Positions 1 through 64,000 of a DNA stretch of 64,000 bases are shown one piece after another (within the stretch, counting starts at the first letter, position 1; each line of letters begins with the position of its first letter). Source of the DNA: Shigella phage ESh28; the sequence record ON528738. One strand, written 5' to 3'. Both the position numbers and the translations under genes were made by a program. The notes beneath the pieces are model-generated. The model was given only the letters and a program-made list of their open reading frames with translations. It did no database searches and was not told the DNA's origin.

Positions 1-1
1 A

Positions 2-127
2 GTTAAGCATCCGGAAAAATATCCGCAGCTGACCATCCGTGTATCCGGTTATGCAGTTCGCTTTAACTCTCTGACTCCGGAACAGCAGCGCGACGTTATC
101 GCTCGTACCTTCACCGAGAGCTTGTAA
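2..127 (+). CDS. 3' end of GrcA/PFL-like glycyl-radical domain protein (partial, runs off window start)
   Basis: Frame 2 translates to ...[32 protein letters not shown], the glycyl-radical RVSGY motif of the PFL C-terminus/YfiD family; a T4 homolog (Y06I) is described in the literature. Confidence 0.6.
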
Positions 128-348
128 TGGCAAAGATAATTATTGAAGGTTCTGAAGATGTGCTAAATGCTTTCGCCGAGTGGTTTAGTAATTCAGGCGA
201 ACAGCAATTTAATGAAGCATGGAACATGGGTGATATTAATGGAATTTATCCTACGACAGAAATTTCTGTTCAGGGATATGGCATTCATGAACCTATTCGT
301 TTAGTTGAATATGATTTATGCACTGGTGAGGAAGTCAAATATGATTGA
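127..348 (+). CDS. hypothetical protein, 73 aa
   Basis: Track ORF; TAATG stop-start overlap with upstream gene; no recognisable motif. Confidence 0.5.
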   Translation: MAKIIIEGSEDVLNAFAEWFSNSGEQQFNEAWNMGDINGIYPTTEISVQGYGIHEPIRLVEYDLCTGEEVKYD

Positions 349-607
349 AGATATTAAAGGTTATAAGCCACATACCGACGAAAAAATCGGTAAAGTAAAT
401 GCTATCAAAGATGCTGAAGTTCGTTTAGGACTTATCTTTGATGCTTTATACGATGAATTTTGGGAAGCATTTGATAGCTGTGAAGATGATGAACTCGCGA
501 AGAATTATGCTGAAAGCCTCGATCAGTTAACTATTGCTAAAACGAAACTCAAAGAAGCCAGTATGTGGGCTTGCCGTGCTGTGTTCCAACCAGAGGAAAA
601 ATACTAA
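341..607 (+). CDS. hypothetical protein, 88 aa
   Basis: Track ORF 305..607 trimmed to ATG at 341 with upstream GAGGAAG; ATGA overlap with previous ORF; sits at the T4 vs.4 position by synteny (unverified). Confidence 0.5.
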
Positions 608-885
608 TGGCTCAATTAAGTGCAGGGTTTGGTTATGAATATTATACTGCACCTCGTCGTGTATCTGCCGCTCCTAAGAAAATTCAAAGTCTTGATGACT
701 TCCAAGAAGTAATTCGTAATGCTTTCCAGGACTATGCGCGTTATCTTAAAGAAGATTCACAGGACTGCCTCGAAGAAGATGAAATTGCTTACTATGCGCA
801 GCGTCTTGAACAGCTCAAAAATCTACATGAGGTTCGTGCAGAAGTTTCAAAGTCTATGAATAAATTGATCAGATTTAAAGAATAA
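607..885 (+). CDS. hypothetical protein, 92 aa
   Basis: Track ORF 565..885 trimmed to ATG at 607 (TAATG overlap, GAGGAAAAA upstream). Confidence 0.5.
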
Positions 886-918
886 CTGTTTACTTTTCCT
901 CTTGACTGTGGTATAATT
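885..918 (+). promoter_or_regulatory. T4-type early promoter (GTTTAC -35, 18-nt spacer, TGGTATAAT extended -10)
   Basis: gtttac at 888-893, tataat at 912-917, followed by aagaggag RBS and ATG at 945. Confidence 0.55.
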
Positions 919-944
919 TTTCTATCAGTTAAGAGGAGAATAAC

Positions 945-1406
945 ATGACTATCAATACAGAAGTTTTTATCCGTCGAAATAAGCTCCGTCGTCACTTTGA
1001 GTCGGAGTTTCGTCAAATTAACAATGAGATTCGTGAGGCATCAAAAGCAGCAGGGGTCTCATCGTTTCATCTAAAATATTCTCAGCATCTTCTTGATCGT
1101 GCAATTCAACGGGAGATTGATGAGACATATGTTTTTGAATTATTCCATAAAATAAAAGACCATGTTTTAGAAGTTAATGAATTCCTGAGTATGCCTCCAC
1201 GTCCTGACATTGACGAGGATTTTATTGATGGGGTTGAATATCGTCCTGGACGTTTAGAAATCACAGATGGAAATCTTTGGCTTGGATTTACAGTTTGTAA
1301 ACCTAATGCGAAGTTCAAAGACCCGTCACTTCAGTGCAGGATGGCAATTATCAATAGTCGCCGTTTACCAGGAAAGGCTTCTAAAGCAGTAATTAAAACT
1401 CAATGA
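945..1406 (+). CDS. regB: probable RegB endoribonuclease, 153 aa
   Basis: Length and position (upstream of vs/tk cluster, own early promoter) match T4 RegB as I recall it; sequence identity not verified. Confidence 0.5.
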   Translation: MTINTEVFIRRNKLRRHFESEFRQINNEIREASKAAGVSSFHLKYSQHLLDRAIQREIDETYVFELFHKIKDHVLEVNEFLSMPPRPDIDEDFIDGVEYRPGRLEITDGNLWLGFTVCKPNAKFKDPSLQCRMAIINSRRLPGKASKAVIKTQ

Positions 1407-1413
1407 GGTAAGC

Positions 1414-1959
1414 ATGAGAAAAGCACTACTCGCTGGTCTATTGGCCATTTCAATGATGGCACATAGCTCCGAGCATACTTTCAGTAATGTCCAACTCGAT
1501 AACATGCGTTACGCGTATCAATTCGGGGAACAATTTTCTAAGGATGGAAAATATAAAACACACAAAAATATCCACAAGAGCGGATTAGGTCATATAATGG
1601 CTGCTATTTTATGGCAAGAAAGCTCTGGCGGAGTTAATTTAAAATCTAAACCAAAGCATCACGCCTACGGAATGTTCCAAAATTATTTGCCTACTATGCG
1701 AGCAAGAGTTAAGGAACTTGGTTATAATATGACCGATGCTGAAATAAAAAGAATGTTGAATAAACGATCCAATTCAGCTTCCTGGGCGTACATTGAACTT
1801 TCTTATTGGTTAAATATACATAAGGGCGATATAAGAAAAGCAATATCCTCTTATAATTCGGGATGGAATGTTAAAGCTGGTTCTAAATATGCTTCTGAAG
1901 TCCTAGAAAAGGCTAATTACCTTAAAAATAATAAACTTTTGGAAATAGTAAATGACTAA
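1414..1959 (+). CDS. secreted lytic transglycosylase-like (SLT domain) protein, 181 aa
   Basis: N-terminal signal peptide MRKALLAGLLAISMMAHS; motifs ILWQESSGG and AYGMFQ resemble the catalytic Glu-Ser and GLMQ motifs of family-1 lytic transglycosylases. Confidence 0.55.
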   Translation: MRKALLAGLLAISMMAHSSEHTFSNVQLDNMRYAYQFGEQFSKDGKYKTHKNIHKSGLGHIMAAILWQESSGGVNLKSKPKHHAYGMFQNYLPTMRARVKELGYNMTDAEIKRMLNKRSNSASWAYIELSYWLNIHKGDIRKAISSYNSGWNVKAGSKYASEVLEKANYLKNNKLLEIVND

Positions 1960-2299
1960 AATTTTAGTTTTATGTATAGGATTAATTTCATTTTCTGCTT
2001 CTGCGTCAGCAGATACATCATATACTGAAATTAGAGAATATGTAAACCGCACTGCGGCAGATTATTGTGGGAAAAATAAAGCATGCCAAGCTGAATTTGC
2101 ACAGAAATTAATATATGCATATAAAGACGGAGAAAGAGATAAATCAAGCAGATACAAAAACGATACATTATTAAAACGATATGCTAAAAAGTGGAATACC
2201 TTAGAATGTTCAGTTGCGGAGGAGAAAGATAAAGCCGCTTGTCATTCAATGGTTGACCGTTTAGTAGATTCTTATAATCGAGGATTGAGTACTAGATGA
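1952..2299 (+). CDS. small secreted protein, 115 aa (T4 vs position)
   Basis: Signal peptide MTKILVLCIGLISFSASASA; length equals T4 Vs but identity not verified. Confidence 0.5.
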   Translation: MTKILVLCIGLISFSASASADTSYTEIREYVNRTAADYCGKNKACQAEFAQKLIYAYKDGERDKSSRYKNDTLLKRYAKKWNTLECSVAEEKDKAACHSMVDRLVDSYNRGLSTR

Positions 2300-2775
2300 T
2301 TGTAAAATATATCAAGGGCGATATTGTCGCCCTATTTCTTCAAGGTAATATTATTGCGCACGGGTGCAATTGCTTCCACACAATGGGCTCTGGCGTAGCG
2401 GGTCAATTAGCAAGAGCCTATCCCAAAATTTTAGAAATAGATAAAACCACTACCGAGTACGGTTCTCGTGATAAATTAGGCGATATGTCTATTGTTTTTA
2501 AACATAGTCCTACGGGATTTGGTATATGCTATAACCTGTATACACAATACGAACCGGGTCCTAATCTTGATTATGGTGCTTTAGTAAACTGCATGATAGA
2601 ATTAAATCTACAGGCAGAAACCCTTTTGTTTAAACCAGTAATTTACATTCCACGCATAGGTTGTGGTATTGCTGGCGGTGATTGGGATAAGGTTTCTAAA
2701 TTAATCGACATGTTTACTCCTGATATTGATTTGATAGTGGTGGATTATGAAAGTACATTACCCGCATCCGTTTGA
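2296..2775 (+). CDS. macro-domain-like protein (possible ADP-ribose derivative processing), 159 aa
   Basis: KGDI...HGCNC...GSGVAGQLARAYP and later IPRIGCGIAGG resemble macro-domain Gly-rich ADP-ribose binding loops (Poa1p-like variant). Confidence 0.5.
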   Translation: MIVKYIKGDIVALFLQGNIIAHGCNCFHTMGSGVAGQLARAYPKILEIDKTTTEYGSRDKLGDMSIVFKHSPTGFGICYNLYTQYEPGPNLDYGALVNCMIELNLQAETLLFKPVIYIPRIGCGIAGGDWDKVSKLIDMFTPDIDLIVVDYESTLPASV

Positions 2776-2959
2776 TCCTAAAAACAAAGCAGAAATTATT
2801 CGTCAATGGGAACGCATTTGCCGTACTAAATGTCCAATTAATAGTCCACATGATGTAGATAAAGACTACATTGGAACATTCGTTGAATATACCTTTATTG
2901 ATAAGAAAGGTCGTAAACAACATGTAGAAGAATATTGCTTAAAGGTTACATGGTTATGA
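2747..2959 (+). CDS. hypothetical protein, 70 aa
   Basis: Track ORF overlapping end of previous gene in another frame. Confidence 0.4.
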   Translation: MKVHYPHPFDPKNKAEIIRQWERICRTKCPINSPHDVDKDYIGTFVEYTFIDKKGRKQHVEEYCLKVTWL

Positions 2960-3162
2960 GCCAAACTAGTATTCTTAAAAATGCCCACTGTGAAAAGTGT
3001 AAGTGGCCGGTTGTTTTTGCTTTATGTAATGATGAAATGGCTTGTGATTTCGATTATTGGTGCTATTGTTCTAATAAAGGATGCATCAATCATAAAGGTG
3101 AAGGATTTTATTCAGGATTTTATCCTTATCCTGATTTCGTTAAAGAAGGTAAACCAAAATGA
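2950..3162 (+). CDS. Cys-rich small protein, about 70 aa
   Basis: Track ORF 2935..3162 trimmed to internal ATG; many Cys (CEKCKW...CNDEMACDFDYWCYCSNKGC) suggesting metal binding. Confidence 0.4.
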   Translation: MVMSQTSILKNAHCEKCKWPVVFALCNDEMACDFDYWCYCSNKGCINHKGEGFYSGFYPYPDFVKEGKPK

Positions 3163-3332
3163 ATAGTTTTGAGTTACAATACGAAGTGTTACGTGAGCTT
3201 GATAATTTAATTGAACTCGCTGTTAATAAAGGTTTTGCCATTGGAATCGGTCAAAAAGATACTGGTCATTTAACTATGGAAATATTTAAGCAAAAGCGAA
3301 TTATTTTAAAACTCCTGGAAATTAATATATGA
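3159..3332 (+). CDS. hypothetical protein, 57 aa (below track cutoff)
   Basis: ATG at 3159 overlapping previous stop; ends in ATATGA overlap with next gene. Confidence 0.4.
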   Translation: MNSFELQYEVLRELDNLIELAVNKGFAIGIGQKDTGHLTMEIFKQKRIILKLLEINI

Positions 3333-3514
3333 GTCTGAGTAAAGAACAAAAAGATAAATTGTTTGAGCTTATCCATGAACTTCTAGATGAGCATACAGAA
3401 ACAAACACCTTTTATGATGAATACGGCCCGCTATCTCCCGAACAGCAGGAAGAATTTGTTGATCGGTTTGATAAGAAAGAAAATGAATTAATAGCTTATG
3501 TGAATACGCTTTAA
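3329..3514 (+). CDS. hypothetical acidic protein, 61 aa
   Basis: Track ORF, translationally coupled to flanking ORFs. Confidence 0.45.
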   Translation: MSLSKEQKDKLFELIHELLDEHTETNTFYDEYGPLSPEQQEEFVDRFDKKENELIAYVNTL

Positions 3515-3523
3515 GAAGGTGAT

Positions 3524-4105
3524 ATGGCGAGTTTAATTTTTACTTATGCAGCAATGAATGCTGGAAAATCTGCTTCTCTTTTGACTGCTGCGCATAATTA
3601 TAAAGAACGTGGAATGAGTGTATTAGTTCTTAAGCCTGCTATTGATACTCGCGATTCTGTCTGTGAAGTTGTTTCTCGCATTGGAATTAAACAGGAAGCG
3701 AATATTATTACAGATGATATGGATATTTTCGAATTCTATAAATGGGCCGAAGCACAAAAAGATATTCATTGCGTATTTGTAGATGAAGCTCAGTTTTTAA
3801 AAACTGAACAGGTGCACCAATTAAGCCGAATTGTTGATACATATAATGTTCCTGTTATGACTTATGGATTAAGGACTGATTTCGCTGGAAAATTGTTTGA
3901 AGGTTCTAAAGAACTTTTAGCGATTGCAGATAAACTTATTGAACTAAAGGCAGTTTGTCATTGCGGCAAAAAAGCGATTATGACAGCTCGATTAATGGAA
4001 GATGGAACACCAGTTAAAGAAGGTAATCAAATCTGTATTGGTGATGAAATTTATGTTTCTTTGTGCAGAAAACATTGGAATGAATTAACTAAAAAGCTCG
4101 GTTAG
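3524..4105 (+). CDS. tk: thymidine kinase
   Basis: 193 aa; MASLIFTYAAMNAGKSASLL P-loop and C-terminal CHCGKK...C zinc ribbon typical of TK1-type kinases; matches T4 Tk length. Confidence 0.9.
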   Translation: MASLIFTYAAMNAGKSASLLTAAHNYKERGMSVLVLKPAIDTRDSVCEVVSRIGIKQEANIITDDMDIFEFYKWAEAQKDIHCVFVDEAQFLKTEQVHQLSRIVDTYNVPVMTYGLRTDFAGKLFEGSKELLAIADKLIELKAVCHCGKKAIMTARLMEDGTPVKEGNQICIGDEIYVSLCRKHWNELTKKLG

Positions 4106-4114
4106 TGCAAAAGT

Positions 4115-4122
4115 TATAAATA
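4115..4122 (+). promoter_or_regulatory. T4 late promoter core TATAAATA
   Basis: Exact tataaata 25 nt upstream of the ORF starting at 4148; rI is known to be late-expressed. Confidence 0.5.
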
Positions 4123-4147
4123 GGTTTATCTAACTAAAGGGGTATAT

Positions 4148-4360
4148 ATGCTACAATTAACTGAAAAGCAACTTCGCAATCTTACTGTGCTTCAATTAGA
4201 TGAAATTCGTAGGGAAGTTGGAAATATCATTTCAGCTTTGCGTCGAGAAGTATCACTCAACCAATCTCCGGCAGACTATACTAGATTGCGAAATTTTGAA
4301 AAATACCTTGATAAAGTTAAGGCCGTGCATCGGCATAAAGTAAATACAGGACAAAAATGA
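4148..4360 (+). CDS. hypothetical protein, 70 aa (T4 rI.-1 position)
   Basis: Track ORF with GGGG RBS; sits between tk and rI. Confidence 0.5.
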
Positions 4361-4372
4361 TAGGAGGCCTTT

Positions 4373-4666
4373 ATGGCCTTAAAAGCAACGGCACTATTTG
4401 CCATGCTAGGATTGTCATTTGTTTTATCTCCATCGATTGAAGCGAATGTCGATCCTCATTTTGATAAATTTATGGAATCTGGTATTAGGCATGTTTATAT
4501 GCTTTTTGAAAATAAAAGCGTAGAATCGTCTGAACAATTCTATAGTTTTATGAGAACGACCTATAAAAATGACCCGTGCTCTTCTGATTTTGAATGTATA
4601 GAACGAGGCGCGGAGATGGCACAATCATACGCTAGAATTATGAACATTAAATTGGAGACTGAATGA
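4373..4666 (+). CDS. rI: lysis inhibition regulator rI
   Basis: 97 aa, N-terminal signal-anchor MALKATALFAMLGLSFVLSPSIEA; matches T4 RI as recalled; strong RBS taggagg. Confidence 0.85.
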   Translation: MALKATALFAMLGLSFVLSPSIEANVDPHFDKFMESGIRHVYMLFENKSVESSEQFYSFMRTTYKNDPCSSDFECIERGAEMAQSYARIMNIKLETE

Positions 4667-5049
4667 AATTCAGCGACTTTTCACAAAGTGGAAAACCTTC
4701 AAAGGCAGATGAATACTTAGGTTTATTAATGGCTGCACAAGCTTATTTTCATTCTGCACATTTTGAAACTAAAAGTTATGCTAGACACAAAGCATACGAT
4801 TTTATTTTCTCCGAGTTGCCAGATTTGATTGATAAATTTGGTGAGCAATATTTGGGGTATTCTGGTAGAAAATACACGCCTTCAATTCCAGATGCCAGTA
4901 AACTTCCTACCGACACAATTAAAATGATTGATCGCATACTAGACCAATCTAACAGCATTTACAAAGAAATGCCTCCAGCCATCCAAAGCACGATAGATGA
5001 TATTACTGGAATGTTTTACCAGAGTAAGTATCTTCTTTCCCTCGAATAA
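4663..5049 (+). CDS. hypothetical protein, 128 aa (T4 rI.1 position)
   Basis: Track ORF; ATGA overlap with rI; followed by terminator. Confidence 0.55.
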
Positions 5050-5053
5050 CATT

Positions 5054-5077
5054 AGTCTCCTTCGGGAGACTTTTTTC
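5054..5077 (+). terminator. rho-independent terminator (UUCG tetraloop hairpin plus T-run)
   Basis: agtctcc-ttcg-ggagact followed by tttttt. Confidence 0.7.
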
Positions 5078-5084
5078 ATTTTAC

Positions 5085-5118
5085 CGGTTTACTTTCCGTT
5101 TGAGCTGTGGTACTATAC
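5085..5118 (+). promoter_or_regulatory. T4-type early promoter
   Basis: gtttac 5087-5092, tggtactat -10 at 5108-5116, conserved leader acaactatc. Confidence 0.55.
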
Positions 5119-5144
5119 AACTATCGGATAAAGAGGAGAACATC

Positions 5145-5333
5145 ATGAAAATTGAAGCACTCAATCAAGAAGGAAATATCTACGTCATCATTAATGGTGA
5201 TTTTTTCGTCGACATGGATGAAGTTACTAGTGAAGAACTTGTAGAACTTCTTAAGAAACGTTATAATATGTGTGATGAAGTTGCAACTCATATGGCGTGT
5301 GCAATATTCTCTCTTTCATATGTGGTGGAATAA
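5145..5333 (+). CDS. hypothetical protein, 62 aa
   Basis: Track ORF 5100..5333 trimmed to ATG preceded by aagaggag. Confidence 0.5.
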
Positions 5334-5515
5334 TGATTAGTATCGAACAAGCGGATAAGATTAAAGAATTGGTAGCTTTAATTCGTAAAGCAGACGAGGA
5401 GCGCATTAACTTTGCCTTATCAGGTATTGAAGAATTTGAAGCTAAAGTTGATAATGCTTTAGAAGCGTTAGATATGTTTCTTGATGAAATTATCGATCAT
5501 AATACGAGAGTTTAA
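5333..5515 (+). CDS. hypothetical protein, 60 aa
   Basis: Track ORF trimmed to ATG in TAATG overlap. Confidence 0.5.
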   Translation: MISIEQADKIKELVALIRKADEERINFALSGIEEFEAKVDNALEALDMFLDEIIDHNTRV

Positions 5516-5516
5516 T

Positions 5517-5711
5517 ATGCTAACACGCGAACAGTTTGAAAAAATCATTAAATTAGCACGTGATATTGAAATAGATTCATACCAATTAGCAGTTGAGCAT
5601 TGTGAAGGATATTCATACGACGGTATAGAAGCAGCTAAAAAGGATTTGGATAAATCCAAAGCTAAGTTAGTTCAATATCTTGAAATGATTAGGTGGAATA
5701 ATGAAAACTGA
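5517..5711 (+). CDS. hypothetical protein, 64 aa
   Basis: Track ORF trimmed to ATG two nt after previous stop. Confidence 0.5.
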   Translation: MLTREQFEKIIKLARDIEIDSYQLAVEHCEGYSYDGIEAAKKDLDKSKAKLVQYLEMIRWNNEN

Positions 5712-5874
5712 AAAGCAGATGTTTTTAATGAAACTAATTGAAGAATATGCTAATGCAGTTTCTGACTATGAATGTTCTTCTCGGGAAAGAGGTACAGCTT
5801 TCGCCAAAGAAGAAATGAAAATCATGGTTGATGCTCACACAAAGCTTCAGAATTTTATTGAAAACGTCATTTAA
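5701..5874 (+). CDS. hypothetical protein, 57 aa (below track cutoff)
   Basis: ATG at 5701 overlapping end of previous ORF; uninterrupted frame to TAA at 5872-5874. Confidence 0.4.
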   Translation: MKTEKQMFLMKLIEEYANAVSDYECSSRERGTAFAKEEMKIMVDAHTKLQNFIENVI

Positions 5875-5908
5875 TGGTTTACAAGTTGGCAAGGTTATGG
5901 TATAGTAA
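5875..5908 (+). promoter_or_regulatory. T4-type early promoter
   Basis: gtttac 5877-5882, tggtatagt -10 at 5898-5906. Confidence 0.55.
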
Positions 5909-5934
5909 TCTTGTCAACTGCCAAGGAGAAGAGA

Positions 5935-6039
5935 ATGAAAGTTTTGTTTGTTGTGTATGTGATGATTCAATATAATTACCCAATGTTTACTTATAATCTG
6001 GTGAACAACATTATTGATATTATTCAAAGGAGTATGTAA
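5935..6039 (+). CDS. small hydrophobic peptide, 34 aa
   Basis: ATG with aaggagaagag RBS just downstream of early promoter; TAATG overlap with next ORF. Confidence 0.3.
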   Translation: MKVLFVVYVMIQYNYPMFTYNLVNNIIDIIQRSM

Positions 6040-6224
6040 TGACGAGTGAGCAGGCTTTTAAATTAAGAGAATTAATTGAGACGTATAGTAAAGCTGTTCA
6101 TACATCAACAATTATTGATGAATCAGCTTTCTCCGGACATGCTAACAAGATTAAATACAAAACTCTTATGGAAGAAGCTAAAGTAAATCTTGATTCTTAT
6201 ATTGAAACTTTAATTGGTGAATAA
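6039..6224 (+). CDS. hypothetical protein, 61 aa
   Basis: Track ORF, RBS aaggag. Confidence 0.5.
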   Translation: MTSEQAFKLRELIETYSKAVHTSTIIDESAFSGHANKIKYKTLMEEAKVNLDSYIETLIGE

Positions 6225-6225
6225 C

Positions 6226-6492
6226 ATGGGCTTTCCTAAATTAGAAGTAGGTGATTTAATCTTAACAAAATTATGGAATGATGTTCAATCAGTAGAAATC
6301 TGCCAATATCGTGGAGCAACAGGTAATTTGATGTACACGATTTATAATCCAGAAATTTTGTTAGAGTGTCATTTGGAACGCTTTATAAAAGACACCGATA
6401 GTATGCCTTATAGTGTATCAATTGTACGTAAATCTGATACAAAGGAATATTCTAAAATTTTAGAACAAATCAGCGCAAATAAAAAGGATTAA
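6226..6492 (+). CDS. hypothetical protein, 88 aa
   Basis: Track ORF 6214..6492 trimmed to ATG after previous stop. Confidence 0.5.
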   Translation: MGFPKLEVGDLILTKLWNDVQSVEICQYRGATGNLMYTIYNPEILLECHLERFIKDTDSMPYSVSIVRKSDTKEYSKILEQISANKKD

Positions 6493-6493
6493 T

Positions 6494-7027
6494 ATGAAAC
6501 GATTAGTATTAGAAGTTAGTCCACTTTTTGGTGAATTGGCTATAGAAAAAGTAAATAATATGTATCGTTTGACGCAAGAAGACGATATGATGTATTTTAC
6601 ACCTAGTGAAATTATTCATTTAACCCAAATTGAATATCCTTATACTGATAAAATAGTAAGCATCAATGATGAGCACAAAATTCATTTTTATTCTTCATGC
6701 CCAGGATTTAATATTAAAAGTGAGTCAATGTGTTTATCAGTTATCCATTGGGATAGTTTTATAGCTAAGATTAAATATTTTTATTATTCTAATGAAAGAA
6801 AACATAGTTTAAAATGGCTCAAAAATTGCAATGCTATTATTACTAACGCTTGCAATCAGAATGATGAAACTCTTTTAAATGTATCAAAATGTTATGAAGA
6901 TGGAGATGTCTTAACTATTCGTCAAATTGACGATTTTCGATCGCATATTGTCACATTTACCAAAGACGAAGCTATTGCGCTAAAGACTTATCTTGATTCT
7001 GTCATTCCAACTATGATTTCAAAGTGA
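6494..7027 (+). CDS. hypothetical protein, 177 aa (paralog of next gene)
   Basis: Track ORF; C-terminal tail DEAIALKTYLDSVIPTMISK resembles tail of the following ORF. Confidence 0.55.
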   Translation: MKRLVLEVSPLFGELAIEKVNNMYRLTQEDDMMYFTPSEIIHLTQIEYPYTDKIVSINDEHKIHFYSSCPGFNIKSESMCLSVIHWDSFIAKIKYFYYSNERKHSLKWLKNCNAIITNACNQNDETLLNVSKCYEDGDVLTIRQIDDFRSHIVTFTKDEAIALKTYLDSVIPTMISK

Positions 7028-7033
7028 GGAAAT

Positions 7034-7555
7034 ATGTTTATTTCAAGTGAAAGTGGTTTAATTCGTGCTGAATTTAAAAATGACATCTTTCTTATTCAAG
7101 GAGATGATATTATTAAAATGAGTTATGACGAAATCAAGAAAATTTGTCATGCTCTTGAAAGTCATGGAAAAGTGAACGCTGTTATTGATATTGGCGATTT
7201 ATGGGTGACACTTTATGAAGTATCCGAAGGATTTAATATTGAAGATGAAAACAACATCTTAGCTATTGATAAAAGAAGTGATTTGTTTGATGTATTAAAA
7301 GTTTATGAACAGTCAAACGGTGGAAGAAAAGCTGTATTGATTTATCAAAAACCACATTCATGTGGAACTGCTTCAATCATTTCAAATATTGATGATGAAA
7401 CTGATACTTATATGTGTGTTTTAAAAGCTGGTGGTGACCGTCATCCGGATTTTATTTCTATTCGTCAAAACAATGGAGAAATTTCATTATCAAAATCAGA
7501 AGCTGAAGCGATGATTAAGTATTTAACAACCGTTACGCCTTCAATGAAAGGATAG
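7034..7555 (+). CDS. hypothetical protein, 173 aa (paralog of previous gene)
   Basis: Track ORF; C-terminal SEAEAMIKYLTTVTPSMKG resembles tail of upstream ORF. Confidence 0.55.
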   Translation: MFISSESGLIRAEFKNDIFLIQGDDIIKMSYDEIKKICHALESHGKVNAVIDIGDLWVTLYEVSEGFNIEDENNILAIDKRSDLFDVLKVYEQSNGGRKAVLIYQKPHSCGTASIISNIDDETDTYMCVLKAGGDRHPDFISIRQNNGEISLSKSEAEAMIKYLTTVTPSMKG

Positions 7556-7557
7556 TT

Positions 7558-8019
7558 ATGATTATTAATGAAAACTCTTGGCACTATAAATTATTCAAAT
7601 TGTTTAACGATGAATGGCAACGACCTAAGACACTATGCGCATACTTTTGGTCTATTGTTATCCCTACATTTTTCGTTTCTATTTTTGGGTGTGCTATACT
7701 CGTAGGGTTAACAATTATTTGTGCAGAAAGCCTACAACGTTGGCTTATTTTCGGTAGTTTATGGACTTTGCTTCCATCAGCATTTATACTTGCGCTTTTG
7801 GTTGTTTTACTTATTATCGGTTCATTTGTTATTCCTGCACAACTGCGTGAAAAATATAAAGATTATAAATGGAAAAAGGACTATGCTTTACACGTAGAAA
7901 ATATTGATAGAGCGTATAAAGGTTTACCTCCTATTCAACCCAAGAAATCGATTATCGTCGAATTTTTAAAAGCTCGTAAAGCTAAAGTATGTCCTGTTAT
8001 TGAATATAAGGCTGAATGA
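7558..8019 (+). CDS. integral membrane protein, 153 aa
   Basis: Track ORF; several long hydrophobic segments. Confidence 0.55.
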   Translation: MIINENSWHYKLFKLFNDEWQRPKTLCAYFWSIVIPTFFVSIFGCAILVGLTIICAESLQRWLIFGSLWTLLPSAFILALLVVLLIIGSFVIPAQLREKYKDYKWKKDYALHVENIDRAYKGLPPIQPKKSIIVEFLKARKAKVCPVIEYKAE

Positions 8020-9029
8020 TGAAAACAGTAATGAAAAGCTATTTTGGTAGTCATCTTTATGGAACTTCTACCCCAGAATCTGATGTAGATTTTAAAGAAA
8101 TCTTTGTTCCTCCTGCTCGCGATATTCTTATTGGAAATGTTAAAGAGCACATGAGTAAAAATACCAACAACACATCATCTAAAAACACTAAAGATGATAT
8201 TGACCACGAATTGTATAGTCTTAAGTATTTCTTTAAATTAGCAGCAGATGGTGAAACTGTAGCATTGGATATGCTTCACACTCCACCTGAACTAGTGGTT
8301 AAATCTGATTTGCCTGATGTGTGGAAGTTTATTCAAGACAACCGTTCTCGTTTTTATACGACTAACATGAAATCCTATTTAGGATATGTCCGCAAGCAAG
8401 CTTCTAAATATGGTGTCAAGGGTTCTCGTTTGGCTGCATTACGCGATGTATTGAAAGTAGTTAATCAAATCCCTGAGCAATGGGTTGATTACCAAGAAGA
8501 TGGTTCTATTAAGCAGCGTCGTACTAAAGTTGAAGATATTAAGCATCGTCTTCCAGAAAACGAATTCTGTGAATGGGTGTTCCATAATCATGAGAAAACA
8601 GGCCCACAAACGTTCTACACTGTGTTGGGTCGTAAATATCAGACAACGCTTTCTCTTATTGAGCTTAAGCAGTCACTGAACAAATTAGATGCTGAATATG
8701 GTGAACGTGCTCGTAAGGCCGAAGCCAATGAAGGTATTGACTGGAAAGCTCTGAGTCATGCTTGCCGTGGTGGACTCCAACTATTGGAAATTTACAAAAC
8801 TGGTGACTTGGTTTATCCACTCAAAGATGCTCCTTTTATTCTCGACGTGAAGTTGGGTAAGCATCCATTTAAAACGGTTCAAGAGTTTTTGGAAGATGTG
8901 GTCGATCAAGTAGAAGCAGCATCTACTGAAGCTTCTAAGAACGGTATGCAACAAAAAGTAGACATGAGTTTCTGGGATGACTTCCTTGAGAAGGTCTATC
9001 TTGAAAACCACCGAAATTATTATAAATGA
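8016..9029 (+). CDS. Pol-beta-superfamily nucleotidyltransferase-like protein, 337 aa
   Basis: N-terminal GSHLYGTSTPESDVD fits the G[GS]x(9-13)Dx[DE] NTase active-site motif; helical C-terminal region. Confidence 0.55.
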   Translation: MMKTVMKSYFGSHLYGTSTPESDVDFKEIFVPPARDILIGNVKEHMSKNTNNTSSKNTKDDIDHELYSLKYFFKLAADGETVALDMLHTPPELVVKSDLPDVWKFIQDNRSRFYTTNMKSYLGYVRKQASKYGVKGSRLAALRDVLKVVNQIPEQWVDYQEDGSIKQRRTKVEDIKHRLPENEFCEWVFHNHEKTGPQTFYTVLGRKYQTTLSLIELKQSLNKLDAEYGERARKAEANEGIDWKALSHACRGGLQLLEIYKTGDLVYPLKDAPFILDVKLGKHPFKTVQEFLEDVVDQVEAASTEASKNGMQQKVDMSFWDDFLEKVYLENHRNYYK

Positions 9030-9030
9030 T

Positions 9031-9056
9031 AGGGAGCCTTCGGGCTCCCTTTTTTA
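9031..9056 (+). terminator. rho-independent terminator
   Basis: gggagcc-ttcg-ggctccc followed by ttttttatttc. Confidence 0.75.
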
Positions 9057-9077
9057 TTTCAAAAATTTTTCACAAAG

Positions 9078-9111
9078 TTGTTTACAAGCATAAAGCTTTA
9101 TGGTACTATAC
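9078..9111 (+). promoter_or_regulatory. T4-type early promoter with A/T-rich upstream tract
   Basis: gtttac 9080-9085, tggtactat -10 9101-9109, conserved leader caactatcaact. Confidence 0.6.
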
Positions 9112-9143
9112 AACTATCAACTGATACGGATTTGGAGAATAAA

Positions 9144-10112
9144 ATGAAAACTGTAACTATCAATAAGGGTATCTACTTCGGTAAAGAAATCTCTGGAACT
9201 TTTGAGCTCTTAGGCGAATGGTTCCCAGATAATGCTCCGGTAGATGCACAAGGAGATGGTAAAGTTTTTGTTGAAATTGACGGTAAGCGTCGCGGTGTTT
9301 GGGTTTACAAATCAGACATTTCATATGATGGTGTAAAAGTTGAAGAAGTTAAAGAATCATATGAAGATATGAAAACCCGCATTAATAAAAGATTTAATGT
9401 TATGGGAATGATGACGAATGGTATTATTAACGGAAACATTCGTTCATTAATTATCTCTGGTGCGGCGGGTATTGGTAAAACGTATTCTTTAGATAAAGCT
9501 TTAAATAAAGCAAATGATATTGGATACATTGAATATAAAAGCATTAACGGTAAAATCTCTGGTATCGGTCTTTATGAACAGCTTTGGAATAATCGTGAAG
9601 AGAATTCTGTCCTTTTGATTGATGATGTGGATGTTTTCTCTGATATGGACATTCTTAATCTTCTAAAAGCTGCTCTGGACACTGGAGAGACCCGTAAAGT
9701 CTGCTGGAGCACTGCATCTTCTTACTTAGAAGAAAAAGGCATTGAGCGTGAGTTTGAATTTAAAGGAACGATTGTTTTTATCACAAACGTTGACATTGAC
9801 CGCGAATTAGACCGTGGTACTAAACTTGCTCCGCATTTACAAGCATTAGTGTCCCGCTCAGTTTATTTGGATTTGGGTGTTCACACTAATGAAGAAATTA
9901 TGGTCAGGGTTGAAGATGTTATTCTTTCAACTGACATGATGCAAAAGCGCGGTCTTTCTGATGAAGAAACTTATAAAGCATTATCATGGATGAAAGTCAA
10001 TGTTAATCGTTTACGCAATGTTTCACTGCGTACTGCACTTTATCTTGCTGACTTTATTATGACCGACAAAAATGGTTGGGAAGAAATTGCTGAGGTTACT
10101 CTTCTGAAATAA
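9144..10112 (+). CDS. AAA+ family ATPase, 322 aa
   Basis: Track ORF 9078..10112 trimmed to ATG after ttggagaat RBS; Walker A GAAGIGKT and Walker B LLIDDVD. Confidence 0.65.
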   Translation: MKTVTINKGIYFGKEISGTFELLGEWFPDNAPVDAQGDGKVFVEIDGKRRGVWVYKSDISYDGVKVEEVKESYEDMKTRINKRFNVMGMMTNGIINGNIRSLIISGAAGIGKTYSLDKALNKANDIGYIEYKSINGKISGIGLYEQLWNNREENSVLLIDDVDVFSDMDILNLLKAALDTGETRKVCWSTASSYLEEKGIEREFEFKGTIVFITNVDIDRELDRGTKLAPHLQALVSRSVYLDLGVHTNEEIMVRVEDVILSTDMMQKRGLSDEETYKALSWMKVNVNRLRNVSLRTALYLADFIMTDKNGWEEIAEVTLLK

Positions 10113-10213
10113 TTCATAAGAGGCCTTCTATGACAAAAAGGCAGTTCAGAAATAGATTATATGGACTGCCATCAAAAAGATGACTAGAATTAAACTGGTA
10201 AATGGAGGTAATG

Positions 10214-10516
10214 ATGTTATACTCAAAGGCTCGTGAAATTTATGAAACTAAAATTAAAGACGCGGTTCATCAGTTCGCAACGACAATGCGTTGGACAAAT
10301 GACTGGGAATACTCCAAGAATCATAAGAAGCCCTTGGTGACAAGAAAGGCTCATATATTAGTGTTAATAGACCGTGAGCAGATTAAAGCCCGAGAAGCCC
10401 TCCAGAATCATAAAAAGGCTGCCTTTGAATGGTTTATGGATAACACTGCTCCTGAGACTAAGAAAGCAGTGAGCGCTTGGTTCAGTGGAAAAAATTGTGA
10501 AAGAAGTTTCTTTTAG
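10214..10516 (+). CDS. hypothetical protein, about 100 aa
   Basis: Track ORF 10202..10516; start moved to ATG downstream of ggagg. Confidence 0.45.
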   Translation: MLYSKAREIYETKIKDAVHQFATTMRWTNDWEYSKNHKKPLVTRKAHILVLIDREQIKAREALQNHKKAAFEWFMDNTAPETKKAVSAWFSGKNCERSFF

Positions 10517-10550
10517 TTGTTTACAAGACCGTTCCTCTGTGGTACTATAC
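10517..10550 (+). promoter_or_regulatory. T4-type early promoter (cassette repeated at 62184..62217)
   Basis: gtttac 10519-10524, tggtactat 10540-10548; about 65 bp near-identical to 62183..62247. Confidence 0.6.
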
Positions 10551-10576
10551 AACTATCAACTACGGAGGAACAGAAA

Positions 10577-11104
10577 ATGAATGCTAAAGATATTTTCAAC
10601 TTGGTAAACTACAATGATGGTAAATTTAAATCTGAAGCTCAAAGCAAGTTCTTTAATGATGTCTCAATCGGTGGTGAAATCACGGTTGATGGAGGACAAA
10701 TTTACAAATCCCGTTGGAATTGGATCGTTATTATCGATGAGATTGGTATTGTAGAAATTTACAAGAATACGAATAAAAATCGTACATTACACTGGTCTCG
10801 TGATACTAACGAACAGTACAAAAAGGATAAAGCATCTAAATTATCTCGTGTAACTCAAGAAGATATTGAGTTCATCAAGAAAGATATTTTGATGTATGAT
10901 AACTTAATTGCTGAAGAGCAAGCTGTTATTGATAAATTTGACGAGATTAAAGCTTCTCGTGAAATTCCTGATTTTATGAAAGAATCAGTAAATGAACGAT
11001 ACACTCTCATTTCAGAGCGTATTGAAACTTACAAAAAGCAAAGAGCTGAACGCCAAAATACTCTTCGGAAGTTTGAAGAACGGTTAAAGACGGTACTCGC
11101 ATAA
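10577..11104 (+). CDS. hypothetical protein, 175 aa
   Basis: Track ORF 10517..11104 trimmed to ATG following acggagga RBS. Confidence 0.55.
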   Translation: MNAKDIFNLVNYNDGKFKSEAQSKFFNDVSIGGEITVDGGQIYKSRWNWIVIIDEIGIVEIYKNTNKNRTLHWSRDTNEQYKKDKASKLSRVTQEDIEFIKKDILMYDNLIAEEQAVIDKFDEIKASREIPDFMKESVNERYTLISERIETYKKQRAERQNTLRKFEERLKTVLA

Positions 11105-11132
11105 CCGCTTTATACCAAGGATGGTATAATGG
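11105..11132 (+). promoter_or_regulatory. possible early promoter (extended -10 only)
   Basis: atggtataat at 11121-11130; weak -35. Confidence 0.35.
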
Positions 11133-11159
11133 TTCTAAGCCCTTTTAATTGAGATTATT

Positions 11160-11522
11160 ATGAAACAGTTGATAATTAAAAGATTGAATTTATTGATATG
11201 TTGTTTATGTATAGTAATTGCATATGGTTATTACGCAATTAATGATTATATGCATTATAAAGATTATGATGTTACTGTAGTTAATACCATTACAGGAACA
11301 CAAGGAAAGGGGTCTAGTTTATCGTTTATTGCCGTATATGAACTCAAAGACGGTTATAGATTTAGCGAATATATTTCGCCAGAGATGTATTCATCAATAG
11401 AAAAAGGTGATAATATTACTGTAAGTTTACGTCCTTTCGACGTAAAACAGACATTGTTTGATAATATTGTTTGGTTTTTTGGAATGGTATTAGTTCAATC
11501 TGTGTGTGTGGTGCTTATATAG
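11160..11522 (+). CDS. membrane-anchored protein, 120 aa
   Basis: Track ORF; N-terminal hydrophobic helix LNLLICCLCIVIAYGYYAI. Confidence 0.5.
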   Translation: MKQLIIKRLNLLICCLCIVIAYGYYAINDYMHYKDYDVTVVNTITGTQGKGSSLSFIAVYELKDGYRFSEYISPEMYSSIEKGDNITVSLRPFDVKQTLFDNIVWFFGMVLVQSVCVVLI

Positions 11523-11576
11523 TCTGTTCCATCTTATTCTGTATATTTAGTAAAATTGAAATTGAGTGAGGAAAAT

Positions 11577-12464
11577 ATGTCAGTAGTAATTAATAATGTC
11601 AATGCAGTAATTAAATCTTTAGTTAATAAAAAATTGAATGAATGGACTGTACTTCGTCGTGGAGAGCCAGATAAATTTTTTCATAGATTTAACCCAACTT
11701 TGGATTTGAATGTTATTGATAAAGATGTTCATGCTGAAATTTTAGATAAATTTAAAGTTGATATTGGGTTTGGATTAGATAAACATTTACAACGAACAAA
11801 CGGGTCTGGAATGGGTTTATCTAATCGCATTATGAAAGCCCTTAATAAAATTGGAGCATTGTCTCGTATTAACGCGAGTGAAATCCTTCGCAATTATAAT
11901 AAAGGATACGACCTTTATGGTCGACTAATGCCGAAATTATCATTTGACCAAATGATAGCGGATTTGTGGGAAAATCAACGACGATTATTAGCATTAGGCG
12001 CTCGATTAGCTAAAGGTCTAGATAAACAAATGATTTTTAAGACCAATAATACAGAAGACCTTAAATGCTTTAAATTTAGTATTCGCGGAGATGATTATTA
12101 CATCAGAGCTCGCTCTACAGATTATGTTAATATGGGACATCATCTCTGTTTAGCTTTTGAAGTTTTAAAAGAAGCCGGAACATTAGAATATTCGTCTGGT
12201 GCAAAATGCCCGATTGGTTCAAGTTGTATTTTAATTTATCGCCCGGATGAATCCAGTTCATCTAAATTACCTACAAAACCTGTACCAGTTCGTAGTAACG
12301 AAAAACATTCTGAACAAATTGATTATTTTAATAAGCAAATTGAAGAGCTGAATATTTCTATTCAACAGTATGACGATGAAATTTTCAGACTATCTGGATT
12401 GAGTAGTAAAGCTAAATCTGAGCGTGAAAAGTTAATTAAAATTGTTGATTTACTTAAATCTTAA
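11577..12464 (+). CDS. hypothetical protein with C-terminal coiled coil, 295 aa (family member 1 of 4)
   Basis: Track ORF 11556..12464 trimmed to ATG after gtgaggaaaat; C-terminal heptad-like EQIDYFNKQIEELNISIQQYDDEIFRL. Confidence 0.55.
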   Translation: MSVVINNVNAVIKSLVNKKLNEWTVLRRGEPDKFFHRFNPTLDLNVIDKDVHAEILDKFKVDIGFGLDKHLQRTNGSGMGLSNRIMKALNKIGALSRINASEILRNYNKGYDLYGRLMPKLSFDQMIADLWENQRRLLALGARLAKGLDKQMIFKTNNTEDLKCFKFSIRGDDYYIRARSTDYVNMGHHLCLAFEVLKEAGTLEYSSGAKCPIGSSCILIYRPDESSSSKLPTKPVPVRSNEKHSEQIDYFNKQIEELNISIQQYDDEIFRLSGLSSKAKSEREKLIKIVDLLKS

Positions 12465-12472
12465 GGAACACT

Positions 12473-13501
12473 ATGAAAACTCGTTCTCAAATTGAAGATA
12501 TAGTTCGTAATGCCAGCTATACTCGTGATGTTATGACATTTTTGTGCCAAAATAATTTAGACCCTGATAAAGTTAATCGTGATATTCATCACTTTAAGTA
12601 TACGAATAGCAGTGAATGGGTGCGTAATTTTAGTAAAGCAGGGTATATTACGCAAATGACTGCTCGTGAACAGCTCACCGATTTCTGTAAAACTATTGAT
12701 TATAAAAATCCTTTATTTGTTCAAGGCGTTGGTCAGAGTAAGGTTGATTTATCAACAGGATTTTTTAATCCAAATCATTATCGTCTTGAATGGAGATTTA
12801 TTGCTCTATTCCGTAAACAATTAAAGCAAATTTTGTCTACAGCTAGTCGATTAAAAGGTTCTAATATTAACTTAAAGAATCTGAAATTTGATGGTTATAC
12901 TCTTCAAATGGAAGTAAGACCATCTAAAGAAAATAATAGAACTGCACGAATTAGCTTTAAACCTAATACAAAAAATTCTCTTTCAATTTGTGAATGTCTT
13001 AAATCACAGTTGACAGAAGCATTTAAGTATATGGATGTTGTTGCTGCTGTTCAATCTAAGATTTTACCTCGTTTTGAACGATTTAAGTTAGATACAACAT
13101 CATATGAACTTGATATGATCGTTTCATTTAAATACGATTTTTTGAGAAAGGACGAAGTCCCGCAAGAGAAAAAGCAGGAAGTGCAAGATAACTTAAATTT
13201 AAATTTATCCAATTACTTATCAAACGATCCTAAATTTTGGATGTATAGCTCAAGCAATATAGATGCATGTAAACTTAATAAAGTGAGTTTTCTTCCTACT
13301 GAAAATTCAAATTTTAAACCTGTAGAAAAATGGCACGCTGACGCGATTGAGAAGTCTCTTAAGGCAGTAGATGATGAACTCGTTAAAGCGACCAATGAAG
13401 TGCTAGAAGCTGAAAAGGTGTTAGAACAAGCTCAGTCAAGGGTTCAAAATCTGACAAAGCAACGTTCTAAACTGAACAATGCACTAAATGCACTGAACTA
13501 G
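12473..13501 (+). CDS. hypothetical protein with C-terminal coiled coil, 342 aa (family member 2 of 4)
   Basis: Track ORF; C-terminal LKAVDDELVKATNEVLEAEKVLEQAQSRVQNLTKQRSKLNNALNALN. Confidence 0.6.
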   Translation: MKTRSQIEDIVRNASYTRDVMTFLCQNNLDPDKVNRDIHHFKYTNSSEWVRNFSKAGYITQMTAREQLTDFCKTIDYKNPLFVQGVGQSKVDLSTGFFNPNHYRLEWRFIALFRKQLKQILSTASRLKGSNINLKNLKFDGYTLQMEVRPSKENNRTARISFKPNTKNSLSICECLKSQLTEAFKYMDVVAAVQSKILPRFERFKLDTTSYELDMIVSFKYDFLRKDEVPQEKKQEVQDNLNLNLSNYLSNDPKFWMYSSSNIDACKLNKVSFLPTENSNFKPVEKWHADAIEKSLKAVDDELVKATNEVLEAEKVLEQAQSRVQNLTKQRSKLNNALNALN

Positions 13502-13532
13502 TTTACTTTGCCACAAGGATGTGGTATAATGT
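13499..13532 (+). promoter_or_regulatory. T4-type early promoter (near-identical copy at 57398..57431)
   Basis: gtttactttgccacaaggatgtggtataat; gtttac 13501-13506, tataat 13525-13530. Confidence 0.6.
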
Positions 13533-13558
13533 TCTTACTTTCTACTGAGGAGATTAAT

Positions 13559-14560
13559 ATGACTCGTAACGAATATATCAAATCATTCAATAGCGTTATT
13601 GATGATAAAGCTATACCGATGTTTGGTCAAAATATCGTTCTTTCTATTATCAATCAATGGCTCAATAGTGTTGATGCAAGTATTGTTTCTTCTACTAAAT
13701 TTATTCATGAAATTCGTAAAATTTCTAGCCGTGTAGATAAAGATCTTATCAAGAAAACCTTTAAAGAGTCTCGTCTTCTTTCATATTTGGTTAATCGGGA
13801 TATTCTTGGTAATTTTGGGAAAGAAATTAAACGAACCAAAGATGTAGTAGGATATAATTGGTTCGGTGATGTTAATTCTTATCATCTTAATAATAAAGAA
13901 GACCCTGAGAATATTTTTACTCGTCGTTGGATTAGTAATTTCAGACTTTTCAAAGGACAGATTCTAAAATCAGCTTCTAAATTATGTTATGGCGATTATC
14001 GTCAAATTCATCCTTTGGCTTCTGATATGATTATCGTAAAAGAATATGAGCTTGATGAAAATAAAGTAGCTATTTTTGTGAATTATGGATTTTTTACACC
14101 AGAAACTAACCAAAAGAACATCAATAAATTTTTCTCAATTGCTAGCACTATAACTCGTCAATTAGAGACCGCATTACTTTGTATGGAAACAGTAGAAAAT
14201 ATTCATACATATCCTTTTAAGAATATATGCGGTTGGGAAGGATATAAAATTGTAGTTAGTCTTCGTGAAGTGAAATGTACTTATTCACCTACTAGTAAAG
14301 AAATTTACCAACAAAAATGTGATGAAATTGTGAATACTCCTAAAGAAGAAACTACCCTTGAGGAACTAATGGAATGTCTTGACGATTCACCTGAACCGAT
14401 AGAAATTCGTCCAGAAGTTATTGCACTAGAAAAAGCTTATAAAGAAGCTCTAGAAATTTCTAATAAAGCACAGAAAGAATATGAGAAGGCTAAAAGGATT
14501 TGGGAAGAATCTGTTAATCGCCTGGATCGTCTTGAACAAGCTTTACAGTTAATTAAGTAA
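13559..14560 (+). CDS. hypothetical protein with C-terminal coiled coil, 333 aa (family member 3 of 4)
   Basis: Track ORF 13508..14560 trimmed to ATG after ctgaggagatt; C-terminal coiled-coil-like tail. Confidence 0.6.
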   Translation: MTRNEYIKSFNSVIDDKAIPMFGQNIVLSIINQWLNSVDASIVSSTKFIHEIRKISSRVDKDLIKKTFKESRLLSYLVNRDILGNFGKEIKRTKDVVGYNWFGDVNSYHLNNKEDPENIFTRRWISNFRLFKGQILKSASKLCYGDYRQIHPLASDMIIVKEYELDENKVAIFVNYGFFTPETNQKNINKFFSIASTITRQLETALLCMETVENIHTYPFKNICGWEGYKIVVSLREVKCTYSPTSKEIYQQKCDEIVNTPKEETTLEELMECLDDSPEPIEIRPEVIALEKAYKEALEISNKAQKEYEKAKRIWEESVNRLDRLEQALQLIK

Positions 14561-14612
14561 TTTAAAGCCAAGGATGGCTCGGAGTATAAACCATTAACCA
14601 AGTGAGAAGAAT

Positions 14613-15542
14613 ATGAAAACTCGTAAACATTATATTGATTATTTTGACAGTCTTATTACTAAACACCGTAATTATCAGATCGGGCACAGAGCAGTAATCA
14701 ATAATATTCTTCGTGATTTCCTTCAATATGTTGGCCAGGAAAATCATATCTGTAAAGATACTCAAAACGCTTATTCTCATTCGTTAGGCAATTTGCTTCA
14801 ATGGTTTAAACGTTCTCGTCTGTTATCTTCTACTGTAGCTAGTGATAACATTAAAAACTTTATGAAGCCGAGCTTCATTAAATCTGAGACATCTATAACC
14901 GATTTGGTTGAATTTACTATTGTTAACGATGTTAAAAAGACCCATTTGGCTGATTGGTTATCTACCATTCCCGAAACTAAATTTGCTGATAAATTCGCTT
15001 GTCAATTCAATGACCAAGTGAATATGCTTTTTAAGCATGCTCGTAAACTATTTACCGCGGGCGATGACCGTACAAATACAGTTCATGTTAAGGATTGGGT
15101 TATTGCTGATGAAGTAACACACAAGCCAGGTGGTTCATCAGTATTAATTAATATCCAGGTTCCTTATTATTACTCACGTAATCTCGGCACCATGACAGCT
15201 AGAGAAATTAATAAGCACAACAAAACTATTCGTTCGTTGTCTTATAAACTCTGCACGATGGTGGAGATGATGGACGTAGTGGAAATGTATGATGAAACCG
15301 AAGATAATGGTTCAATGTTATACAGTTCACGCATTCTAATTAAACTGAAGAACCCTAATACATATAAGACAGTTGTAAAAGAGCCTAAAGTAGAAAAGGT
15401 TGATAATCTGAGTGAAGAACGTGAATATCTCAATGCCCGTTTGACTGAAGTTGAAAAACAAATTGCAGAACACACCAAATTGTTAAAATCTCTTAATGCA
15501 AAAGCAAATGGTTTACGTAATGCTATTGAGGTATTGAAATGA
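14613..15542 (+). CDS. hypothetical protein with C-terminal coiled coil, 309 aa (family member 4 of 4)
   Basis: Track ORF; C-terminal [44 protein letters not shown]. Confidence 0.6.
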   Translation: MKTRKHYIDYFDSLITKHRNYQIGHRAVINNILRDFLQYVGQENHICKDTQNAYSHSLGNLLQWFKRSRLLSSTVASDNIKNFMKPSFIKSETSITDLVEFTIVNDVKKTHLADWLSTIPETKFADKFACQFNDQVNMLFKHARKLFTAGDDRTNTVHVKDWVIADEVTHKPGGSSVLINIQVPYYYSRNLGTMTAREINKHNKTIRSLSYKLCTMVEMMDVVEMYDETEDNGSMLYSSRILIKLKNPNTYKTVVKEPKVEKVDNLSEEREYLNARLTEVEKQIAEHTKLLKSLNAKANGLRNAIEVLK

Positions 15543-15856
15543 AAAAGCGTCTATTAGAAGACATTGCAGCTTCAAGTAATTCCAGTTTAATTAAAATTAT
15601 TATGGCCGGTGAAGAAGACGATATGGAAATGCGTGGAAAGATTCACGGCTGCGACGATCTAGACTTTAAACCTCCTGCTTGGGATGCTATTATGGCTATG
15701 GTTGAACGTCGCGAAAGGGCTTCTAAAAACGTTCCTAATTGTCCTGAATGCGGTACTGAACAGGTTCAATTGGTCCATTGGCAGACTAGTAATCTTCGTT
15801 ATAAATGCCGTCATTGCAAACACCGATTTAACCGAGAAGAAAATGACAAAGCGTAA
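15539..15856 (+). CDS. zinc-ribbon protein, 105 aa
   Basis: Track ORF; CPECG...CRHCKHRF four-Cys motif. Confidence 0.5.
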
Positions 15857-16085
15857 AGAATATATGGAGGCTGCTGAAAAGGCAGTCCGTGAATTAGCAA
15901 TATCTTATTATAATGAACATGGCAAATTTCCTGATAGATACAGTGTGCTTAAATCTGCTTTAACTCGTTCATACAAAAATATGCTATCAGAAGTAAGTGA
16001 TATTATATACAAACATAAAGAACAAACGGGCCAAAGTCTTGATTACGACGAGACTTTTAAACAAGTACTAGGAATTAAGGAATAA
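15843..16085 (+). CDS. hypothetical protein, 80 aa
   Basis: Track ORF 15684..16085 trimmed to ATG (MTKRKEY) overlapping end of previous gene. Confidence 0.45.
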
Positions 16086-16086
16086 T

Positions 16087-16350
16087 ATGTTTAAAGTATA
16101 TGGTTATGATAGCAACATCCACAAATGCGTATATTGCGATAATGCAAAACGTCTCTTGACTGTGAAGAAACAGCCATTTGAATTTATCAATATTATGCCG
16201 GAAAAAGGTGTTTTTGATGATGAGAAAATCGCTGAGCTTCTGACTAAACTAGGTCGTGATACTCAAATCGGCTTGACGATGCCTCAAGTATTTGCTCCTG
16301 ATGGAAGTCATATTGGTGGATTTGACCAATTGCGGGAATACTTTAAATGA
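16087..16350 (+). CDS. nrdC: phage thioredoxin/glutaredoxin NrdC
   Basis: 87 aa, MFKVYGYDSNIHKCVYCDNAKRLL with CVYC redox motif; matches T4 NrdC as recalled. Confidence 0.85.
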   Translation: MFKVYGYDSNIHKCVYCDNAKRLLTVKKQPFEFINIMPEKGVFDDEKIAELLTKLGRDTQIGLTMPQVFAPDGSHIGGFDQLREYFK

Positions 16351-16562
16351 TTCTCGAAGGAACTGATTATATCCATGATTACCGCGGAAGCGCGGTATAT
16401 GTAGGTGATGAAGTTGCAGTTTATTATGGGTATGGAACTTTGATGACAGCTAAGGTTATTCAAATTAAAAATAATCGTGCTAAACTCGAAGTTTATTATT
16501 CTAATGGTGAAAAGTCTATTTCTAAGTGGAAATATGGCGATTGCATGGTCAAACTGGGGTAA
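16347..16562 (+). CDS. hypothetical protein, 71 aa
   Basis: Track ORF; ATGA overlap with nrdC. Confidence 0.5.
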   Translation: MILEGTDYIHDYRGSAVYVGDEVAVYYGYGTLMTAKVIQIKNNRAKLEVYYSNGEKSISKWKYGDCMVKLG

Positions 16563-16564
16563 AT

Positions 16565-16735
16565 ATGATTTACGATATTAATGCAGCAAGAGCTCCGTCA
16601 ATGGTTACTATTCCAGTTGAAGAATTAGATCGTCTTCATAAAATTGAAGAACTTCTTTGGGAAATTGAATCTGATTTGCCATCAGGATTAGAATCCTGGA
16701 TTGATTATGAAGACCTTAATAAATTGCGAAATTAA
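16565..16735 (+). CDS. hypothetical acidic protein, 56 aa
   Basis: Track ORF 16526..16735 trimmed to ATG after previous stop. Confidence 0.45.
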   Translation: MIYDINAARAPSMVTIPVEELDRLHKIEELLWEIESDLPSGLESWIDYEDLNKLRN

Positions 16736-16745
16736 GTGGTGACAA

Positions 16746-17066
16746 ATGACTATTGAAAATAAATTAGATGTTGATGCAGTTCTGAGTGAAATCATTGAAG
16801 ACCATGATGCATTTTCAGAAAACTATGATTTCGATTTTTCCGATTATCTCAAACCTGTCGAAATAGAAGACTGGGTACAAGACGGCAAATGTCAATATCG
16901 TCAGTGTGTTTATTTTAGTCCAAAACATAACGTTCATGTGGCTGTAAATGAAACTCGCTCAGGTTCTTACCATTCTGACTGGTATTATGCAGTTCCTACT
17001 GTTGAACTGGTTGAGCTTCGAGAACGTGTAGTAACTCAGACAGTACGAGAATGGATTACGCTATAA
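16746..17066 (+). CDS. hypothetical acidic protein, 106 aa
   Basis: Track ORF with gtggtgacaa RBS. Confidence 0.5.
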   Translation: MTIENKLDVDAVLSEIIEDHDAFSENYDFDFSDYLKPVEIEDWVQDGKCQYRQCVYFSPKHNVHVAVNETRSGSYHSDWYYAVPTVELVELRERVVTQTVREWITL

Positions 17067-17189
17067 AACCTTGGTGGGCGGCTAGATGGGAAATTGTAGA
17101 GCCAGAGCCGGAAGAACCGGTTTACACTGATGAAGAAACAGTATATAATGAACCAACGATAAATGACTTAATTGATATGGAGATGGGAC

Positions 17190-17675
17190 ATGATTACAGT
17201 AGATAAGTGGTTTAGAATTAATCGTGCTGATAAAGAGCTATGTAATTACTGGCCGGAACTTAGTGCAGGTACTGTCTTTAAAGTTCGTGAACTTGCAAAA
17301 GAATGCGAAGATGATATAGAACCTGATACTGGAATTATTGAAATTGAACTTTCTGGTGGAAAGATTATTAACATCTACGATAAGCCAACTGCGTATTGGT
17401 GCTTGTGGAATACTGAATCAGTAGAAAATGGTGAAATCGAGGAAGTTGTAGAGAGAACTAATCAAGTTGTTCAGAAGCCTAAAGCCGATTTTCAAGGTGA
17501 ACGTATTCCATACGCATTAGCTAAATTAGCTGCGCAAGAAAATAACGATGGCTATGAAGGTAACCTGATGCAAGCTGCCGCAGAATACATTGAATGGCTT
17601 GAAAATCAAATTTCTTTTTCTGACCAAAAGATTCGGCAATATAAGCGATTGAATCAAATGTTTTACAATACTTGA
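17190..17675 (+). CDS. pin: probable Pin (inhibitor of host Lon protease), 161 aa
   Basis: Track ORF 17172..17675 trimmed to second ATG; length and position between nrdC and gene 49 match T4 pin; identity unverified. Confidence 0.5.
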   Translation: MITVDKWFRINRADKELCNYWPELSAGTVFKVRELAKECEDDIEPDTGIIEIELSGGKIINIYDKPTAYWCLWNTESVENGEIEEVVERTNQVVQKPKADFQGERIPYALAKLAAQENNDGYEGNLMQAAAEYIEWLENQISFSDQKIRQYKRLNQMFYNT

Positions 17676-17685
17676 AAATAATAAA

Positions 17686-17716
17686 TACCCTTATCTATTT
17701 AAGGTAAGGGTTTATT
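17686..17716 (+). terminator. putative terminator hairpin
   Basis: accctta/taagggt 7-bp stem with 11-nt loop followed by ttatt. Confidence 0.45.
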
Positions 17717-18190
17717 ATGTTATTGACTGGCAAATTATATAAAGAAGAAAAACAGAAATTTTATGATGCACAAAACGGTAAATGCTTAATTTGCCAACGA
17801 GAACTAAATCCTGATGTTCAAGCTAATCACCTCGACCATGACCATGAATTAAATGGACCAAAAGCAGGAAAGGTACGTGGATTGCTTTGTAATCTCTGCA
17901 ATGCCGCAGAAGGTCAAATGAAACATAAATTTAATCGTTCTGGCTTAAAGGGGCAAGGTGTTGATTATCTTGAATGGTTAGAAAATTTACTTACTTATTT
18001 AAAATCCGATTACACCCAAAATAATATTCACCCTAACTTTGTTGGAGATAAATCAAAGGAATTTTCTCGTTTAGGAAAAGAGGAAATGATGGCCGAGATG
18101 CTTCAAAGAGGATTTGAATATAATGAATCTGACACCAAAACACAATTAATAGCTTCATTTAAGAAGCAGCTTAGAAAGAGTTTAAAATGA
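17717..18190 (+). CDS. 49: endonuclease VII (Holliday junction resolvase)
   Basis: 157 aa, MLLTGKLYKEEKQKFYDAQNGKCLICQREL with Cys-rich zinc site; matches T4 gp49. Confidence 0.9.
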   Translation: MLLTGKLYKEEKQKFYDAQNGKCLICQRELNPDVQANHLDHDHELNGPKAGKVRGLLCNLCNAAEGQMKHKFNRSGLKGQGVDYLEWLENLLTYLKSDYTQNNIHPNFVGDKSKEFSRLGKEEMMAEMLQRGFEYNESDTKTQLIASFKKQLRKSLK

Positions 18191-20004
18191 CAATTGAAAA
18201 AGAAATTGAAGGATTGATTCATAAAACTAATAAAGACCTTTTGAACGAGAATGCTAATAAAGATTCTCGTGTTTTTCCAACTCAACGGGACCTTATGGCT
18301 GGTATTGTGTCTAAACACATTGCCAAAAATATGGTCCCGTCTTTTATTATGAAAGCGCATGAAAGCGGAATTATTCATTTCCATGATATTGATTATTCCC
18401 CTGCTCTTCCATTTACTAATTGTTGTTTAGTAGATTTAAAAGGAATGCTTGAAAACGGATTTAAGCTAGGTAATGCACAGATTGAAACTCCTAAATCAAT
18501 TGGAGTTGCTACTGCAATTATGGCACAAATTACTGCGCAAGTTGCTTCTCACCAATACGGCGGAACGACTTTTGCGAATGTAGATAAAGTACTTTCTCCT
18601 TATGTTAAACGCACCTATGCAAAACATATTGAGGATGCAGAAAAATGGCAAATCGCTGATGCGTTGAATTATGCTCAATCTAAAACAGAAAAAGATGTAT
18701 ACGATGCATTCCAAGCTTATGAATATGAAGTAAATACTCTCTTTAGTTCAAACGGACAGACTCCTTTTGTAACAATTACATTTGGTACGGGAACTGACTG
18801 GACTGAACGAATGATTCAGAAAGCAATTCTGAAAAATCGTATTAAAGGTCTTGGTCGTGATGGGATAACTCCTATTTTCCCTAAGCTTGTTATGTTCGTC
18901 GAAGAAGGTGTTAATCTTTATAAAGACGATCCGAACTATGATATTAAGCAACTTGCTCTAGAGTGCGCAAGTAAAAGAATGTATCCTGATATTATTTCAG
19001 CTAAGAACAATAAAGCTATCACTGGCTCATCTATTCCTGTTTCTCCAATGGGTTGTCGTAGTTTCTTGAGCGTGTGGAAAGATTCGACTGGTAATGAAAT
19101 TCTTGATGGACGTAATAATCTTGGCGTTGTAACACTGAATCTTCCTCGTATTGCGTTAGATTCTTATATTGGAACACAGTTCAATGAACAGAAATTTATC
19201 GAATTGTTCAATGAACGAATGGATTTATGTTTTGAAGCTTTGATGTGTAGAATTAGTTCCTTAAAAGGAGTTAAAGCGACTGTTGCTCCTATTCTTTACC
19301 AAGAAGGTGCATTTGGGGTTCGTCTTAAACCTGATGACGATATAATTGAGTTATTTAAAAACGGTAGAAGTTCAGTGTCTCTAGGATACATTGGTATTCA
19401 CGAATTGAATATTCTTGTCGGTCGTGATATTGGACAGGAAATTTTAACTAAAATGAATGCTCGTCTTAAACGGTGGACTGAAAGAACCGGATTTGCTTTT
19501 AGCTTGTATTCTACTCCTGCTGAAAACCTTTGTTATCGCTTCTGTAAACTTGATACAGAAAAATACGGAAGTGTAAAGGATGTTACTGATAAAGGATGGT
19601 ACACTAATAGTTTCCATGTTTCAGTAGAAGAAAATATTACTCCGTTTGAAAAGATTTCTCGTGAAGCGCCATATCATTTCATTGCGACAGGTGGTCACAT
19701 TTCTTATGTTGAACTTCCTGATATGAAAAATAATCTAAAAGGTCTTGAGGCCGTATGGGATTATGCTGCACAGCATTTAGATTATTTTGGTGTTAACATG
19801 CCAGTAGATAAGTGTTTTACATGCGGAAGTACCCATGAAATGACTCCTACTGAAAACGGATTTGTTTGTTCTATTTGTGGAGAAACTGATCCTAAAAAGA
19901 TGAATACCATAAGAAGAACATGTGGTTATTTGGGAAATCCGAACGAGCGCGGATTTAATCTAGGTAAAAATAAAGAAATCATGCATAGGGTTAAACACCA
20001 ATGA
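18187..20004 (+). CDS. nrdD: anaerobic ribonucleoside-triphosphate reductase NrdD (intron-less)
   Basis: 605 aa contiguous ORF; C-terminal RRTCGYLG glycyl-radical motif and CxxC zinc ribbon. Confidence 0.95.
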   Translation: MTIEKEIEGLIHKTNKDLLNENANKDSRVFPTQRDLMAGIVSKHIAKNMVPSFIMKAHESGIIHFHDIDYSPALPFTNCCLVDLKGMLENGFKLGNAQIETPKSIGVATAIMAQITAQVASHQYGGTTFANVDKVLSPYVKRTYAKHIEDAEKWQIADALNYAQSKTEKDVYDAFQAYEYEVNTLFSSNGQTPFVTITFGTGTDWTERMIQKAILKNRIKGLGRDGITPIFPKLVMFVEEGVNLYKDDPNYDIKQLALECASKRMYPDIISAKNNKAITGSSIPVSPMGCRSFLSVWKDSTGNEILDGRNNLGVVTLNLPRIALDSYIGTQFNEQKFIELFNERMDLCFEALMCRISSLKGVKATVAPILYQEGAFGVRLKPDDDIIELFKNGRSSVSLGYIGIHELNILVGRDIGQEILTKMNARLKRWTERTGFAFSLYSTPAENLCYRFCKLDTEKYGSVKDVTDKGWYTNSFHVSVEENITPFEKISREAPYHFIATGGHISYVELPDMKNNLKGLEAVWDYAAQHLDYFGVNMPVDKCFTCGSTHEMTPTENGFVCSICGETDPKKMNTIRRTCGYLGNPNERGFNLGKNKEIMHRVKHQ

Positions 20005-20471
20005 ATTATGATAGATTTTATCCTTGTGATTTTGTGAATGGCCCTGGTTGCAGGGTCGTTCTTTTCGTCACAGGTTGTTTGCATAAATGCGAAGGGTGTT
20101 ATAATAAATCAACATGGAATGCTAGAAATGGTATTCCATTCACTGGAGAGACACTAGAACAATTAATTGAATGTTTGAATAATGATTATATAGAAGGATT
20201 AACTATAACCGGAGGAGACCCTCTCTATCCTGACAATCGAGATGTTATTCATTGCATTGTTCAAACAGTAAAAAATCTTTATCCCAATAAAAGCATTTGG
20301 TTGTGGACAGGATATAAGTTTGAAGATATTAAACAACTAGAAATGCTTAAATATGTTGATGTTATTATTGATGGGAAGTATGAGAAAAATCTTCCGACTA
20401 AAAAGCTGTGGCGAGGATCAGATAATCAGCGACTTTGGTCAAATACCGATGGGGTGTGGAAACATGATTAA
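20001..20471 (+). CDS. nrdG: anaerobic RNR activating enzyme NrdG (radical SAM)
   Basis: 156 aa; Cys-rich N-terminus GCLHKCEGC; ATGA overlap with nrdD. Confidence 0.9.
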   Translation: MNYDRFYPCDFVNGPGCRVVLFVTGCLHKCEGCYNKSTWNARNGIPFTGETLEQLIECLNNDYIEGLTITGGDPLYPDNRDVIHCIVQTVKNLYPNKSIWLWTGYKFEDIKQLEMLKYVDVIIDGKYEKNLPTKKLWRGSDNQRLWSNTDGVWKHD

Positions 20472-20585
20472 ATTGAATTATATTATGGATACTATAAATG
20501 ATATGATTTTTCATTTTGGTCCAGAATTTTATTCACAGTATAGTTTAGTGCTTATCAATGCTTGGTTAATTAATTAAGGGTAAAT

Positions 20586-20798
20586 ATGTATAAATTTCGT
20601 AAAGGTTTAGCTGATTTTCTTACAACTGTAACATTCTTTCTGTTTATGGCAGTTGGAGCTATTTTCCTTATTCCTTTTATTGTTATATTTTTCGTAATTA
20701 GTTTAATTTCTCCAGAAAAAGGACTATCTTCTAGCGAGTTCAATGAGCGTCTGGATAAAATTACTAACAAGCTGAATGCTGCTCTTAGTAAGGAATAG
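20586..20798 (+). CDS. small membrane protein, 70 aa
   Basis: Track ORF; hydrophobic core FLFMAVGAIFLIPFIVIFFVISLI. Confidence 0.5.
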   Translation: MYKFRKGLADFLTTVTFFLFMAVGAIFLIPFIVIFFVISLISPEKGLSSSEFNERLDKITNKLNAALSKE

Positions 20799-20800
20799 TT

Positions 20801-21109
20801 GTGAAACAAAATAAGATTGAAGTCTATGGAATTCCAGATGAAGTAGGTCGTTGTCCTGGATGTCAATCAGTTACAAAACTTCTAAAGGAGCTCAATGCTC
20901 CTTTTACTTTCTATAAAGTTCTTACAAATAATGGTAAGATTGAGTATGATCGTCCACTGATTGTATCTCTTGCTAAACGTGCTGGATTCACATCTCTTAA
21001 CATTCGTTATCCAGTCATTTTCATTAATGATTCTAGACAAAAGAACATTAAACACTTCAAAGAAACTCTCATTTCACTTGGATATGATAGAGATATCATA
21101 GAAGACTAA
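20801..21109 (+). CDS. nrdH: glutaredoxin-like protein NrdH
   Basis: 102 aa, CPGC redox motif near N-terminus; GTG start with aagga RBS; position next to nrdG. Confidence 0.7.
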   Translation: MKQNKIEVYGIPDEVGRCPGCQSVTKLLKELNAPFTFYKVLTNNGKIEYDRPLIVSLAKRAGFTSLNIRYPVIFINDSRQKNIKHFKETLISLGYDRDIIED

Positions 21110-21111
21110 GA

Positions 21112-21134
21112 CGGGCCCTCTGGGCCTTTCTTTC
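21112..21134 (+). terminator. rho-independent terminator
   Basis: ggccc-tct-gggcc hairpin followed by tttctttc. Confidence 0.55.
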
Positions 21135-21205
21135 TTACATTCTGTATATTACCATTCTAAGCTATCGTTCCCTTCTTATCATTCCCTAAAATAATTTTCA
21201 CAAAG

Positions 21206-21239
21206 TTGTTTACAACAAGTTCAAACCGTGGTATTATTA
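21206..21239 (+). promoter_or_regulatory. T4-type early promoter
   Basis: gtttac 21208-21213, tggtattat 21229-21237, preceded by A/T tract ttttcacaaag. Confidence 0.55.
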
Positions 21240-21267
21240 ATACATGAATTGCCTTTGAGGAATTGAT

Positions 21268-21444
21268 ATGGTTGATAAAGAGATTAAAATTGACCAGTAC
21301 TATCGTGTTAACGGACATATCGTTATTGTTACAGCAGTCGATGATTTAGATGTTCATTATACTGTAATTAAATGGAACAAACGTATGATTTGTGACCGTG
21401 TTGTATTTAGTTCAGTTGCTAAGGAAATTAAACTCCATGGGTAA
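21268..21444 (+). CDS. hypothetical protein, 58 aa (below track cutoff)
   Basis: ATG at 21268 after ctttgaggaattg RBS; overlaps start of next ORF. Confidence 0.35.
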   Translation: MVDKEIKIDQYYRVNGHIVIVTAVDDLDVHYTVIKWNKRMICDRVVFSSVAKEIKLHG

Positions 21445-21730
21445 AACGTATCGTCGTAAAGACTTAAAAGTGCGTGATTATGACTATTTCGGAAAGCGTA
21501 AAGCTCCTGATGGGGTAAGTCATAAAGATATGGTTGAAAACATTTTTCGCTCAGATAAATGGCGTAGAATGAAAGGTATTGATTCAGAAGTTAAAGATGA
21601 GCTAAATCGCCAATTACGTGGTGAAGTAAGAAAGTTGAAAAAATCAGTTTACATTGACGATGATTTTGATTATAATACATCTCAACGAGTTGCTAAGCGC
21701 AAATCAAACGAGTGTTATCGTTACAGCTGA
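21437..21730 (+). CDS. hypothetical basic protein, 97 aa
   Basis: Track ORF 21392..21730 trimmed to ATG (MGKTYRRK); Lys/Arg-rich. Confidence 0.5.
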   Translation: MGKTYRRKDLKVRDYDYFGKRKAPDGVSHKDMVENIFRSDKWRRMKGIDSEVKDELNRQLRGEVRKLKKSVYIDDDFDYNTSQRVAKRKSNECYRYS

Positions 21731-21737
21731 GGAAAAT

Positions 21738-21869
21738 ATGAATATCAAACGAATGCTTTTTAAGCAAGGACTATACACTTTAAATGTTGCACCAAAAGGC
21801 GATACAACTAAGTGGTCAGTAAATGACTGGATTAAATTCATTGATGAAAACGGTAATTGGAAAATTTAA
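21738..21869 (+). CDS. hypothetical small protein, 43 aa
   Basis: Track ORF 21654..21869 trimmed to ATG after gaggaaaat RBS. Confidence 0.3.
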   Translation: MNIKRMLFKQGLYTLNVAPKGDTTKWSVNDWIKFIDENGNWKI

Positions 21870-22070
21870 ATGAATCCTGAATCTAAATTATCGCAACGAA
21901 TTGCTGAAGCTCGTCGCCAGTTCTTTGAAAATATGATAGCCCAAGGTATTGATGACGAAGTTTTTCTAAACTGGTTTTGGAATCACAAATATTCAAGTTG
22001 CTCAGGAGCAATATTAATATCAGCCGCAATGATGTACGAAGGCTGGAAGGGTGCCAAAAAGTTTAGCTAA
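21870..22070 (+). CDS. hypothetical protein, 66 aa
   Basis: Track ORF; TAAATG overlap; followed by terminator. Confidence 0.5.
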   Translation: MNPESKLSQRIAEARRQFFENMIAQGIDDEVFLNWFWNHKYSSCSGAILISAAMMYEGWKGAKKFS

Positions 22071-22088
22071 GGGCTTCGGCCCTTTTTG
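22069..22088 (+). terminator. rho-independent terminator
   Basis: aagggc-ttcg-gccctt followed by ttttt. Confidence 0.7.
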
Positions 22089-22122
22089 GATAATAAAATT
22101 TTAATGCAATTGAGGATAATGT

Positions 22123-22449
22123 ATGACTATTCAAATTAAAAACGCCATCAATTCTTACGCATATGATAAAGTAGTTTCTTTGCTAGAAAAAGGCGATATT
22201 GTAACTCCTCAAATTTTGGATAAATGGGAAAAAGAGCTTCATCAAACGATGAAACAGAATGATCAGAAGATTGGACGCAATACTGTCCGTGAATTGTTGG
22301 TTCAATATATCTTGTCAGAATTTGATGTTAAAGCTTTTGGTGTAGAATCTAAAGCTTATCAAAAGCATGAAATTTCCGATAAAACTATTCGTCGCATGAA
22401 AAATCAACGCAAGAAAAAATTTGCAGACCTGAAAATTACTAAGGTATAA
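22123..22449 (+). CDS. hypothetical protein, 108 aa
   Basis: Track ORF with gaggataatgt RBS. Confidence 0.5.
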   Translation: MTIQIKNAINSYAYDKVVSLLEKGDIVTPQILDKWEKELHQTMKQNDQKIGRNTVRELLVQYILSEFDVKAFGVESKAYQKHEISDKTIRRMKNQRKKKFADLKITKV

Positions 22450-22451
22450 TT

Positions 22452-22667
22452 ATGAACGAAGCTCTTATTAACGATTTACGTCTTGCTGGGTATGAAGTAA
22501 ATACAAATGGCATTGGTTTAACTCAAATTGAAGGAAATGGATTCATCCTTGAGTATGAATTTAGCCAATGGTGGTTATACGCTAATTACGGCGAATTGAT
22601 TGAATATGTTGATCAATTTGATTCACTAGATGCAGCTCTTGAAGCGGCTAAGTTGATGAATGCATGA
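22452..22667 (+). CDS. hypothetical protein, 71 aa
   Basis: Track ORF. Confidence 0.5.
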   Translation: MNEALINDLRLAGYEVNTNGIGLTQIEGNGFILEYEFSQWWLYANYGELIEYVDQFDSLDAALEAAKLMNA

Positions 22668-22933
22668 AATTTATTAATATTTCTATTACTATTGAAAATT
22701 ATGGCATTTTCTATGTTGATCAATACATGAAAATTTCATTTTTCCCAAATAAGACTGGTGTTGGATATTGGGAAAGCCATGTTTCTGAATTAAATGAAAG
22801 TGAATATGTTAGTACACATGAAAAGTTTTTAGACTTTTTATATCATGCTGATCTAACTAGTCATTATATAGATATTCATGAATTTAAAAAGATGATGGAG
22901 AAAGTATTCCAAGCATACTGTTTACTTAGATAA
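22664..22933 (+). CDS. hypothetical protein, 89 aa
   Basis: Track ORF; ATGA overlap. Confidence 0.5.
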   Translation: MKFINISITIENYGIFYVDQYMKISFFPNKTGVGYWESHVSELNESEYVSTHEKFLDFLYHADLTSHYIDIHEFKKMMEKVFQAYCLLR

Positions 22934-22946
22934 CTGATATCCTCTA

Positions 22947-22982
22947 TGCTTTAAGATAGATCTTCAAATATTATGATATAAT
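22947..22982 (+). promoter_or_regulatory. possible MotA-dependent middle promoter upstream of gene 55
   Basis: MotA-box-like tgcttta at 22947-22953 with A/T-rich -10 candidates downstream; flanked by two ATAGATCT copies. Confidence 0.3.
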
Positions 22983-23011
22983 AGATCTATGAATTGAGCT
23001 AAGAGGTGAAA

Positions 23012-23569
23012 ATGTCAGAAACTAAGCCTAAATATAATTACGTAAACAATAAAGAGCTTTTACAAGCTATTATTGATTGGAAAACAGAATTAGCAAATAA
23101 TAAAGACCCAAATAAAGTAGTTCGTCAGAATGATACTATCGGATTAGCCATTATGCTTATTGCAGAAGGCTTATCTAAACGTTTTAACTTTTCAGGATAC
23201 ACCCAATCTTGGAAACAAGAAATGATTGCAGATGGTATAGAAGCTTCTATTAAGGGGCTTCACAATTTTGATGAAACGAAATATAAAAACCCACATGCAT
23301 ATATAACTCAAGCTTGTTTTAATGCATTCGTCCAACGTATTAAAAAAGAACGTAAGGAAGTTGCAAAGAAATATAGTTACTTCGTTCACAATGTCTATGA
23401 CAGTCGTGACGACGATATGGTTGCGTTAGTAGATGAAACTTTTATTCAAGACATCTATGATAAAATGACGCATTACGAAGAATCAACCTATAGAACACCG
23501 GGGGCTGAAAAGAAAAGTGTTGTAGACGATTCTCCTAGTTTGGATTTTTTATATGAGGCTAACGATTAA
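23012..23569 (+). CDS. 55: late-transcription sigma factor gp55
   Basis: 185 aa, [23 protein letters not shown]; matches T4 gp55. Confidence 0.9.
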
Positions 23570-23771
23570 CCTCTCCGGATTCTTGGAAGAAATACCTGAA
23601 GTTGAAGCTATTCCCTATTTACTTAAAATGTATCTCAGGGAAGTTTTAGCTCTTGACATTGATATTGATCCAGAAAATCCGTATGATACCGCTTTTAAAT
23701 CTAATGGTGTAGAATTAAACTATCGGTATCATTTAACAGATGATGATTTTTATTTTATATTAGAGAAATAA
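23553..23771 (+). CDS. hypothetical protein, 72 aa
   Basis: Track ORF overlapping gp55 3' end; no clear RBS. Confidence 0.3.
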
Positions 23772-23772
23772 T

Positions 23773-24090
23773 ATGACTGATAAACCCGAAATTAATGATG
23801 AAGTGGAAAAGCTTATTTCTTCTATTGAAGAAAAGAACCGTCTTGAAGCAGAAAGAAAAGCAAATAAGTTATTGTCTAAAAACAAACGCGAACTGAATCG
23901 TCTTTATAAGCACGCTCAGATCGCAGCTGAAAATAATAATTTTGCTCAATACGAATATGCTATCAAGAAAAGTCGGGATATTCTAAAACAGCCATATAAC
24001 GATGAACTCATCAGTATTCTTTGGAAGACTACTAGATCGCAAATTGAGGATATGATTGATGCTTACACACGTAAAATTCAAGCGTCTTAA
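23773..24090 (+). CDS. hypothetical protein, 105 aa
   Basis: Track ORF. Confidence 0.5.
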   Translation: MTDKPEINDEVEKLISSIEEKNRLEAERKANKLLSKNKRELNRLYKHAQIAAENNNFAQYEYAIKKSRDILKQPYNDELISILWKTTRSQIEDMIDAYTRKIQAS

Positions 24091-24262
24091 AATTAATGCA
24101 GGATTTACTGAATCTTTGAATGGTCATCTTTGTGTGAAAATTTCTGAAAAAGAATACCATGATAGTTCAATTAAAGAAGTTAATCCTCCTATTGTAAGAG
24201 CAGACCCTAATATGAAAGTGTGGGTTGATTCCTATCAAGTCAAAAAATGGTGGCAACTGTGA
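24059..24262 (+). CDS. hypothetical protein, 67 aa
   Basis: Track ORF 24056..24262 (TTG) trimmed to adjacent ATG; gagga RBS. Confidence 0.4.
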   Translation: MLTHVKFKRLKINAGFTESLNGHLCVKISEKEYHDSSIKEVNPPIVRADPNMKVWVDSYQVKKWWQL

Positions 24263-24265
24263 AAG

Positions 24266-24439
24266 ATGAACACCCAGACTTCTGAAATAGATTATAATAA
24301 AATTCGTTCCTCTAAAGAGGAAATGATGAGACGCTTTAAAGAGTCTCATGATAAAGCTAAAGCAGAAGGAACTATAAAATATAAGCGCATAAAATTTAAA
24401 AGTTCTAACGAGCCTCTGTACGGCGTATTATGCGGATAG
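24266..24439 (+). CDS. hypothetical protein, 57 aa (below track cutoff)
   Basis: ATG 3 nt after previous stop; ends just before terminator. Confidence 0.35.
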   Translation: MNTQTSEIDYNKIRSSKEEMMRRFKESHDKAKAEGTIKYKRIKFKSSNEPLYGVLCG

Positions 24440-24460
24440 GAGCTTCGGCTCCTATATTGC
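24437..24460 (+). terminator. terminator-like UUCG hairpin
   Basis: taggagc-ttcg-gctccta followed by tatt. Confidence 0.5.
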
Positions 24461-24505
24461 TTTATAAATTTTTGGTAAAATAAACCAAAACAAAGAGGAT
24501 ATTAA

Positions 24506-25708
24506 ATGAAAGTATGTATTTTTATGGCTCGAGGTCTTGAAGGTTGTGGTGTAACAAAATTCTCACTCGAGCAACGTGATTGGTTTATTAAAAATGGTCA
24601 TGAAGTGACTTTGGTTTATGCTAAAGATAAATCATTTACTCGTAATTGCGCGCATGATTATAAATCATTTTCAATTCCGGTTTTATTGGCAAAAGAATAT
24701 GATAAAACACTTAAGCTGGTAAATGATTGTGATATTCTAATTATCAATTCAGTTCCTGCTACTTCGGTTGAAGAAGACACTATTAATAACTATAAAAAAA
24801 TTATTGATAACATTAAACCTTCTGTTCGTGTTGTAGTTTATCAGCATGACCATTCTTCTCTTTCTTTGCGTCGAAATTTGGGATTAGAAGAAACTGTTCG
24901 TCGAGCTGATGTTATTTTTAGCCATTCTGATAATGGCGATTTTAATAAAGTTCTGATGAAAGAATGGTATCCAGAAACTGTTTCTCTGTTTGATGATATT
25001 GAAGAAGCACCGACAGTATATAACTTTCAGCCTCCTATGGATATTGCGAAGGTTCGGTCAACCTACTGGAAAGATGTTTCTGAAATTAACATGAATATCA
25101 ACCGTTGGATTGGTCGTACGACTACATGGAAAGGTTTTTATCAGATGTTTGATTTTCACGAAAAACATCTTAAACCTGCAGGACTAAGTACTATTATGGA
25201 AGGTCTGGAACGTTCTCCAGCGTTCATTCCCATTAAAGAAAAAGGAATTCCATACGAGTATTATCGTCTTCATCAAGTAGACCAAATTAAAATTGCTCCT
25301 AATTTGCCAACGCAAATTCTTGACCGTTATGTAAATAGCGAAATGCTTGAACGCATGAGTAAATCCGGATTTGGTTATCAGCTGAGTAAGTTGGACAAAA
25401 AATATCTACAACGTTCTTTAGAATATACTCATCTCGAGCTTGGTGCATGTGGAACAATTCCGGTATTTTGGAAATCTACTGGCGAAAATTTAAAATTCCG
25501 TGTTGATAATACTCCTTTGACCTCGCATGATAGCGGTATCATTTGGTTTGATGAAAATGACATGGAATCAACATTTGAACGTATTAAAGAACTGTCATCT
25601 GACCGAACTCTTTATGACCGCGAACGCGAAAAAGCTTATGAATTTTTGTATCAGCATCAAGATTCAAGCTTCTGCTTTAAAGAACAGTTTGACATTATTA
25701 CAAAATAA
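24506..25708 (+). CDS. agt: DNA alpha-glucosyltransferase
   Basis: 400 aa, MKVCIFMARGLEGCGVTKFSLEQRDWFIKNGHEV; matches T4 alpha-gt as recalled. Confidence 0.9.
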   Translation: MKVCIFMARGLEGCGVTKFSLEQRDWFIKNGHEVTLVYAKDKSFTRNCAHDYKSFSIPVLLAKEYDKTLKLVNDCDILIINSVPATSVEEDTINNYKKIIDNIKPSVRVVVYQHDHSSLSLRRNLGLEETVRRADVIFSHSDNGDFNKVLMKEWYPETVSLFDDIEEAPTVYNFQPPMDIAKVRSTYWKDVSEINMNINRWIGRTTTWKGFYQMFDFHEKHLKPAGLSTIMEGLERSPAFIPIKEKGIPYEYYRLHQVDQIKIAPNLPTQILDRYVNSEMLERMSKSGFGYQLSKLDKKYLQRSLEYTHLELGACGTIPVFWKSTGENLKFRVDNTPLTSHDSGIIWFDENDMESTFERIKELSSDRTLYDREREKAYEFLYQHQDSSFCFKEQFDIITK

Positions 25709-25730
25709 AGGGCTTCGGCCCTTTAGCTTT
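25708..25730 (+). terminator. rho-independent terminator
   Basis: aagggc-ttcg-gccctt followed by tagcttt. Confidence 0.6.
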
Positions 25731-25747
25731 ATACGGAGTTTGATATA

Positions 25748-25888
25748 ATGATATTTCTTGGATATGTGATACTTTTTCTTGCATTTTATCTATTCACTAG
25801 AGCATGTTGGATTGGGTTCTTTAGCACACCAGATGGGTTTATTTCAATAATTTTATTTTGCATTTCAATGACGGTTCTTGATATATGA
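25748..25888 (+). CDS. small hydrophobic protein, 46 aa
   Basis: ATG at 25748; ATATGA overlap with gene 47 start. Confidence 0.35.
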   Translation: MIFLGYVILFLAFYLFTRACWIGFFSTPDGFISIILFCISMTVLDI

Positions 25889-26904
25889 AAATTTTAAATT
25901 TAGGTGATTGGCATTTAGGCGTTAAAGCTGATGATGAGTGGATTCGCGGTATTCAAATTGATGGAATTAAGCAAGCGATAGAATATTCTAAGAAAAATGG
26001 AATTACGGTATGGATTCAATACGGTGATATTTTTGATGTGCGAAAAGCGATCACGCATAAAACTATGGAGTTTGCCCGTGAAATAGTTCAAATGCTTGAT
26101 GGTGCTGGAATCAAATTACATACTATTGTAGGAAATCACGATCTCCACTACAAAAATGTAATGCATCCAAATGCCTCTACTGAGCTTTTGGCTAAATATC
26201 CTAATGTTAAAGTATATGATAAGCCTACTACAGTAGATTTTGACGGATGTTTAATTGATTTAATTCCTTGGATGTGTGAAGAAAATACTGGTGAAATTCT
26301 TGAACACATCAAAACTTCATCTGCTTCTTTTTGTGTTGGTCACTGGGAGCTGAATGGATTTTATTTTTATAAAGGAATGAAATCTCACGGTCTTGAACCT
26401 GATTTCCTTAAGACTTATAAAGAAGTGTGGTCTGGTCACTTCCATACTATCTCTGAGGCTGCTAACGTCAGATATATTGGGACACCATGGACACTAACTG
26501 CAGGTGACGAGAATGACCCTCGTGGGTTCTGGATGTTTGATACAGAAACAGAACGAATGGAATTTATTCCAAACAATACTACCTGGCATCGTAGAATTCA
26601 TTATCCATTTAAAGGAAAAATTGACTATAAAGATTTTACAAATCTATCAGTACGTGTTATAGTAACTGAGGTAGACAAAAATCTGACGAAGTTCGAATCT
26701 GAACTAGAAAAAGTTGTGCATTCATTACGAGTTGTGTCAAAAATTGATAACTCTGTCGAGTCAGATGAAAGTGAAGAAGTTGAAGTTCAATCTCTTCAGA
26801 CGTTGATGGAAGAATACATTAATGCAATTCCAGACATCACTGATTCTGACCGCGAAGCACTTATTCAATATGCAAATCAGTTATATGTAGAGGCAACACA
26901 ATGA
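25885..26904 (+). CDS. 47: recombination nuclease subunit gp47 (Mre11-like)
   Basis: 339 aa; phosphoesterase motifs GDWHLG, GDIFD, GNHD, GHWE. Confidence 0.9.
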   Translation: MKILNLGDWHLGVKADDEWIRGIQIDGIKQAIEYSKKNGITVWIQYGDIFDVRKAITHKTMEFAREIVQMLDGAGIKLHTIVGNHDLHYKNVMHPNASTELLAKYPNVKVYDKPTTVDFDGCLIDLIPWMCEENTGEILEHIKTSSASFCVGHWELNGFYFYKGMKSHGLEPDFLKTYKEVWSGHFHTISEAANVRYIGTPWTLTAGDENDPRGFWMFDTETERMEFIPNNTTWHRRIHYPFKGKIDYKDFTNLSVRVIVTEVDKNLTKFESELEKVVHSLRVVSKIDNSVESDESEEVEVQSLQTLMEEYINAIPDITDSDREALIQYANQLYVEATQ

Positions 26905-27164
26905 CTTTTGATGAATTTAAAAATGTTATGATGAGTCAGCATTTTGAATGCGAAGTAAAAGATGATATTGGGCATAAAGAAATTATTGAATATTGGTTTG
27001 AACCGCTAGAGGTTGAAGATAATTGTATTAAAAAGGTTACAGTCTGCACTGACTGGGCTGTATCTTTTAACTTCAACATTTTAGATAATGACACACCTAA
27101 ATCATTACGAGATATGGCTGTATCTTGTATTAAGGATGCATACTGTGAAGTTTTCGACATTTGA
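26901..27164 (+). CDS. hypothetical protein, 87 aa
   Basis: Track ORF; ATGA overlap with gene 47. Confidence 0.5.
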   Translation: MTFDEFKNVMMSQHFECEVKDDIGHKEIIEYWFEPLEVEDNCIKKVTVCTDWAVSFNFNILDNDTPKSLRDMAVSCIKDAYCEVFDI

Positions 27165-27351
27165 CATTAATGATGAATTCATAGCAAATATTGATTATAC
27201 TGAAGAAGATTCCAGATATGTTGGAATAATTTATATTACATCAAAAACAGCACAAGGTGTTGTTTGCATGGCTGAATTTGATGAATACTTTCTAGATTAT
27301 GATGATATGATAGAATGGTCTAAAAGATACATTAAAAGGAATCTTTTGTGA
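27136..27351 (+). CDS. hypothetical protein, 71 aa
   Basis: Track ORF 27088..27351 trimmed to ATG after ttaagga RBS. Confidence 0.4.
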   Translation: MHTVKFSTFDINDEFIANIDYTEEDSRYVGIIYITSKTAQGVVCMAEFDEYFLDYDDMIEWSKRYIKRNLL

Positions 27352-29030
27352 AAAATTTTAAACTAAACCGAGTTAGGTATCAAAATATAATGTCAGTAGG
27401 TGGAAATCCTATTGACATTCAATTAGATAAGGTTCAAAAAACTCTTATTACTGGACGAAATGGCGGTGGTAAGTCTACTATGTTAGAAGCCATCACATTT
27501 GGGCTTTTTGGCAAGCCATTTCGTGATGTAAAGAAAGGTCAATTAATAAACAGCACAAATAAGAAAGAACTTTTAGTTGAACTGTGGATGGAATATGATG
27601 AGAAAAAGTACTACATCAAAAGAGGACAAAAACCAAACGTTTTCGAAATCACCGTTAACGGTACACGTCTTAATGAATCTGCCAGCAGTAAAGATTTCCA
27701 AGCAGAATTTGAACAGCTTATCGGAATGTCATATGCCAGTTTCAAGCAGATTGTTGTCCTTGGTACAGCAGGGTATACCCCTTTCATGGGTTTGTCGACC
27801 CCTGCACGAAGAAAGCTTGTGGAAGACCTGCTTGAGGTAGGAACATTAGCTGAAATGGATAAGCTTAATAAAGCACTAATACGTGAATTAAATTCACAAA
27901 ACCAAGTGCTTGATGTTAAAAAAGATAGTATTATCCAACAAATTAAAATATATAATGATAACGTTGAACGCCAGAAAAAATTAACGGGTGACAATCTTAC
28001 TCGTCTGCAAAATATGTATGATGATTTGGCAAAAGAAGCTAGAACGCTAAAATCGGAAATAGAAGAAGCTAATGAAAGATTAGTTAATATTGTTTTAGAC
28101 GAAGACCCGACTGATGCATTTAATAAAATCGGTCAAGAAGCAGTTTTAATTAAATCAAAAATTGACTCGTACAATAAAGTCATTAATATGTATCACGAAG
28201 GTGGATTATGTCCAACCTGTTTGTCACAATTAAGTTCCGGTGATAAAGTTGTTTCTAAAATTAAAGATAAAGTTTCTGAATGTACGCATTCGTTTGAACA
28301 GCTTTCAACACACCGTGATAATTTAAAAGTTCTTGTTGATGAATACCGAGATAATATTAAAACTCAGCAGTCGTTGGCAAATGATATTCGCAATAAAAAG
28401 CAATCTCTAATCACGACGGTAGATAAAGCTAAAAAAGTTAAAGCAGCTATAGAAAAAGCATCTTCTGAGTTTATTGACCATGCTGATGAAATAGCACTGC
28501 TTCAAGAAGAACTTGATAAAATTGTTAAGACAAAAACTAATTTAGTAATGGAAAAATACCACCGAGGAATTTTGACTGATATGCTCAAAGATTCTGGTAT
28601 TAAAGGTGCTATTATTAAAAAGTACATTCCATTATTCAATAAGCAGATTAACCATTATCTTAAAATAATGGAAGCGGATTATGTGTTTACATTAGATGAA
28701 GAATTTAATGAGACAATTAAATCCCGTGGTCGTGAAGATTTTAGTTATGCTTCATTTAGTGAAGGTGAAAAGGCACGAATCGATATTGCTCTTTTATTTA
28801 CTTGGCGTGATATTGCTTCTATCGTATCTGGTGTTAGTATTAGTACATTAATACTCGATGAAGTGTTTGATGGGTCATTTGATGCCGAAGGTATTAAAGG
28901 TGTAGCTAATATTATAAATTCAATGAAAAACACTAATGTCTTTATAATTTCGCATAAAGACCATGACCCGCAAGAATATGGTCAGCATCTTCAAATGAAG
29001 AAAGTTGGTCGATTTACTGCAATGGTTTAA
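27348..29030 (+). CDS. 46: recombination ATPase gp46 (Rad50/SbcC-like)
   Basis: 560 aa, GTG start; Walker A GRNGGGKST, long coiled coil with CPTC zinc hook, signature SEGE and Walker B LILDEVFD. Confidence 0.9.
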   Translation: MKNFKLNRVRYQNIMSVGGNPIDIQLDKVQKTLITGRNGGGKSTMLEAITFGLFGKPFRDVKKGQLINSTNKKELLVELWMEYDEKKYYIKRGQKPNVFEITVNGTRLNESASSKDFQAEFEQLIGMSYASFKQIVVLGTAGYTPFMGLSTPARRKLVEDLLEVGTLAEMDKLNKALIRELNSQNQVLDVKKDSIIQQIKIYNDNVERQKKLTGDNLTRLQNMYDDLAKEARTLKSEIEEANERLVNIVLDEDPTDAFNKIGQEAVLIKSKIDSYNKVINMYHEGGLCPTCLSQLSSGDKVVSKIKDKVSECTHSFEQLSTHRDNLKVLVDEYRDNIKTQQSLANDIRNKKQSLITTVDKAKKVKAAIEKASSEFIDHADEIALLQEELDKIVKTKTNLVMEKYHRGILTDMLKDSGIKGAIIKKYIPLFNKQINHYLKIMEADYVFTLDEEFNETIKSRGREDFSYASFSEGEKARIDIALLFTWRDIASIVSGVSISTLILDEVFDGSFDAEGIKGVANIINSMKNTNVFIISHKDHDPQEYGQHLQMKKVGRFTAMV

Positions 29031-29044
29031 TTTATAAGAGATTA

Positions 29045-29068
29045 TGCTTTAATTTATTAGAGTATAAT
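29045..29068 (+). promoter_or_regulatory. possible middle promoter (MotA box plus -10)
   Basis: tgcttta at 29045-29051, tataat at 29063-29068 inside short inverted repeat tagag/ctcta. Confidence 0.35.
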
Positions 29069-29085
29069 CTCTATGGAGGAAAAAC

Positions 29086-29274
29086 ATGGAATATTCAACC
29101 GGACAGCATCTATTAACTATTCCTGAAATAAAACGATATATTCTGAGAAATAATTTTTCTAATGAAGAGCATATAGTTACTGAATCTATGCTTAGGAATG
29201 CATTTAAAGCAGAATATACAAAAATAATGTCCAATAGAAATGAAGCTTGGACTGTTACTGATTATTATGACTAA
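29086..29274 (+). CDS. hypothetical protein, 62 aa (T4 45.2 position)
   Basis: Track ORF with ggagg RBS. Confidence 0.5.
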   Translation: MEYSTGQHLLTIPEIKRYILRNNFSNEEHIVTESMLRNAFKAEYTKIMSNRNEAWTVTDYYD

Positions 29275-29283
29275 AGGTGTATT

Positions 29284-29673
29284 ATGACTAAAATTACTGT
29301 GAATTATACTGTTGATGTAAAAGATATTCAGCCAAAACACGTGCGTTCTGACTCAAATCCGCAAAACCAAAATAAAATTCGTCGAGCATGGGTTTTGTCT
29401 CTTTCTGATAACGCAATGGAAGTTATTCAGAACAAAATTAAATCTGCACCTGCTCGTCATGCGTATTATGAAGCTATCGATCGTGAAGTAAGTAATAAAT
29501 GGATTGAATTAATGCGCAAACATACTGCAGAATCTCTAAACGCCGGTGCTAAATTTATTATGACTTCATGTGGTGAACGCCTTGAAGATGAATATTGCGG
29601 TAATGCAGATGAACGCCTAATTGTTGCTGCTCAAATTGTTGCTGAAACAATTGCGGCTGATTTTAATCGTTAA
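29284..29673 (+). CDS. rpbA: probable RNA polymerase-binding protein RpbA, 129 aa
   Basis: Length and position immediately upstream of gene 45 match T4 rpbA; identity unverified. Confidence 0.45.
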
Positions 29674-29674
29674 T

Positions 29675-29697
29675 TGCTTTATTAAATTAGTTATAAA
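29675..29697 (+). promoter_or_regulatory. possible middle promoter upstream of gene 45
   Basis: MotA-box-like tgcttta at 29675-29681, A/T-rich -10 tataaa at 29692-29697. Confidence 0.35.
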
Positions 29698-29728
29698 ATT
29701 AAATCTCATTTGAATTGAAGGAAATTAC

Positions 29729-30415
29729 ATGAAACTGTCTAAAGATACTACTGCTCTGCTTAAAAATTTCGCTACTATTAACTCCGGTATTATGCTTAAA
29801 TCCGGTCAATTTATTATGACTCGCGCAGTTAATGGTACAACTTATGCGGAAGCAAATATTTCTGACGTTATTGATTTTGATGTAGCAATTTACGATTTAA
29901 ACGGTTTTCTCGGTATTCTGTCTCTAGTTAATGATGACGCAGAAATTTCCCAGTCAGAAGATGGAAATATTAAAATTGCTGATGCTCGCTCAACAATTTT
30001 TTGGCCAGCAGCCGATCCGAGTACAGTAGTTGCTCCTAATAAACCGATTCCATTCCCGGTAGCATCTGTTGTTACTGAAATTAAAGCTGAAGACCTTCAA
30101 CAACTGTTGCGTGTATCTCGTGGTCTACAAATTGATACAATTGCTATCACGGTAAAAGAAGGTAAAATCGTAATTAACGGTTTTAATAAAGTAGAAGATT
30201 CTGCTTTGACTCGTGTTAAATATTCTTTGACTCTTGGTGATTATGATGGTGAAAATACATTTAATTTCATTATCAATATGGCAAATATGAAAATGCAACC
30301 AGGAAATTATAAACTTCTGCTCTGGGCAAAAGGTAAACAAGGTGCTGCTAAATTTGAAGGTGAACACGCGAATTATGTAGTAGCTCTTGAAGCTGATTCT
30401 ACCCACGATTTTTAA
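29729..30415 (+). CDS. 45: sliding clamp gp45
   Basis: 228 aa, MKLSKDTTALLKNFATINSGIMLKSGQFIMTRAV; matches T4 gp45. Confidence 0.9.
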   Translation: MKLSKDTTALLKNFATINSGIMLKSGQFIMTRAVNGTTYAEANISDVIDFDVAIYDLNGFLGILSLVNDDAEISQSEDGNIKIADARSTIFWPAADPSTVVAPNKPIPFPVASVVTEIKAEDLQQLLRVSRGLQIDTIAITVKEGKIVINGFNKVEDSALTRVKYSLTLGDYDGENTFNFIINMANMKMQPGNYKLLLWAKGKQGAAKFEGEHANYVVALEADSTHDF

Positions 30416-30416
30416 T

Positions 30417-30440
30417 AGAGGGCTTCGGCCCTTTATAATT
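30417..30440 (+). terminator. terminator-like UUCG hairpin
   Basis: agggc-ttcg-gccct followed by ttataatt. Confidence 0.55.
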
Positions 30441-30466
30441 TACACTAAAATTTGAATGAGGAAATT

Positions 30467-31426
30467 ATGATTACCGTAAATGAAAAAGAACACATTCTTG
30501 AACAGAAATATCGTCCATCTACTATCGATGAATGTATTCTTCCCGCCTTTGATAAAGAAACCTTTAAATCTATTACAAGTAAAGGTAAGATTCCACATAT
30601 TATTCTTCATTCTCCTTCTCCAGGAACAGGTAAAACAACTGTAGCAAAAGCATTGTGTCATGATGTAAATGCTGATATGATGTTTGTGAATGGATCAGAT
30701 TGTAAAATTGATTTCGTTCGTGGTCCTTTGACTAATTTTGCCAGCGCCGCTTCATTTGATGGTCGTCAAAAAGTAATCGTTATTGATGAATTTGACCGCT
30801 CAGGATTAGCAGAATCTCAGCGACATCTTCGTTCCTTTATGGAAGCTTATAGTTCGAACTGTAGTATTATTATTACTGCTAACAATATTGATGGTATTAT
30901 TAAACCACTTCAGTCACGCTGCCGAGTTATTACGTTCGGTCAACCGACCGATGAAGATAAAATTGAAATGATGAAGCAGATGATTCGTCGATTGACTGAA
31001 ATCTGTAAACATGAAGGTATTGCTATAGCTGATATGAAAGTTGTAGCAGCTTTGGTTAAAAAGAATTTTCCTGATTTTCGTAAAACTATTGGCGAGCTCG
31101 ATAGTTATTCATCTAAAGGTGTTTTGGATGCTGGTATTTTATCACTGGTTACTAACGATCGTGGTGCTATTGATGATGTTCTTGAGTCTCTCAAAAATAA
31201 AGATGTTAAACAACTCAGAGCTTTAGCACCAAAATATGCAGCTGATTATTCGTGGTTCGTGGGTAAACTTGCCGAAGAAATCTATACACGTGTAACACCA
31301 CAGAGTATTATTCGTATGTACGAAATTGTCGGCGAAAATAATCAGTATCATGGAATTGCGGCTAATACTGAATTGCATCTAGCTTATCTTTTCATTCAGT
31401 TAGCATGTGAAATGCAGTGGAAGTGA
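30467..31426 (+). CDS. 44: clamp loader large subunit gp44
   Basis: Track ORF 30452..31426 trimmed to ATG after gaggaaatt; 319 aa; Walker A GTGKTT, Walker B DEFD. Confidence 0.9.
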
Positions 31427-31427
31427 T

Positions 31428-31991
31428 ATGAGCTTATTTGAAGATGATATTCAATTAAACGAGCATCAAGTTGCTTGGTATTCAAAAGATTGGACAGCTG
31501 TCCAATCCGCTGCTGATTCTTTTAAAGAAAAAGCTGAAAATGAGTTTTTTGAAATAATTGGAGCTATTAATAATAAAACTAAATGCTCTATTGCTCAAAA
31601 AGATTATTCAAAATTCATGGTTGAAAATGCATTATCACAATTTCCGGAGTGCATGCCAGCTGTATATGCTATGAATTTAATTGGATCAGGTTTAAGCGAT
31701 GAAGCCCATTTTAATTATCTGATGGCTGCAGTTCCTCGTGGTAAAAGATATGGTAAATGGGCAAAACTAGTTGAAGATTCCACCGAAGTATTGATTATTA
31801 AGTTACTTGCTAAGCGGTATCAAGTTAATACAAATGATGCAATTAACTATAAATCAATTCTTACTAAAAATGGAAAACTACCTTTAGTATTAAAAGAACT
31901 AAAAGGTTTAGTCACGGATGATTTTTTGAAAGAAGTGACTAAGAACGTAAAAGAACAGAAACAACTCAAAAAACTAGCATTGGAATGGTAA
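31428..31991 (+). CDS. 62: clamp loader small subunit gp62
   Basis: Track ORF 31407..31991 trimmed to ATG; 187 aa; position between 44 and regA. Confidence 0.85.
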
Positions 31992-31992
31992 A

Positions 31993-32361
31993 ATGATTGA
32001 AATTACTCTTAAAAAACCTGAAGATTTTCTGAAAGTAAAAGAAACTTTGACTCGTATGGGAATTGCTAATAATAAAGATAAAGTTCTGTATCAGTCCTGT
32101 CATATTCTTCAGAAAAAAGGACTATACTATATCGTTCATTTTAAAGAAATGCTTCGTATGGATGGACGTCAAGTTGAAATGACAGAAGAAGATGAAGTTC
32201 GTCGTGATTCGATTGCATGGCTGTTAGAAGATTGGGGACTGATTGAAATCGTCCCTGGTCAAAGAACTTTTATGAAAGATTTAACTAATAACTTCCGAGT
32301 TATTTCTTTTAAACAAAAACATGAATGGAAACTCGTTCCTAAATATACGATTGGTAATTAA
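31993..32361 (+). CDS. regA: translational repressor RegA
   Basis: 122 aa; position between 62 and 43, length matches T4 RegA. Confidence 0.85.
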   Translation: MIEITLKKPEDFLKVKETLTRMGIANNKDKVLYQSCHILQKKGLYYIVHFKEMLRMDGRQVEMTEEDEVRRDSIAWLLEDWGLIEIVPGQRTFMKDLTNNFRVISFKQKHEWKLVPKYTIGN

Positions 32362-32363
32362 GC

Positions 32364-32386
32364 AAGGGGCTTCGGCCCCTTATTTG
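32364..32386 (+). terminator. rho-independent terminator
   Basis: aggggc-ttcg-gcccct followed by tattt. Confidence 0.7.
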
Positions 32387-32402
32387 GAGTATAATATATC
32401 AA

Positions 32403-32440
32403 GAGCCTAATAACTCGGGCTATAAACTAAGGAATATCTA
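32403..32440 (+). promoter_or_regulatory. gene 43 translational operator (autoregulatory RNA hairpin overlapping the RBS)
   Basis: agccu-AAUAACUC-gggcu hairpin (5-bp stem, 8-nt loop) followed by aaggaa SD and ATG at 32440; loop matches the T4 gp43 operator as recalled. Confidence 0.6.
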
Positions 32441-35136
32441 TGAAAGAATTTTATATCTCTATCGAAACAGTCGGAAATAATATTGTTGAACGTTATATTG
32501 ACGAAAATGGAAAGGAACGTACTCGCGAAGTAGAATATCTTCCGACTATGTTTAGACATTGTAAGGAAGAATCAAAATACAAAGACATTTACGGTAAAAA
32601 CTGCGCTCCTCAAAAATTTCCATCAATGAAAGATGCACGAGATTGGATGAAACGAATGGAAGACATCGGTCTCGAAGCTCTCGGTATGAACGATTTTAAA
32701 CTCGCTTATATCAGTGATACATACGGTTCAGAAATTGTTTATGACCGAAAATTTGTTCGTGTAGCTAACTGTGACATTGAGGTTACTGGTGATAAATTTC
32801 CTGACCCAATGAAAGCTGAATATGAAATTGATGCTATCACTCATTACGATTCAATTGATGATCGTTTTTATGTTTTCGACCTTTTGAATTCAATGTATGG
32901 TTCAGTATCAAAATGGGATGCAAAGTTAGCTGCTAAGCTTGACTGTGAAGGTGGTGATGAAGTTCCTCAAGAAATTCTTGACCGAGTAATTTATATGCCA
33001 TTCGATAATGAGCGTGATATGCTCATGGAATATATTAATCTTTGGGAACAGAAACGACCTGCTATTTTTACTGGTTGGAATATTGAGGGATTTGACGTTC
33101 CGTATATCATGAATCGTGTTAAAATGGTTCTCGGTGAACGTAGTATGAAACGCTTCTCTCCAATCGGTCGAGTAAAATCTAAACTTATCCAAAATATGTA
33201 CGGTAGCAAAGAAATTTATTCTATTGATGGCGTATCTATTCTTGATTATTTAGATTTGTATAAGAAATTCGCATTTACTAATTTGCCGTCATTCTCTTTG
33301 GAATCAGTTGCTCAGCATGAAACCAAAAAAGGTAAATTACCATACGACGGTCCTATTAATAAACTTCGTGAGACTAATCATCAACGATACATTAGTTATA
33401 ACATCATTGACGTAGAATCAGTTCAAGCAATTGATAAAATTCGCGGGTTTATCGATCTAGTTTTAAGTATGTCTTATTACGCTAAAATGCCTTTTTCCGG
33501 TGTAATGAGTCCTATTAAAACCTGGGATGCTATTATTTTTAACTCATTGAAAGGTGAACATAAGGTTATTCCTCAACAAGGTTCGCACGTTAAACAAAGT
33601 TTTCCGGGTGCATTTGTATTTGAACCTAAACCAATTGCTCGTCGATATATTATGAGTTTTGACTTGACGTCTCTGTATCCGAGCATTATTCGTCAGGTTA
33701 ACATTAGTCCTGAGACTATTCGTGGTCAGTTTAAAGTTCATCCAATTCATGAATATATCGCAGGAACAGCTCCTAAACCGAGTGATGAATATTCTTGTTC
33801 TCCGAATGGATGGATGTACGATAAGCATCAAGAAGGTATCATTCCAAAGGAAATCGCTAAAGTATTTTTCCAGCGTAAAGATTGGAAAAAGAAAATGTTC
33901 GCTGAAGAAATGAATGCCGAAGCTATTAAAAAGATTATTATGAAAGGCGCAGGGTCTTGTTCAACTAAACCAGAAGTTGAACGATATGTTAAGTTCAGTG
34001 ATGATTTCTTAAATGAACTATCGAATTATACTGAATCTGTTCTCAATAGTTTGATTGAAGAATGTGAAAAAGCAGCTACACTTGCTAACACAAATCAGCT
34101 GAACCGTAAAATTCTTATTAACAGTCTTTACGGTGCTCTTGGTAATATTCATTTCCGTTACTATGATTTGCGAAATGCTACTGCTATCACAATTTTCGGC
34201 CAAGTTGGTATTCAGTGGATTGCTCGTAAAATTAATGAATATCTGAATAAAGTATGCGGAACTAATGGTGAAGATTTCATCGCAGCAGGTGATACTGATT
34301 CGGTATATGTTTGTGTAGATAAAGTTATTGAAAAAGTCGGTCTTGACCGATTCAAAGAGCAGAACGATTTGGTTGAATTTATGAATCAGTTCGGTAAGAA
34401 AAAGATGGAACCTATGATTGATGTTGCATATCGTGAGTTATGCGATTATATGAATAACCGCGAGCATCTGATGCATATGGACCGTGAAGCTATTTCTTGC
34501 CCTCCGCTTGGTTCAAAGGGTGTCGGTGGATTTTGGAAAGCGAAAAAGCGTTATGCTCTGAACGTTTATGATATGGAAGATAAGCGATTTGCTGAACCGC
34601 ATTTAAAAATCATGGGTATGGAAACTCAGCAAAGTTCAACGCCTAAAGCGGTCCAAGAAGCTCTTGAAGAAAGTATCCGTCGTATTCTTCAAGAAGGCGA
34701 AGAGTCTGTCCAAGAATACTACAAGAACTTCGAGAAAGAATATCGTCAACTTGACTATAAAGTTATCGCTGAAGTAAAAACTGCGAACGATATAGCGAAA
34801 TATGACGATAAAGGTTGGCCAGGATTTAAATGCCCGTTCCACATTCGTGGTGTGCTAACTTATCGTCGAGCTGTTAGTGGTCTGGGTGTAGCTCCAATTT
34901 TGGATGGAAATAAAGTAATGGTTCTTCCATTACGTGAAGGAAATCCATTTGGTGACAAGTGCATTGCTTGGCCATCGGGTACAGAACTTCCAAAAGAAAT
35001 TCGTTCTGATGTGCTATCTTGGATTGACCACTCAACTTTGTTCCAAAAATCGTTTGTTAAACCGCTTGCGGGTATGTGTGAATCGGCTGGCATGGACTAT
35101 GAAGAAAAAGCTTCGTTAGACTTCCTGTTTGGCTGA
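32440..35136 (+). CDS. 43: DNA polymerase gp43 (family B)
   Basis: 898 aa; MKEFYISIETVGNNIVERYIDENGKERTREVEYLPTMFRH, exonuclease and polymerase motifs (DIE, YGDTDS); matches T4 gp43. Confidence 0.95.
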   Translation: MKEFYISIETVGNNIVERYIDENGKERTREVEYLPTMFRHCKEESKYKDIYGKNCAPQKFPSMKDARDWMKRMEDIGLEALGMNDFKLAYISDTYGSEIVYDRKFVRVANCDIEVTGDKFPDPMKAEYEIDAITHYDSIDDRFYVFDLLNSMYGSVSKWDAKLAAKLDCEGGDEVPQEILDRVIYMPFDNERDMLMEYINLWEQKRPAIFTGWNIEGFDVPYIMNRVKMVLGERSMKRFSPIGRVKSKLIQNMYGSKEIYSIDGVSILDYLDLYKKFAFTNLPSFSLESVAQHETKKGKLPYDGPINKLRETNHQRYISYNIIDVESVQAIDKIRGFIDLVLSMSYYAKMPFSGVMSPIKTWDAIIFNSLKGEHKVIPQQGSHVKQSFPGAFVFEPKPIARRYIMSFDLTSLYPSIIRQVNISPETIRGQFKVHPIHEYIAGTAPKPSDEYSCSPNGWMYDKHQEGIIPKEIAKVFFQRKDWKKKMFAEEMNAEAIKKIIMKGAGSCSTKPEVERYVKFSDDFLNELSNYTESVLNSLIEECEKAATLANTNQLNRKILINSLYGALGNIHFRYYDLRNATAITIFGQVGIQWIARKINEYLNKVCGTNGEDFIAAGDTDSVYVCVDKVIEKVGLDRFKEQNDLVEFMNQFGKKKMEPMIDVAYRELCDYMNNREHLMHMDREAISCPPLGSKGVGGFWKAKKRYALNVYDMEDKRFAEPHLKIMGMETQQSSTPKAVQEALEESIRRILQEGEESVQEYYKNFEKEYRQLDYKVIAEVKTANDIAKYDDKGWPGFKCPFHIRGVLTYRRAVSGLGVAPILDGNKVMVLPLREGNPFGDKCIAWPSGTELPKEIRSDVLSWIDHSTLFQKSFVKPLAGMCESAGMDYEEKASLDFLFG

Positions 35137-35148
35137 TAGAATAAATCT

Positions 35149-35171
35149 AGGGACCTCCAGGTCCCTTTTTC
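35149..35171 (+). terminator. rho-independent terminator
   Basis: agggacc-tcca-ggtccct followed by ttttt. Confidence 0.7.
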
Positions 35172-35251
35172 ATACAAGTAATATAAATCTATACTTATGA
35201 AAAAGAGATGATTCTGGACCCTTTGGATTCCCTAAAAATTTTTTCACAAAA

Positions 35252-35285
35252 CCGTTTACATCCCTGTTCTTCTATGGTACTATAC
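35252..35285 (+). promoter_or_regulatory. T4-type early promoter
   Basis: gtttac 35254-35259, tggtactat 35275-35283, leader nearly identical to the one at 9100-9146. Confidence 0.6.
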
Positions 35286-35320
35286 AACTATCAACTACTG
35301 ATACGGATTTGGAGAATGAA

Positions 35321-35701
35321 ATGAAAATCGCTATTTTGGTTATTGCATTAGGTCTTACTGGTTGTGTAGCTCAAGGACCGGTAGTAAATCAGTCTGATGT
35401 AGGAAAAATTGTAAACTGTTCAAGCAAGTTTTATAATCCTAATGTCAAGTGTTATAAAGAAGCTCCAAAGCAGACAGTAGAACAAATGCAGGCGAATTTT
35501 GACGAAGCTATTCGTCCAGATGAATCTGCTCAAGCATATCGTAATTCGGATGTAATTACACGCGAAGAAAAAATTGAAAACTACTGTGCAGAACTTTGGG
35601 CAAATTGGGCTAATAATTATCAATGGCGTACAGGTAAAAATGCTCCGATGGAGTATGTAGTGAATTCTTATAATTCATGTGTAAAAAATTTGACTAAGTG
35701 A
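35321..35701 (+). CDS. lipoprotein, 126 aa
   Basis: Track ORF 35309..35701 trimmed to ATG; signal peptide with lipobox LTGC. Confidence 0.55.
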   Translation: MKIAILVIALGLTGCVAQGPVVNQSDVGKIVNCSSKFYNPNVKCYKEAPKQTVEQMQANFDEAIRPDESAQAYRNSDVITREEKIENYCAELWANWANNYQWRTGKNAPMEYVVNSYNSCVKNLTK

Positions 35702-35708
35702 GGAAAAC

Positions 35709-35960
35709 ATGGAAACTTTAGTAGCAGGTTCAATTTTTATGGTTTTAGTTTCAGGTGTGTTGGCTATTATTATATACATGCTTCCATGGTTCATTGCCTT
35801 GATGCGTGGGTCAAAATCGACAGTAGGAATCTTTTTCACATCTTTACTGTTTAACTGGTCAATTATTGGTTGGTTTATTACATTTATTTGGTCAATTGCG
35901 GGTGAAACTAAAAAGTCTGCACAACCAAATCAGGTAATTATCATCAGAGAGAAGGAATGA
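35709..35960 (+). CDS. imm: superinfection immunity membrane protein Imm
   Basis: 83 aa, two hydrophobic helices; length and position between 43 and 42 match T4 imm. Confidence 0.7.
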   Translation: METLVAGSIFMVLVSGVLAIIIYMLPWFIALMRGSKSTVGIFFTSLLFNWSIIGWFITFIWSIAGETKKSAQPNQVIIIREKE

Positions 35961-36106
35961 AAAGCAAAATTATAACAGTGTTGCTTTTAATCTTGATGAT
36001 TATAATAAGTATATACTATAGTGTAACGGTTCCTCCTATGATTCCAACTATTATTTTAGGTTGGGGTTTATTACTGTTACAAGTTAAATATGAATGTATC
36101 AATTGA
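35957..36106 (+). CDS. small membrane peptide, 49 aa
   Basis: ATGA overlap with imm stop; strongly hydrophobic. Confidence 0.35.
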   Translation: MKSKIITVLLLILMIIISIYYSVTVPPMIPTIILGWGLLLLQVKYECIN

Positions 36107-36113
36107 GGTTTAA

Positions 36114-36854
36114 ATGATTAGTGACTCTATGACAGTTGAAGAAATCCGTCTTCATTTGGGGCTTGCATTAAAAGAAAAAGATTTCGTAGTTGATAAAACT
36201 GGTGTTAAAACTATTGAAATTATTGGCGCATCATTTGTAGCAGATGAACCGTTTATTTTTGGCGCTCTTAATGATGAATACATTCAGCGTGAACTTGAAT
36301 GGTACAAGTCTCAAAGTCTGTTTGTTAAAGATATTCCAGGTGAAACACCAAAGATTTGGCAGCAGGTAGCATCTTCTAAAGGCGAAATTAACTCGAATTA
36401 TGGTTGGGCTATTTGGTCAGAAGATAACTATGCCCAGTATGATATGTGTTTAGCTGAACTTGGTCAAAATCCTGATTCTCGACGTGGCATCATGATTTAT
36501 ACTCGTCCATCTATGCAGTTTGACTACAATAAAGATGGTATGTCAGATTTCATGTGTACGAATACAGTACAGTACCTGATTCGTGATAAGAAAGTCAATG
36601 CAGTAGTAAGCATGCGCTCAAATGACGTGGTCTTCGGATTCCGCAATGATTATGCATGGCAAAAATACGTACTAGATAAATTAGTATCTGATTTGAATGC
36701 AGGCGATTCAACTCGTCAGTATAAAGCAGGTTCTATTATATGGAATGTCGGAAGTCTTCATGTATATTCTCGTCATTTTTACTTGGTTGATCATTGGTGG
36801 AATACTGGCGAAACTCATATTGTGAAAAAAGATTATAACGGTGAGTGGAAATGA
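36114..36854 (+). CDS. 42: dCMP hydroxymethylase gp42
   Basis: 246 aa; thymidylate-synthase-like fold; matches T4 gp42. Confidence 0.9.
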   Translation: MISDSMTVEEIRLHLGLALKEKDFVVDKTGVKTIEIIGASFVADEPFIFGALNDEYIQRELEWYKSQSLFVKDIPGETPKIWQQVASSKGEINSNYGWAIWSEDNYAQYDMCLAELGQNPDSRRGIMIYTRPSMQFDYNKDGMSDFMCTNTVQYLIRDKKVNAVVSMRSNDVVFGFRNDYAWQKYVLDKLVSDLNAGDSTRQYKAGSIIWNVGSLHVYSRHFYLVDHWWNTGETHIVKKDYNGEWK

Positions 36855-37693
36855 TTCAATTCGTAATTCCAAGCTATCAACGTGTAGGGGCAGTTTCTGC
36901 CCTTGATATGTTTCCGACTGATTATGAACCGCATATTGTAGTGCGTGAACACGAAGAAAAAGCTTATTATGATGCCTATGGGTCTAGAGCTAAAATTATA
37001 ACTATTCCTGATGATGTTAATGGAATTTCCGGTACTCGTAAAGCAATTACTGATATGTATGCAGGTCAACGAATCTGGATGATTGACGATGATACTACTA
37101 TTCGTATGAGTTCAATACGAAAAAGAGATGATCGCCGATGTGTAGATAAAATTAATCAATTAACTCGTGAACAGTTCTATGAATTGATTCAATACGTTGA
37201 GGATGCCATGGATTGTGGGTATTATCATGGCCATGCTCGTCTACCAATTTTTAAAATTACTTCATCTTGGGGTAATTATCGTGAAAATTCATATGGATTC
37301 ACAAATACATGGTATGACCTTGGAAAACTTACGACAGAACAAATTGGGTATGGAAAAATTGATTTATGTGAAGATATGTATGCATTTCTCAATTTAATTA
37401 ATCAAGGTTATCCGCATTTGGCCTTGTTCAAATATCTGGTTGTATCTGGAAAAGCACAGGCTCCTGGCGGGTGCAGTTCAATTCGTAGTAATTCTAAACA
37501 TAATAGAGCGCTTGAGCAAATCAATAGAGAGTTTCCAGAGCAAGCTCGTTGGAAAACTTCTAATATTGAAAAACGAAAATCGTTGGGTGAAGAAGACGAA
37601 CCATTAAAGGTTCTTCGCATGTGTGTTTCGCGCAAAGAAAAATCAGAAGCATTTCATAAGTTTAATGTTATTCATCCAATAGCAGTTGATTAA
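36851..37693 (+). CDS. putative DNA sugar-transferase (GT-A-like, DxD motif) at the beta-gt locus
   Basis: Track ORF 36845..37693 trimmed to ATG; 280 aa; VIPSYQR and IWMIDDD motifs; unlike T4 beta-gt (351 aa) as recalled. Confidence 0.6.
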   Translation: MIQFVIPSYQRVGAVSALDMFPTDYEPHIVVREHEEKAYYDAYGSRAKIITIPDDVNGISGTRKAITDMYAGQRIWMIDDDTTIRMSSIRKRDDRRCVDKINQLTREQFYELIQYVEDAMDCGYYHGHARLPIFKITSSWGNYRENSYGFTNTWYDLGKLTTEQIGYGKIDLCEDMYAFLNLINQGYPHLALFKYLVVSGKAQAPGGCSSIRSNSKHNRALEQINREFPEQARWKTSNIEKRKSLGEEDEPLKVLRMCVSRKEKSEAFHKFNVIHPIAVD

Positions 37694-37770
37694 TGCCTAA
37701 ATTTATTGTGTTATAATTACTCTATCTTTAACCAGTGAGGAAAATATAATGATGCCTATGGAAAAAATGA

Positions 37771-38952
37771 ATGTCTATTGCAGATTTAAAATCCCGTTTG
37801 ATTAAAGCTTCCACTTCTAAAATGACTGCTGAACTGACTACATCTAAATTCTTTAATGAAAAGGATGTAATTCGTACAAAAATTCCAATGCTTAATATTG
37901 CTATTTCTGGTGCGATTGATGGCGGTATGCAGTCTGGTTTAACTATTTTCGCAGGGCCTTCTAAACACTTTAAATCAAATATGTCTTTGACTATGGTTGC
38001 GGCATATTTAAACAAATATCCTGACGCGGTTTGTCTATTCTATGATAGTGAATTTGGTATTACTCCAGCTTATTTGCGATCCATGGGAGTTGACCCGGAA
38101 CGAGTAATTCATACGCCAATCCAGTCAGTTGAACAGCTGAAAATTGATATGGTGAATCAGCTTGAAGCTATTGAGCGCGGTGAAAAAGTTATTGTATTCA
38201 TCGACTCAATCGGTAATATGGCTTCTAAGAAAGAAACGGAAGATGCCTTGAATGAAAAATCTGTGGCAGATATGACTCGTGCTAAATCACTGAAGTCATT
38301 ATTCCGTATTGTTACTCCTTACTTTAGCATTAAAAATATTCCATGTGTTGCGGTTAACCATACAATTGAAACAATTGAAATGTTTAGTAAAACCGTGATG
38401 ACAGGTGGTACAGGCGTAATGTATTCGGCTGATACCGTATTCATTATCGGTAAGCGTCAGATTAAAGATGGTTCTGATCTTCAGGGGTATCAATTTGTTC
38501 TAAATGTAGAAAAATCTCGTACCGTTAAAGAAAAAAGTAAATTCTTTATTGATGTTAAATTTGATGGTGGTATCGATCCTTATTCTGGATTGTTAGATAT
38601 GGCTCTAGAATTAGGATTTGTGGTAAAACCTAAAAATGGCTGGTATGCTCGTGAATTTCTTGATGAAGAAACTGGCGAGATGATTCGCGAAGAAAAATCT
38701 TGGCGCGCAAAAGATACCAACTGCACTACATTCTGGGGTCCTTTATTTAAGCATCAACCATTCCGAGATGCTATTAAACGTGCTTATCAGTTAGGTGCTA
38801 TTGATAGTAATGAAATTGTTGAAGCTGAAGTTGATGAATTGATTAACTCAAAGGTTGAAAAATTTAAATCTCCGGAAAGTAAAAGTAAATCAGCTGCTGA
38901 TTTAGAAACTGACCTCGAGCAGTTAAGTGATATGGAAGAATTTAATGAATAA
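37771..38952 (+). CDS. uvsX: recombinase UvsX (RecA-like)
   Basis: 393 aa; Walker A GPSKHFKS, C-terminal acidic tail; matches T4 UvsX. Confidence 0.9.
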   Translation: MSIADLKSRLIKASTSKMTAELTTSKFFNEKDVIRTKIPMLNIAISGAIDGGMQSGLTIFAGPSKHFKSNMSLTMVAAYLNKYPDAVCLFYDSEFGITPAYLRSMGVDPERVIHTPIQSVEQLKIDMVNQLEAIERGEKVIVFIDSIGNMASKKETEDALNEKSVADMTRAKSLKSLFRIVTPYFSIKNIPCVAVNHTIETIEMFSKTVMTGGTGVMYSADTVFIIGKRQIKDGSDLQGYQFVLNVEKSRTVKEKSKFFIDVKFDGGIDPYSGLLDMALELGFVVKPKNGWYAREFLDEETGEMIREEKSWRAKDTNCTTFWGPLFKHQPFRDAIKRAYQLGAIDSNEIVEAEVDELINSKVEKFKSPESKSKSAADLETDLEQLSDMEEFNE

Positions 38953-39289
38953 AGATGATTTAGACTTAGATCTAGAAATTATCGATGAATCCCCCTCTTC
39001 GGAGGGGGAAGAAGAAAGAAAAGAACGTCTTTTTAATGAATCTCTTAAGATAATTAAATCCGCTATGGAAAATGTTATCCAGGAGATTGTCATTAAACTA
39101 GAAGATGGTTCTACGCATATAGTATATGTAACAAAACTGGATTGGGTTAATGGAAAGGTTGTAATGGACTTTGCTGTTCTTGACCAAGAAAGAAAAGCTG
39201 AGTTAGCTCCTCATGTAGAAAAATGTATTACAATGCAACTACAAGATGCATTTAATAAAAGGTCAAAGAAAAAATTTAAATTCTTTTAA
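38945..39289 (+). CDS. 40: probable gene 40 product, about 114 aa
   Basis: Track ORF 38927..39289 trimmed to ATG overlapping uvsX stop; position between uvsX and 41. Confidence 0.5.
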   Translation: MNKDDLDLDLEIIDESPSSEGEEERKERLFNESLKIIKSAMENVIQEIVIKLEDGSTHIVYVTKLDWVNGKVVMDFAVLDQERKAELAPHVEKCITMQLQDAFNKRSKKKFKFF

Positions 39290-39298
39290 GGAGTAAGT

Positions 39299-40726
39299 GT
39301 GGTAGAAATTATTCTTTCTCATCTCATATTTGATCAAGCTTATTTTTCAAAAGTTTGGCCATATATGGATTCAGAATATTTTGAAAGTGGTCCAGCTAAA
39401 AATACGTTCAAATTAATTAAATCTCATGTTAATGAGTATCATAGCGTTCCATCTATTAATGCGTTAAATGTTGCATTAGAAAATAGTTCATTTACTGAAA
39501 CGGAATATTCTGGTGTAAAAACACTTATTTCAAAACTAGCCGATTCTCCAGAAGACCACAGCTGGTTAATAAAAGAAACAGAAAAATATGTTCAGCAAAG
39601 GGCGATGTTTAATGCTACGTCTAAAATAATCGAAATTCAAACTAATGCTGAGCTTCCTCCGGAAAAACGAAATAAGAAAATGCCGGATGTTGGTGCTATT
39701 CCTGACATCATGCGTCAAGCATTATCAATTTCATTTGATAGCTACGTTGGTCATGATTGGATGGATGACTACGAAGCACGCTGGCTATCTTATATGAATA
39801 AAGCTCGTAAGGTTCCATTTAAACTCAGAATTCTAAACAAAATTACTAAAGGCGGAGCTGAGACTGGAACACTGAACGTTTTAATGGCTGGTGTTAACGT
39901 TGGTAAATCATTAGGACTTTGTTCATTAGCAGCAGATTATTTGCAGCTTGGTCATAACGTTCTTTATATCTCCATGGAAATGGCAGAAGAAGTCTGTGCT
40001 AAGCGTATTGATGCTAATATGCTTGATGTTTCTCTTGATGACATTGATGATGGGCATATTTCTTACGCTGAGTATAAAGGAAAAATGGAAAAATGGCGCG
40101 AGAAATCTACTCTCGGTCGTTTAATCGTTAAACAGTATCCTACTGGTGGAGCAGACGCTAATACATTCAGGTCTCTCTTGAACGAATTGAAGCTCAAAAA
40201 GAATTTTGTTCCAACAATCATTATTGTCGACTATCTAGGTATTTGTAAATCTTGCCGCATTAGAGTTTATTCAGAAAATAGTTACACAACTGTTAAAGCT
40301 ATTGCAGAGGAATTGCGTGCTCTGGCTGTTGAAACCGAAACTGTTCTTTGGACTGCAGCACAGGTCGGTAAACAAGCTTGGGACTCTTCTGATGTTAACA
40401 TGAGCGATATTGCAGAATCTGCCGGTCTTCCAGCAACGGCTGATTTTATGCTTGCGGTCATTGAAACCGAGGAGCTAGCAGCTGCTGAACAACAACTTAT
40501 TAAGCAAATCAAATCACGATATGGCGATAAGAATAAGTGGAATAAGTTTTTGATGGGTGTTCAAAAGGGAAATCAGAAATGGGTAGAAATTGAACAAGAT
40601 TCTACTCCAACCGAAGTGAGTGAAGTAGCAGGTTCACAACAGATTCAGGCTGAACAGAATCGCTATCAAAGAAACGAATCAGCTCGAGCTCAGTTAGATG
40701 CTTTGGCAAATGAATTAAAATTTTAG
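39299..40726 (+). CDS. 41: replicative DNA helicase gp41 (DnaB-like)
   Basis: 475 aa, GTG start; MVEIILSHLIFDQAYF, Walker A GVNVGKS; matches T4 gp41. Confidence 0.9.
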   Translation: MVEIILSHLIFDQAYFSKVWPYMDSEYFESGPAKNTFKLIKSHVNEYHSVPSINALNVALENSSFTETEYSGVKTLISKLADSPEDHSWLIKETEKYVQQRAMFNATSKIIEIQTNAELPPEKRNKKMPDVGAIPDIMRQALSISFDSYVGHDWMDDYEARWLSYMNKARKVPFKLRILNKITKGGAETGTLNVLMAGVNVGKSLGLCSLAADYLQLGHNVLYISMEMAEEVCAKRIDANMLDVSLDDIDDGHISYAEYKGKMEKWREKSTLGRLIVKQYPTGGADANTFRSLLNELKLKKNFVPTIIIVDYLGICKSCRIRVYSENSYTTVKAIAEELRALAVETETVLWTAAQVGKQAWDSSDVNMSDIAESAGLPATADFMLAVIETEELAAAEQQLIKQIKSRYGDKNKWNKFLMGVQKGNQKWVEIEQDSTPTEVSEVAGSQQIQAEQNRYQRNESARAQLDALANELKF

Positions 40727-40757
40727 TTTACAAGCTGACAAGACTATGGTATAGTAG
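40724..40757 (+). promoter_or_regulatory. T4-type early promoter
   Basis: gtttac 40726-40731, tggtatagt 40747-40755; -10 lies within inverted repeat caagacta/tagtcttg. Confidence 0.6.
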
Positions 40758-40784
40758 TCTTGTTGGTTAAATGAGGAGATTGTT

Positions 40785-40967
40785 ATGGAATTGGTAAAGG
40801 TAGTTTTTATGGGGTGGTTTAAGAATGAAAGTATGTTTACTAAAGAAATCACAATGATGAAAGATGACGTTCAATGGGCTACTACTCAATATGCTGAAGT
40901 TAATAAAGCATTAGTTAAAGCTTTCATTGATGACAAGAAAGTATGTGAAGTGGATTGCCGAGGATAA
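40785..40967 (+). CDS. dmd: Dmd antitoxin (inhibitor of RnlA/LsoA)
   Basis: 60 aa, MELVKVVFMGWFKNESMF; length, own early promoter and position next to gene 41 match T4 dmd (61.5). Confidence 0.7.
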   Translation: MELVKVVFMGWFKNESMFTKEITMMKDDVQWATTQYAEVNKALVKAFIDDKKVCEVDCRG

Positions 40968-40968
40968 T

Positions 40969-41226
40969 ATGCATATTGTTTTATTTAAACCTACTCCATA
41001 TAACGTCAGGAAAAATACTCAATTCAAAGCACTTATTGCAGATACGTGGGAATTGGTGTTAGATATTCCAGCAGAAGAAAGTCCTCCATTTGGTCGAGTG
41101 GAATTTATTAAGTTTGCTGTACGTCCTACGAAGAGACAGATTCGTCAGTGTAAAAGGTATTTTCGTAAAATCGTTAAGCTAGAGAAACAGTTTGTAACAT
41201 GTGATTATGCAGAAGTTTTAAAATAG
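40969..41226 (+). CDS. hypothetical protein, 85 aa (T4 61.4 position)
   Basis: Track ORF 40927..41226 trimmed to ATG after cgaggataat. Confidence 0.5.
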   Translation: MHIVLFKPTPYNVRKNTQFKALIADTWELVLDIPAEESPPFGRVEFIKFAVRPTKRQIRQCKRYFRKIVKLEKQFVTCDYAEVLK

Positions 41227-41260
41227 CTGTTTACTTTTGTTGGAAATTGATATACTATAT
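41227..41260 (+). promoter_or_regulatory. T4-type early promoter
   Basis: gtttac 41229-41234, tatactatat -10 region. Confidence 0.5.
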
Positions 41261-41286
41261 AAACATAAACTACTGAGGAGATTATC

Positions 41287-41580
41287 ATGAAAAAATTTAT
41301 CTTTGCTACAATTTTTGCTTTAGCTTCTTGTGCTGCTCAGCCTGCTATGGCAGGATATGATAAAGATTTGTGTGAATGGTCTATGACTGCAGATCAGACT
41401 GAAGTTGAAACTCAAATTGAAGCGGATATTATGAATATCGTTGAGCGCGATCGTCCTGAAATGAAAGCTGAAGTGCAAAAACAACTTAAGTCTGGTGGTG
41501 TAATGCAGTATAATTATGTTCTGTATTGCGATAAAAACTTTAATAACAAAAATATCGTAACCGAAATCACAGGCGAATAA
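41287..41580 (+). CDS. sp: spackle periplasmic protein Sp
   Basis: 97 aa, signal peptide MKKFIFATIFALASCAAQPAMA; matches T4 Sp (61.3) as recalled. Confidence 0.7.
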   Translation: MKKFIFATIFALASCAAQPAMAGYDKDLCEWSMTADQTEVETQIEADIMNIVERDRPEMKAEVQKQLKSGGVMQYNYVLYCDKNFNNKNIVTEITGE

Positions 41581-41581
41581 T

Positions 41582-42214
41582 ATGATTTATTATATGCACA
41601 AAAATCCACCGTTTAAATACGGTAAATTTCCTGATGCACAATGTTATAACATAACGCCTGATGAAAATAACCGTGGATATCTTATTGGCACAATTTTTGT
41701 AATTGTTAAAGATAACGAAATCGTTGCCTGGGCAGATTTTAAAGGTACAACATATGATGTTAATCCGGTGCCTTTCACATATTACAATTTAATGGATTTG
41801 GCATACGATTATAATTGGTTTAATCATGACACGTTGGCTCATATTGAAGGTGTAGGATTTGACATCTCTTATTCTAGCTACTCATTGTGTCCTATGAGTC
41901 GGGCTCATAAAGAACCTGAATATTTTTCATTTAGGAAACGTGTAAACTTTAAACGCAACACAGAGTATGTCGGTGGAATCTTTGTTAAAGATAATCGAAT
42001 TACTCGCATTATTTATCCTTTGGGCTGTGGTCAAAAAGATATTGATGTTGATTTAGACTTTACTGAAAACATCATTAATCATATTGCTTCTGTGTATTTT
42101 GGTATCGATCACAAAATTGTAATATGTGGATATGAATTACCGTTTGAAGAACAACCTAAAGTAAAAGTTTCTATTGACGATCAAATTTTTAATGCTTTTA
42201 TGAATAAAGGTTAA
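41582..42214 (+). CDS. 61.2-like protein, 210 aa (possible anti-DarT factor AdfA homolog)
   Basis: Track ORF; position matches T4 61.2; shares VKDN motif and 14-aa C-terminal tail with the next ORF. Confidence 0.5.
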   Translation: MIYYMHKNPPFKYGKFPDAQCYNITPDENNRGYLIGTIFVIVKDNEIVAWADFKGTTYDVNPVPFTYYNLMDLAYDYNWFNHDTLAHIEGVGFDISYSSYSLCPMSRAHKEPEYFSFRKRVNFKRNTEYVGGIFVKDNRITRIIYPLGCGQKDIDVDLDFTENIINHIASVYFGIDHKIVICGYELPFEEQPKVKVSIDDQIFNAFMNKG

Positions 42215-42215
42215 T

Positions 42216-42572
42216 ATGTATAGTTCTGAATTTTCATATTTAAAAATGGAAAAAATTTCATACGATTTTATAGATGAAAAGGTTTATTACAGTTTCCATG
42301 AACCACGTTTTAATAGTGAGGTTGGGTTTATTGTAGTAAAAGACAATTTCATTTTAAAGATATATTCGGCATTAAAGGATTTTCACTACGAAAATATTAA
42401 CCTAAAATTTGATAAAGAAAACGTTCGTAATTGTGCAGTAACAATTACAGGAAATAAAGGCACATGTGTTATGCTATCTGATGAAATTAATGATTTGCTA
42501 AATGATGCCGAAAAGGTTGCTATTCCATCTATTGATGACCAAATTTTTAATGCTTTTATGAATAGAGGTTAA
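42216..42572 (+). CDS. truncated paralog of the 61.2-like gene, 118 aa
   Basis: Track ORF; ends in SIDDQIFNAFMNRG, near-identical to the preceding gene's SIDDQIFNAFMNKG. Confidence 0.5.
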   Translation: MYSSEFSYLKMEKISYDFIDEKVYYSFHEPRFNSEVGFIVVKDNFILKIYSALKDFHYENINLKFDKENVRNCAVTITGNKGTCVMLSDEINDLLNDAEKVAIPSIDDQIFNAFMNRG

Positions 42573-42573
42573 T

Positions 42574-42738
42574 ATGAAAACATATAAAGAATTTATTAAA
42601 GAAGATATGGTAGCTGGAGATTCAGGTGGTAATCCTGAAAATATCTCTACTGGAACAACATCAGGTGCTGTAGTAAATAAAGGTCCTGAACAGATTCCTA
42701 AAAAGAAAAAAGAGGAATCTAAAGAAAAAGAAGAGTAA
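42574..42738 (+). CDS. hypothetical Lys/Glu-rich protein, 54 aa (T4 61.1 position)
   Basis: ATG 2 nt after previous stop; ends 2 nt before primase start. Confidence 0.4.
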   Translation: MKTYKEFIKEDMVAGDSGGNPENISTGTTSGAVVNKGPEQIPKKKKEESKEKEE

Positions 42739-42740
42739 AA

Positions 42741-43769
42741 ATGTCATCAATACCTTGGATTGATAATGAGTTTGCGTATCGTGCATTAGCTCATTTACCT
42801 AAATTCACACAAGTAAATAATAGTTCAACTTTTAAATTGCGGTTTAGATGCCCTGTTTGTGGAGATTCAAAAACCGACCAGAATAAAGCTCGTGGATGGT
42901 ATTATGGTGATAATAATGAAGGAAATATTCATTGTTATAACTGTAACTATCATGCACCAATCGGAATATATTTAAAGGAGTTTGAACCTGATTTATATCG
43001 TGAGTATATCTTTGAAATAAGAAAAGAAAAAGGTAAAAGTCGTCCAATAGAAAAACCTAAAGAACTTCCTAAACAACCTGAGAAGAAAATAATTAAATCT
43101 CTTCCGTCATGCGTTAGATTAGATAAACTGGCGGAAGACCATCCAATTATAAAATATGTAAAAGCTCGTTGTATTCCAAAGGATAAATGGAAATTTCTTT
43201 GGTTTACAACCGAATGGCCTAAATTAGTTAATAGCATAGCACCGGGAACATACAAAAAGGAAATTTCTGAGCCTCGTCTTGTTATTCCAATTTATAATGC
43301 TAACGGAAAAGCCGAGTCTTTTCAAGGACGCGCATTAAAGAAAGATGCTCCTCAAAAATATATCACCATCAAAGCTTATCCTGAGGCAACAAAAATTTAC
43401 GGTGTTGAACGAGTTAAAGATGGTGATGTATATGTTCTAGAAGGACCTATAGATTCGCTTTTTATTGAAAATGGTATAGCTATTACGGGTGGTCAATTAG
43501 ACCTAGAAGTTGTTCCATTTAAAGATAGACGAGTGTGGGTTTTAGATAATGAACCTCGTCATCCTGACACTATCAAGCGAATGACTAAATTAGTTGATGC
43601 AGGAGAAAGGGTTATGTTTTGGGATAAATCTCCCTGGAAATCAAAAGATGTTAATGATATGATTAGAAAGGAAGGTGCAACCCCTGAACAAATTATGGAA
43701 TATATGAAAAATAATATTGCCCAGGGGTTGATGGCTAAAATGCGGCTATCTAAATATGCTAAGATTTAA
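42741..43769 (+). CDS. 61: DNA primase gp61
   Basis: 342 aa; zinc ribbon CPVCGDSKTD...CYNCNYH and Toprim domain; matches T4 gp61. Confidence 0.9.
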   Translation: MSSIPWIDNEFAYRALAHLPKFTQVNNSSTFKLRFRCPVCGDSKTDQNKARGWYYGDNNEGNIHCYNCNYHAPIGIYLKEFEPDLYREYIFEIRKEKGKSRPIEKPKELPKQPEKKIIKSLPSCVRLDKLAEDHPIIKYVKARCIPKDKWKFLWFTTEWPKLVNSIAPGTYKKEISEPRLVIPIYNANGKAESFQGRALKKDAPQKYITIKAYPEATKIYGVERVKDGDVYVLEGPIDSLFIENGIAITGGQLDLEVVPFKDRRVWVLDNEPRHPDTIKRMTKLVDAGERVMFWDKSPWKSKDVNDMIRKEGATPEQIMEYMKNNIAQGLMAKMRLSKYAKI

Positions 43770-43966
43770 ATCAACCCAACTAAAGCAAATGCTAAATCTA
43801 CGAATGTATCAAGAGTAACTATTGGAATATTAATACCATGTGCAATTGCAACAGGTGATAGAATAAAGTTCCAGAGTAAAATTCCTACCATAGCAGAAAT
43901 AGTAAAAGCTATACGTTTTTTATTACCTTTTATGGCATTAACAAGTGCCATTAATTTTTGTACCAT
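43766..43966 (-). CDS. antisense small membrane protein, 66 aa
   Basis: Only intergenic minus-strand ORF; AAGGAGG 5 nt upstream of ATG; two hydrophobic helices; convergent with primase. Confidence 0.45.
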   Translation of the reverse strand: MVQKLMALVNAIKGNKKRIAFTISAMVGILLWNFILSPVAIAHGINIPIVTLDTFVDLAFALVGLI

Positions 43967-44039
43967 ATGTCCTCCTTATTGCTTTATATATTTATTGTAT
44001 AATTAATCTACTAACCCATGAATTGAAAGGAAAAATAAC

Positions 44040-44558
44040 ATGCCACATTTCAACGAATGTAGTCAACTGATCGAAGGTGCTGATAAAGCTCAAAATGAAT
44101 ATTGGGATATTCTCGGTGATGAAAAAGACCCGCTGCAGGTAATGCTTGACATGCAGAAATCTCTACAGATTCGTTTAGCTAAAGATAAACCTGAATATAA
44201 CCGTCATCCTGATGATTTGGCTACTGCAGGTGAAGTTGTTGATTGGCTGCGTAATCAGAAAGATTACATTGATGATGAATTCCGTGAACTTCTGACTTCT
44301 CTTGGTGGTATGAGCAATGGTGAAAAAGATGCATCTGCTGTATGGAAGCCTTGGAAGTCGCAGCATGGTGAACGCCGTGAAACTCTAATTACTGATTTGT
44401 CTCCTCAAGACCAGTTGGAAATTAAATTCGAAATGATTGATATTCTTCATTTCGTTCTGAACATGTTCCAAGGTCTTGGTCTTACGGCTGAAGAAATCTT
44501 TAAACTTTATTATCTGAAAAATGCTGAAAACTTCGCTCGTCAAGATCGAGGTTATTAA
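44040..44558 (+). CDS. 56: dCTP pyrophosphatase gp56 (MazG-like)
   Basis: 172 aa; position and length match T4 gp56. Confidence 0.8.
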   Translation: MPHFNECSQLIEGADKAQNEYWDILGDEKDPLQVMLDMQKSLQIRLAKDKPEYNRHPDDLATAGEVVDWLRNQKDYIDDEFRELLTSLGGMSNGEKDASAVWKPWKSQHGERRETLITDLSPQDQLEIKFEMIDILHFVLNMFQGLGLTAEEIFKLYYLKNAENFARQDRGY

Positions 44559-44602
44559 TGGCTCGTTTAAATAAACGACGACTTAAAAGCCGTGAGAATT
44601 AT

Positions 44603-44610
44603 TATAAATA
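44603..44610 (+). promoter_or_regulatory. T4 late promoter core TATAAATA (soc)
   Basis: Exact tataaata about 30 nt upstream of soc ATG. Confidence 0.65.
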
Positions 44611-44640
44611 ATCATGTAATTTAAATAAAAGGAGAATTAC

Positions 44641-44886
44641 ATGGCTAGTACTCGCGGTTATGTTAATATCAAAACATTTGAGCAGAAATTAGATGGAAAT
44701 AAGAAAATTGAAGGAAAGGAAATTTCAGTAGCTTTCCCTCTTTATTCTGACGTTCACAAAATTTCTGGCGCTCATTACCAGACATTCCCTTCAGAAAAAG
44801 CAGCATATACTACTGTATATGAAGAAAATCAACGTGCTGCATGGATTGCTGCAAACGAAGATTTGTGGAAAGTAACTGGTGGTTAA
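44641..44886 (+). CDS. soc: small outer capsid protein Soc
   Basis: 81 aa, MASTRGYVNIKTFEQKLDGNKKIEGKEISVAFPLY; matches T4 Soc. Confidence 0.85.
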   Translation: MASTRGYVNIKTFEQKLDGNKKIEGKEISVAFPLYSDVHKISGAHYQTFPSEKAAYTTVYEENQRAAWIAANEDLWKVTGG

Positions 44887-44892
44887 TAATTC

Positions 44893-44919
44893 AAGGACTC
44901 CTTCGGGAGTCCTTTTTTC
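44893..44919 (+). terminator. rho-independent terminator
   Basis: ggactcc-ttcg-ggagtcc followed by tttttt. Confidence 0.75.
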
Positions 44920-44926
44920 ATTTAAA

Positions 44927-44960
44927 CGGTTTACTTTCCAAAATGAGTATGGTATAATAG
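44927..44960 (+). promoter_or_regulatory. T4-type early promoter
   Basis: gtttac 44929-44934, tggtataat 44950-44958. Confidence 0.6.
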
Positions 44961-44984
44961 ATTTATCTTATAGAGGAGAGCACT

Positions 44985-45197
44985 ATGTTAAATCGCTGGA
45001 TTAAACCAAATGAAGACCTCCAGAAGGTTCTTGATAAAGCTATCTCTGATAAATGGGGTATGAAAAGCTGGGATTGTGATGTCGTTACGCATTCATTCAT
45101 GATGCATGCAGATGGTTCAGTCGAGTTCAATGCTGAAATGCGATACACTGACTGGGGTGGATTTCAAAGAGTCGAATTTCAAAGAGGCTTTTTATAA
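44985..45197 (+). CDS. hypothetical protein, 70 aa
   Basis: Track ORF with gaggagag RBS. Confidence 0.5.
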   Translation: MLNRWIKPNEDLQKVLDKAISDKWGMKSWDCDVVTHSFMMHADGSVEFNAEMRYTDWGGFQRVEFQRGFL

Positions 45198-45529
45198 TGT
45201 TTATCTTTAATTGGTTTAAAAGTTTCTTTACGGATTTTTTCTCTACAACTCCTGGAGAAGGTGTAGTTCCTATTTCAAATGACTATCTTCCTTTAACTGT
45301 AGTTGAATATGTTTATATGGGAGATGGAACAGTAGAAGCAGTCACTATGACTTACGAAGAAGCCCAAGAATATTATAAAAATCCTTGGCGATGGTCAGTA
45401 CCTGCATCTTCTAACGAAGTTAAAAGTTCTAATTCTTCATATGATACAAATGTCCCTGTTCACATATGGGCAGGTGATTCATGCGGAAGTTCTTGTGATT
45501 CTAGTTGTTCATCTACATCTTGCGATTGA
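45197..45529 (+). CDS. hypothetical protein with Cys/Ser-rich C-terminal tail, 110 aa
   Basis: Track ORF; hydrophobic N-terminus and C-terminal [15 protein letters not shown]. Confidence 0.5.
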
Positions 45530-45537
45530 GGAAAATT

Positions 45538-46023
45538 ATGGAAGCAATTTTGTTTGAAATGTATATTAGCAGTAATAGTATGTCGTTTGCTAAAGACGTT
45601 CCAATTACAGTAGCAGTAATGATTGATAAAAGATATGACAATAACATGTATCTAGTAGAAGATTTTATTTCAATGCCAGTTCCAGAAGATGTTGAAATAA
45701 AACTTAAAAAGATCGGAATTATTGAAACTGTACAAAATTCTCCATTTATGTCAATTCAAGCATTTACTAAATCTAGCTATATTGATGTTAGTGAAGCATA
45801 TTATAATAATAAACCATTGTCCTTCTATTCATATGATTCAATATATGACTGGAAAATAGATAAGGGAAATAAATTTATAATTACGGACGAAAGTGCGCTA
45901 TCATATTTTATTACCTCTTTATGGAATAATTTAAATCCAAATTTGCTAAAAATTCATGAATTTGACGATGCTCCTACTATTGTTTTAGGTAAAACAAATG
46001 AAAGTTCTGAAGAAAATGTTTGA
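45538..46023 (+). CDS. hypothetical protein, 161 aa (length equals T4 mrh)
   Basis: Track ORF 45505..46023 trimmed to ATG after gaggaaaatt. Confidence 0.5.
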
Positions 46024-46201
46024 ATGGTTCAATAGACCAAACTCAATGTATATTGATGATGGTTGGGTTGAACAGGCAAATAAAGAAATGCAGAACGAAT
46101 CAGAAGAATGGATGAAATCAATGATTAGTGCCGAGAAAGAAAAGAAATTAGAACGCTCAGCGCTTAAATTGATGAGAGACATCTATGGGGATAAATCATG
46201 A
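45998..46201 (+). CDS. hypothetical protein, 67 aa
   Basis: Track ORF overlapping end of previous gene; start uncertain (alternative ATG 46016). Confidence 0.4.
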
Positions 46202-46362
46202 ACAGAGATATGACGTTAGAAGAGGCTAAAGCTAAAGCAAATGAAGCATTGGATTTGCTTCTTAAAATCGGTAGTAAAATGATGGAAGAAAATGAGAAAT
46301 ATATCCAGGAAAACAAAATTCCTGACGGCCCGTTAGTAGGCAAGAGGAAATCACATGATTGA
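46198..46362 (+). CDS. hypothetical protein, 54 aa (below track cutoff)
   Basis: ATGA overlap with previous stop; overlaps next start. Confidence 0.35.
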
Positions 46363-46825
46363 AGTAGCAAAACATTATTCAATAGAATTTATGTCTAAAG
46401 AAGGTAAATCAGTAAATACGCTTGATAAAAAGTGCTCATTAATTATTCCTTTAGCAGAAAATCCAGATCTTTTAATTAAAGATATAAAAGAAAGAAAATA
46501 TCCAGAAAATGTTATTCTAATTATAAAGCATACTGAAGATATTTTGCAGAATACAGATTCACCATTTTCTTCTTCTGAAGCTTTAACTATTAAAGGCTAT
46601 AAAAGAGCTCATGAATATGGTCTTTTTGACATGTTTGAAGACGATAAAGTTAAATTAGCGAGTCAACCTTCTAAAAGTAAAACATTCATTATTGAAGATA
46701 TTAAAGATATAAATGCATTTGTTAAGATGGTCTGGGCTCATTTTGACGTTGGACTACGCTGGAGAATGTCCGAAGAAGAAAGAAAGATTATTGAAGCTAA
46801 TCGTTATTTTGGTTTTTATCGTTAG
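46355..46825 (+). CDS. hypothetical protein, 156 aa
   Basis: Track ORF with agagga RBS. Confidence 0.5.
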
Positions 46826-46833
46826 GAATTAGT

Positions 46834-47016
46834 ATGGATTTATTTGAGATGTTAGAAGATAATCATTCTACGAATATCCAGAATGATTCTAGTGATTATA
46901 AGAAAGAGTACCGTATAGTATTACAGAATTATGGAATTGAAGCCCCAGACGCTCTTCTAGAAGAACTAGCTTCATACCATCTTGACCCTCCGCCCTGGGC
47001 TCCCTGGGCAAAATAA
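46834..47016 (+). CDS. hypothetical protein, 60 aa
   Basis: Track ORF; GC-rich 3' end encoding LDPPPWAPWAK. Confidence 0.45.
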   Translation: MDLFEMLEDNHSTNIQNDSSDYKKEYRIVLQNYGIEAPDALLEELASYHLDPPPWAPWAK

Positions 47017-47025
47017 TTCAAAAAG

Positions 47026-47059
47026 TTGTTTACTTTCCTTTCTAACGATGATATGATAG
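47026..47059 (+). promoter_or_regulatory. T4-type early promoter
   Basis: gtttac 47028-47033, tatgat -10 at 47052-47057. Confidence 0.5.
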
Positions 47060-47083
47060 CTTCTGAAGTATACGGAGGCTATC

Positions 47084-47707
47084 ATGATTATTAATCCTGT
47101 AGATGTTGAACAATTATCTATAAAAGCTGAAAGCGTTGATTTTCAATATGATATGTATAAAAAGGTCTGTGAAAAATTTACTGACTTCGAGCAGTCAGTT
47201 CTTTGGCAATGTATGGAAGCTAAAAAGAATGAAGCTCTTCACCGGCAGTTGAATAAAATCATTAAAAAGCATTTAACTAAATCACCTTATCAGCTATATC
47301 GTGGTATATCAAAATCGACAAAAGAGCTCATTAAAGGTTTACAAGTTGGAGAAGTGTTTTCAACGAACAGAGTAGATTCATTTACTACTAGTTTGCATAC
47401 AGCGTGTTCTTTTTCTTATGCTGAATATTTTACTGAAACAATACTTCGCTTAAAAACTGATAAAGCTTTTAATTACTCTGACCATATCAGCGATATTATA
47501 CTTTCTTCTCCTAATACTGAGTTTAAGTATACATATGAAGATACTGATGGATTAGATTCAGAACGTACTGATAACTTAATGATGATTGTGCGTGAACAAG
47601 AATGGATGATTCCAATTGGAAAGTATAAAATAACTTCTATTTCAAAAGAAAAATTACACGATTCATTTGGAACATTTAAAGTGTATGATATTGAGGTAGT
47701 TGAATGA
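47084..47707 (+). CDS. modB: ADP-ribosyltransferase ModB
   Basis: 207 aa; R-S-E ART motifs (YRG, TTS, EQEWMIP); length and order match T4 modB. Confidence 0.65.
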   Translation: MIINPVDVEQLSIKAESVDFQYDMYKKVCEKFTDFEQSVLWQCMEAKKNEALHRQLNKIIKKHLTKSPYQLYRGISKSTKELIKGLQVGEVFSTNRVDSFTTSLHTACSFSYAEYFTETILRLKTDKAFNYSDHISDIILSSPNTEFKYTYEDTDGLDSERTDNLMMIVREQEWMIPIGKYKITSISKEKLHDSFGTFKVYDIEVVE

Positions 47708-48306
47708 AATATTCAGCAATGCAATTAAAAGATTTTAAAATCAAATCAATGGATGCATCTGTGCGTGCTTCTATTCGTGAAGAATTACTTTCTGAAGGAT
47801 TTAATTTATCTGAAATTGAACTTTTAATTCATTGTATTACTAATAAGCCAGACGATCATTCTTGGTTAAATGAAATAATCAAATCTCGTTTGGTTCCAAA
47901 CGATAAACCTCTTTGGAGAGGTGTTCCAGCTGAGACTAAGCAGGTGTTAAATCAAGGAATTGATATTATTACATTTGATAAAGTCGTATCAGCTTCATAT
48001 GATAAAAATATAGCTCTACATTTTGCTTCTGGATTAGAATACAATACACAAGTTATTTTTGAATTCAAAGCTCCTATGGTATTTAATTTCCAGGAGTATG
48101 CTATAAAAGCTCTACGTTGTAAAGAATACAGTCCAAGTTTTAAATTTCCGGATAGCCATCGTTATCGTAATATGGAATTAGTTTCAGATGAACAGGAAGT
48201 AATGATACCAGCTGGAAGTGTATTTAGAATTGCGGATAGATATGAGTATAAAAAGTATTCAACATACACTATCTATACTCTTGATTTTGAAAGATTTAAT
48301 CTATAA
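47704..48306 (+). CDS. modA: ADP-ribosyltransferase ModA
   Basis: 200 aa; R-S-E ART motifs (WRG, SAS, EQEVMIP); length and order match T4 modA. Confidence 0.65.
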   Translation: MKYSAMQLKDFKIKSMDASVRASIREELLSEGFNLSEIELLIHCITNKPDDHSWLNEIIKSRLVPNDKPLWRGVPAETKQVLNQGIDIITFDKVVSASYDKNIALHFASGLEYNTQVIFEFKAPMVFNFQEYAIKALRCKEYSPSFKFPDSHRYRNMELVSDEQEVMIPAGSVFRIADRYEYKKYSTYTIYTLDFERFNL

Positions 48307-48360
48307 TGGAAGGACTTAGATTCATTATACCATGAAAGTTTTAAAGCATTTTTCATAAAG

Positions 48361-48394
48361 TTGTTTACAAGCTGAAGTAAAAATGATATAGTAT
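48361..48394 (+). promoter_or_regulatory. T4-type early promoter
   Basis: gtttac 48363-48368, tatagt -10 at 48387-48392. Confidence 0.5.
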
Positions 48395-48421
48395 AAGTAG
48401 TTAACCGTCCGTGAGAAAAAT

Positions 48422-49168
48422 ATGAAACTGTCTAAAAATCAAATTCGTAAAATTACACGTCGTTTAGAGCACACTCAGGCATCGGCTAAAAGACGTTCTA
48501 AAGATTTTAACTTAGACTTCAATTACATTAAGAACATTTTAGATCAGAAAGTTTGCGCTTACTCGGGAGAACCTTTTGATAATCGTATTGAAGGAGAGAA
48601 ATTATCGTTAGAACGTTTTGATAATAACATTGGATACATTAAAGGGAATGTTATTGCAGTAAAGAAAAAGTATAATACATTTCGTTCTGATTATACTTTA
48701 GAAGAGTTGATTGAAAAGCGTGATTTATTTGCTTTGCGAATTGGTCGTTCATCTGCGAAAAAAGTTCATAAACTAAATTTAGATGAAAAGAAATGGGCTA
48801 AAATCAAAAAGACTTATAATCAAATTAAAGCTATACAGAAAAAGCGTGAAAATCGAATTGAACACATTTCTCAGCTTTCTAAATCAAAACAAACTTCTGA
48901 CGTTAAGCTAACGATTATAGCACTTAAAGCTCGTATTGATGGTTCTCGTATAGCAGAAGGCGCTGAAGTTGTTAAATTGAACGTTCTTCTTAAAGGCTCG
49001 GATTGGAAAATTGTGAAAAAGTTGTCAGAAGCAGAAATGCAATATGATATGTGTGATAAAATTATTCAAGGTGTAGAGCGGTATCAAAACTTATCATTTA
49101 TTGATAAACTCAAATTAAAAAGAGGATACCCGCTAAACTGTTCAATTTTTAAACTTATCCGAGGATAA
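48422..49168 (+). CDS. hypothetical protein, 248 aa (T4 srd position)
   Basis: Track ORF; position between modA and dda; identity to Srd unverified. Confidence 0.5.
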   Translation: MKLSKNQIRKITRRLEHTQASAKRRSKDFNLDFNYIKNILDQKVCAYSGEPFDNRIEGEKLSLERFDNNIGYIKGNVIAVKKKYNTFRSDYTLEELIEKRDLFALRIGRSSAKKVHKLNLDEKKWAKIKKTYNQIKAIQKKRENRIEHISQLSKSKQTSDVKLTIIALKARIDGSRIAEGAEVVKLNVLLKGSDWKIVKKLSEAEMQYDMCDKIIQGVERYQNLSFIDKLKLKRGYPLNCSIFKLIRG

Positions 49169-49169
49169 T

Positions 49170-49481
49170 ATGGTTTATGTATATGCGATAGTTTACCGAG
49201 ACAAAGACGGATTTACGGCGCCAGTTCCACTTGATGAACATCGTCCTGCTGTATTTTTTGAATGGAATATTGCTGATAAAGTATTTACCACTCTTAAAGA
49301 GCAGTATCAATTAGCTTTAGGTAAGGGAATTCCAAGATTAGTTGAGACTCCACGTAAATTTTGGTTTAATAAAATAGAAGTTAAACATGTTAAGCCTGAC
49401 GTAGACACACAAAGATTATATCAGCGAATTTTAGATACTGGGCGTATTGTTAGTATACCAATTGCAGGGAATTTACGATGA
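49170..49481 (+). CDS. hypothetical protein, 103 aa
   Basis: Track ORF; ATGA overlap with dda. Confidence 0.5.
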   Translation: MVYVYAIVYRDKDGFTAPVPLDEHRPAVFFEWNIADKVFTTLKEQYQLALGKGIPRLVETPRKFWFNKIEVKHVKPDVDTQRLYQRILDTGRIVSIPIAGNLR

Positions 49482-50797
49482 CATTTGATGATTTGACCGA
49501 AGGCCAGAAAAATGCCTTTAACATCGTTATGAGGGCTATTAAAGAAAAGAAACATCATGTAACTATTAATGGACCTGCTGGTACTGGTAAGACTACTCTT
49601 ACTAAGTTCATCATTGAAGCTTTAATATCAACAGGCGAAACTGGTATCATTTTGGCAGCTCCTACACATGCAGCTAAAAAGATTCTTTCAAAACTGTCGG
49701 GGAAAGAAGCGAGTACTATTCACAGTATTCTTAAAATTAACCCAGTTACGTATGAAGAAAACGTTCTTTTTGAACAGAAGGAAGTACCAGATTTAGCTAA
49801 ATGCAGGGTATTAATCTGCGACGAAGTGTCAATGTATGATAGAAAGCTATTTAAAATTCTGCTTTCAACTATTCCACCTTGGTGTACTATAATTGGAATA
49901 GGTGATAATAAGCAAATTAGACCTGTTGATCCAGGAGAAAATACTGCTTATATCAGTCCATTCTTTACACACAAAGATTTTTATCAGTGTGAACTTACTG
50001 AAGTTAAACGCAGTAATGCTCCTATTATTGATGTAGCTACTGATGTTCGCAACGGTAAGTGGATTTATGATAAAGTTGTTGACGGGCATGGAGTACGTGG
50101 ATTTACTGGTGATACCGCTTTACGCGATTTTATGGTAAATTATTTTTCAATTGTCAAATCTTTAGATGATTTGTTTGAAAATCGCGTAATGGCATTTACG
50201 AATAAATCTGTTGATAAGTTAAATAGCATTATTCGTAAAAAGATTTTTGAAACTGATAAAGATTTTATTGTCGGTGAAATTATTGTAATGCAGGAACCAT
50301 TAATTAAAACATATAAAATTGATGGAAAGCCTGTGTCAGAAATTATTTTTAATAACGGACAATTAGTTCGTATTATAGAAGCAGAGTATACATCAACCTT
50401 TGTTAAAGCTCGTGGTGTTTCTGGAGAATATCTAATTCGTCATTGGGATTTAACAGTAGAAACTTACGGCGATGATGAATATTATCGTGAAAAGATTAAA
50501 ATAATTTCATCTGATGAAGAACTGTATAAGTTTAACTTATTTTTAGGTAAAACGGCAGAAACTTATAAAAATTGGAACAAAGGCGGAAAAGCTCCATGGA
50601 GTGATTTTTGGGATGCTAAATCACAGTTTAGTAAAGTGAAAGCACTTCCTGCATCAACATTCCATAAAGCGCAGGGCATGTCTGTAGACCGTGCTTTCAT
50701 TTATACGCCTTGTATTCATTATGCAGATGCTGAATTGGCTCAACAACTTCTTTATGTTGGTGTTACCCGTGGTCGTTATGATGTGTTTTATGTGTGA
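49478..50797 (+). CDS. dda: DNA helicase Dda (SF1B)
   Basis: 439 aa; Walker A GPAGTGKTT, helicase motifs; matches T4 Dda. Confidence 0.9.
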   Translation: MTFDDLTEGQKNAFNIVMRAIKEKKHHVTINGPAGTGKTTLTKFIIEALISTGETGIILAAPTHAAKKILSKLSGKEASTIHSILKINPVTYEENVLFEQKEVPDLAKCRVLICDEVSMYDRKLFKILLSTIPPWCTIIGIGDNKQIRPVDPGENTAYISPFFTHKDFYQCELTEVKRSNAPIIDVATDVRNGKWIYDKVVDGHGVRGFTGDTALRDFMVNYFSIVKSLDDLFENRVMAFTNKSVDKLNSIIRKKIFETDKDFIVGEIIVMQEPLIKTYKIDGKPVSEIIFNNGQLVRIIEAEYTSTFVKARGVSGEYLIRHWDLTVETYGDDEYYREKIKIISSDEELYKFNLFLGKTAETYKNWNKGGKAPWSDFWDAKSQFSKVKALPASTFHKAQGMSVDRAFIYTPCIHYADAELAQQLLYVGVTRGRYDVFYV

Positions 50798-50803
50798 GGC
50801 TAT

Positions 50804-51064
50804 ATGATTAACATCAATTCAAAATATTTAAATCGTCTAATAGATGGTATAAGGAAGCATACTAATAAGCAAGATAATCTTAATGTTATGGTAACAGGAG
50901 CTGAGCTCCTTCATAAGCTTTATCTTATAAGTGATACTATATTAGCAATTAAACGAATTGAAAAACAATCATATCACAGTAATACAGATACGGTAATTAC
51001 ACTAGATGAAAGTGTCTGTAAATTACTAATTAAATTTGAGGAAGCTATTCGTGGAAATAACTAA
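50804..51064 (+). CDS. hypothetical protein, 86 aa
   Basis: Track ORF. Confidence 0.5.
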   Translation: MININSKYLNRLIDGIRKHTNKQDNLNVMVTGAELLHKLYLISDTILAIKRIEKQSYHSNTDTVITLDESVCKLLIKFEEAIRGNN

Positions 51065-51296
51065 AGATCAGTTTTATCTTCTTCAGGATAAAGTTAGCGA
51101 AATTTATGAAATAGCTTATAGTAAAAATCGCAAAAACGTGAAAATTGAATCAGGCAAGTTAATGCTTCAATTGGAAGAAATTGAACGAGATTTGATTGCG
51201 TTAGAATTCTTTTGTGGTGAAGTAAAAACTGTTACAATCAGTGATTACATTTTAGGTGAAATTAGCCATCTTTATAAGGCGGTTATTAATGATTGA
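51051..51296 (+). CDS. hypothetical protein, about 81 aa
   Basis: Track ORF 51036..51296 (TTG) trimmed to GTG after gaggaag RBS; start uncertain. Confidence 0.4.
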   Translation: MEITKDQFYLLQDKVSEIYEIAYSKNRKNVKIESGKLMLQLEEIERDLIALEFFCGEVKTVTISDYILGEISHLYKAVIND

Positions 51297-51531
51297 ATTA
51301 AGTTGGTGTCAGTTTAAATCTCTTATGACAAATGTTAAAGCTGTCATTGAGAAAAATTCTGGTCCTGAAAATATTACTATTCGCGAAAAAGCTTTAAAGA
51401 TAATATACAGTCTTGAAGAGATGCAAAAAGATATTGAATCTATGGCAAAATTTATTGATGAACCTATTAATAAAGTTTATATTCAAGACTATACTGTAGG
51501 TCAAATTCGCGATTTAGCAAGGAAAATTTAA
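51289..51531 (+). CDS. hypothetical protein, 80 aa (paralog of previous ORF)
   Basis: Track ORF 51256..51531 (GTG) trimmed to ATG after aaggcgg; C-terminal ...YIQDYTVGQIRDL resembles previous ORF's ...TISDYILGEISHL. Confidence 0.4.
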   Translation: MIELSWCQFKSLMTNVKAVIEKNSGPENITIREKALKIIYSLEEMQKDIESMAKFIDEPINKVYIQDYTVGQIRDLARKI

Positions 51532-52214
51532 TGTTTGATTTTATTATAGATTTTGAAACAATGGGAAGTGGTGAAAAAGCAGCTGTTATTGATTTAGCTG
51601 TAATTGCTTTTGACCCTAACCCAGAAGTAGTTGAAACATTTGATGAATTAGTTTCACGCGGCATTAAAATCAAATTTGATTTAAAAAGCCAAAAAGGACA
51701 TCGTCTTTTTACTAAAAGCACTATCGAATGGTGGAAAAATCAGTCTCCTGAAGCTCGAAAAAATATTGCACCATCAGATGAAGATGTAAGCACCATCGAT
51801 GGTATTGCAAAATTTAATGATTACATCAATGCACATAATATCGATCCTTGGAAATCTCAAGGCTGGTGCCGTGGAATGTCGTTTGATTTTCCAATTTTAG
51901 TCGATCTCATTCGTGATATTCAACGTCTTAATGGTGTTTCTGAGAATGAGCTTGACACATTTAAGTTAGAACCATGTAAATTCTGGAATCAGCGTGATAT
52001 TCGTACCAGAATTGAAGCACTTCTGCTTGTTCGTGATATGACCACGTGTCCTCTTCCAAAAGGAACTTTAGATGGATTCGTTGCGCATGATTCTATTCAT
52101 GACTGTGCGAAAGACATCCTGATGATGAAGTATGCTTTGCGCTATGCTATGGGTCTTGAAGACGCTCCATCAGAGGAAGAATGCGATCCTCTGTCTCTTC
52201 CAACAAAACGATAA
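51531..52214 (+). CDS. dexA: exonuclease A DexA (DEDD 3'-5' exonuclease)
   Basis: 227 aa, MFDFIIDFETMG exo motif I; matches T4 DexA. Confidence 0.85.
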   Translation: MFDFIIDFETMGSGEKAAVIDLAVIAFDPNPEVVETFDELVSRGIKIKFDLKSQKGHRLFTKSTIEWWKNQSPEARKNIAPSDEDVSTIDGIAKFNDYINAHNIDPWKSQGWCRGMSFDFPILVDLIRDIQRLNGVSENELDTFKLEPCKFWNQRDIRTRIEALLLVRDMTTCPLPKGTLDGFVAHDSIHDCAKDILMMKYALRYAMGLEDAPSEEECDPLSLPTKR

Positions 52215-52218
52215 AAAG

Positions 52219-52252
52219 TTGTTTACTTCCTCGGTTAGTTGTGGTATTATAA
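52219..52252 (+). promoter_or_regulatory. T4-type early promoter
   Basis: gtttac 52221-52226, tggtattat 52242-52250. Confidence 0.55.
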
Positions 52253-52277
52253 CACCATAGCTACTGAGGATAATAAA

Positions 52278-52790
52278 ATGAAAATTTATCGTGTTGAATC
52301 ATCGTTTAGCGCATTAAATGATGATAGTGGTATAGTGAAAATTAGGCAAGAGTTGTGCGTTCAATCAACTCCTTATCGTGGATTTGATTCTATGAAAACT
52401 CGAACTTGGCTAAAATTTTGCGGTATTAATTCATCGTCATTTCATCATCATAGCGATAATTATGAAAGCCATGAAAGTATTCCTATTCCACACGATGATA
52501 AGTTATTAGTTGAAAATGCTAATGATGTTATTAAAACTAAATGGAATAAAGATTATTCACAATTTGAAAATTATATTCCGTTGTGGCTTATTGCATTATA
52601 TCATTTTGCTTTCGCTAGTGAATATGATATGATGAGATGGTTCACCCGAGAAGAGCGTGAAGACTTAAAAGATCGTGGAATGTACATTGCGATTTATGAA
52701 GTTCCTGAAGATGAAGTTATCATTGGCGGGCACCAAGTAATGTTCCGTAAATCCCATGCTGAACTTGTAGATTTTATTGAAATGAGATAA
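52278..52790 (+). CDS. hypothetical protein, 170 aa
   Basis: Track ORF 52239..52790 trimmed to ATG after ctgaggataat. Confidence 0.5.
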   Translation: MKIYRVESSFSALNDDSGIVKIRQELCVQSTPYRGFDSMKTRTWLKFCGINSSSFHHHSDNYESHESIPIPHDDKLLVENANDVIKTKWNKDYSQFENYIPLWLIALYHFAFASEYDMMRWFTREEREDLKDRGMYIAIYEVPEDEVIIGGHQVMFRKSHAELVDFIEMR

Positions 52791-52792
52791 TT

Positions 52793-53338
52793 ATGAAATT
52801 TAATTATAATCTTGAATACACACCGAATCCTGTAGATAAACTGATTGATTTTGATGTTATAAGCACTTATGTATGCCCTGTTAAACCACTGGAAATTAAG
52901 GAACCTACTATGACTACCGCTATTGAAATCGGCAAAACCTACAAACTGGTTGAACCTAAAATTAAAACTAATGCCTTGATTTCTGGTCATAAAACTCTGA
53001 CTGATGTTTTTGGCGAAGGCGAATTTATTGTTGAAGAATTTGCCAAAAGTGAGTGGTTTGACAAATCTTACGTCATCCACGGTCGCCGGTTAGATAATAA
53101 CAAAATAAAGAAAAACCTGGTTTATGAAGATGAGTTCATCCTGTTCCAAGAAGTTGAAGAACAAGACCCTACAGACCTGTTGTGTGCTGCTGTGTCTATC
53201 CGTCGTCCTTTTGATAATCCTATCTGTGGTTGGGTAACAGACCAGTGGATTGAAGATGGTGTTGAGCTTCTGAACGTTGTCCATGCAGGAGATTTTAGTG
53301 TAGTACCTCGTAGTGCGGTGGTAGCTATTTTGAATTAA
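52793..53338 (+). CDS. MotB-like paralog, 181 aa
   Basis: Track ORF; C-terminal ICGWVTDQWIEDGVELLNVVHAGDFSVVP parallels the next gene's MCGYITDQWVEDGVKLYNVVFLGTYKVIP. Confidence 0.55.
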   Translation: MKFNYNLEYTPNPVDKLIDFDVISTYVCPVKPLEIKEPTMTTAIEIGKTYKLVEPKIKTNALISGHKTLTDVFGEGEFIVEEFAKSEWFDKSYVIHGRRLDNNKIKKNLVYEDEFILFQEVEEQDPTDLLCAAVSIRRPFDNPICGWVTDQWIEDGVELLNVVHAGDFSVVPRSAVVAILN

Positions 53339-53372
53339 TAGTTTACAAACTCTTGGGACCAGAGTATAATGG
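53339..53372 (+). promoter_or_regulatory. T4-type early promoter
   Basis: gtttac 53341-53346, gagtataat -10 at 53362-53370 inside gggacca/tggtcct inverted repeat. Confidence 0.6.
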
Positions 53373-53414
53373 TCCTGTGGAGTATAAAATCTTTTTAACA
53401 AGTGAGAGATAACT

Positions 53415-53903
53415 ATGATTATTAATATTGGTGAAATTGCTCGTGTATCTGATAAATCCTGCTCTAAAGCAGCAGGAAAATTGGTCGAAATTGTAAGCAT
53501 TCAGCTTAAACACGGTGTTAAAGATGAAGATTCTGAAGTAAAAGTGCGTATCATTCCTAAAGATGGAAAGTCTAAACCTCAGTTTGGCTATGTTCGTGCG
53601 AAATTTCTTGAATCTGCGTTTTTGAAAGCTGTTCCCGCTAAAGGAATTGAAACGATTGATACTTCGCATGTAGGTGTAGACTTTAAGTGGAAACTCGGTC
53701 AAGCTATTAAGTTCATTGCTCCTTGTGAATTTAAATTTATCAAAGATGATGGAAAGGCTGCTTATACTCGCGCTATGTGTGGATACATTACCGATCAATG
53801 GGTAGAAGATGGCGTTAAGTTGTACAACGTGGTATTTTTAGGAACATACAAAGTCATTCCTGAAAGTTGGATTAAACACTATAGCAATGCTCTCTATGCA
53901 TAA
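53415..53903 (+). CDS. motB: probable MotB, 162 aa
   Basis: Length and position (own early promoter, between dexA and 39) match T4 motB; identity unverified. Confidence 0.5.
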   Translation: MIINIGEIARVSDKSCSKAAGKLVEIVSIQLKHGVKDEDSEVKVRIIPKDGKSKPQFGYVRAKFLESAFLKAVPAKGIETIDTSHVGVDFKWKLGQAIKFIAPCEFKFIKDDGKAAYTRAMCGYITDQWVEDGVKLYNVVFLGTYKVIPESWIKHYSNALYA

Positions 53904-53926
53904 AGTTTAAAATTTTTTCATAAAAC

Positions 53927-53960
53927 TATATACATCAGTAGTTGATTATGGTACTATATC
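53927..53960 (+). promoter_or_regulatory. possible early promoter with conserved leader cassette
   Basis: tggtactat -10 at 53950-53958 and leader caatatcaactactgata...ttggagaataaaATG as at 9100 and 35277; -35 weak. Confidence 0.4.
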
Positions 53961-54075
53961 AATATCAACTACTGATATAGAAAACAACTTGGAGAATAAA
54001 ATGGATAATTCGTTAAAGGTGCTGATACTCTTCTGAAACGCATCGCTCCAATGTTCAATTAATGAGGAAATTGTA

Positions 54076-54291
54076 ATGAAACGTAAAATTGTTCAGAACT
54101 GCACTAATGACGAATTTGAAGATGTATTATTTGATCCAGATTTGGTAGTAGTTCAAAAGGAACATACTAGCAAGTTTACTCACTTGACTTCTGTTTATGT
54201 GTATGAGAAAGTCGGTGATAAACAGCCAATTTACGGTGTATTTCGTGAAATTACTGAAGACGGCACAACTTACTGGAAGGAAATTTATTAA
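54076..54291 (+). CDS. hypothetical protein, 71 aa (length and position of T4 cef)
   Basis: Track ORF with gaggaaatt RBS. Confidence 0.5.
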
Positions 54292-54695
54292 TGGCTATTA
54301 AATTTGAAGTTAATAAATGGTATCAATTTAAAAATAAACAAGCTCAAGAAAATTTTATTAAAGACCATATTGATAACGGAATCTATGCACGACGTTTAGG
54401 TATGGAGCCTTTTAAAATTTTAGATGTTGACTATTACGGGCGTCCTACTAAAATTGTGACATCCACAGGTGTACTTAAACGTTGTGCCGGCGCTGATATC
54501 CTTGACGAAAACTTTATCTGGCTCTCTACTAACGAAGCTGAGTTCTTTAATGAAGTGGAAAATCCATACCAAGCTTCTGAAGAGCAAGAACAGATAGAAG
54601 ATTTCACAGAATTCCCGGTCATGAAAGTTACTATCGAAAATAACGACCAGGCATGGTCCTTGTATCAGATGTTGAAAGCTCACTTTAAGGAATAA
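54291..54695 (+). CDS. hypothetical protein, 134 aa
   Basis: Track ORF; TAATG overlap. Confidence 0.5.
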
Positions 54696-54697
54696 TT

Positions 54698-54874
54698 ATG
54701 CCAATGTATGATTATAAATGCCAATCCGAAGATTGCGGGCATGAATATGAAAAAATTAAAAAGATTTCTGAACGAGAAAATGATGTTTGCCCTAAATGTC
54801 ATCGTTTGTCTACTCGTCGGCCTTCTGCTCCTAAGCATGTGAATGGTGGTTTTTACGACTTACTTAAAGGGTGA
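54698..54874 (+). CDS. FmdB-like zinc-ribbon protein, 58 aa (below track cutoff)
   Basis: MPMYDYKCQSEDCGHEYE...CPKCH matches the FmdB-family putative regulatory zinc ribbon pattern. Confidence 0.5.
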   Translation: MPMYDYKCQSEDCGHEYEKIKKISERENDVCPKCHRLSTRRPSAPKHVNGGFYDLLKG

Positions 54875-54876
54875 TT

Positions 54877-55248
54877 ATGTTTAAAATCGGTAAGAAATAT
54901 CGTATTCGCGAAGGCGAAGAAAAGAAATATCTAATGTCTGCTATTTATAGGAATGGTTCTATTAATGCTGTAATATCTACAAGCGAATTTATCGTTGAAG
55001 ATATGAAAGGTAATAATGTTACAATGATTAGTACAGCATCTGGAAATGATGGAAAAATTCTTCACAGTTTTCAGAGTAATGTTCTAATTTATGATGAAGA
55101 ATTTGACTTCTTCGAAGAAGTTCCTGAAGATTTTGATTTTGAATGCACCATCACTATGAAATCTGGTGACCCTCTTTCATTTACGGTTAAAGATGAAAGA
55201 AGTCGCTTGAGAATTATTAGTCTTCTTCAAGCCATTAAATTTGAGTGA
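54877..55248 (+). CDS. hypothetical protein, 123 aa
   Basis: Track ORF 54871..55248 (GTG) trimmed to ATG. Confidence 0.5.
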   Translation: MFKIGKKYRIREGEEKKYLMSAIYRNGSINAVISTSEFIVEDMKGNNVTMISTASGNDGKILHSFQSNVLIYDEEFDFFEEVPEDFDFECTITMKSGDPLSFTVKDERSRLRIISLLQAIKFE

Positions 55249-55252
55249 AATT

Positions 55253-55513
55253 ATGAAATATGTTAATCGTTCTATCGCGGCATTAGTATTAGCAGTATCT
55301 TTAGTAGGATGTACTGATGCTGATAATGCAACCAAAGTTTTGTCTTCAAGTGGTTTTACTAATATTGAAATCACTGGATATAATTGGTTCGGTTGCTCTG
55401 AAAATGATTTCCAGCATACTGGATTTCGTGCTATTGGACCTACCGGGCAGAAAGTAGAAGGAACAGTATGTTCTGGTCTATTCTTCAAGGATTCGACTAT
55501 CCGTTTTAAATAA
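55253..55513 (+). CDS. small lipoprotein, 86 aa
   Basis: Track ORF 55241..55513 trimmed to ATG; signal peptide with lipobox LVGC. Confidence 0.5.
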   Translation: MKYVNRSIAALVLAVSLVGCTDADNATKVLSSSGFTNIEITGYNWFGCSENDFQHTGFRAIGPTGQKVEGTVCSGLFFKDSTIRFK

Positions 55514-55532
55514 AAGGCCTTCGGGCCTTTAG
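55513..55532 (+). terminator. rho-independent terminator
   Basis: aggcc-ttcg-ggcct followed by ttagcttt. Confidence 0.6.
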
Positions 55533-55582
55533 CTTTATGATTACCGGAGTATAATATTCCCGAAACCAAACGAGGATAAGTG

Positions 55583-57400
55583 ATGATTAAGAATGAAATT
55601 AAAATTCTGAGCGATATTGAACATATCAAAAAGCGTAGCGGCATGTACATTGGTTCTTCTGCTAATGAAATGCATGAGCGCTTTCTGTTTGGTAAATGGG
55701 AAAGTGTTCAGTATGTACCTGGTCTTGTTAAGCTTATTGATGAAATTATCGATAACTCAGTAGATGAAGGTATTCGTACTAAGTTTAAATTCGCAAATAA
55801 AATTAATGTTACTATTAAAAACAATCAAGTAACAGTTGAAGATAACGGTCGTGGTATTCCGCAAGCGATGGTTAAAACACCTACCGGTGAAGAAATTCCT
55901 GGTCCTGTTGCTGCCTGGACTATTCCAAAAGCAGGTGGTAACTTCGGTGATGATAAAGAACGCGTCACTGGTGGTATGAATGGTGTTGGTTCTAGTTTGA
56001 CAAATATTTTTTCTGTGATGTTTGTCGGTGAAACTGGCGACGGTCAAAATAATATTGTAGTTCGTTGTTCAAATGGCATGGAAAATAAATCGTGGGAAGA
56101 TATTCCTGGAAAATGGAAAGGAACTCGCGTTACTTTCATTCCTGATTTTATGTCATTTGAAACTAATGAGCTATCTCAAGTTTATCTTGACATTACGCTA
56201 GATCGTCTTCAGACACTTGCAGTAGTTTATCCTGATATTCAATTTACCTTTAATGGTAAAAAGGTTCAGGGTAATTTTAAGAAATACGCACGCCAATATG
56301 ATGAGCATGCTATCGTTCAAGAACAAGAAAACTGTTCTATTGCGGTTGGTCGTTCACCGGATGGTTTTCGTCAATTAACATACGTCAATAACATTCATAC
56401 TAAGAATGGTGGCCATCACATTGACTGTGTTATGGATGATATTTGTGAAGACCTTATTCCACAAATCAAACGTAAATTTAAAATTGACGTAACTAAAGCA
56501 CGTGTTAAAGAATGTTTGACTATCGTTATGTTTGTTCGTGATATGAAAAACATGCGATTTGACTCTCAAACTAAAGAGCGTCTGACTTCTCCATTTGGTG
56601 AAATCCGTAGTCATATTCAGCTTGATGCTAAAAAGATTTCACGTGCTATTTTAAATAATGAAGCGATTTTAATGCCAATTATTGAAGCTGCCTTGGCTCG
56701 TAAATTGGCGGCAGAAAAAGCAGCAGAAACTAAAGCAGCTAAAAAGGCTTCTAAAGCTAAGGTTCATAAACATATCAAAGCGAATCTTTGTGGTAAAGAT
56801 GCTGACACTACTCTTTTCTTGACTGAGGGTGATTCTGCTATCGGATATCTTATTGATGTTCGTGATAAAGAACTTCACGGTGGTTATCCATTGCGTGGTA
56901 AAGTTCTCAACAGTTGGGGTATGTCATATGCTGATATGCTTAAAAACAAAGAACTGTTTGATATTTGCGCAATCACTGGATTAGTTCTTGGTGAAAAAGC
57001 TGAAAACTTGAATTATCATAATATTGCTATTATGACTGATGCTGACCATGATGGTCTAGGAAGCATTTATCCTTCTCTGCTCGGATTTTTTAGTAATTGG
57101 CCAGAATTGTTTGAGCAAGGACGAATTCGCTTTGTCAAAACTCCTGTAATCATCGCTCAGGTCGGTAAAAAACAAGAATGGTTTTATACAGTCGCTGAAT
57201 ATGAGAGTGCTAAAGATGCTCTACCTAAACATAGCATCCGTTATATTAAGGGACTTGGCTCTTTGGAAAAATCTGAATATCGTGAGATGATTCAGAACCC
57301 AGTATATGATGTTGTTAAACTTCCTGAGAACTGGAAAGAGCTTTTTGAAATGCTCATGGGAGATAATGCTGACCTTCGCAAAGAATGGATGAGCCAGTAG
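55583..57400 (+). CDS. 39: DNA topoisomerase II large subunit gp39, unsplit (GyrB-like ATPase plus Toprim)
   Basis: 605 aa; GHKL ATPase motifs (EDNGRGIP) and Toprim EGDSA...DADHDG in one ORF. Confidence 0.9.
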   Translation: MIKNEIKILSDIEHIKKRSGMYIGSSANEMHERFLFGKWESVQYVPGLVKLIDEIIDNSVDEGIRTKFKFANKINVTIKNNQVTVEDNGRGIPQAMVKTPTGEEIPGPVAAWTIPKAGGNFGDDKERVTGGMNGVGSSLTNIFSVMFVGETGDGQNNIVVRCSNGMENKSWEDIPGKWKGTRVTFIPDFMSFETNELSQVYLDITLDRLQTLAVVYPDIQFTFNGKKVQGNFKKYARQYDEHAIVQEQENCSIAVGRSPDGFRQLTYVNNIHTKNGGHHIDCVMDDICEDLIPQIKRKFKIDVTKARVKECLTIVMFVRDMKNMRFDSQTKERLTSPFGEIRSHIQLDAKKISRAILNNEAILMPIIEAALARKLAAEKAAETKAAKKASKAKVHKHIKANLCGKDADTTLFLTEGDSAIGYLIDVRDKELHGGYPLRGKVLNSWGMSYADMLKNKELFDICAITGLVLGEKAENLNYHNIAIMTDADHDGLGSIYPSLLGFFSNWPELFEQGRIRFVKTPVIIAQVGKKQEWFYTVAEYESAKDALPKHSIRYIKGLGSLEKSEYREMIQNPVYDVVKLPENWKELFEMLMGDNADLRKEWMSQ

Positions 57401-57431
57401 TTTACTTTACCACAAGGATGTGGTATAATTA
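57398..57431 (+). promoter_or_regulatory. T4-type early promoter (copy of 13499..13532)
   Basis: gtttactttaccacaaggatgtggtataat, one mismatch to the copy at 13501. Confidence 0.6.
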
Positions 57432-57454
57432 ATTGGGCAAATGAGGATATTAGA

Positions 57455-57658
57455 ATGAAATCATATAAAGTAAATTTAGAACTTTTTGATAAAGCAGTTC
57501 ATCGAGAATATAGAATCATTCAACGCTTTTTCGATATGGGAGAAGCCGAAGAATTTAAAAACCGCTTTAAAGATATTAGAGATAAAATTCAATCCGACAC
57601 CGCAACTAAAGATGAACTACTAGAAGTTGCTGAAGTTATTAAACGCAATATGAATTAA
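57455..57658 (+). CDS. hypothetical protein, 67 aa (T4 rIIA.1 position)
   Basis: Track ORF with gaggatatt RBS. Confidence 0.5.
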
Positions 57659-57668
57659 TGAGGAAATT

Positions 57669-59846
57669 ATGATTATCACCACTGAAAAAGAAACAATTCT
57701 TGGTAATGGTTCTAAATCAAAAGCATTTAGCATCACAGCATCTCCTAAAGTATTTAAAATTCTGTCATCTGATTTGTATACAAACAAAATTCGCGCAGTA
57801 GTCCGTGAATTGATTACCAACATGATTGATGCCCATGCTCTCAATGGAAATCCTGAAAAATTTATCATTCAAGTTCCTGGACGTTTAGATCCACGATTTG
57901 TTTGCCGAGATTTTGGTCCAGGTATGAGTGATTTTGATATTCAGGGTGATGATAATTCTCCTGGTTTGTATAATTCATACTTCAGTTCATCTAAGGCTGA
58001 ATCTAACGATTTCATTGGCGGATTTGGTTTAGGTTCTAAATCTCCGTTTAGTTATACTGATACATTTAGTATTACTTCATATCATAAAGGCGAAATTCGT
58101 GGTTATGTAGCTTACATGGATGGTGATGGTCCGCAAATTAAACCTACATTCGTAAAAGAAATGGGTCCAGACGATAAAACTGGTATTGAAATCGTAGTTC
58201 CAGTTGAAGAAAAAGACTTTAGAAACTTTGCTTATGAAGTTTCTTATATCATGCGACCATTCAAAGATTTGGCTATCATTAATGGTCTTGACCGCGAAAT
58301 TGATTATTTTCCGGATTTTGATGATTATTACGGTGTAAATCCAGAAAGATACTGGCCTGATCGCGGTGGATTATATGCTATCTATGGCGGTATTGTTTAT
58401 CCTATTGATGGTGTTATTAGAGACCGCAACTGGTTAAGCATTCGCAATGAAGTGAATTACATTAAGTTTCCAATGGGTTCACTGGATATTGCTCCATCAC
58501 GCGAAGCTCTTTCACTGGACGATCGCACTCGCAAAAATATTATTGAACGAGTTAAAGAACTCAGTGAGAAAGCATTTAATGAAGATGTAAAACGATTTAA
58601 AGAATCTACATCTCCTCGTCACACATATCGTGAATTGATGAAGATGGGATATTCTGCTCGAGATTATATGATTAGTAATTCAGTCAAATTCACGACTAAA
58701 AATCTGTCATATAAAAAGATGCAGAGCATGTTTGAACCTGATAGTAAGTTATGCAACGCGGGAGTTGTGTATGAAGTAAATCTTGACCCTCGACTGAAAC
58801 GCATTAAGCAAAGCCATGAAACTTCAGCCGTTGCATCAAGTTATCGTCTGTTTGGTATTAATACAACAAAAATTAATATCGTTATTGATAATATTAAAAA
58901 TCGTGTTAATATTGTCCGCGGATTAGCACGAGCGTTAGATGATAGTGAATTTAATAACACTTTGAATATTCATCATAATGAGCGTCTTCTGTTTATTAAT
59001 CCAGAAGTAGAATCGCAGATTGATTTACTTCCTGATATTATGGCGATGTTTGAAAGTGATGAAGTTAACATTCATTATTTGTCAGAAATTGAAGCTTTAG
59101 TTAAAAGCTATATTCCAAAGGTAGTTAAAAGTAAAGCTCCTCGTCCTAAAGCTGCTACAGCATTTAAGTTTGAAATTAAAGACGGACGCTGGGAAAAAGA
59201 GGAACTATTTACGCTCACATCAGAAGCAGATGAAATTACTGGTTATGTAGCGTATATGCATCGTTCTGATATTTTCTCTATGGATGGTACTACATCTCTT
59301 TGTCATCCATCTATGAATATTTTGATTCGTATGGCTAATCTTATTGGCATTAATGAATTTTATGTTATTCGTCCGCTTTTACAGAAAAAGGTAAAAGAAC
59401 TCGGTCAGTGCCAATGTATTTTTGAAGCTTTGCGTGATTTATATGTAGATGCTTTTGATGATGTAGATTATGATAAGTACGTAGGTTATTCAAGTTCAGC
59501 TCAACGATATATTGATAAAATTATCAAGTATCCTGAACTAGATTTTATGATGAAGTACTTCAGTGTAGATGAAGTTTCTGAAGAATATACACGACTCGCT
59601 AATATGGTTAGTTCATTACAGGGTGTATATTTTAATGGTGGAAAAGATACCATCGGTCATGACATCTGGACAGTAACTAATCTTTTTGATGTATTATCAA
59701 ATAATGCTTCAAAAAATAGTGATAAAATGGTTGCTGAGTTTACCAAGAAATTCCGTATTGTTTCCGACTTCATTGGTTATCGCAATTCTTTAAGCGATGA
59801 TGAAGTTTCCCAAATCGCTAAAACTATGAAGGCCCTTGCGGCCTAA
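57669..59846 (+). CDS. rIIA: rIIA
   Basis: 725 aa; N-terminal GHKL-like ATPase motifs; matches T4 rIIA length and position. Confidence 0.9.
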
Positions 59847-59857
59847 TAAGGAAAATT

Positions 59858-60796
59858 ATGTACAATATTAAATGCCTGACCAAAAACGAACAAGCTGAAA
59901 TTGTTAAATTGTATTCAAGTGGTAATTACACCCAACAGGAATTGGCTGATTGGCAAGGTGTATCGGTTGACACAATCCGTCGTGTTTTGAAAAATGCTGA
60001 AGAAGCTAAACGCTCTAAAGTTACTATTAGTGGTGATATTACAGTTAAAGTTAATAGCGATGCAGTTATTGCTCCAGTTGCTAAATCTGACATTATTTGG
60101 AATGCATCTAAAAAATTCATTTCAATTACTGTTGACGGTGTAACTTATAATGCAACTCCTAATACTCATTCAAACTTCCAGGAAATTCTTAATCTGCTCG
60201 TAGCAGATAAGTTAGAAGAAGCGGCACAAAAAATTAATGTTCGTCGCGCTGTTGAAAAATATATTTCCGGTGATGTTCGAATTGAAGGTGGAAGCTTGTT
60301 CTATCAAAATATTGAATTGCGGTCTGGTTTGGTTGATCGTATTCTTGATTCGATGGAAAAAGGTGAAAACTTTGAATTTTATTTTCCGTTCTTGGAAAAT
60401 CTGCTGGAAAACCCAAGCCAGAAAGCGGTATCTCGACTCTTTGATTTCTTGGTAGCAAACGATATTGAAATTACAGAAGATGGTTACTTCTATGCTTGGA
60501 AAGTAGTTCGCAGCAATTACTTTGACTGTCACTCAAATACCTTTGATAACAGTCCGGGTAAAGTAGTTAAAATGCCGCGTACTCGCGTGAATGACGATGA
60601 TACACAAACTTGTTCTCGTGGTCTGCATGTGTGTTCTAAATCTTATATTCGTCACTTTGGCAGTTCAACCAGCCGAGTTGTAAAAGTTAAAGTGCATCCG
60701 CGTGATGTAGTATCAATTCCGATTGATTACAACGATGCTAAAATGCGTACCTGCCAATACGAAGTAGTTGAAGACGTTACTGAACAATTTAAATAA
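59858..60796 (+). CDS. rIIB: rIIB
   Basis: 312 aa, MYNIKCLTKNEQAEIVKLYSSGNYTQQELADW; matches T4 rIIB. Confidence 0.9.
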   Translation: MYNIKCLTKNEQAEIVKLYSSGNYTQQELADWQGVSVDTIRRVLKNAEEAKRSKVTISGDITVKVNSDAVIAPVAKSDIIWNASKKFISITVDGVTYNATPNTHSNFQEILNLLVADKLEEAAQKINVRRAVEKYISGDVRIEGGSLFYQNIELRSGLVDRILDSMEKGENFEFYFPFLENLLENPSQKAVSRLFDFLVANDIEITEDGYFYAWKVVRSNYFDCHSNTFDNSPGKVVKMPRTRVNDDDTQTCSRGLHVCSKSYIRHFGSSTSRVVKVKVHPRDVVSIPIDYNDAKMRTCQYEVVEDVTEQFK

Positions 60797-60815
60797 GGGC
60801 TTCGGCCCTTAACTG
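60795..60815 (+). terminator. terminator-like UUCG hairpin (no clear U tract)
   Basis: aagggc-ttcg-gccctt followed by aactg. Confidence 0.4.
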
Positions 60816-60824
60816 AGGAAAATT

Positions 60825-61019
60825 ATGTTAGGTTATCAAGCACGAGTAAAAGAAGAATACGATCAATTAATGCTCAAAATTAATGCACTGAGCAAATTTT
60901 TAGAAAGCGCAAAGTTTCTAACAGTTAATGCAGTTGAGCAAGAACTGTTACTTTCGCAGTTTATCTCAATGAAATCTTATGCTGAATGTCTAGAGAAAAG
61001 AATTGCACAATTCAAATAA
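60825..61019 (+). CDS. hypothetical protein, 64 aa
   Basis: Track ORF with gaggaaaatt RBS. Confidence 0.5.
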   Translation: MLGYQARVKEEYDQLMLKINALSKFLESAKFLTVNAVEQELLLSQFISMKSYAECLEKRIAQFK

Positions 61020-61020
61020 A

Positions 61021-61045
61021 ATAAGGGCTTCGGCCCTTTTGTTTT
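61021..61045 (+). terminator. rho-independent terminator
   Basis: aagggc-ttcg-gccctt followed by ttgtttt. Confidence 0.7.
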
Positions 61046-61105
61046 AAGAGAAATTATGATTTATTATATGAATACCAGTGATTCAGACATAAAAGGAAAG
61101 TTTAA

Positions 61106-61663
61106 ATGCAGAAAACGAATCCGGGGTTACAGAGACTATTTCAGATTCCGACATTTACCCTATCGAACAGTGACTTGACTAGTGAAATGAAGGTCAAAAT
61201 TGTTGATACTGCAAGATACTCTTTAAAACAAAACCCAAATCAGGATAAGGCAGAAGTTATCGAAAGATGCCGTATCGCGGTGTACGCAGAGTTTTTTGTA
61301 GCAGATTGGTTGAGCGGGTATGTTAACAAAGGCCAAGAGGATGTTAATGACCCGTATACATACGCATGGGATGTATTGGCGCATCCAAGATACTGCGGGC
61401 TTCGTGTAGAAGTTAAGACACATCAAACTGACTCACGTTGGATTTCTGTAACAACAGGATGCAGCGGAGAGTATCCATATGGTTCTGGAATAAATCTAGG
61501 GCCCATTCTGAATCATCAGGTCGCTGACTGTATAATTATATTCAACACTAAAGAAATTCATCCAGGTGTCATCCAGTACACTCCGAAGTTCATCGGTGAT
61601 AGAGAAGACCTTCGTAAGGTTGTAAGAAAAAGCAACTACAACGGATGGTATCTTTCCATTTAA
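61106..61663 (+). CDS. denB: endonuclease IV DenB
   Basis: 185 aa; length and position next to rIIB match T4 denB. Confidence 0.75.
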   Translation: MQKTNPGLQRLFQIPTFTLSNSDLTSEMKVKIVDTARYSLKQNPNQDKAEVIERCRIAVYAEFFVADWLSGYVNKGQEDVNDPYTYAWDVLAHPRYCGLRVEVKTHQTDSRWISVTTGCSGEYPYGSGINLGPILNHQVADCIIIFNTKEIHPGVIQYTPKFIGDREDLRKVVRKSNYNGWYLSI

Positions 61664-61677
61664 AAATTTTCACAAAA

Positions 61678-61711
61678 CAGTTTACATACCACAAGGACTG
61701 TGGTACTATAC
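61678..61711 (+). promoter_or_regulatory. T4-type early promoter
   Basis: gtttac 61680-61685, tggtactat 61701-61709, leader caactatcagctacggagga. Confidence 0.6.
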
Positions 61712-61736
61712 AACTATCAGCTACGGAGGAGTAAAA

Positions 61737-62000
61737 ATGAAATTTAAATTTTATTACGCTAAACATAAAATAACTGATGAGTTTGTGTCAGTTGAATATT
61801 CTAGCGACGATGAAGGTATGATTTATACTCGCTTGGGACTATCGCATTGGGAGTCTGATACGCCTTATTTTTCAACTCCCGAAGAAATTACACGCTTAGT
61901 TAATGGTCATATGAATGACCACTGGAATGTAATTCTTTCAGATAGTCTTAAAGCGGCTATTAATAGTAATGAAATGAAAATCGCTGAGATTGAACTATGA
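61737..62000 (+). CDS. hypothetical protein, 87 aa
   Basis: Track ORF with ggaggagt RBS. Confidence 0.5.
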   Translation: MKFKFYYAKHKITDEFVSVEYSSDDEGMIYTRLGLSHWESDTPYFSTPEEITRLVNGHMNDHWNVILSDSLKAAINSNEMKIAEIEL

Positions 62001-62183
62001 GTTCATTGTGGTGGTGTTTTGTTTGGTTAATTAGTATTCCAGTAATTTGTTTAACATTTACTTTTGTGATGAGGTTATTATGAAAATTTTGAATTCTGTA
62101 CTTATTGCTTGTGCGTGGTGGGTTGCGCAAGTTTCAGCAGTAGTAGTTGGTATTCACATTTATTACGAATATTTTTAAAAAAG

Positions 62184-62217
62184 TTGTTTACAAGACTGTT
62201 CCTCTGTGGTACTATAC
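62184..62217 (+). promoter_or_regulatory. T4-type early promoter (cassette copy of 10517..10550)
   Basis: gtttac 62186-62191, tggtactat 62207-62215; one mismatch to the cassette at 10515-10579. Confidence 0.6.
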
Positions 62218-62243
62218 AACTATCAACTACGGAGGAACAGAAA

Positions 62244-62357
62244 ATGAAAAAGATTGTTAAAGCTATATGGAATGTAGTTATAATACTAGTAGTTTTGAGT
62301 ATATTCCCAATCGTTTTAATGATTGATGTATTAAACGCTTACTTTGGATTTATGTGA
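62244..62357 (+). CDS. small membrane peptide, 37 aa
   Basis: ATG with acggagga RBS in the cassette; the longer track ORF 62109..62357 reads through the promoter. Confidence 0.35.
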   Translation: MKKIVKAIWNVVIILVVLSIFPIVLMIDVLNAYFGFM

Positions 62358-62364
62358 GGAAAAT

Positions 62365-62562
62365 ATGAAGCGTAAACGTAGTGCTTTTACATTTATGGAA
62401 TGGTTTTTCGATAATATTTTTCCGGCTTTATTCATTTTCATGCTGATTTTCGCCTTAGGTTCAGTTGTAGTTGGAATCTATTTGATGGCGGTTGTCGGAA
62501 TGGACATTCATCAAAATGGCTTGAAATCTGTGGTTGAAACAATTTGGAATGGTGTAAAATAA
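62365..62562 (+). CDS. small membrane protein, 65 aa
   Basis: Track ORF 62344..62562 trimmed to ATG after gtgaggaaaat; hydrophobic. Confidence 0.45.
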   Translation: MKRKRSAFTFMEWFFDNIFPALFIFMLIFALGSVVVGIYLMAVVGMDIHQNGLKSVVETIWNGVK

Positions 62563-62669
62563 TGAATTTACTAAGCATTTGGTTTTATATTCTCATGTTT
62601 TACGTTGGTGCAAATTTTCCGTATTGGATGGGATGGTCAACAACTGCATTTGGATTTTATACTCCCTGA
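62562..62669 (+). CDS. small hydrophobic peptide, 35 aa
   Basis: TAATG overlap with previous ORF; low confidence. Confidence 0.25.
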   Translation: MNLLSIWFYILMFYVGANFPYWMGWSTTAFGFYTP

Positions 62670-62677
62670 GGTGAATT

Positions 62678-62893
62678 ATGAAAATTTTTAAAGATGTAAA
62701 AGTTGGCGAAATTTTTTGCTTAGATAGTGGTGATCAGTTAATTCGTATTTCACCTCTTAAGAGCACTAGTGAGAAAATGACAGTTAACGCTACTTTAGCA
62801 AATAACAGCAATGAACGCTTCTGTATTGAAAATGATACTGAAACTTATACCGTAGAAGAGTTCTGGGAATTGAGCGTCGACTGCGACGATTAA
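62678..62893 (+). CDS. hypothetical protein, 71 aa
   Basis: Track ORF with gaggtgaatt RBS. Confidence 0.5.
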   Translation: MKIFKDVKVGEIFCLDSGDQLIRISPLKSTSEKMTVNATLANNSNERFCIENDTETYTVEEFWELSVDCDD

Positions 62894-62953
62894 TTTATTG
62901 GCCGTGTGTATTCATGCGGCCTTGGAGTAGAAAATAATTTAGAGGAAATTAAT

Positions 62954-63409
62954 ATGAAATACATGACTGTTACTGATCTGAATAATGCAGGTGCTACTGT
63001 TATTGGTACAATCAAGGGCGGTGAATGGGTTTTTGGAACTCCGCATAAAGATATTTTATCTAACCCTGGATTTTACTTTTTAGTGAGTAAATTTGGTGGT
63101 CCATTTGATAGTCCGTGTGTATCTGCACGATTTTATGTAGGTAATCAGCGTTCTAAGCAAGGATTCAGTGCAGTTCTAAGTCATATTCGCCAGCGTCGAT
63201 CTCAGCTTGCGCGTACTATTGCAAATAACAATGTTCCATACACGGTATTTTATCTACCTGCTTCTAAGATGAAACCTCTGACGACGGGATTTGGAAAAGG
63301 TCAGTTAGCTTTAGCGTTTACTCGTAATCATCATTCTGAGTATCAAACGCTTGAAGAAATGAATCGTATGTTGGCTGATAACTTTAAATTTGTTTTGCAG
63401 GCATATTAA
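62954..63409 (+). CDS. ndd: nucleoid disruption protein Ndd
   Basis: Track ORF 62906..63409 trimmed to ATG after agaggaaatt; 151 aa, [25 protein letters not shown]; matches T4 Ndd. Confidence 0.8.
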
Positions 63410-63489
63410 TGAGTAATTTCCATAACGAACATGTAATGCAGTTCTATCGTAACAATCTTAAAACTAAAGGCGTCTTCGGACGCCAGTGA
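63409..63489 (+). CDS. stp: Stp peptide (activator of host PrrC anticodon nuclease), 26 aa
   Basis: [26 protein letters not shown]; TAATG overlap with ndd; matches T4 Stp as recalled. Confidence 0.65.
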
Positions 63490-63496
63490 GGAAAAT

Positions 63497-63655
63497 ATGA
63501 ATATTGCGAAACTATTAGGAGTTATTTCATTTATTTGTTGGATAGTAGCATGTGTTTTAACTATCTGTATTGATGCTAGCAGTGTGTTTTCACAAGCTTT
63601 AGCCCAGGGTATGTGTGCATATTTAACATTTGTGTTGTTATCTACCAATGATTAA
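63497..63655 (+). CDS. small membrane protein, 52 aa (T4 ac position)
   Basis: ATG after gtgaggaaaat RBS; two hydrophobic segments. Confidence 0.4.
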   Translation: MNIAKLLGVISFICWIVACVLTICIDASSVFSQALAQGMCAYLTFVLLSTND

Positions 63656-63788
63656 GAAAATCTTGGGCTATTCATTAGCCCTTGCTACTTTATTGGTAGC
63701 GCTATATTATGGAGTAATGTTCGGATTAATTCAAGTCGTGCTTTTCATTTCTGATGTTATTATGGCACTACATTCACTAGTATGGTAA
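63648..63788 (+). CDS. small membrane peptide, 46 aa
   Basis: ATG overlapping previous ORF end; hydrophobic. Confidence 0.3.
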   Translation: MIKKILGYSLALATLLVALYYGVMFGLIQVVLFISDVIMALHSLVW

Positions 63789-63792
63789 ATTT

Positions 63793-64000
63793 ATGCAACT
63801 GAATAATCGCGATTTAAAAAGTATCATTGATAATGAAGCACTGGCTTATGCTATGTACACGGTTGAAAATCGTGCTATTCCAAATATGATTGATGGATTT
63901 AAGCCAGTTCAACGGTTTGTTATTGCTCGAGCTCTTGATTTGGCACGAGGAAATAAAGATAAGTTTCACAAACTCGCTTCTATTGCAGGTGGTGTAGCGG
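63793..64000 (+). CDS. 52: DNA topoisomerase II medium subunit gp52 (GyrA-like), 5' part only
   Basis: MQLNNRDLKSIIDNEALAYAMYTVENRAIPNMIDGFKPVQRFVIARAL, GyrA/ParC N-terminal signature; ORF runs off window end. Confidence 0.85.
   Translation, partial: MQLNNRDLKSIIDNEALAYAMYTVENRAIPNMIDGFKPVQRFVIARALDLARGNKDKFHKLASIAGGVA

What the first reader, a model, noticed from the sequence alone, without database searches (positions are those of the whole stretch)
43766..44040. Antisense membrane-protein gene where T4 carries dam
Between primase 61 and dCTPase 56, T4 as I recall carries dam (about 780 bp). Here the gap is only about 270 bp and holds the single well-supported minus-strand gene in the window: a 66-aa two-helix membrane protein with a perfect AAGGAGG 5 nt upstream of its ATG, convergent with primase and overlapping its stop by 3 nt. 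No ORF in the window carries a DPPY adenine-methylase motif. A small membrane protein on the opposite strand of an early operon could be a holin-like, exclusion or anti-defence factor, or a toxin.
Basis: partly seen in the sequence, partly recalled or inferred. Interest (0 to 1): 0.6.

Follow-up and report, generated by a model that had tools for sequence, protein, structure and literature searches.

The report
Conserved late membrane gene dam.1
The 66-codon reverse-strand ORF is a real gene, already annotated as "dam.1" or "hypothetical protein" in hundreds of T4-like phages, that encodes a small inner-membrane protein of unknown function, and it sits beside dam in T4 rather than replacing it.

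Summary
Window 43766..43966 (-) is a 66-aa ORF with AAGGAGG 4 nt before its ATG, convergent with primase gene 61, in a 270-bp gap before gene 56. No dam is present in the window.

T4 and T2 carry the same ORF (63/66 and 66/66 identical) next to dam. It is annotated "dam.1" in T4T and RB69ORF029w in RB69, and belongs to phrog_2024. It is missing from the T4 RefSeq, T2 and JS98 annotations. The ORF is the constant element of the 61-56 interval. dam, a homing endonuclease or an extra ORF are the variable inserts.

- **Distribution:** about 700-900 phage records, in six Tevenvirinae genera, always between 61 and 56 on the opposite strand.
- **Selection:** dN/dS is 0.1-0.35.
- **Promoter:** every lineage has the T4 late-promoter core ATAAATA 19-29 nt before the ATG. 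That 7-mer occurs only 6 times in the 64-kb window, against about 39 expected.
- **Protein:** basic N-terminus, one clear transmembrane helix with invariant Trp-Asn and Pro, and a short C-terminal helix.
- **Homology:** no Pfam, NCBIfam, PADLOC or PDB relative.

Verdict: an already annotated, uncharacterised late gene for a small inner-membrane protein. Its function is not established.

The parts
43766..43966 (-). Coding sequence of the 66-aa small membrane protein, the orthologue of T4T dam.1 / RB69ORF029w (phrog_2024)
   Evidence: ORF. phrog_2024 match with E=6e-31. 100% identical to T2 and 63/66 identical to T4. dN/dS 0.1-0.35. Same position and orientation in six genera.
43971..43977 (-). 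Shine-Dalgarno sequence AAGGAGG, 4 nt before the ATG
   Evidence: Sequence. A strong Shine-Dalgarno sequence is present in all 13 orthologous loci compared.
43989..43996 (-). T4-type late promoter element AATAAATA (gp55-dependent, positions -13 to -6). The inferred transcription start is near 43983.
   Evidence: The ATAAATA core lies 19-29 nt upstream of the ATG in all 13 sequences, within otherwise unalignable DNA. The 7-mer occurs 6 times in the window against 39.3 +/- 6.4 expected. The three plus-strand copies sit upstream of soc, the endonuclease VII gene and one further ORF. A at -13 occurs at 9 of the 50 listed T4 late promoters (PMC2988020). The start site is inferred, not measured.
43932..43961 (+). 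Terminator-like hairpin (8-bp stem) plus T-run for the primase transcript, embedded in codons 1-12 of the minus-strand gene
   Evidence: Consensus scan and RNA fold. A terminator is annotated at the same place in phage fPS-90. The hairpin is specific to Tequatrovirus and absent in the other genera, so it does not explain the ORF's conservation.
43980..44003 (+). MotA-type middle promoter for gene 56 (TGCTTTA 43980-43986, TATAAT 43998-44003). It is divergent from the late promoter and interleaved with it.
   Evidence: Aligns with the mot-box and -10 of T4 promoter P(M)16.53 as annotated in X01416. A middle promoter is predicted at the same place in fPS-90.
42741..43769 (+). Gene 61 DNA primase (context). 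It is convergent with the small gene and overlaps it by 4 nt.
   Evidence: phrog_47 match with E=1e-105. 99.4% identical to T4 gp61.
44040..44558 (+). Gene 56 dCTPase (context)
   Evidence: phrog_173 match with E=2e-46. Only 74% identical to T4 gp56.

Best explanation
Shown. This is an orthologue of the gene annotated dam.1 in phage T4T. It is a conserved, protein-coding gene that lies between primase gene 61 and dCTPase gene 56 on the opposite strand in T4-like phages of enterobacteria. It occurs whether or not dam is present.

Strongly inferred from sequence. The gene is transcribed late in infection from its own gp55-type late promoter (AATAAATA at 43996..43989) and is translated from a strong ribosome-binding site.

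Inferred from sequence and model. The 66-aa product inserts in the inner membrane through one transmembrane helix (about residues 19-42). The basic N-terminus faces the cytoplasm. About 22 C-terminal residues (a Gly/Pro turn plus a short acidic amphipathic helix) lie at or beyond the periplasmic face.

Inferred mechanism. The invariant mid-membrane Trp32-Asn33, Pro38 and the small-xxx-small pair A40/G44 form a helix-helix contact surface. Through it the protein would self-associate or dock onto another membrane protein.

Function, my guess only (about 0.3). It is an accessory envelope factor of the late phase, most likely tuning membrane integrity or lysis timing. I do not think it is an essential replication or assembly protein.

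The confidence of 0.75 given for this explanation applies to the identity, late expression and membrane location. It does not apply to the functional guess.
For: Identity and distribution:
- phrog_2024 match, E=6e-31.
- Annotated dam.1 in T4T and RB69ORF029w in RB69.
- Present but unannotated in T4 RefSeq, T2 and JS98.
- 696 phage records by tblastn with the window protein and 919 with a divergent member.
- Same position and orientation in Tequatrovirus, Mosigvirus, Gaprivervirus, Dhakavirus, Kanagawavirus and Jiaodavirus.

Protein-coding selection:
- Window versus T2: 4 synonymous and 0 non-synonymous changes.
- RB69 versus F2: 6 and 2.
- JD18 versus Metamorpho: 22 and 14 (dN/dS 0.13).
- The ORF stays open at 21-55% amino-acid identity.

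Late promoter:
- The ATAAATA core is present at -19 to -29 in 13 of 13 loci.
- The motif is six-fold depleted in the window. Two of its plus-strand copies sit just upstream of soc and the endonuclease VII gene, which I recall to be late-transcribed in T4.
- Position -13 is known to vary (PMC2988020 and PMC1524935).
- T4 and the window supply the motif from non-homologous upstream DNA.

Protein features:
- Invariant W32, N33 and P38. Nearly invariant A40, G44, P48 and G64.
- AlphaFold2 model with mean pLDDT 79.5 and helices at 2-11, 15-42 and 52-63.
- 4-7 Lys/Arg before the transmembrane helix and 0-1 after it, in seven subfamily representatives.
Against: No transcript, protein or phenotype data exist for this gene in the literature I could search. 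Published T4 omics work counts reads on the NC_000866.4 annotation, which lacks the gene.

T4's own promoter reads GATAAATA, a rarer variant.

The topology and the helix-contact mechanism rest on a model and on composition, not on experiment.

The functional guess has no homology support. There is no match in Pfam, NCBIfam, PADLOC, PDB sequences or fold libraries beyond the protein's own family. Classical T4 rapid-lysis (r) screens, as I recall them, never mapped a locus here. That argues against a major role in lysis inhibition.
Confidence: 0.75

Rival explanations
1. The protein is a conflict factor. It would be a late superinfection-exclusion, anti-defence or inter-phage competition protein, acting on a variable host or competitor membrane target.
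For: It evolves much faster than its neighbours: 21-55% identity, against 60-74% for primase and 69-90% for gp56 over the same phages. One genus keeps two divergent tandem copies (TH15). Another member of that genus has lost one copy (VR20). The gene lies in a hypervariable interval that accepts dam and homing endonucleases.
Against: Only a late promoter is seen. The known T4 exclusion proteins (Imm, Sp) and most anti-defence proteins act early, by my knowledge of the field. There is no match to PADLOC or any characterised family. The gene is near-universally retained and full-length in 686 of 696 records. That is unusual for an accessory arms-race gene.
Confidence: 0.2
2. The protein is a holin, pinholin or viroporin-like protein that permeabilises the inner membrane. 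One UniRef entry for this family is labelled 'Holin'.
For: It is small, hydrophobic and late-expressed, and it has a polar Asn within the membrane helix. The OE5505 orthologue carries the UniRef name 'Holin'.
Against: No holin family in Pfam, NCBIfam or PHROGs matches it. Only one robust transmembrane segment is present, there is no charged C-terminal tail, and no endolysin or spanin gene is adjacent. By established knowledge, T4 lysis is accounted for by holin T, endolysin E, the spanins, RI and RIII. The 'Holin' label occurs once among about 120 clusters that are otherwise named hypothetical.
Confidence: 0.1
3. The main product is the RNA. A late transcript running antisense into the 3' end of primase gene 61 would silence early gene expression, and the peptide would be secondary.
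For: The genes converge and overlap by 4 nt. No terminator is predicted on the minus strand after the ORF in the window. T4 is known to transcribe both strands at several sites at different times (PMC2988020).
Against: Strong purifying selection acts on the amino-acid sequence, with invariant residues across subfamilies. In Jiaodavirus (JD18, Metamorpho) a strong GC-rich terminator hairpin follows the ORF directly, before primase or its neighbour. Antisense read-through is therefore not a conserved feature.
Confidence: 0.07
4. It is not a gene. The open frame would be a by-product of conserved regulatory DNA: the gene 61 terminator, the promoters and the oriA neighbourhood.
For: A terminator hairpin for the primase transcript lies inside codons 1-12. 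The gene 56 middle promoter, which T4 annotation associates with oriA, abuts the start. The T4 RefSeq, T2 and JS98 annotations omit the ORF.
Against: The hairpin is confined to Tequatrovirus, yet the ORF persists in five other genera. Synonymous changes are in excess. The frame stays open, with conserved W-N...P...G...P residues, at 21-30% identity. A Shine-Dalgarno sequence and a late promoter are conserved at the right distances.
Confidence: 0.03

Closest known systems
dam.1 of phage T4T (ADJ39749) / RB69ORF029w (NP_861719) / PHROG phrog_2024, function unknown
   Same: Same family, length, position (between 61 and 56), orientation, Shine-Dalgarno sequence and late-promoter core. 95% identical to the T4 copy and 100% identical to the T2 copy.
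   Different: Nothing essential differs. Here the neighbouring dam cassette is absent, so the gene abuts the gene 56 middle promoter directly.
T4 soc, a late gene embedded in an early region
   Same: A short gene in the same early block, about 0.7 kb away, driven by its own late promoter: TATAAATA at 44603-44610, 30 nt before the ATG. X01416 annotates P(L)15.32 there.
   Different: soc lies on the early strand and encodes a soluble capsid decoration protein. The gene here is on the opposite strand and encodes a membrane protein.
Small phage lysis regulators and holins (T4 RI antiholin; class II holins such as phage 21 S68)
   Same: Small size, late expression and inner-membrane location with a short periplasmic part. 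These are resemblances in kind, drawn from general knowledge.
   Different: There is no sequence or profile similarity. The architecture differs: one clear transmembrane helix, a hydrophobic C-terminus and no charged tail. It is not linked to lysis genes.
T4 Imm and Sp (small envelope proteins for superinfection exclusion)
   Same: Small envelope proteins of T-even phages. sp lies about 1-2 kb away in the same block in related genomes.
   Different: Imm and Sp are early genes on the early strand. This gene has only a late promoter, and there is no sequence similarity.

Membership tests
dam.1 / RB69ORF029w / phrog_2024 family | Full-length profile match to the family | tested here: met
   phrog_2024, E=6.3e-31, residues 2-66 on profile positions 1-65 of 65. 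tblastn identity is 100% to T2 and 95% to T4.
dam.1 / RB69ORF029w / phrog_2024 family | Position between primase 61 and dCTPase 56, on the opposite strand | tested here: met
   Window. Same arrangement in T4T, RB69, F2, VR20, JS98, Q7622, Entb_45, JD18 and Metamorpho.
dam.1 / RB69ORF029w / phrog_2024 family | Conserved residues W-N-(F/Y/L)-x4-P ... G ... P in and after the transmembrane helix | tested here: met
   W32, N33 and P38 are invariant, and A40, G44, P48 and G64 are at least 90% conserved, in 32 diverse members including the window protein.
T4 late genes (gp55/gp33/gp45-dependent) | TATAAATA-type element about 6 nt upstream of the transcription start, close to the gene | tested here: met
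   AATAAATA at 43996..43989. The core is conserved in 13 of 13 loci and the motif is six-fold depleted elsewhere in the window. The A(-13) variant is documented.
T4 late genes (gp55/gp33/gp45-dependent) | Transcript appears late and depends on gp55 | not testable with these tools
   No expression data for this ORF were found. T4 omics work uses an annotation that lacks it.
Holins (class II / pinholin type) | Match to a holin family profile | tested here: not met
   No Pfam or NCBIfam hit for the window protein, and no holin family among the weak hits of 32 members. The PHROG family is classed 'unknown function'.
Holins (class II / pinholin type) | Two or more transmembrane domains plus a charged cytoplasmic C-terminal tail | tested here: not met
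   One clear transmembrane segment. The second hydrophobic stretch is marginal, with a 12-residue helix at 52-63. The protein ends in ...ALVGLI with no basic residues after the transmembrane helix.
Holins (class II / pinholin type) | Membrane permeabilisation that releases endolysin | not testable with these tools
   This needs expression and lysis assays.
   tblastn of T4 Dam against the window gives a best E-value of 0.8. There is no DPPY motif. The only [DNS]PP[YFW] hits lie in unrelated frames.
Type I toxins / known defence or anti-defence membrane proteins | Profile match to a toxin or defence family | tested here: not met
   PADLOC gives no hits for three subfamily representatives. A single member matches Ldr_toxin at E=0.1, which is noise.

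The most novel reading that the evidence does not exclude
dam.1 may be an unrecognised functional component of T-even late-phase envelope biology. It could be a transmembrane-helix partner of the holin/antiholin machinery, or a late-acting membrane counter-measure against host abortive-infection effectors. It would have escaped 60 years of T4 genetics and all modern omics because it is tiny and absent from the reference annotation.
Probability: 0.25. Interest if true: 0.6.

Novelty: already known. Interest (0 to 1): 0.27.

Why it matters
As a discovery it matters little. The ORF is already called in hundreds of T4-like genomes and has a PHROG family.

Its practical value is as a correction. 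The T4 reference record NC_000866.4 and the T2 and JS98 records omit a gene that is conserved across at least six genera, under purifying selection, and equipped with a conserved late promoter. Transcriptome and proteome studies that count on that annotation cannot see it.

Adding it at NC_000866 17738..17938 (+) would let existing data sets show whether it is expressed. It would also put one more uncharacterised late membrane protein of the best-studied phage on the list for knock-out.

The analysis also shows that dam is the dispensable insert at this locus. A dam-less 61-56 interval is the majority state and not an anomaly.

Tried and rejected
Remote homology. I searched Pfam, NCBIfam and PADLOC with the single sequence, and Pfam with all 32 aligned members. 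I searched PDB sequences with a profile. Nothing was found beyond noise.

An exhaustive phmmer search against 1.84 billion representative proteins returned only phage homologues plus three long repeat proteins. On inspection those three are additive-score artefacts: a junk repeat, SH3b repeats and a PQQ-like propeller.

Fold search of the AlphaFold2 model against BFVD and PDB returned only family members significantly. The PDB hits were insignificant transmembrane helices of pentameric channels.

Literature searches for 'dam.1', accession numbers, locus tags, T4 small-protein ribosome profiling and T4 transcription-start maps found nothing on this gene. The Miller et al. 2003 T4 genome review was not available.

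A search for paralogues in the window with the family profile found none.

I considered whether the primase terminator hairpin inside the ORF explains its conservation, and rejected this. The hairpin is confined to Tequatrovirus.

I considered an inverted repeat in the primase 3' end (43678-43730) as the terminator of the late transcript. It is broken in T2, JS98 and JD18 without compensation, so I left it unassigned.

I checked a second candidate minus-strand ORF (54680-54838) near a TATAAATA. It lies inside a plus-strand zinc-ribbon gene, so I rejected it.

A scan of IMG/VR added only five loci.
Full report
**1. The observation**

Window 43766..43966 (-) is an ATG-initiated ORF of 66 codons. 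On the minus strand the sequence upstream reads ...ACAATAAATATATAAAGCAATAAGGAGGACAT-ATG. AAGGAGG therefore lies at 43977..43971, with a 4-nt spacer before the ATG.

The flanking plus-strand genes are primase gp61 (42741..43769) and the dCTPase gp56 (44040..44558), as confirmed by PHROG matches. The gap between them is 270 nt. The small ORF overlaps the primase CDS by 4 nt. It is the only minus-strand ORF of at least 45 aa in the 64 kb that lies outside plus-strand coding sequence and has a Shine-Dalgarno sequence.

No dam gene or DPPY motif is present in the window.

**2. What it is**

A tblastn search against 50,697 phage records finds the protein in 696 of them, 686 at 80% coverage or more. 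The T2 copy is 100% identical. Other Tequatrovirus phages are 89-99% identical, RB69-like phages are about 55%, and further genera are 38-49%.

T4 itself has the ORF. In NC_000866.4 it lies at 17738..17938 on the strand opposite to genes 61 and dam, in the roughly 310-bp 'gap' between them, and is 63/66 identical. It is not annotated there. T2 also leaves it unannotated, and so does JS98.

The T4T record annotates it as gene dam.1, a hypothetical protein. RB69 calls it RB69ORF029w. It belongs to PHROG phrog_2024, classed as unknown function (E=6e-31).

Searching with a divergent member raises the count to 919 records. The arrangement is the same in Tequatrovirus, Mosigvirus, Gaprivervirus, Dhakavirus, Kanagawavirus and Jiaodavirus: gene 61, then the small gene on the opposite strand, then gene 56. 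About 120 clusters at 90% identity exist in the 5.8-billion-protein collection. All are 41-74 aa and all come from T4-like phages.

**3. Relation to dam**

Homology between the window and T4 runs from primase through the ORF and its Shine-Dalgarno sequence to 43977. It resumes at 43998, just upstream of gene 56. Between these points T4 has about 900 bp containing dam. T2 has dam plus one more ORF at that place. fPS-90 and G50 have a homing endonuclease of about 640 bp between the gene 56 promoter and gene 56.

T4-type Dam at 90% identity or more is found in about 182 records. The small ORF at 80% identity or more is found in about 502. The small gene is therefore the constant feature of this interval and dam is one of several optional inserts.

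**4. Is it a real protein-coding gene?**

Pairwise counts show an excess of synonymous change:

| Pair | Synonymous | Non-synonymous |
|---|---|---|
| Window vs T2 | 4 | 0 |
| RB69 vs F2 | 6 | 2 |
| JD18 vs Metamorpho | 22 | 14 (dN/dS 0.13) |

Other informative pairs give dN/dS of 0.16-0.35. The frame stays open at 21-30% identity. W32, N33 and P38 are invariant, and A40, G44, P48 and G64 are nearly so, in 32 diverse members.

A rival view is that the frame is a by-product of regulatory DNA. Against this, the primase-strand terminator hairpin inside codons 1-12 (43932-43951 plus a T-run) exists only in Tequatrovirus.

**5. Expression signals**

In all 13 loci compared, the T4 late-promoter core ATAAATA lies 19-29 nt before the ATG. 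A strong Shine-Dalgarno sequence follows it, and the surrounding DNA is otherwise unalignable. One phage (Q7622) has the perfect TATAAATA.

In the window the element is AATAAATA (43996..43989). According to Geiduschek and Kassavetis (PMC2988020), A at -13 occurs in 9 of the 50 listed T4 late promoters. Nolan et al. (PMC1524935) report that -13 is poorly conserved in T4 relatives.

The 7-mer is strongly avoided in this window, with 6 copies against 39.3 +/- 6.4 expected. Two of the three plus-strand copies sit just upstream of soc and the endonuclease VII gene, which I recall to be late-transcribed in T4. The third sits just upstream of another ORF. T4 and the window provide the motif from non-homologous DNA on either side of the dam junction, which suggests that selection keeps it.

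I therefore conclude that this is a late gene. That is an inference from sequence, because no transcript data were available.

On the plus strand the same 60 bp hold a MotA-type middle promoter for gene 56 (TGCTTTA at 43980-43986, TATAAT at 43998-44003). It aligns with the annotated T4 promoter P(M)16.53. The two divergent promoters are interleaved.

No terminator is predicted after the ORF on its own strand. The late transcript probably runs antisense into gene 61. In Jiaodavirus, however, a strong terminator follows the ORF directly.

**6. The protein**

The AlphaFold2 model, built on a 32-sequence alignment, has mean pLDDT 79.5. It shows helices at 2-11 and 15-42, a loop at 43-51, and a short helix at 52-63.

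Only residues 19-42 score as a transmembrane segment. The second hydrophobic stretch is marginal. The segment before the transmembrane helix carries 4-7 Lys/Arg, and the part after it carries 0-1, in seven subfamily representatives. By the positive-inside rule this predicts the N-terminus in the cytoplasm and the C-terminus outside.

The invariant Asn in the middle of the helix, together with A40xxxG44, is the kind of surface that drives helix-helix association in membranes. This is general knowledge and an inference, not a test.

There is no relative in Pfam, NCBIfam, PADLOC, PDB sequences or fold libraries. A single UniRef label 'Holin' on one orthologue has no support.

**7. Function**

The function is not established. 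The protein is late-expressed, membrane-bound and small. It evolves faster than its neighbours: 21-55% identity, against 60-74% for primase and 69-90% for gp56. Gaprivervirus TH15 carries two divergent tandem copies, one of which is broken in VR20. The gene is almost never lost.

My leading guess is an accessory late envelope factor that works through transmembrane-helix contacts, possibly touching lysis timing (about 0.3). The alternatives are a conflict or exclusion role (about 0.2), a holin-like pore (about 0.1) and a mainly antisense-RNA role (under 0.1).

No paper in the searchable library mentions the gene. T4 omics work counts on an annotation that lacks it.

**8. Verdict**

This is a real, conserved gene that is already annotated elsewhere. 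It is ordinary in this window and does not substitute for dam. The useful outcomes are three:

- the T4, T2 and JS98 annotations should include it;
- it is very probably a late gene encoding a small inner-membrane protein with its N-terminus in the cytoplasm;
- simple experiments could now give it a function.

Noticed in passing
window 43932-43961 (+), inside the minus-strand CDS: A terminator-like hairpin (8-bp stem plus TAATTTTTG) for the primase transcript is encoded by codons 1-12 of the small gene on the other strand, so the same bases serve two purposes. It is present in Tequatrovirus only.
   Followed up: partly
window 43980-44003 (+) and 43989-43996 (-): The MotA-type middle promoter of gene 56 is homologous to T4 P(M)16.53, the promoter that T4 annotation associates with oriA. 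It is interleaved back-to-back with the late promoter of the small gene. The inferred late transcription start falls inside the MotA box.
   Followed up: partly
window 43678-43730: A long inverted repeat (AACCCCTG...CAGGGGTT, 14-bp stem) lies in the last 90 nt of primase. The fold z-score is -3.46. It is shared by T4, VR20, Q7622 and Entb_45, and varies in RB69. It is broken without compensation in T2, JS98 and JD18. Its role is unclear.
   Followed up: partly
whole window; sites at 4116, 17681, 44604 (+) and 42010, 43989, 54942 (-): The late-promoter core ATAAATA is six-fold depleted (6 copies against about 39 expected). The plus-strand copies precede soc, the endonuclease VII gene (gene 49) and a 70-aa phrog_1826 ORF. 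The minus-strand copies at 42010 and 54942 have no downstream ORF and could be antisense late starts.
   Followed up: partly
L019 (Escherichia virus TH15) 495-692 and 701-901; L005 (VR20) about 2200-2400: Gaprivervirus carries two divergent tandem copies of the small gene, one T4-type and one JS98-type. Both are intact in TH15. In VR20 the second copy has a stop at codon 2 and a frameshift.
   Followed up: yes
window 43977/43998 junction; window 44040-44558: There is a sharp mosaic boundary. Primase is 99.4% identical to T4, but gp56 is only 74% identical, lower than the value against RB69 (83%) or JS98 (90%). T4's gene 56 is therefore the unusual allele, and it sits next to segF in T4.
   Followed up: no
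L003 (fPS-90) 1280-1930; also G50, G4498 and others: Many close relatives have a homing-endonuclease gene of about 640 bp inserted between the gene 56 middle promoter and gene 56. This window lacks it.
   Followed up: partly
NC_000866.4 17738..17938 (+); LC348380.1 16642..16842 (+); NC_010105.1 about 15343..15543 (+): The reference records of T4, T2 and JS98 do not annotate this conserved gene. T4 transcriptome and proteome studies that count on NC_000866.4 therefore cannot report it.
   Followed up: yes
P0025 (phage OE5505 orthologue): One orthologue has an in-frame 3-residue deletion in the transmembrane helix (63 aa) and carries an unsupported UniRef name 'Holin'. Other stray names in the family, 'DNA packaging ATPase' and 'dCTP pyrophosphatase', look like annotation slips.
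   Followed up: no
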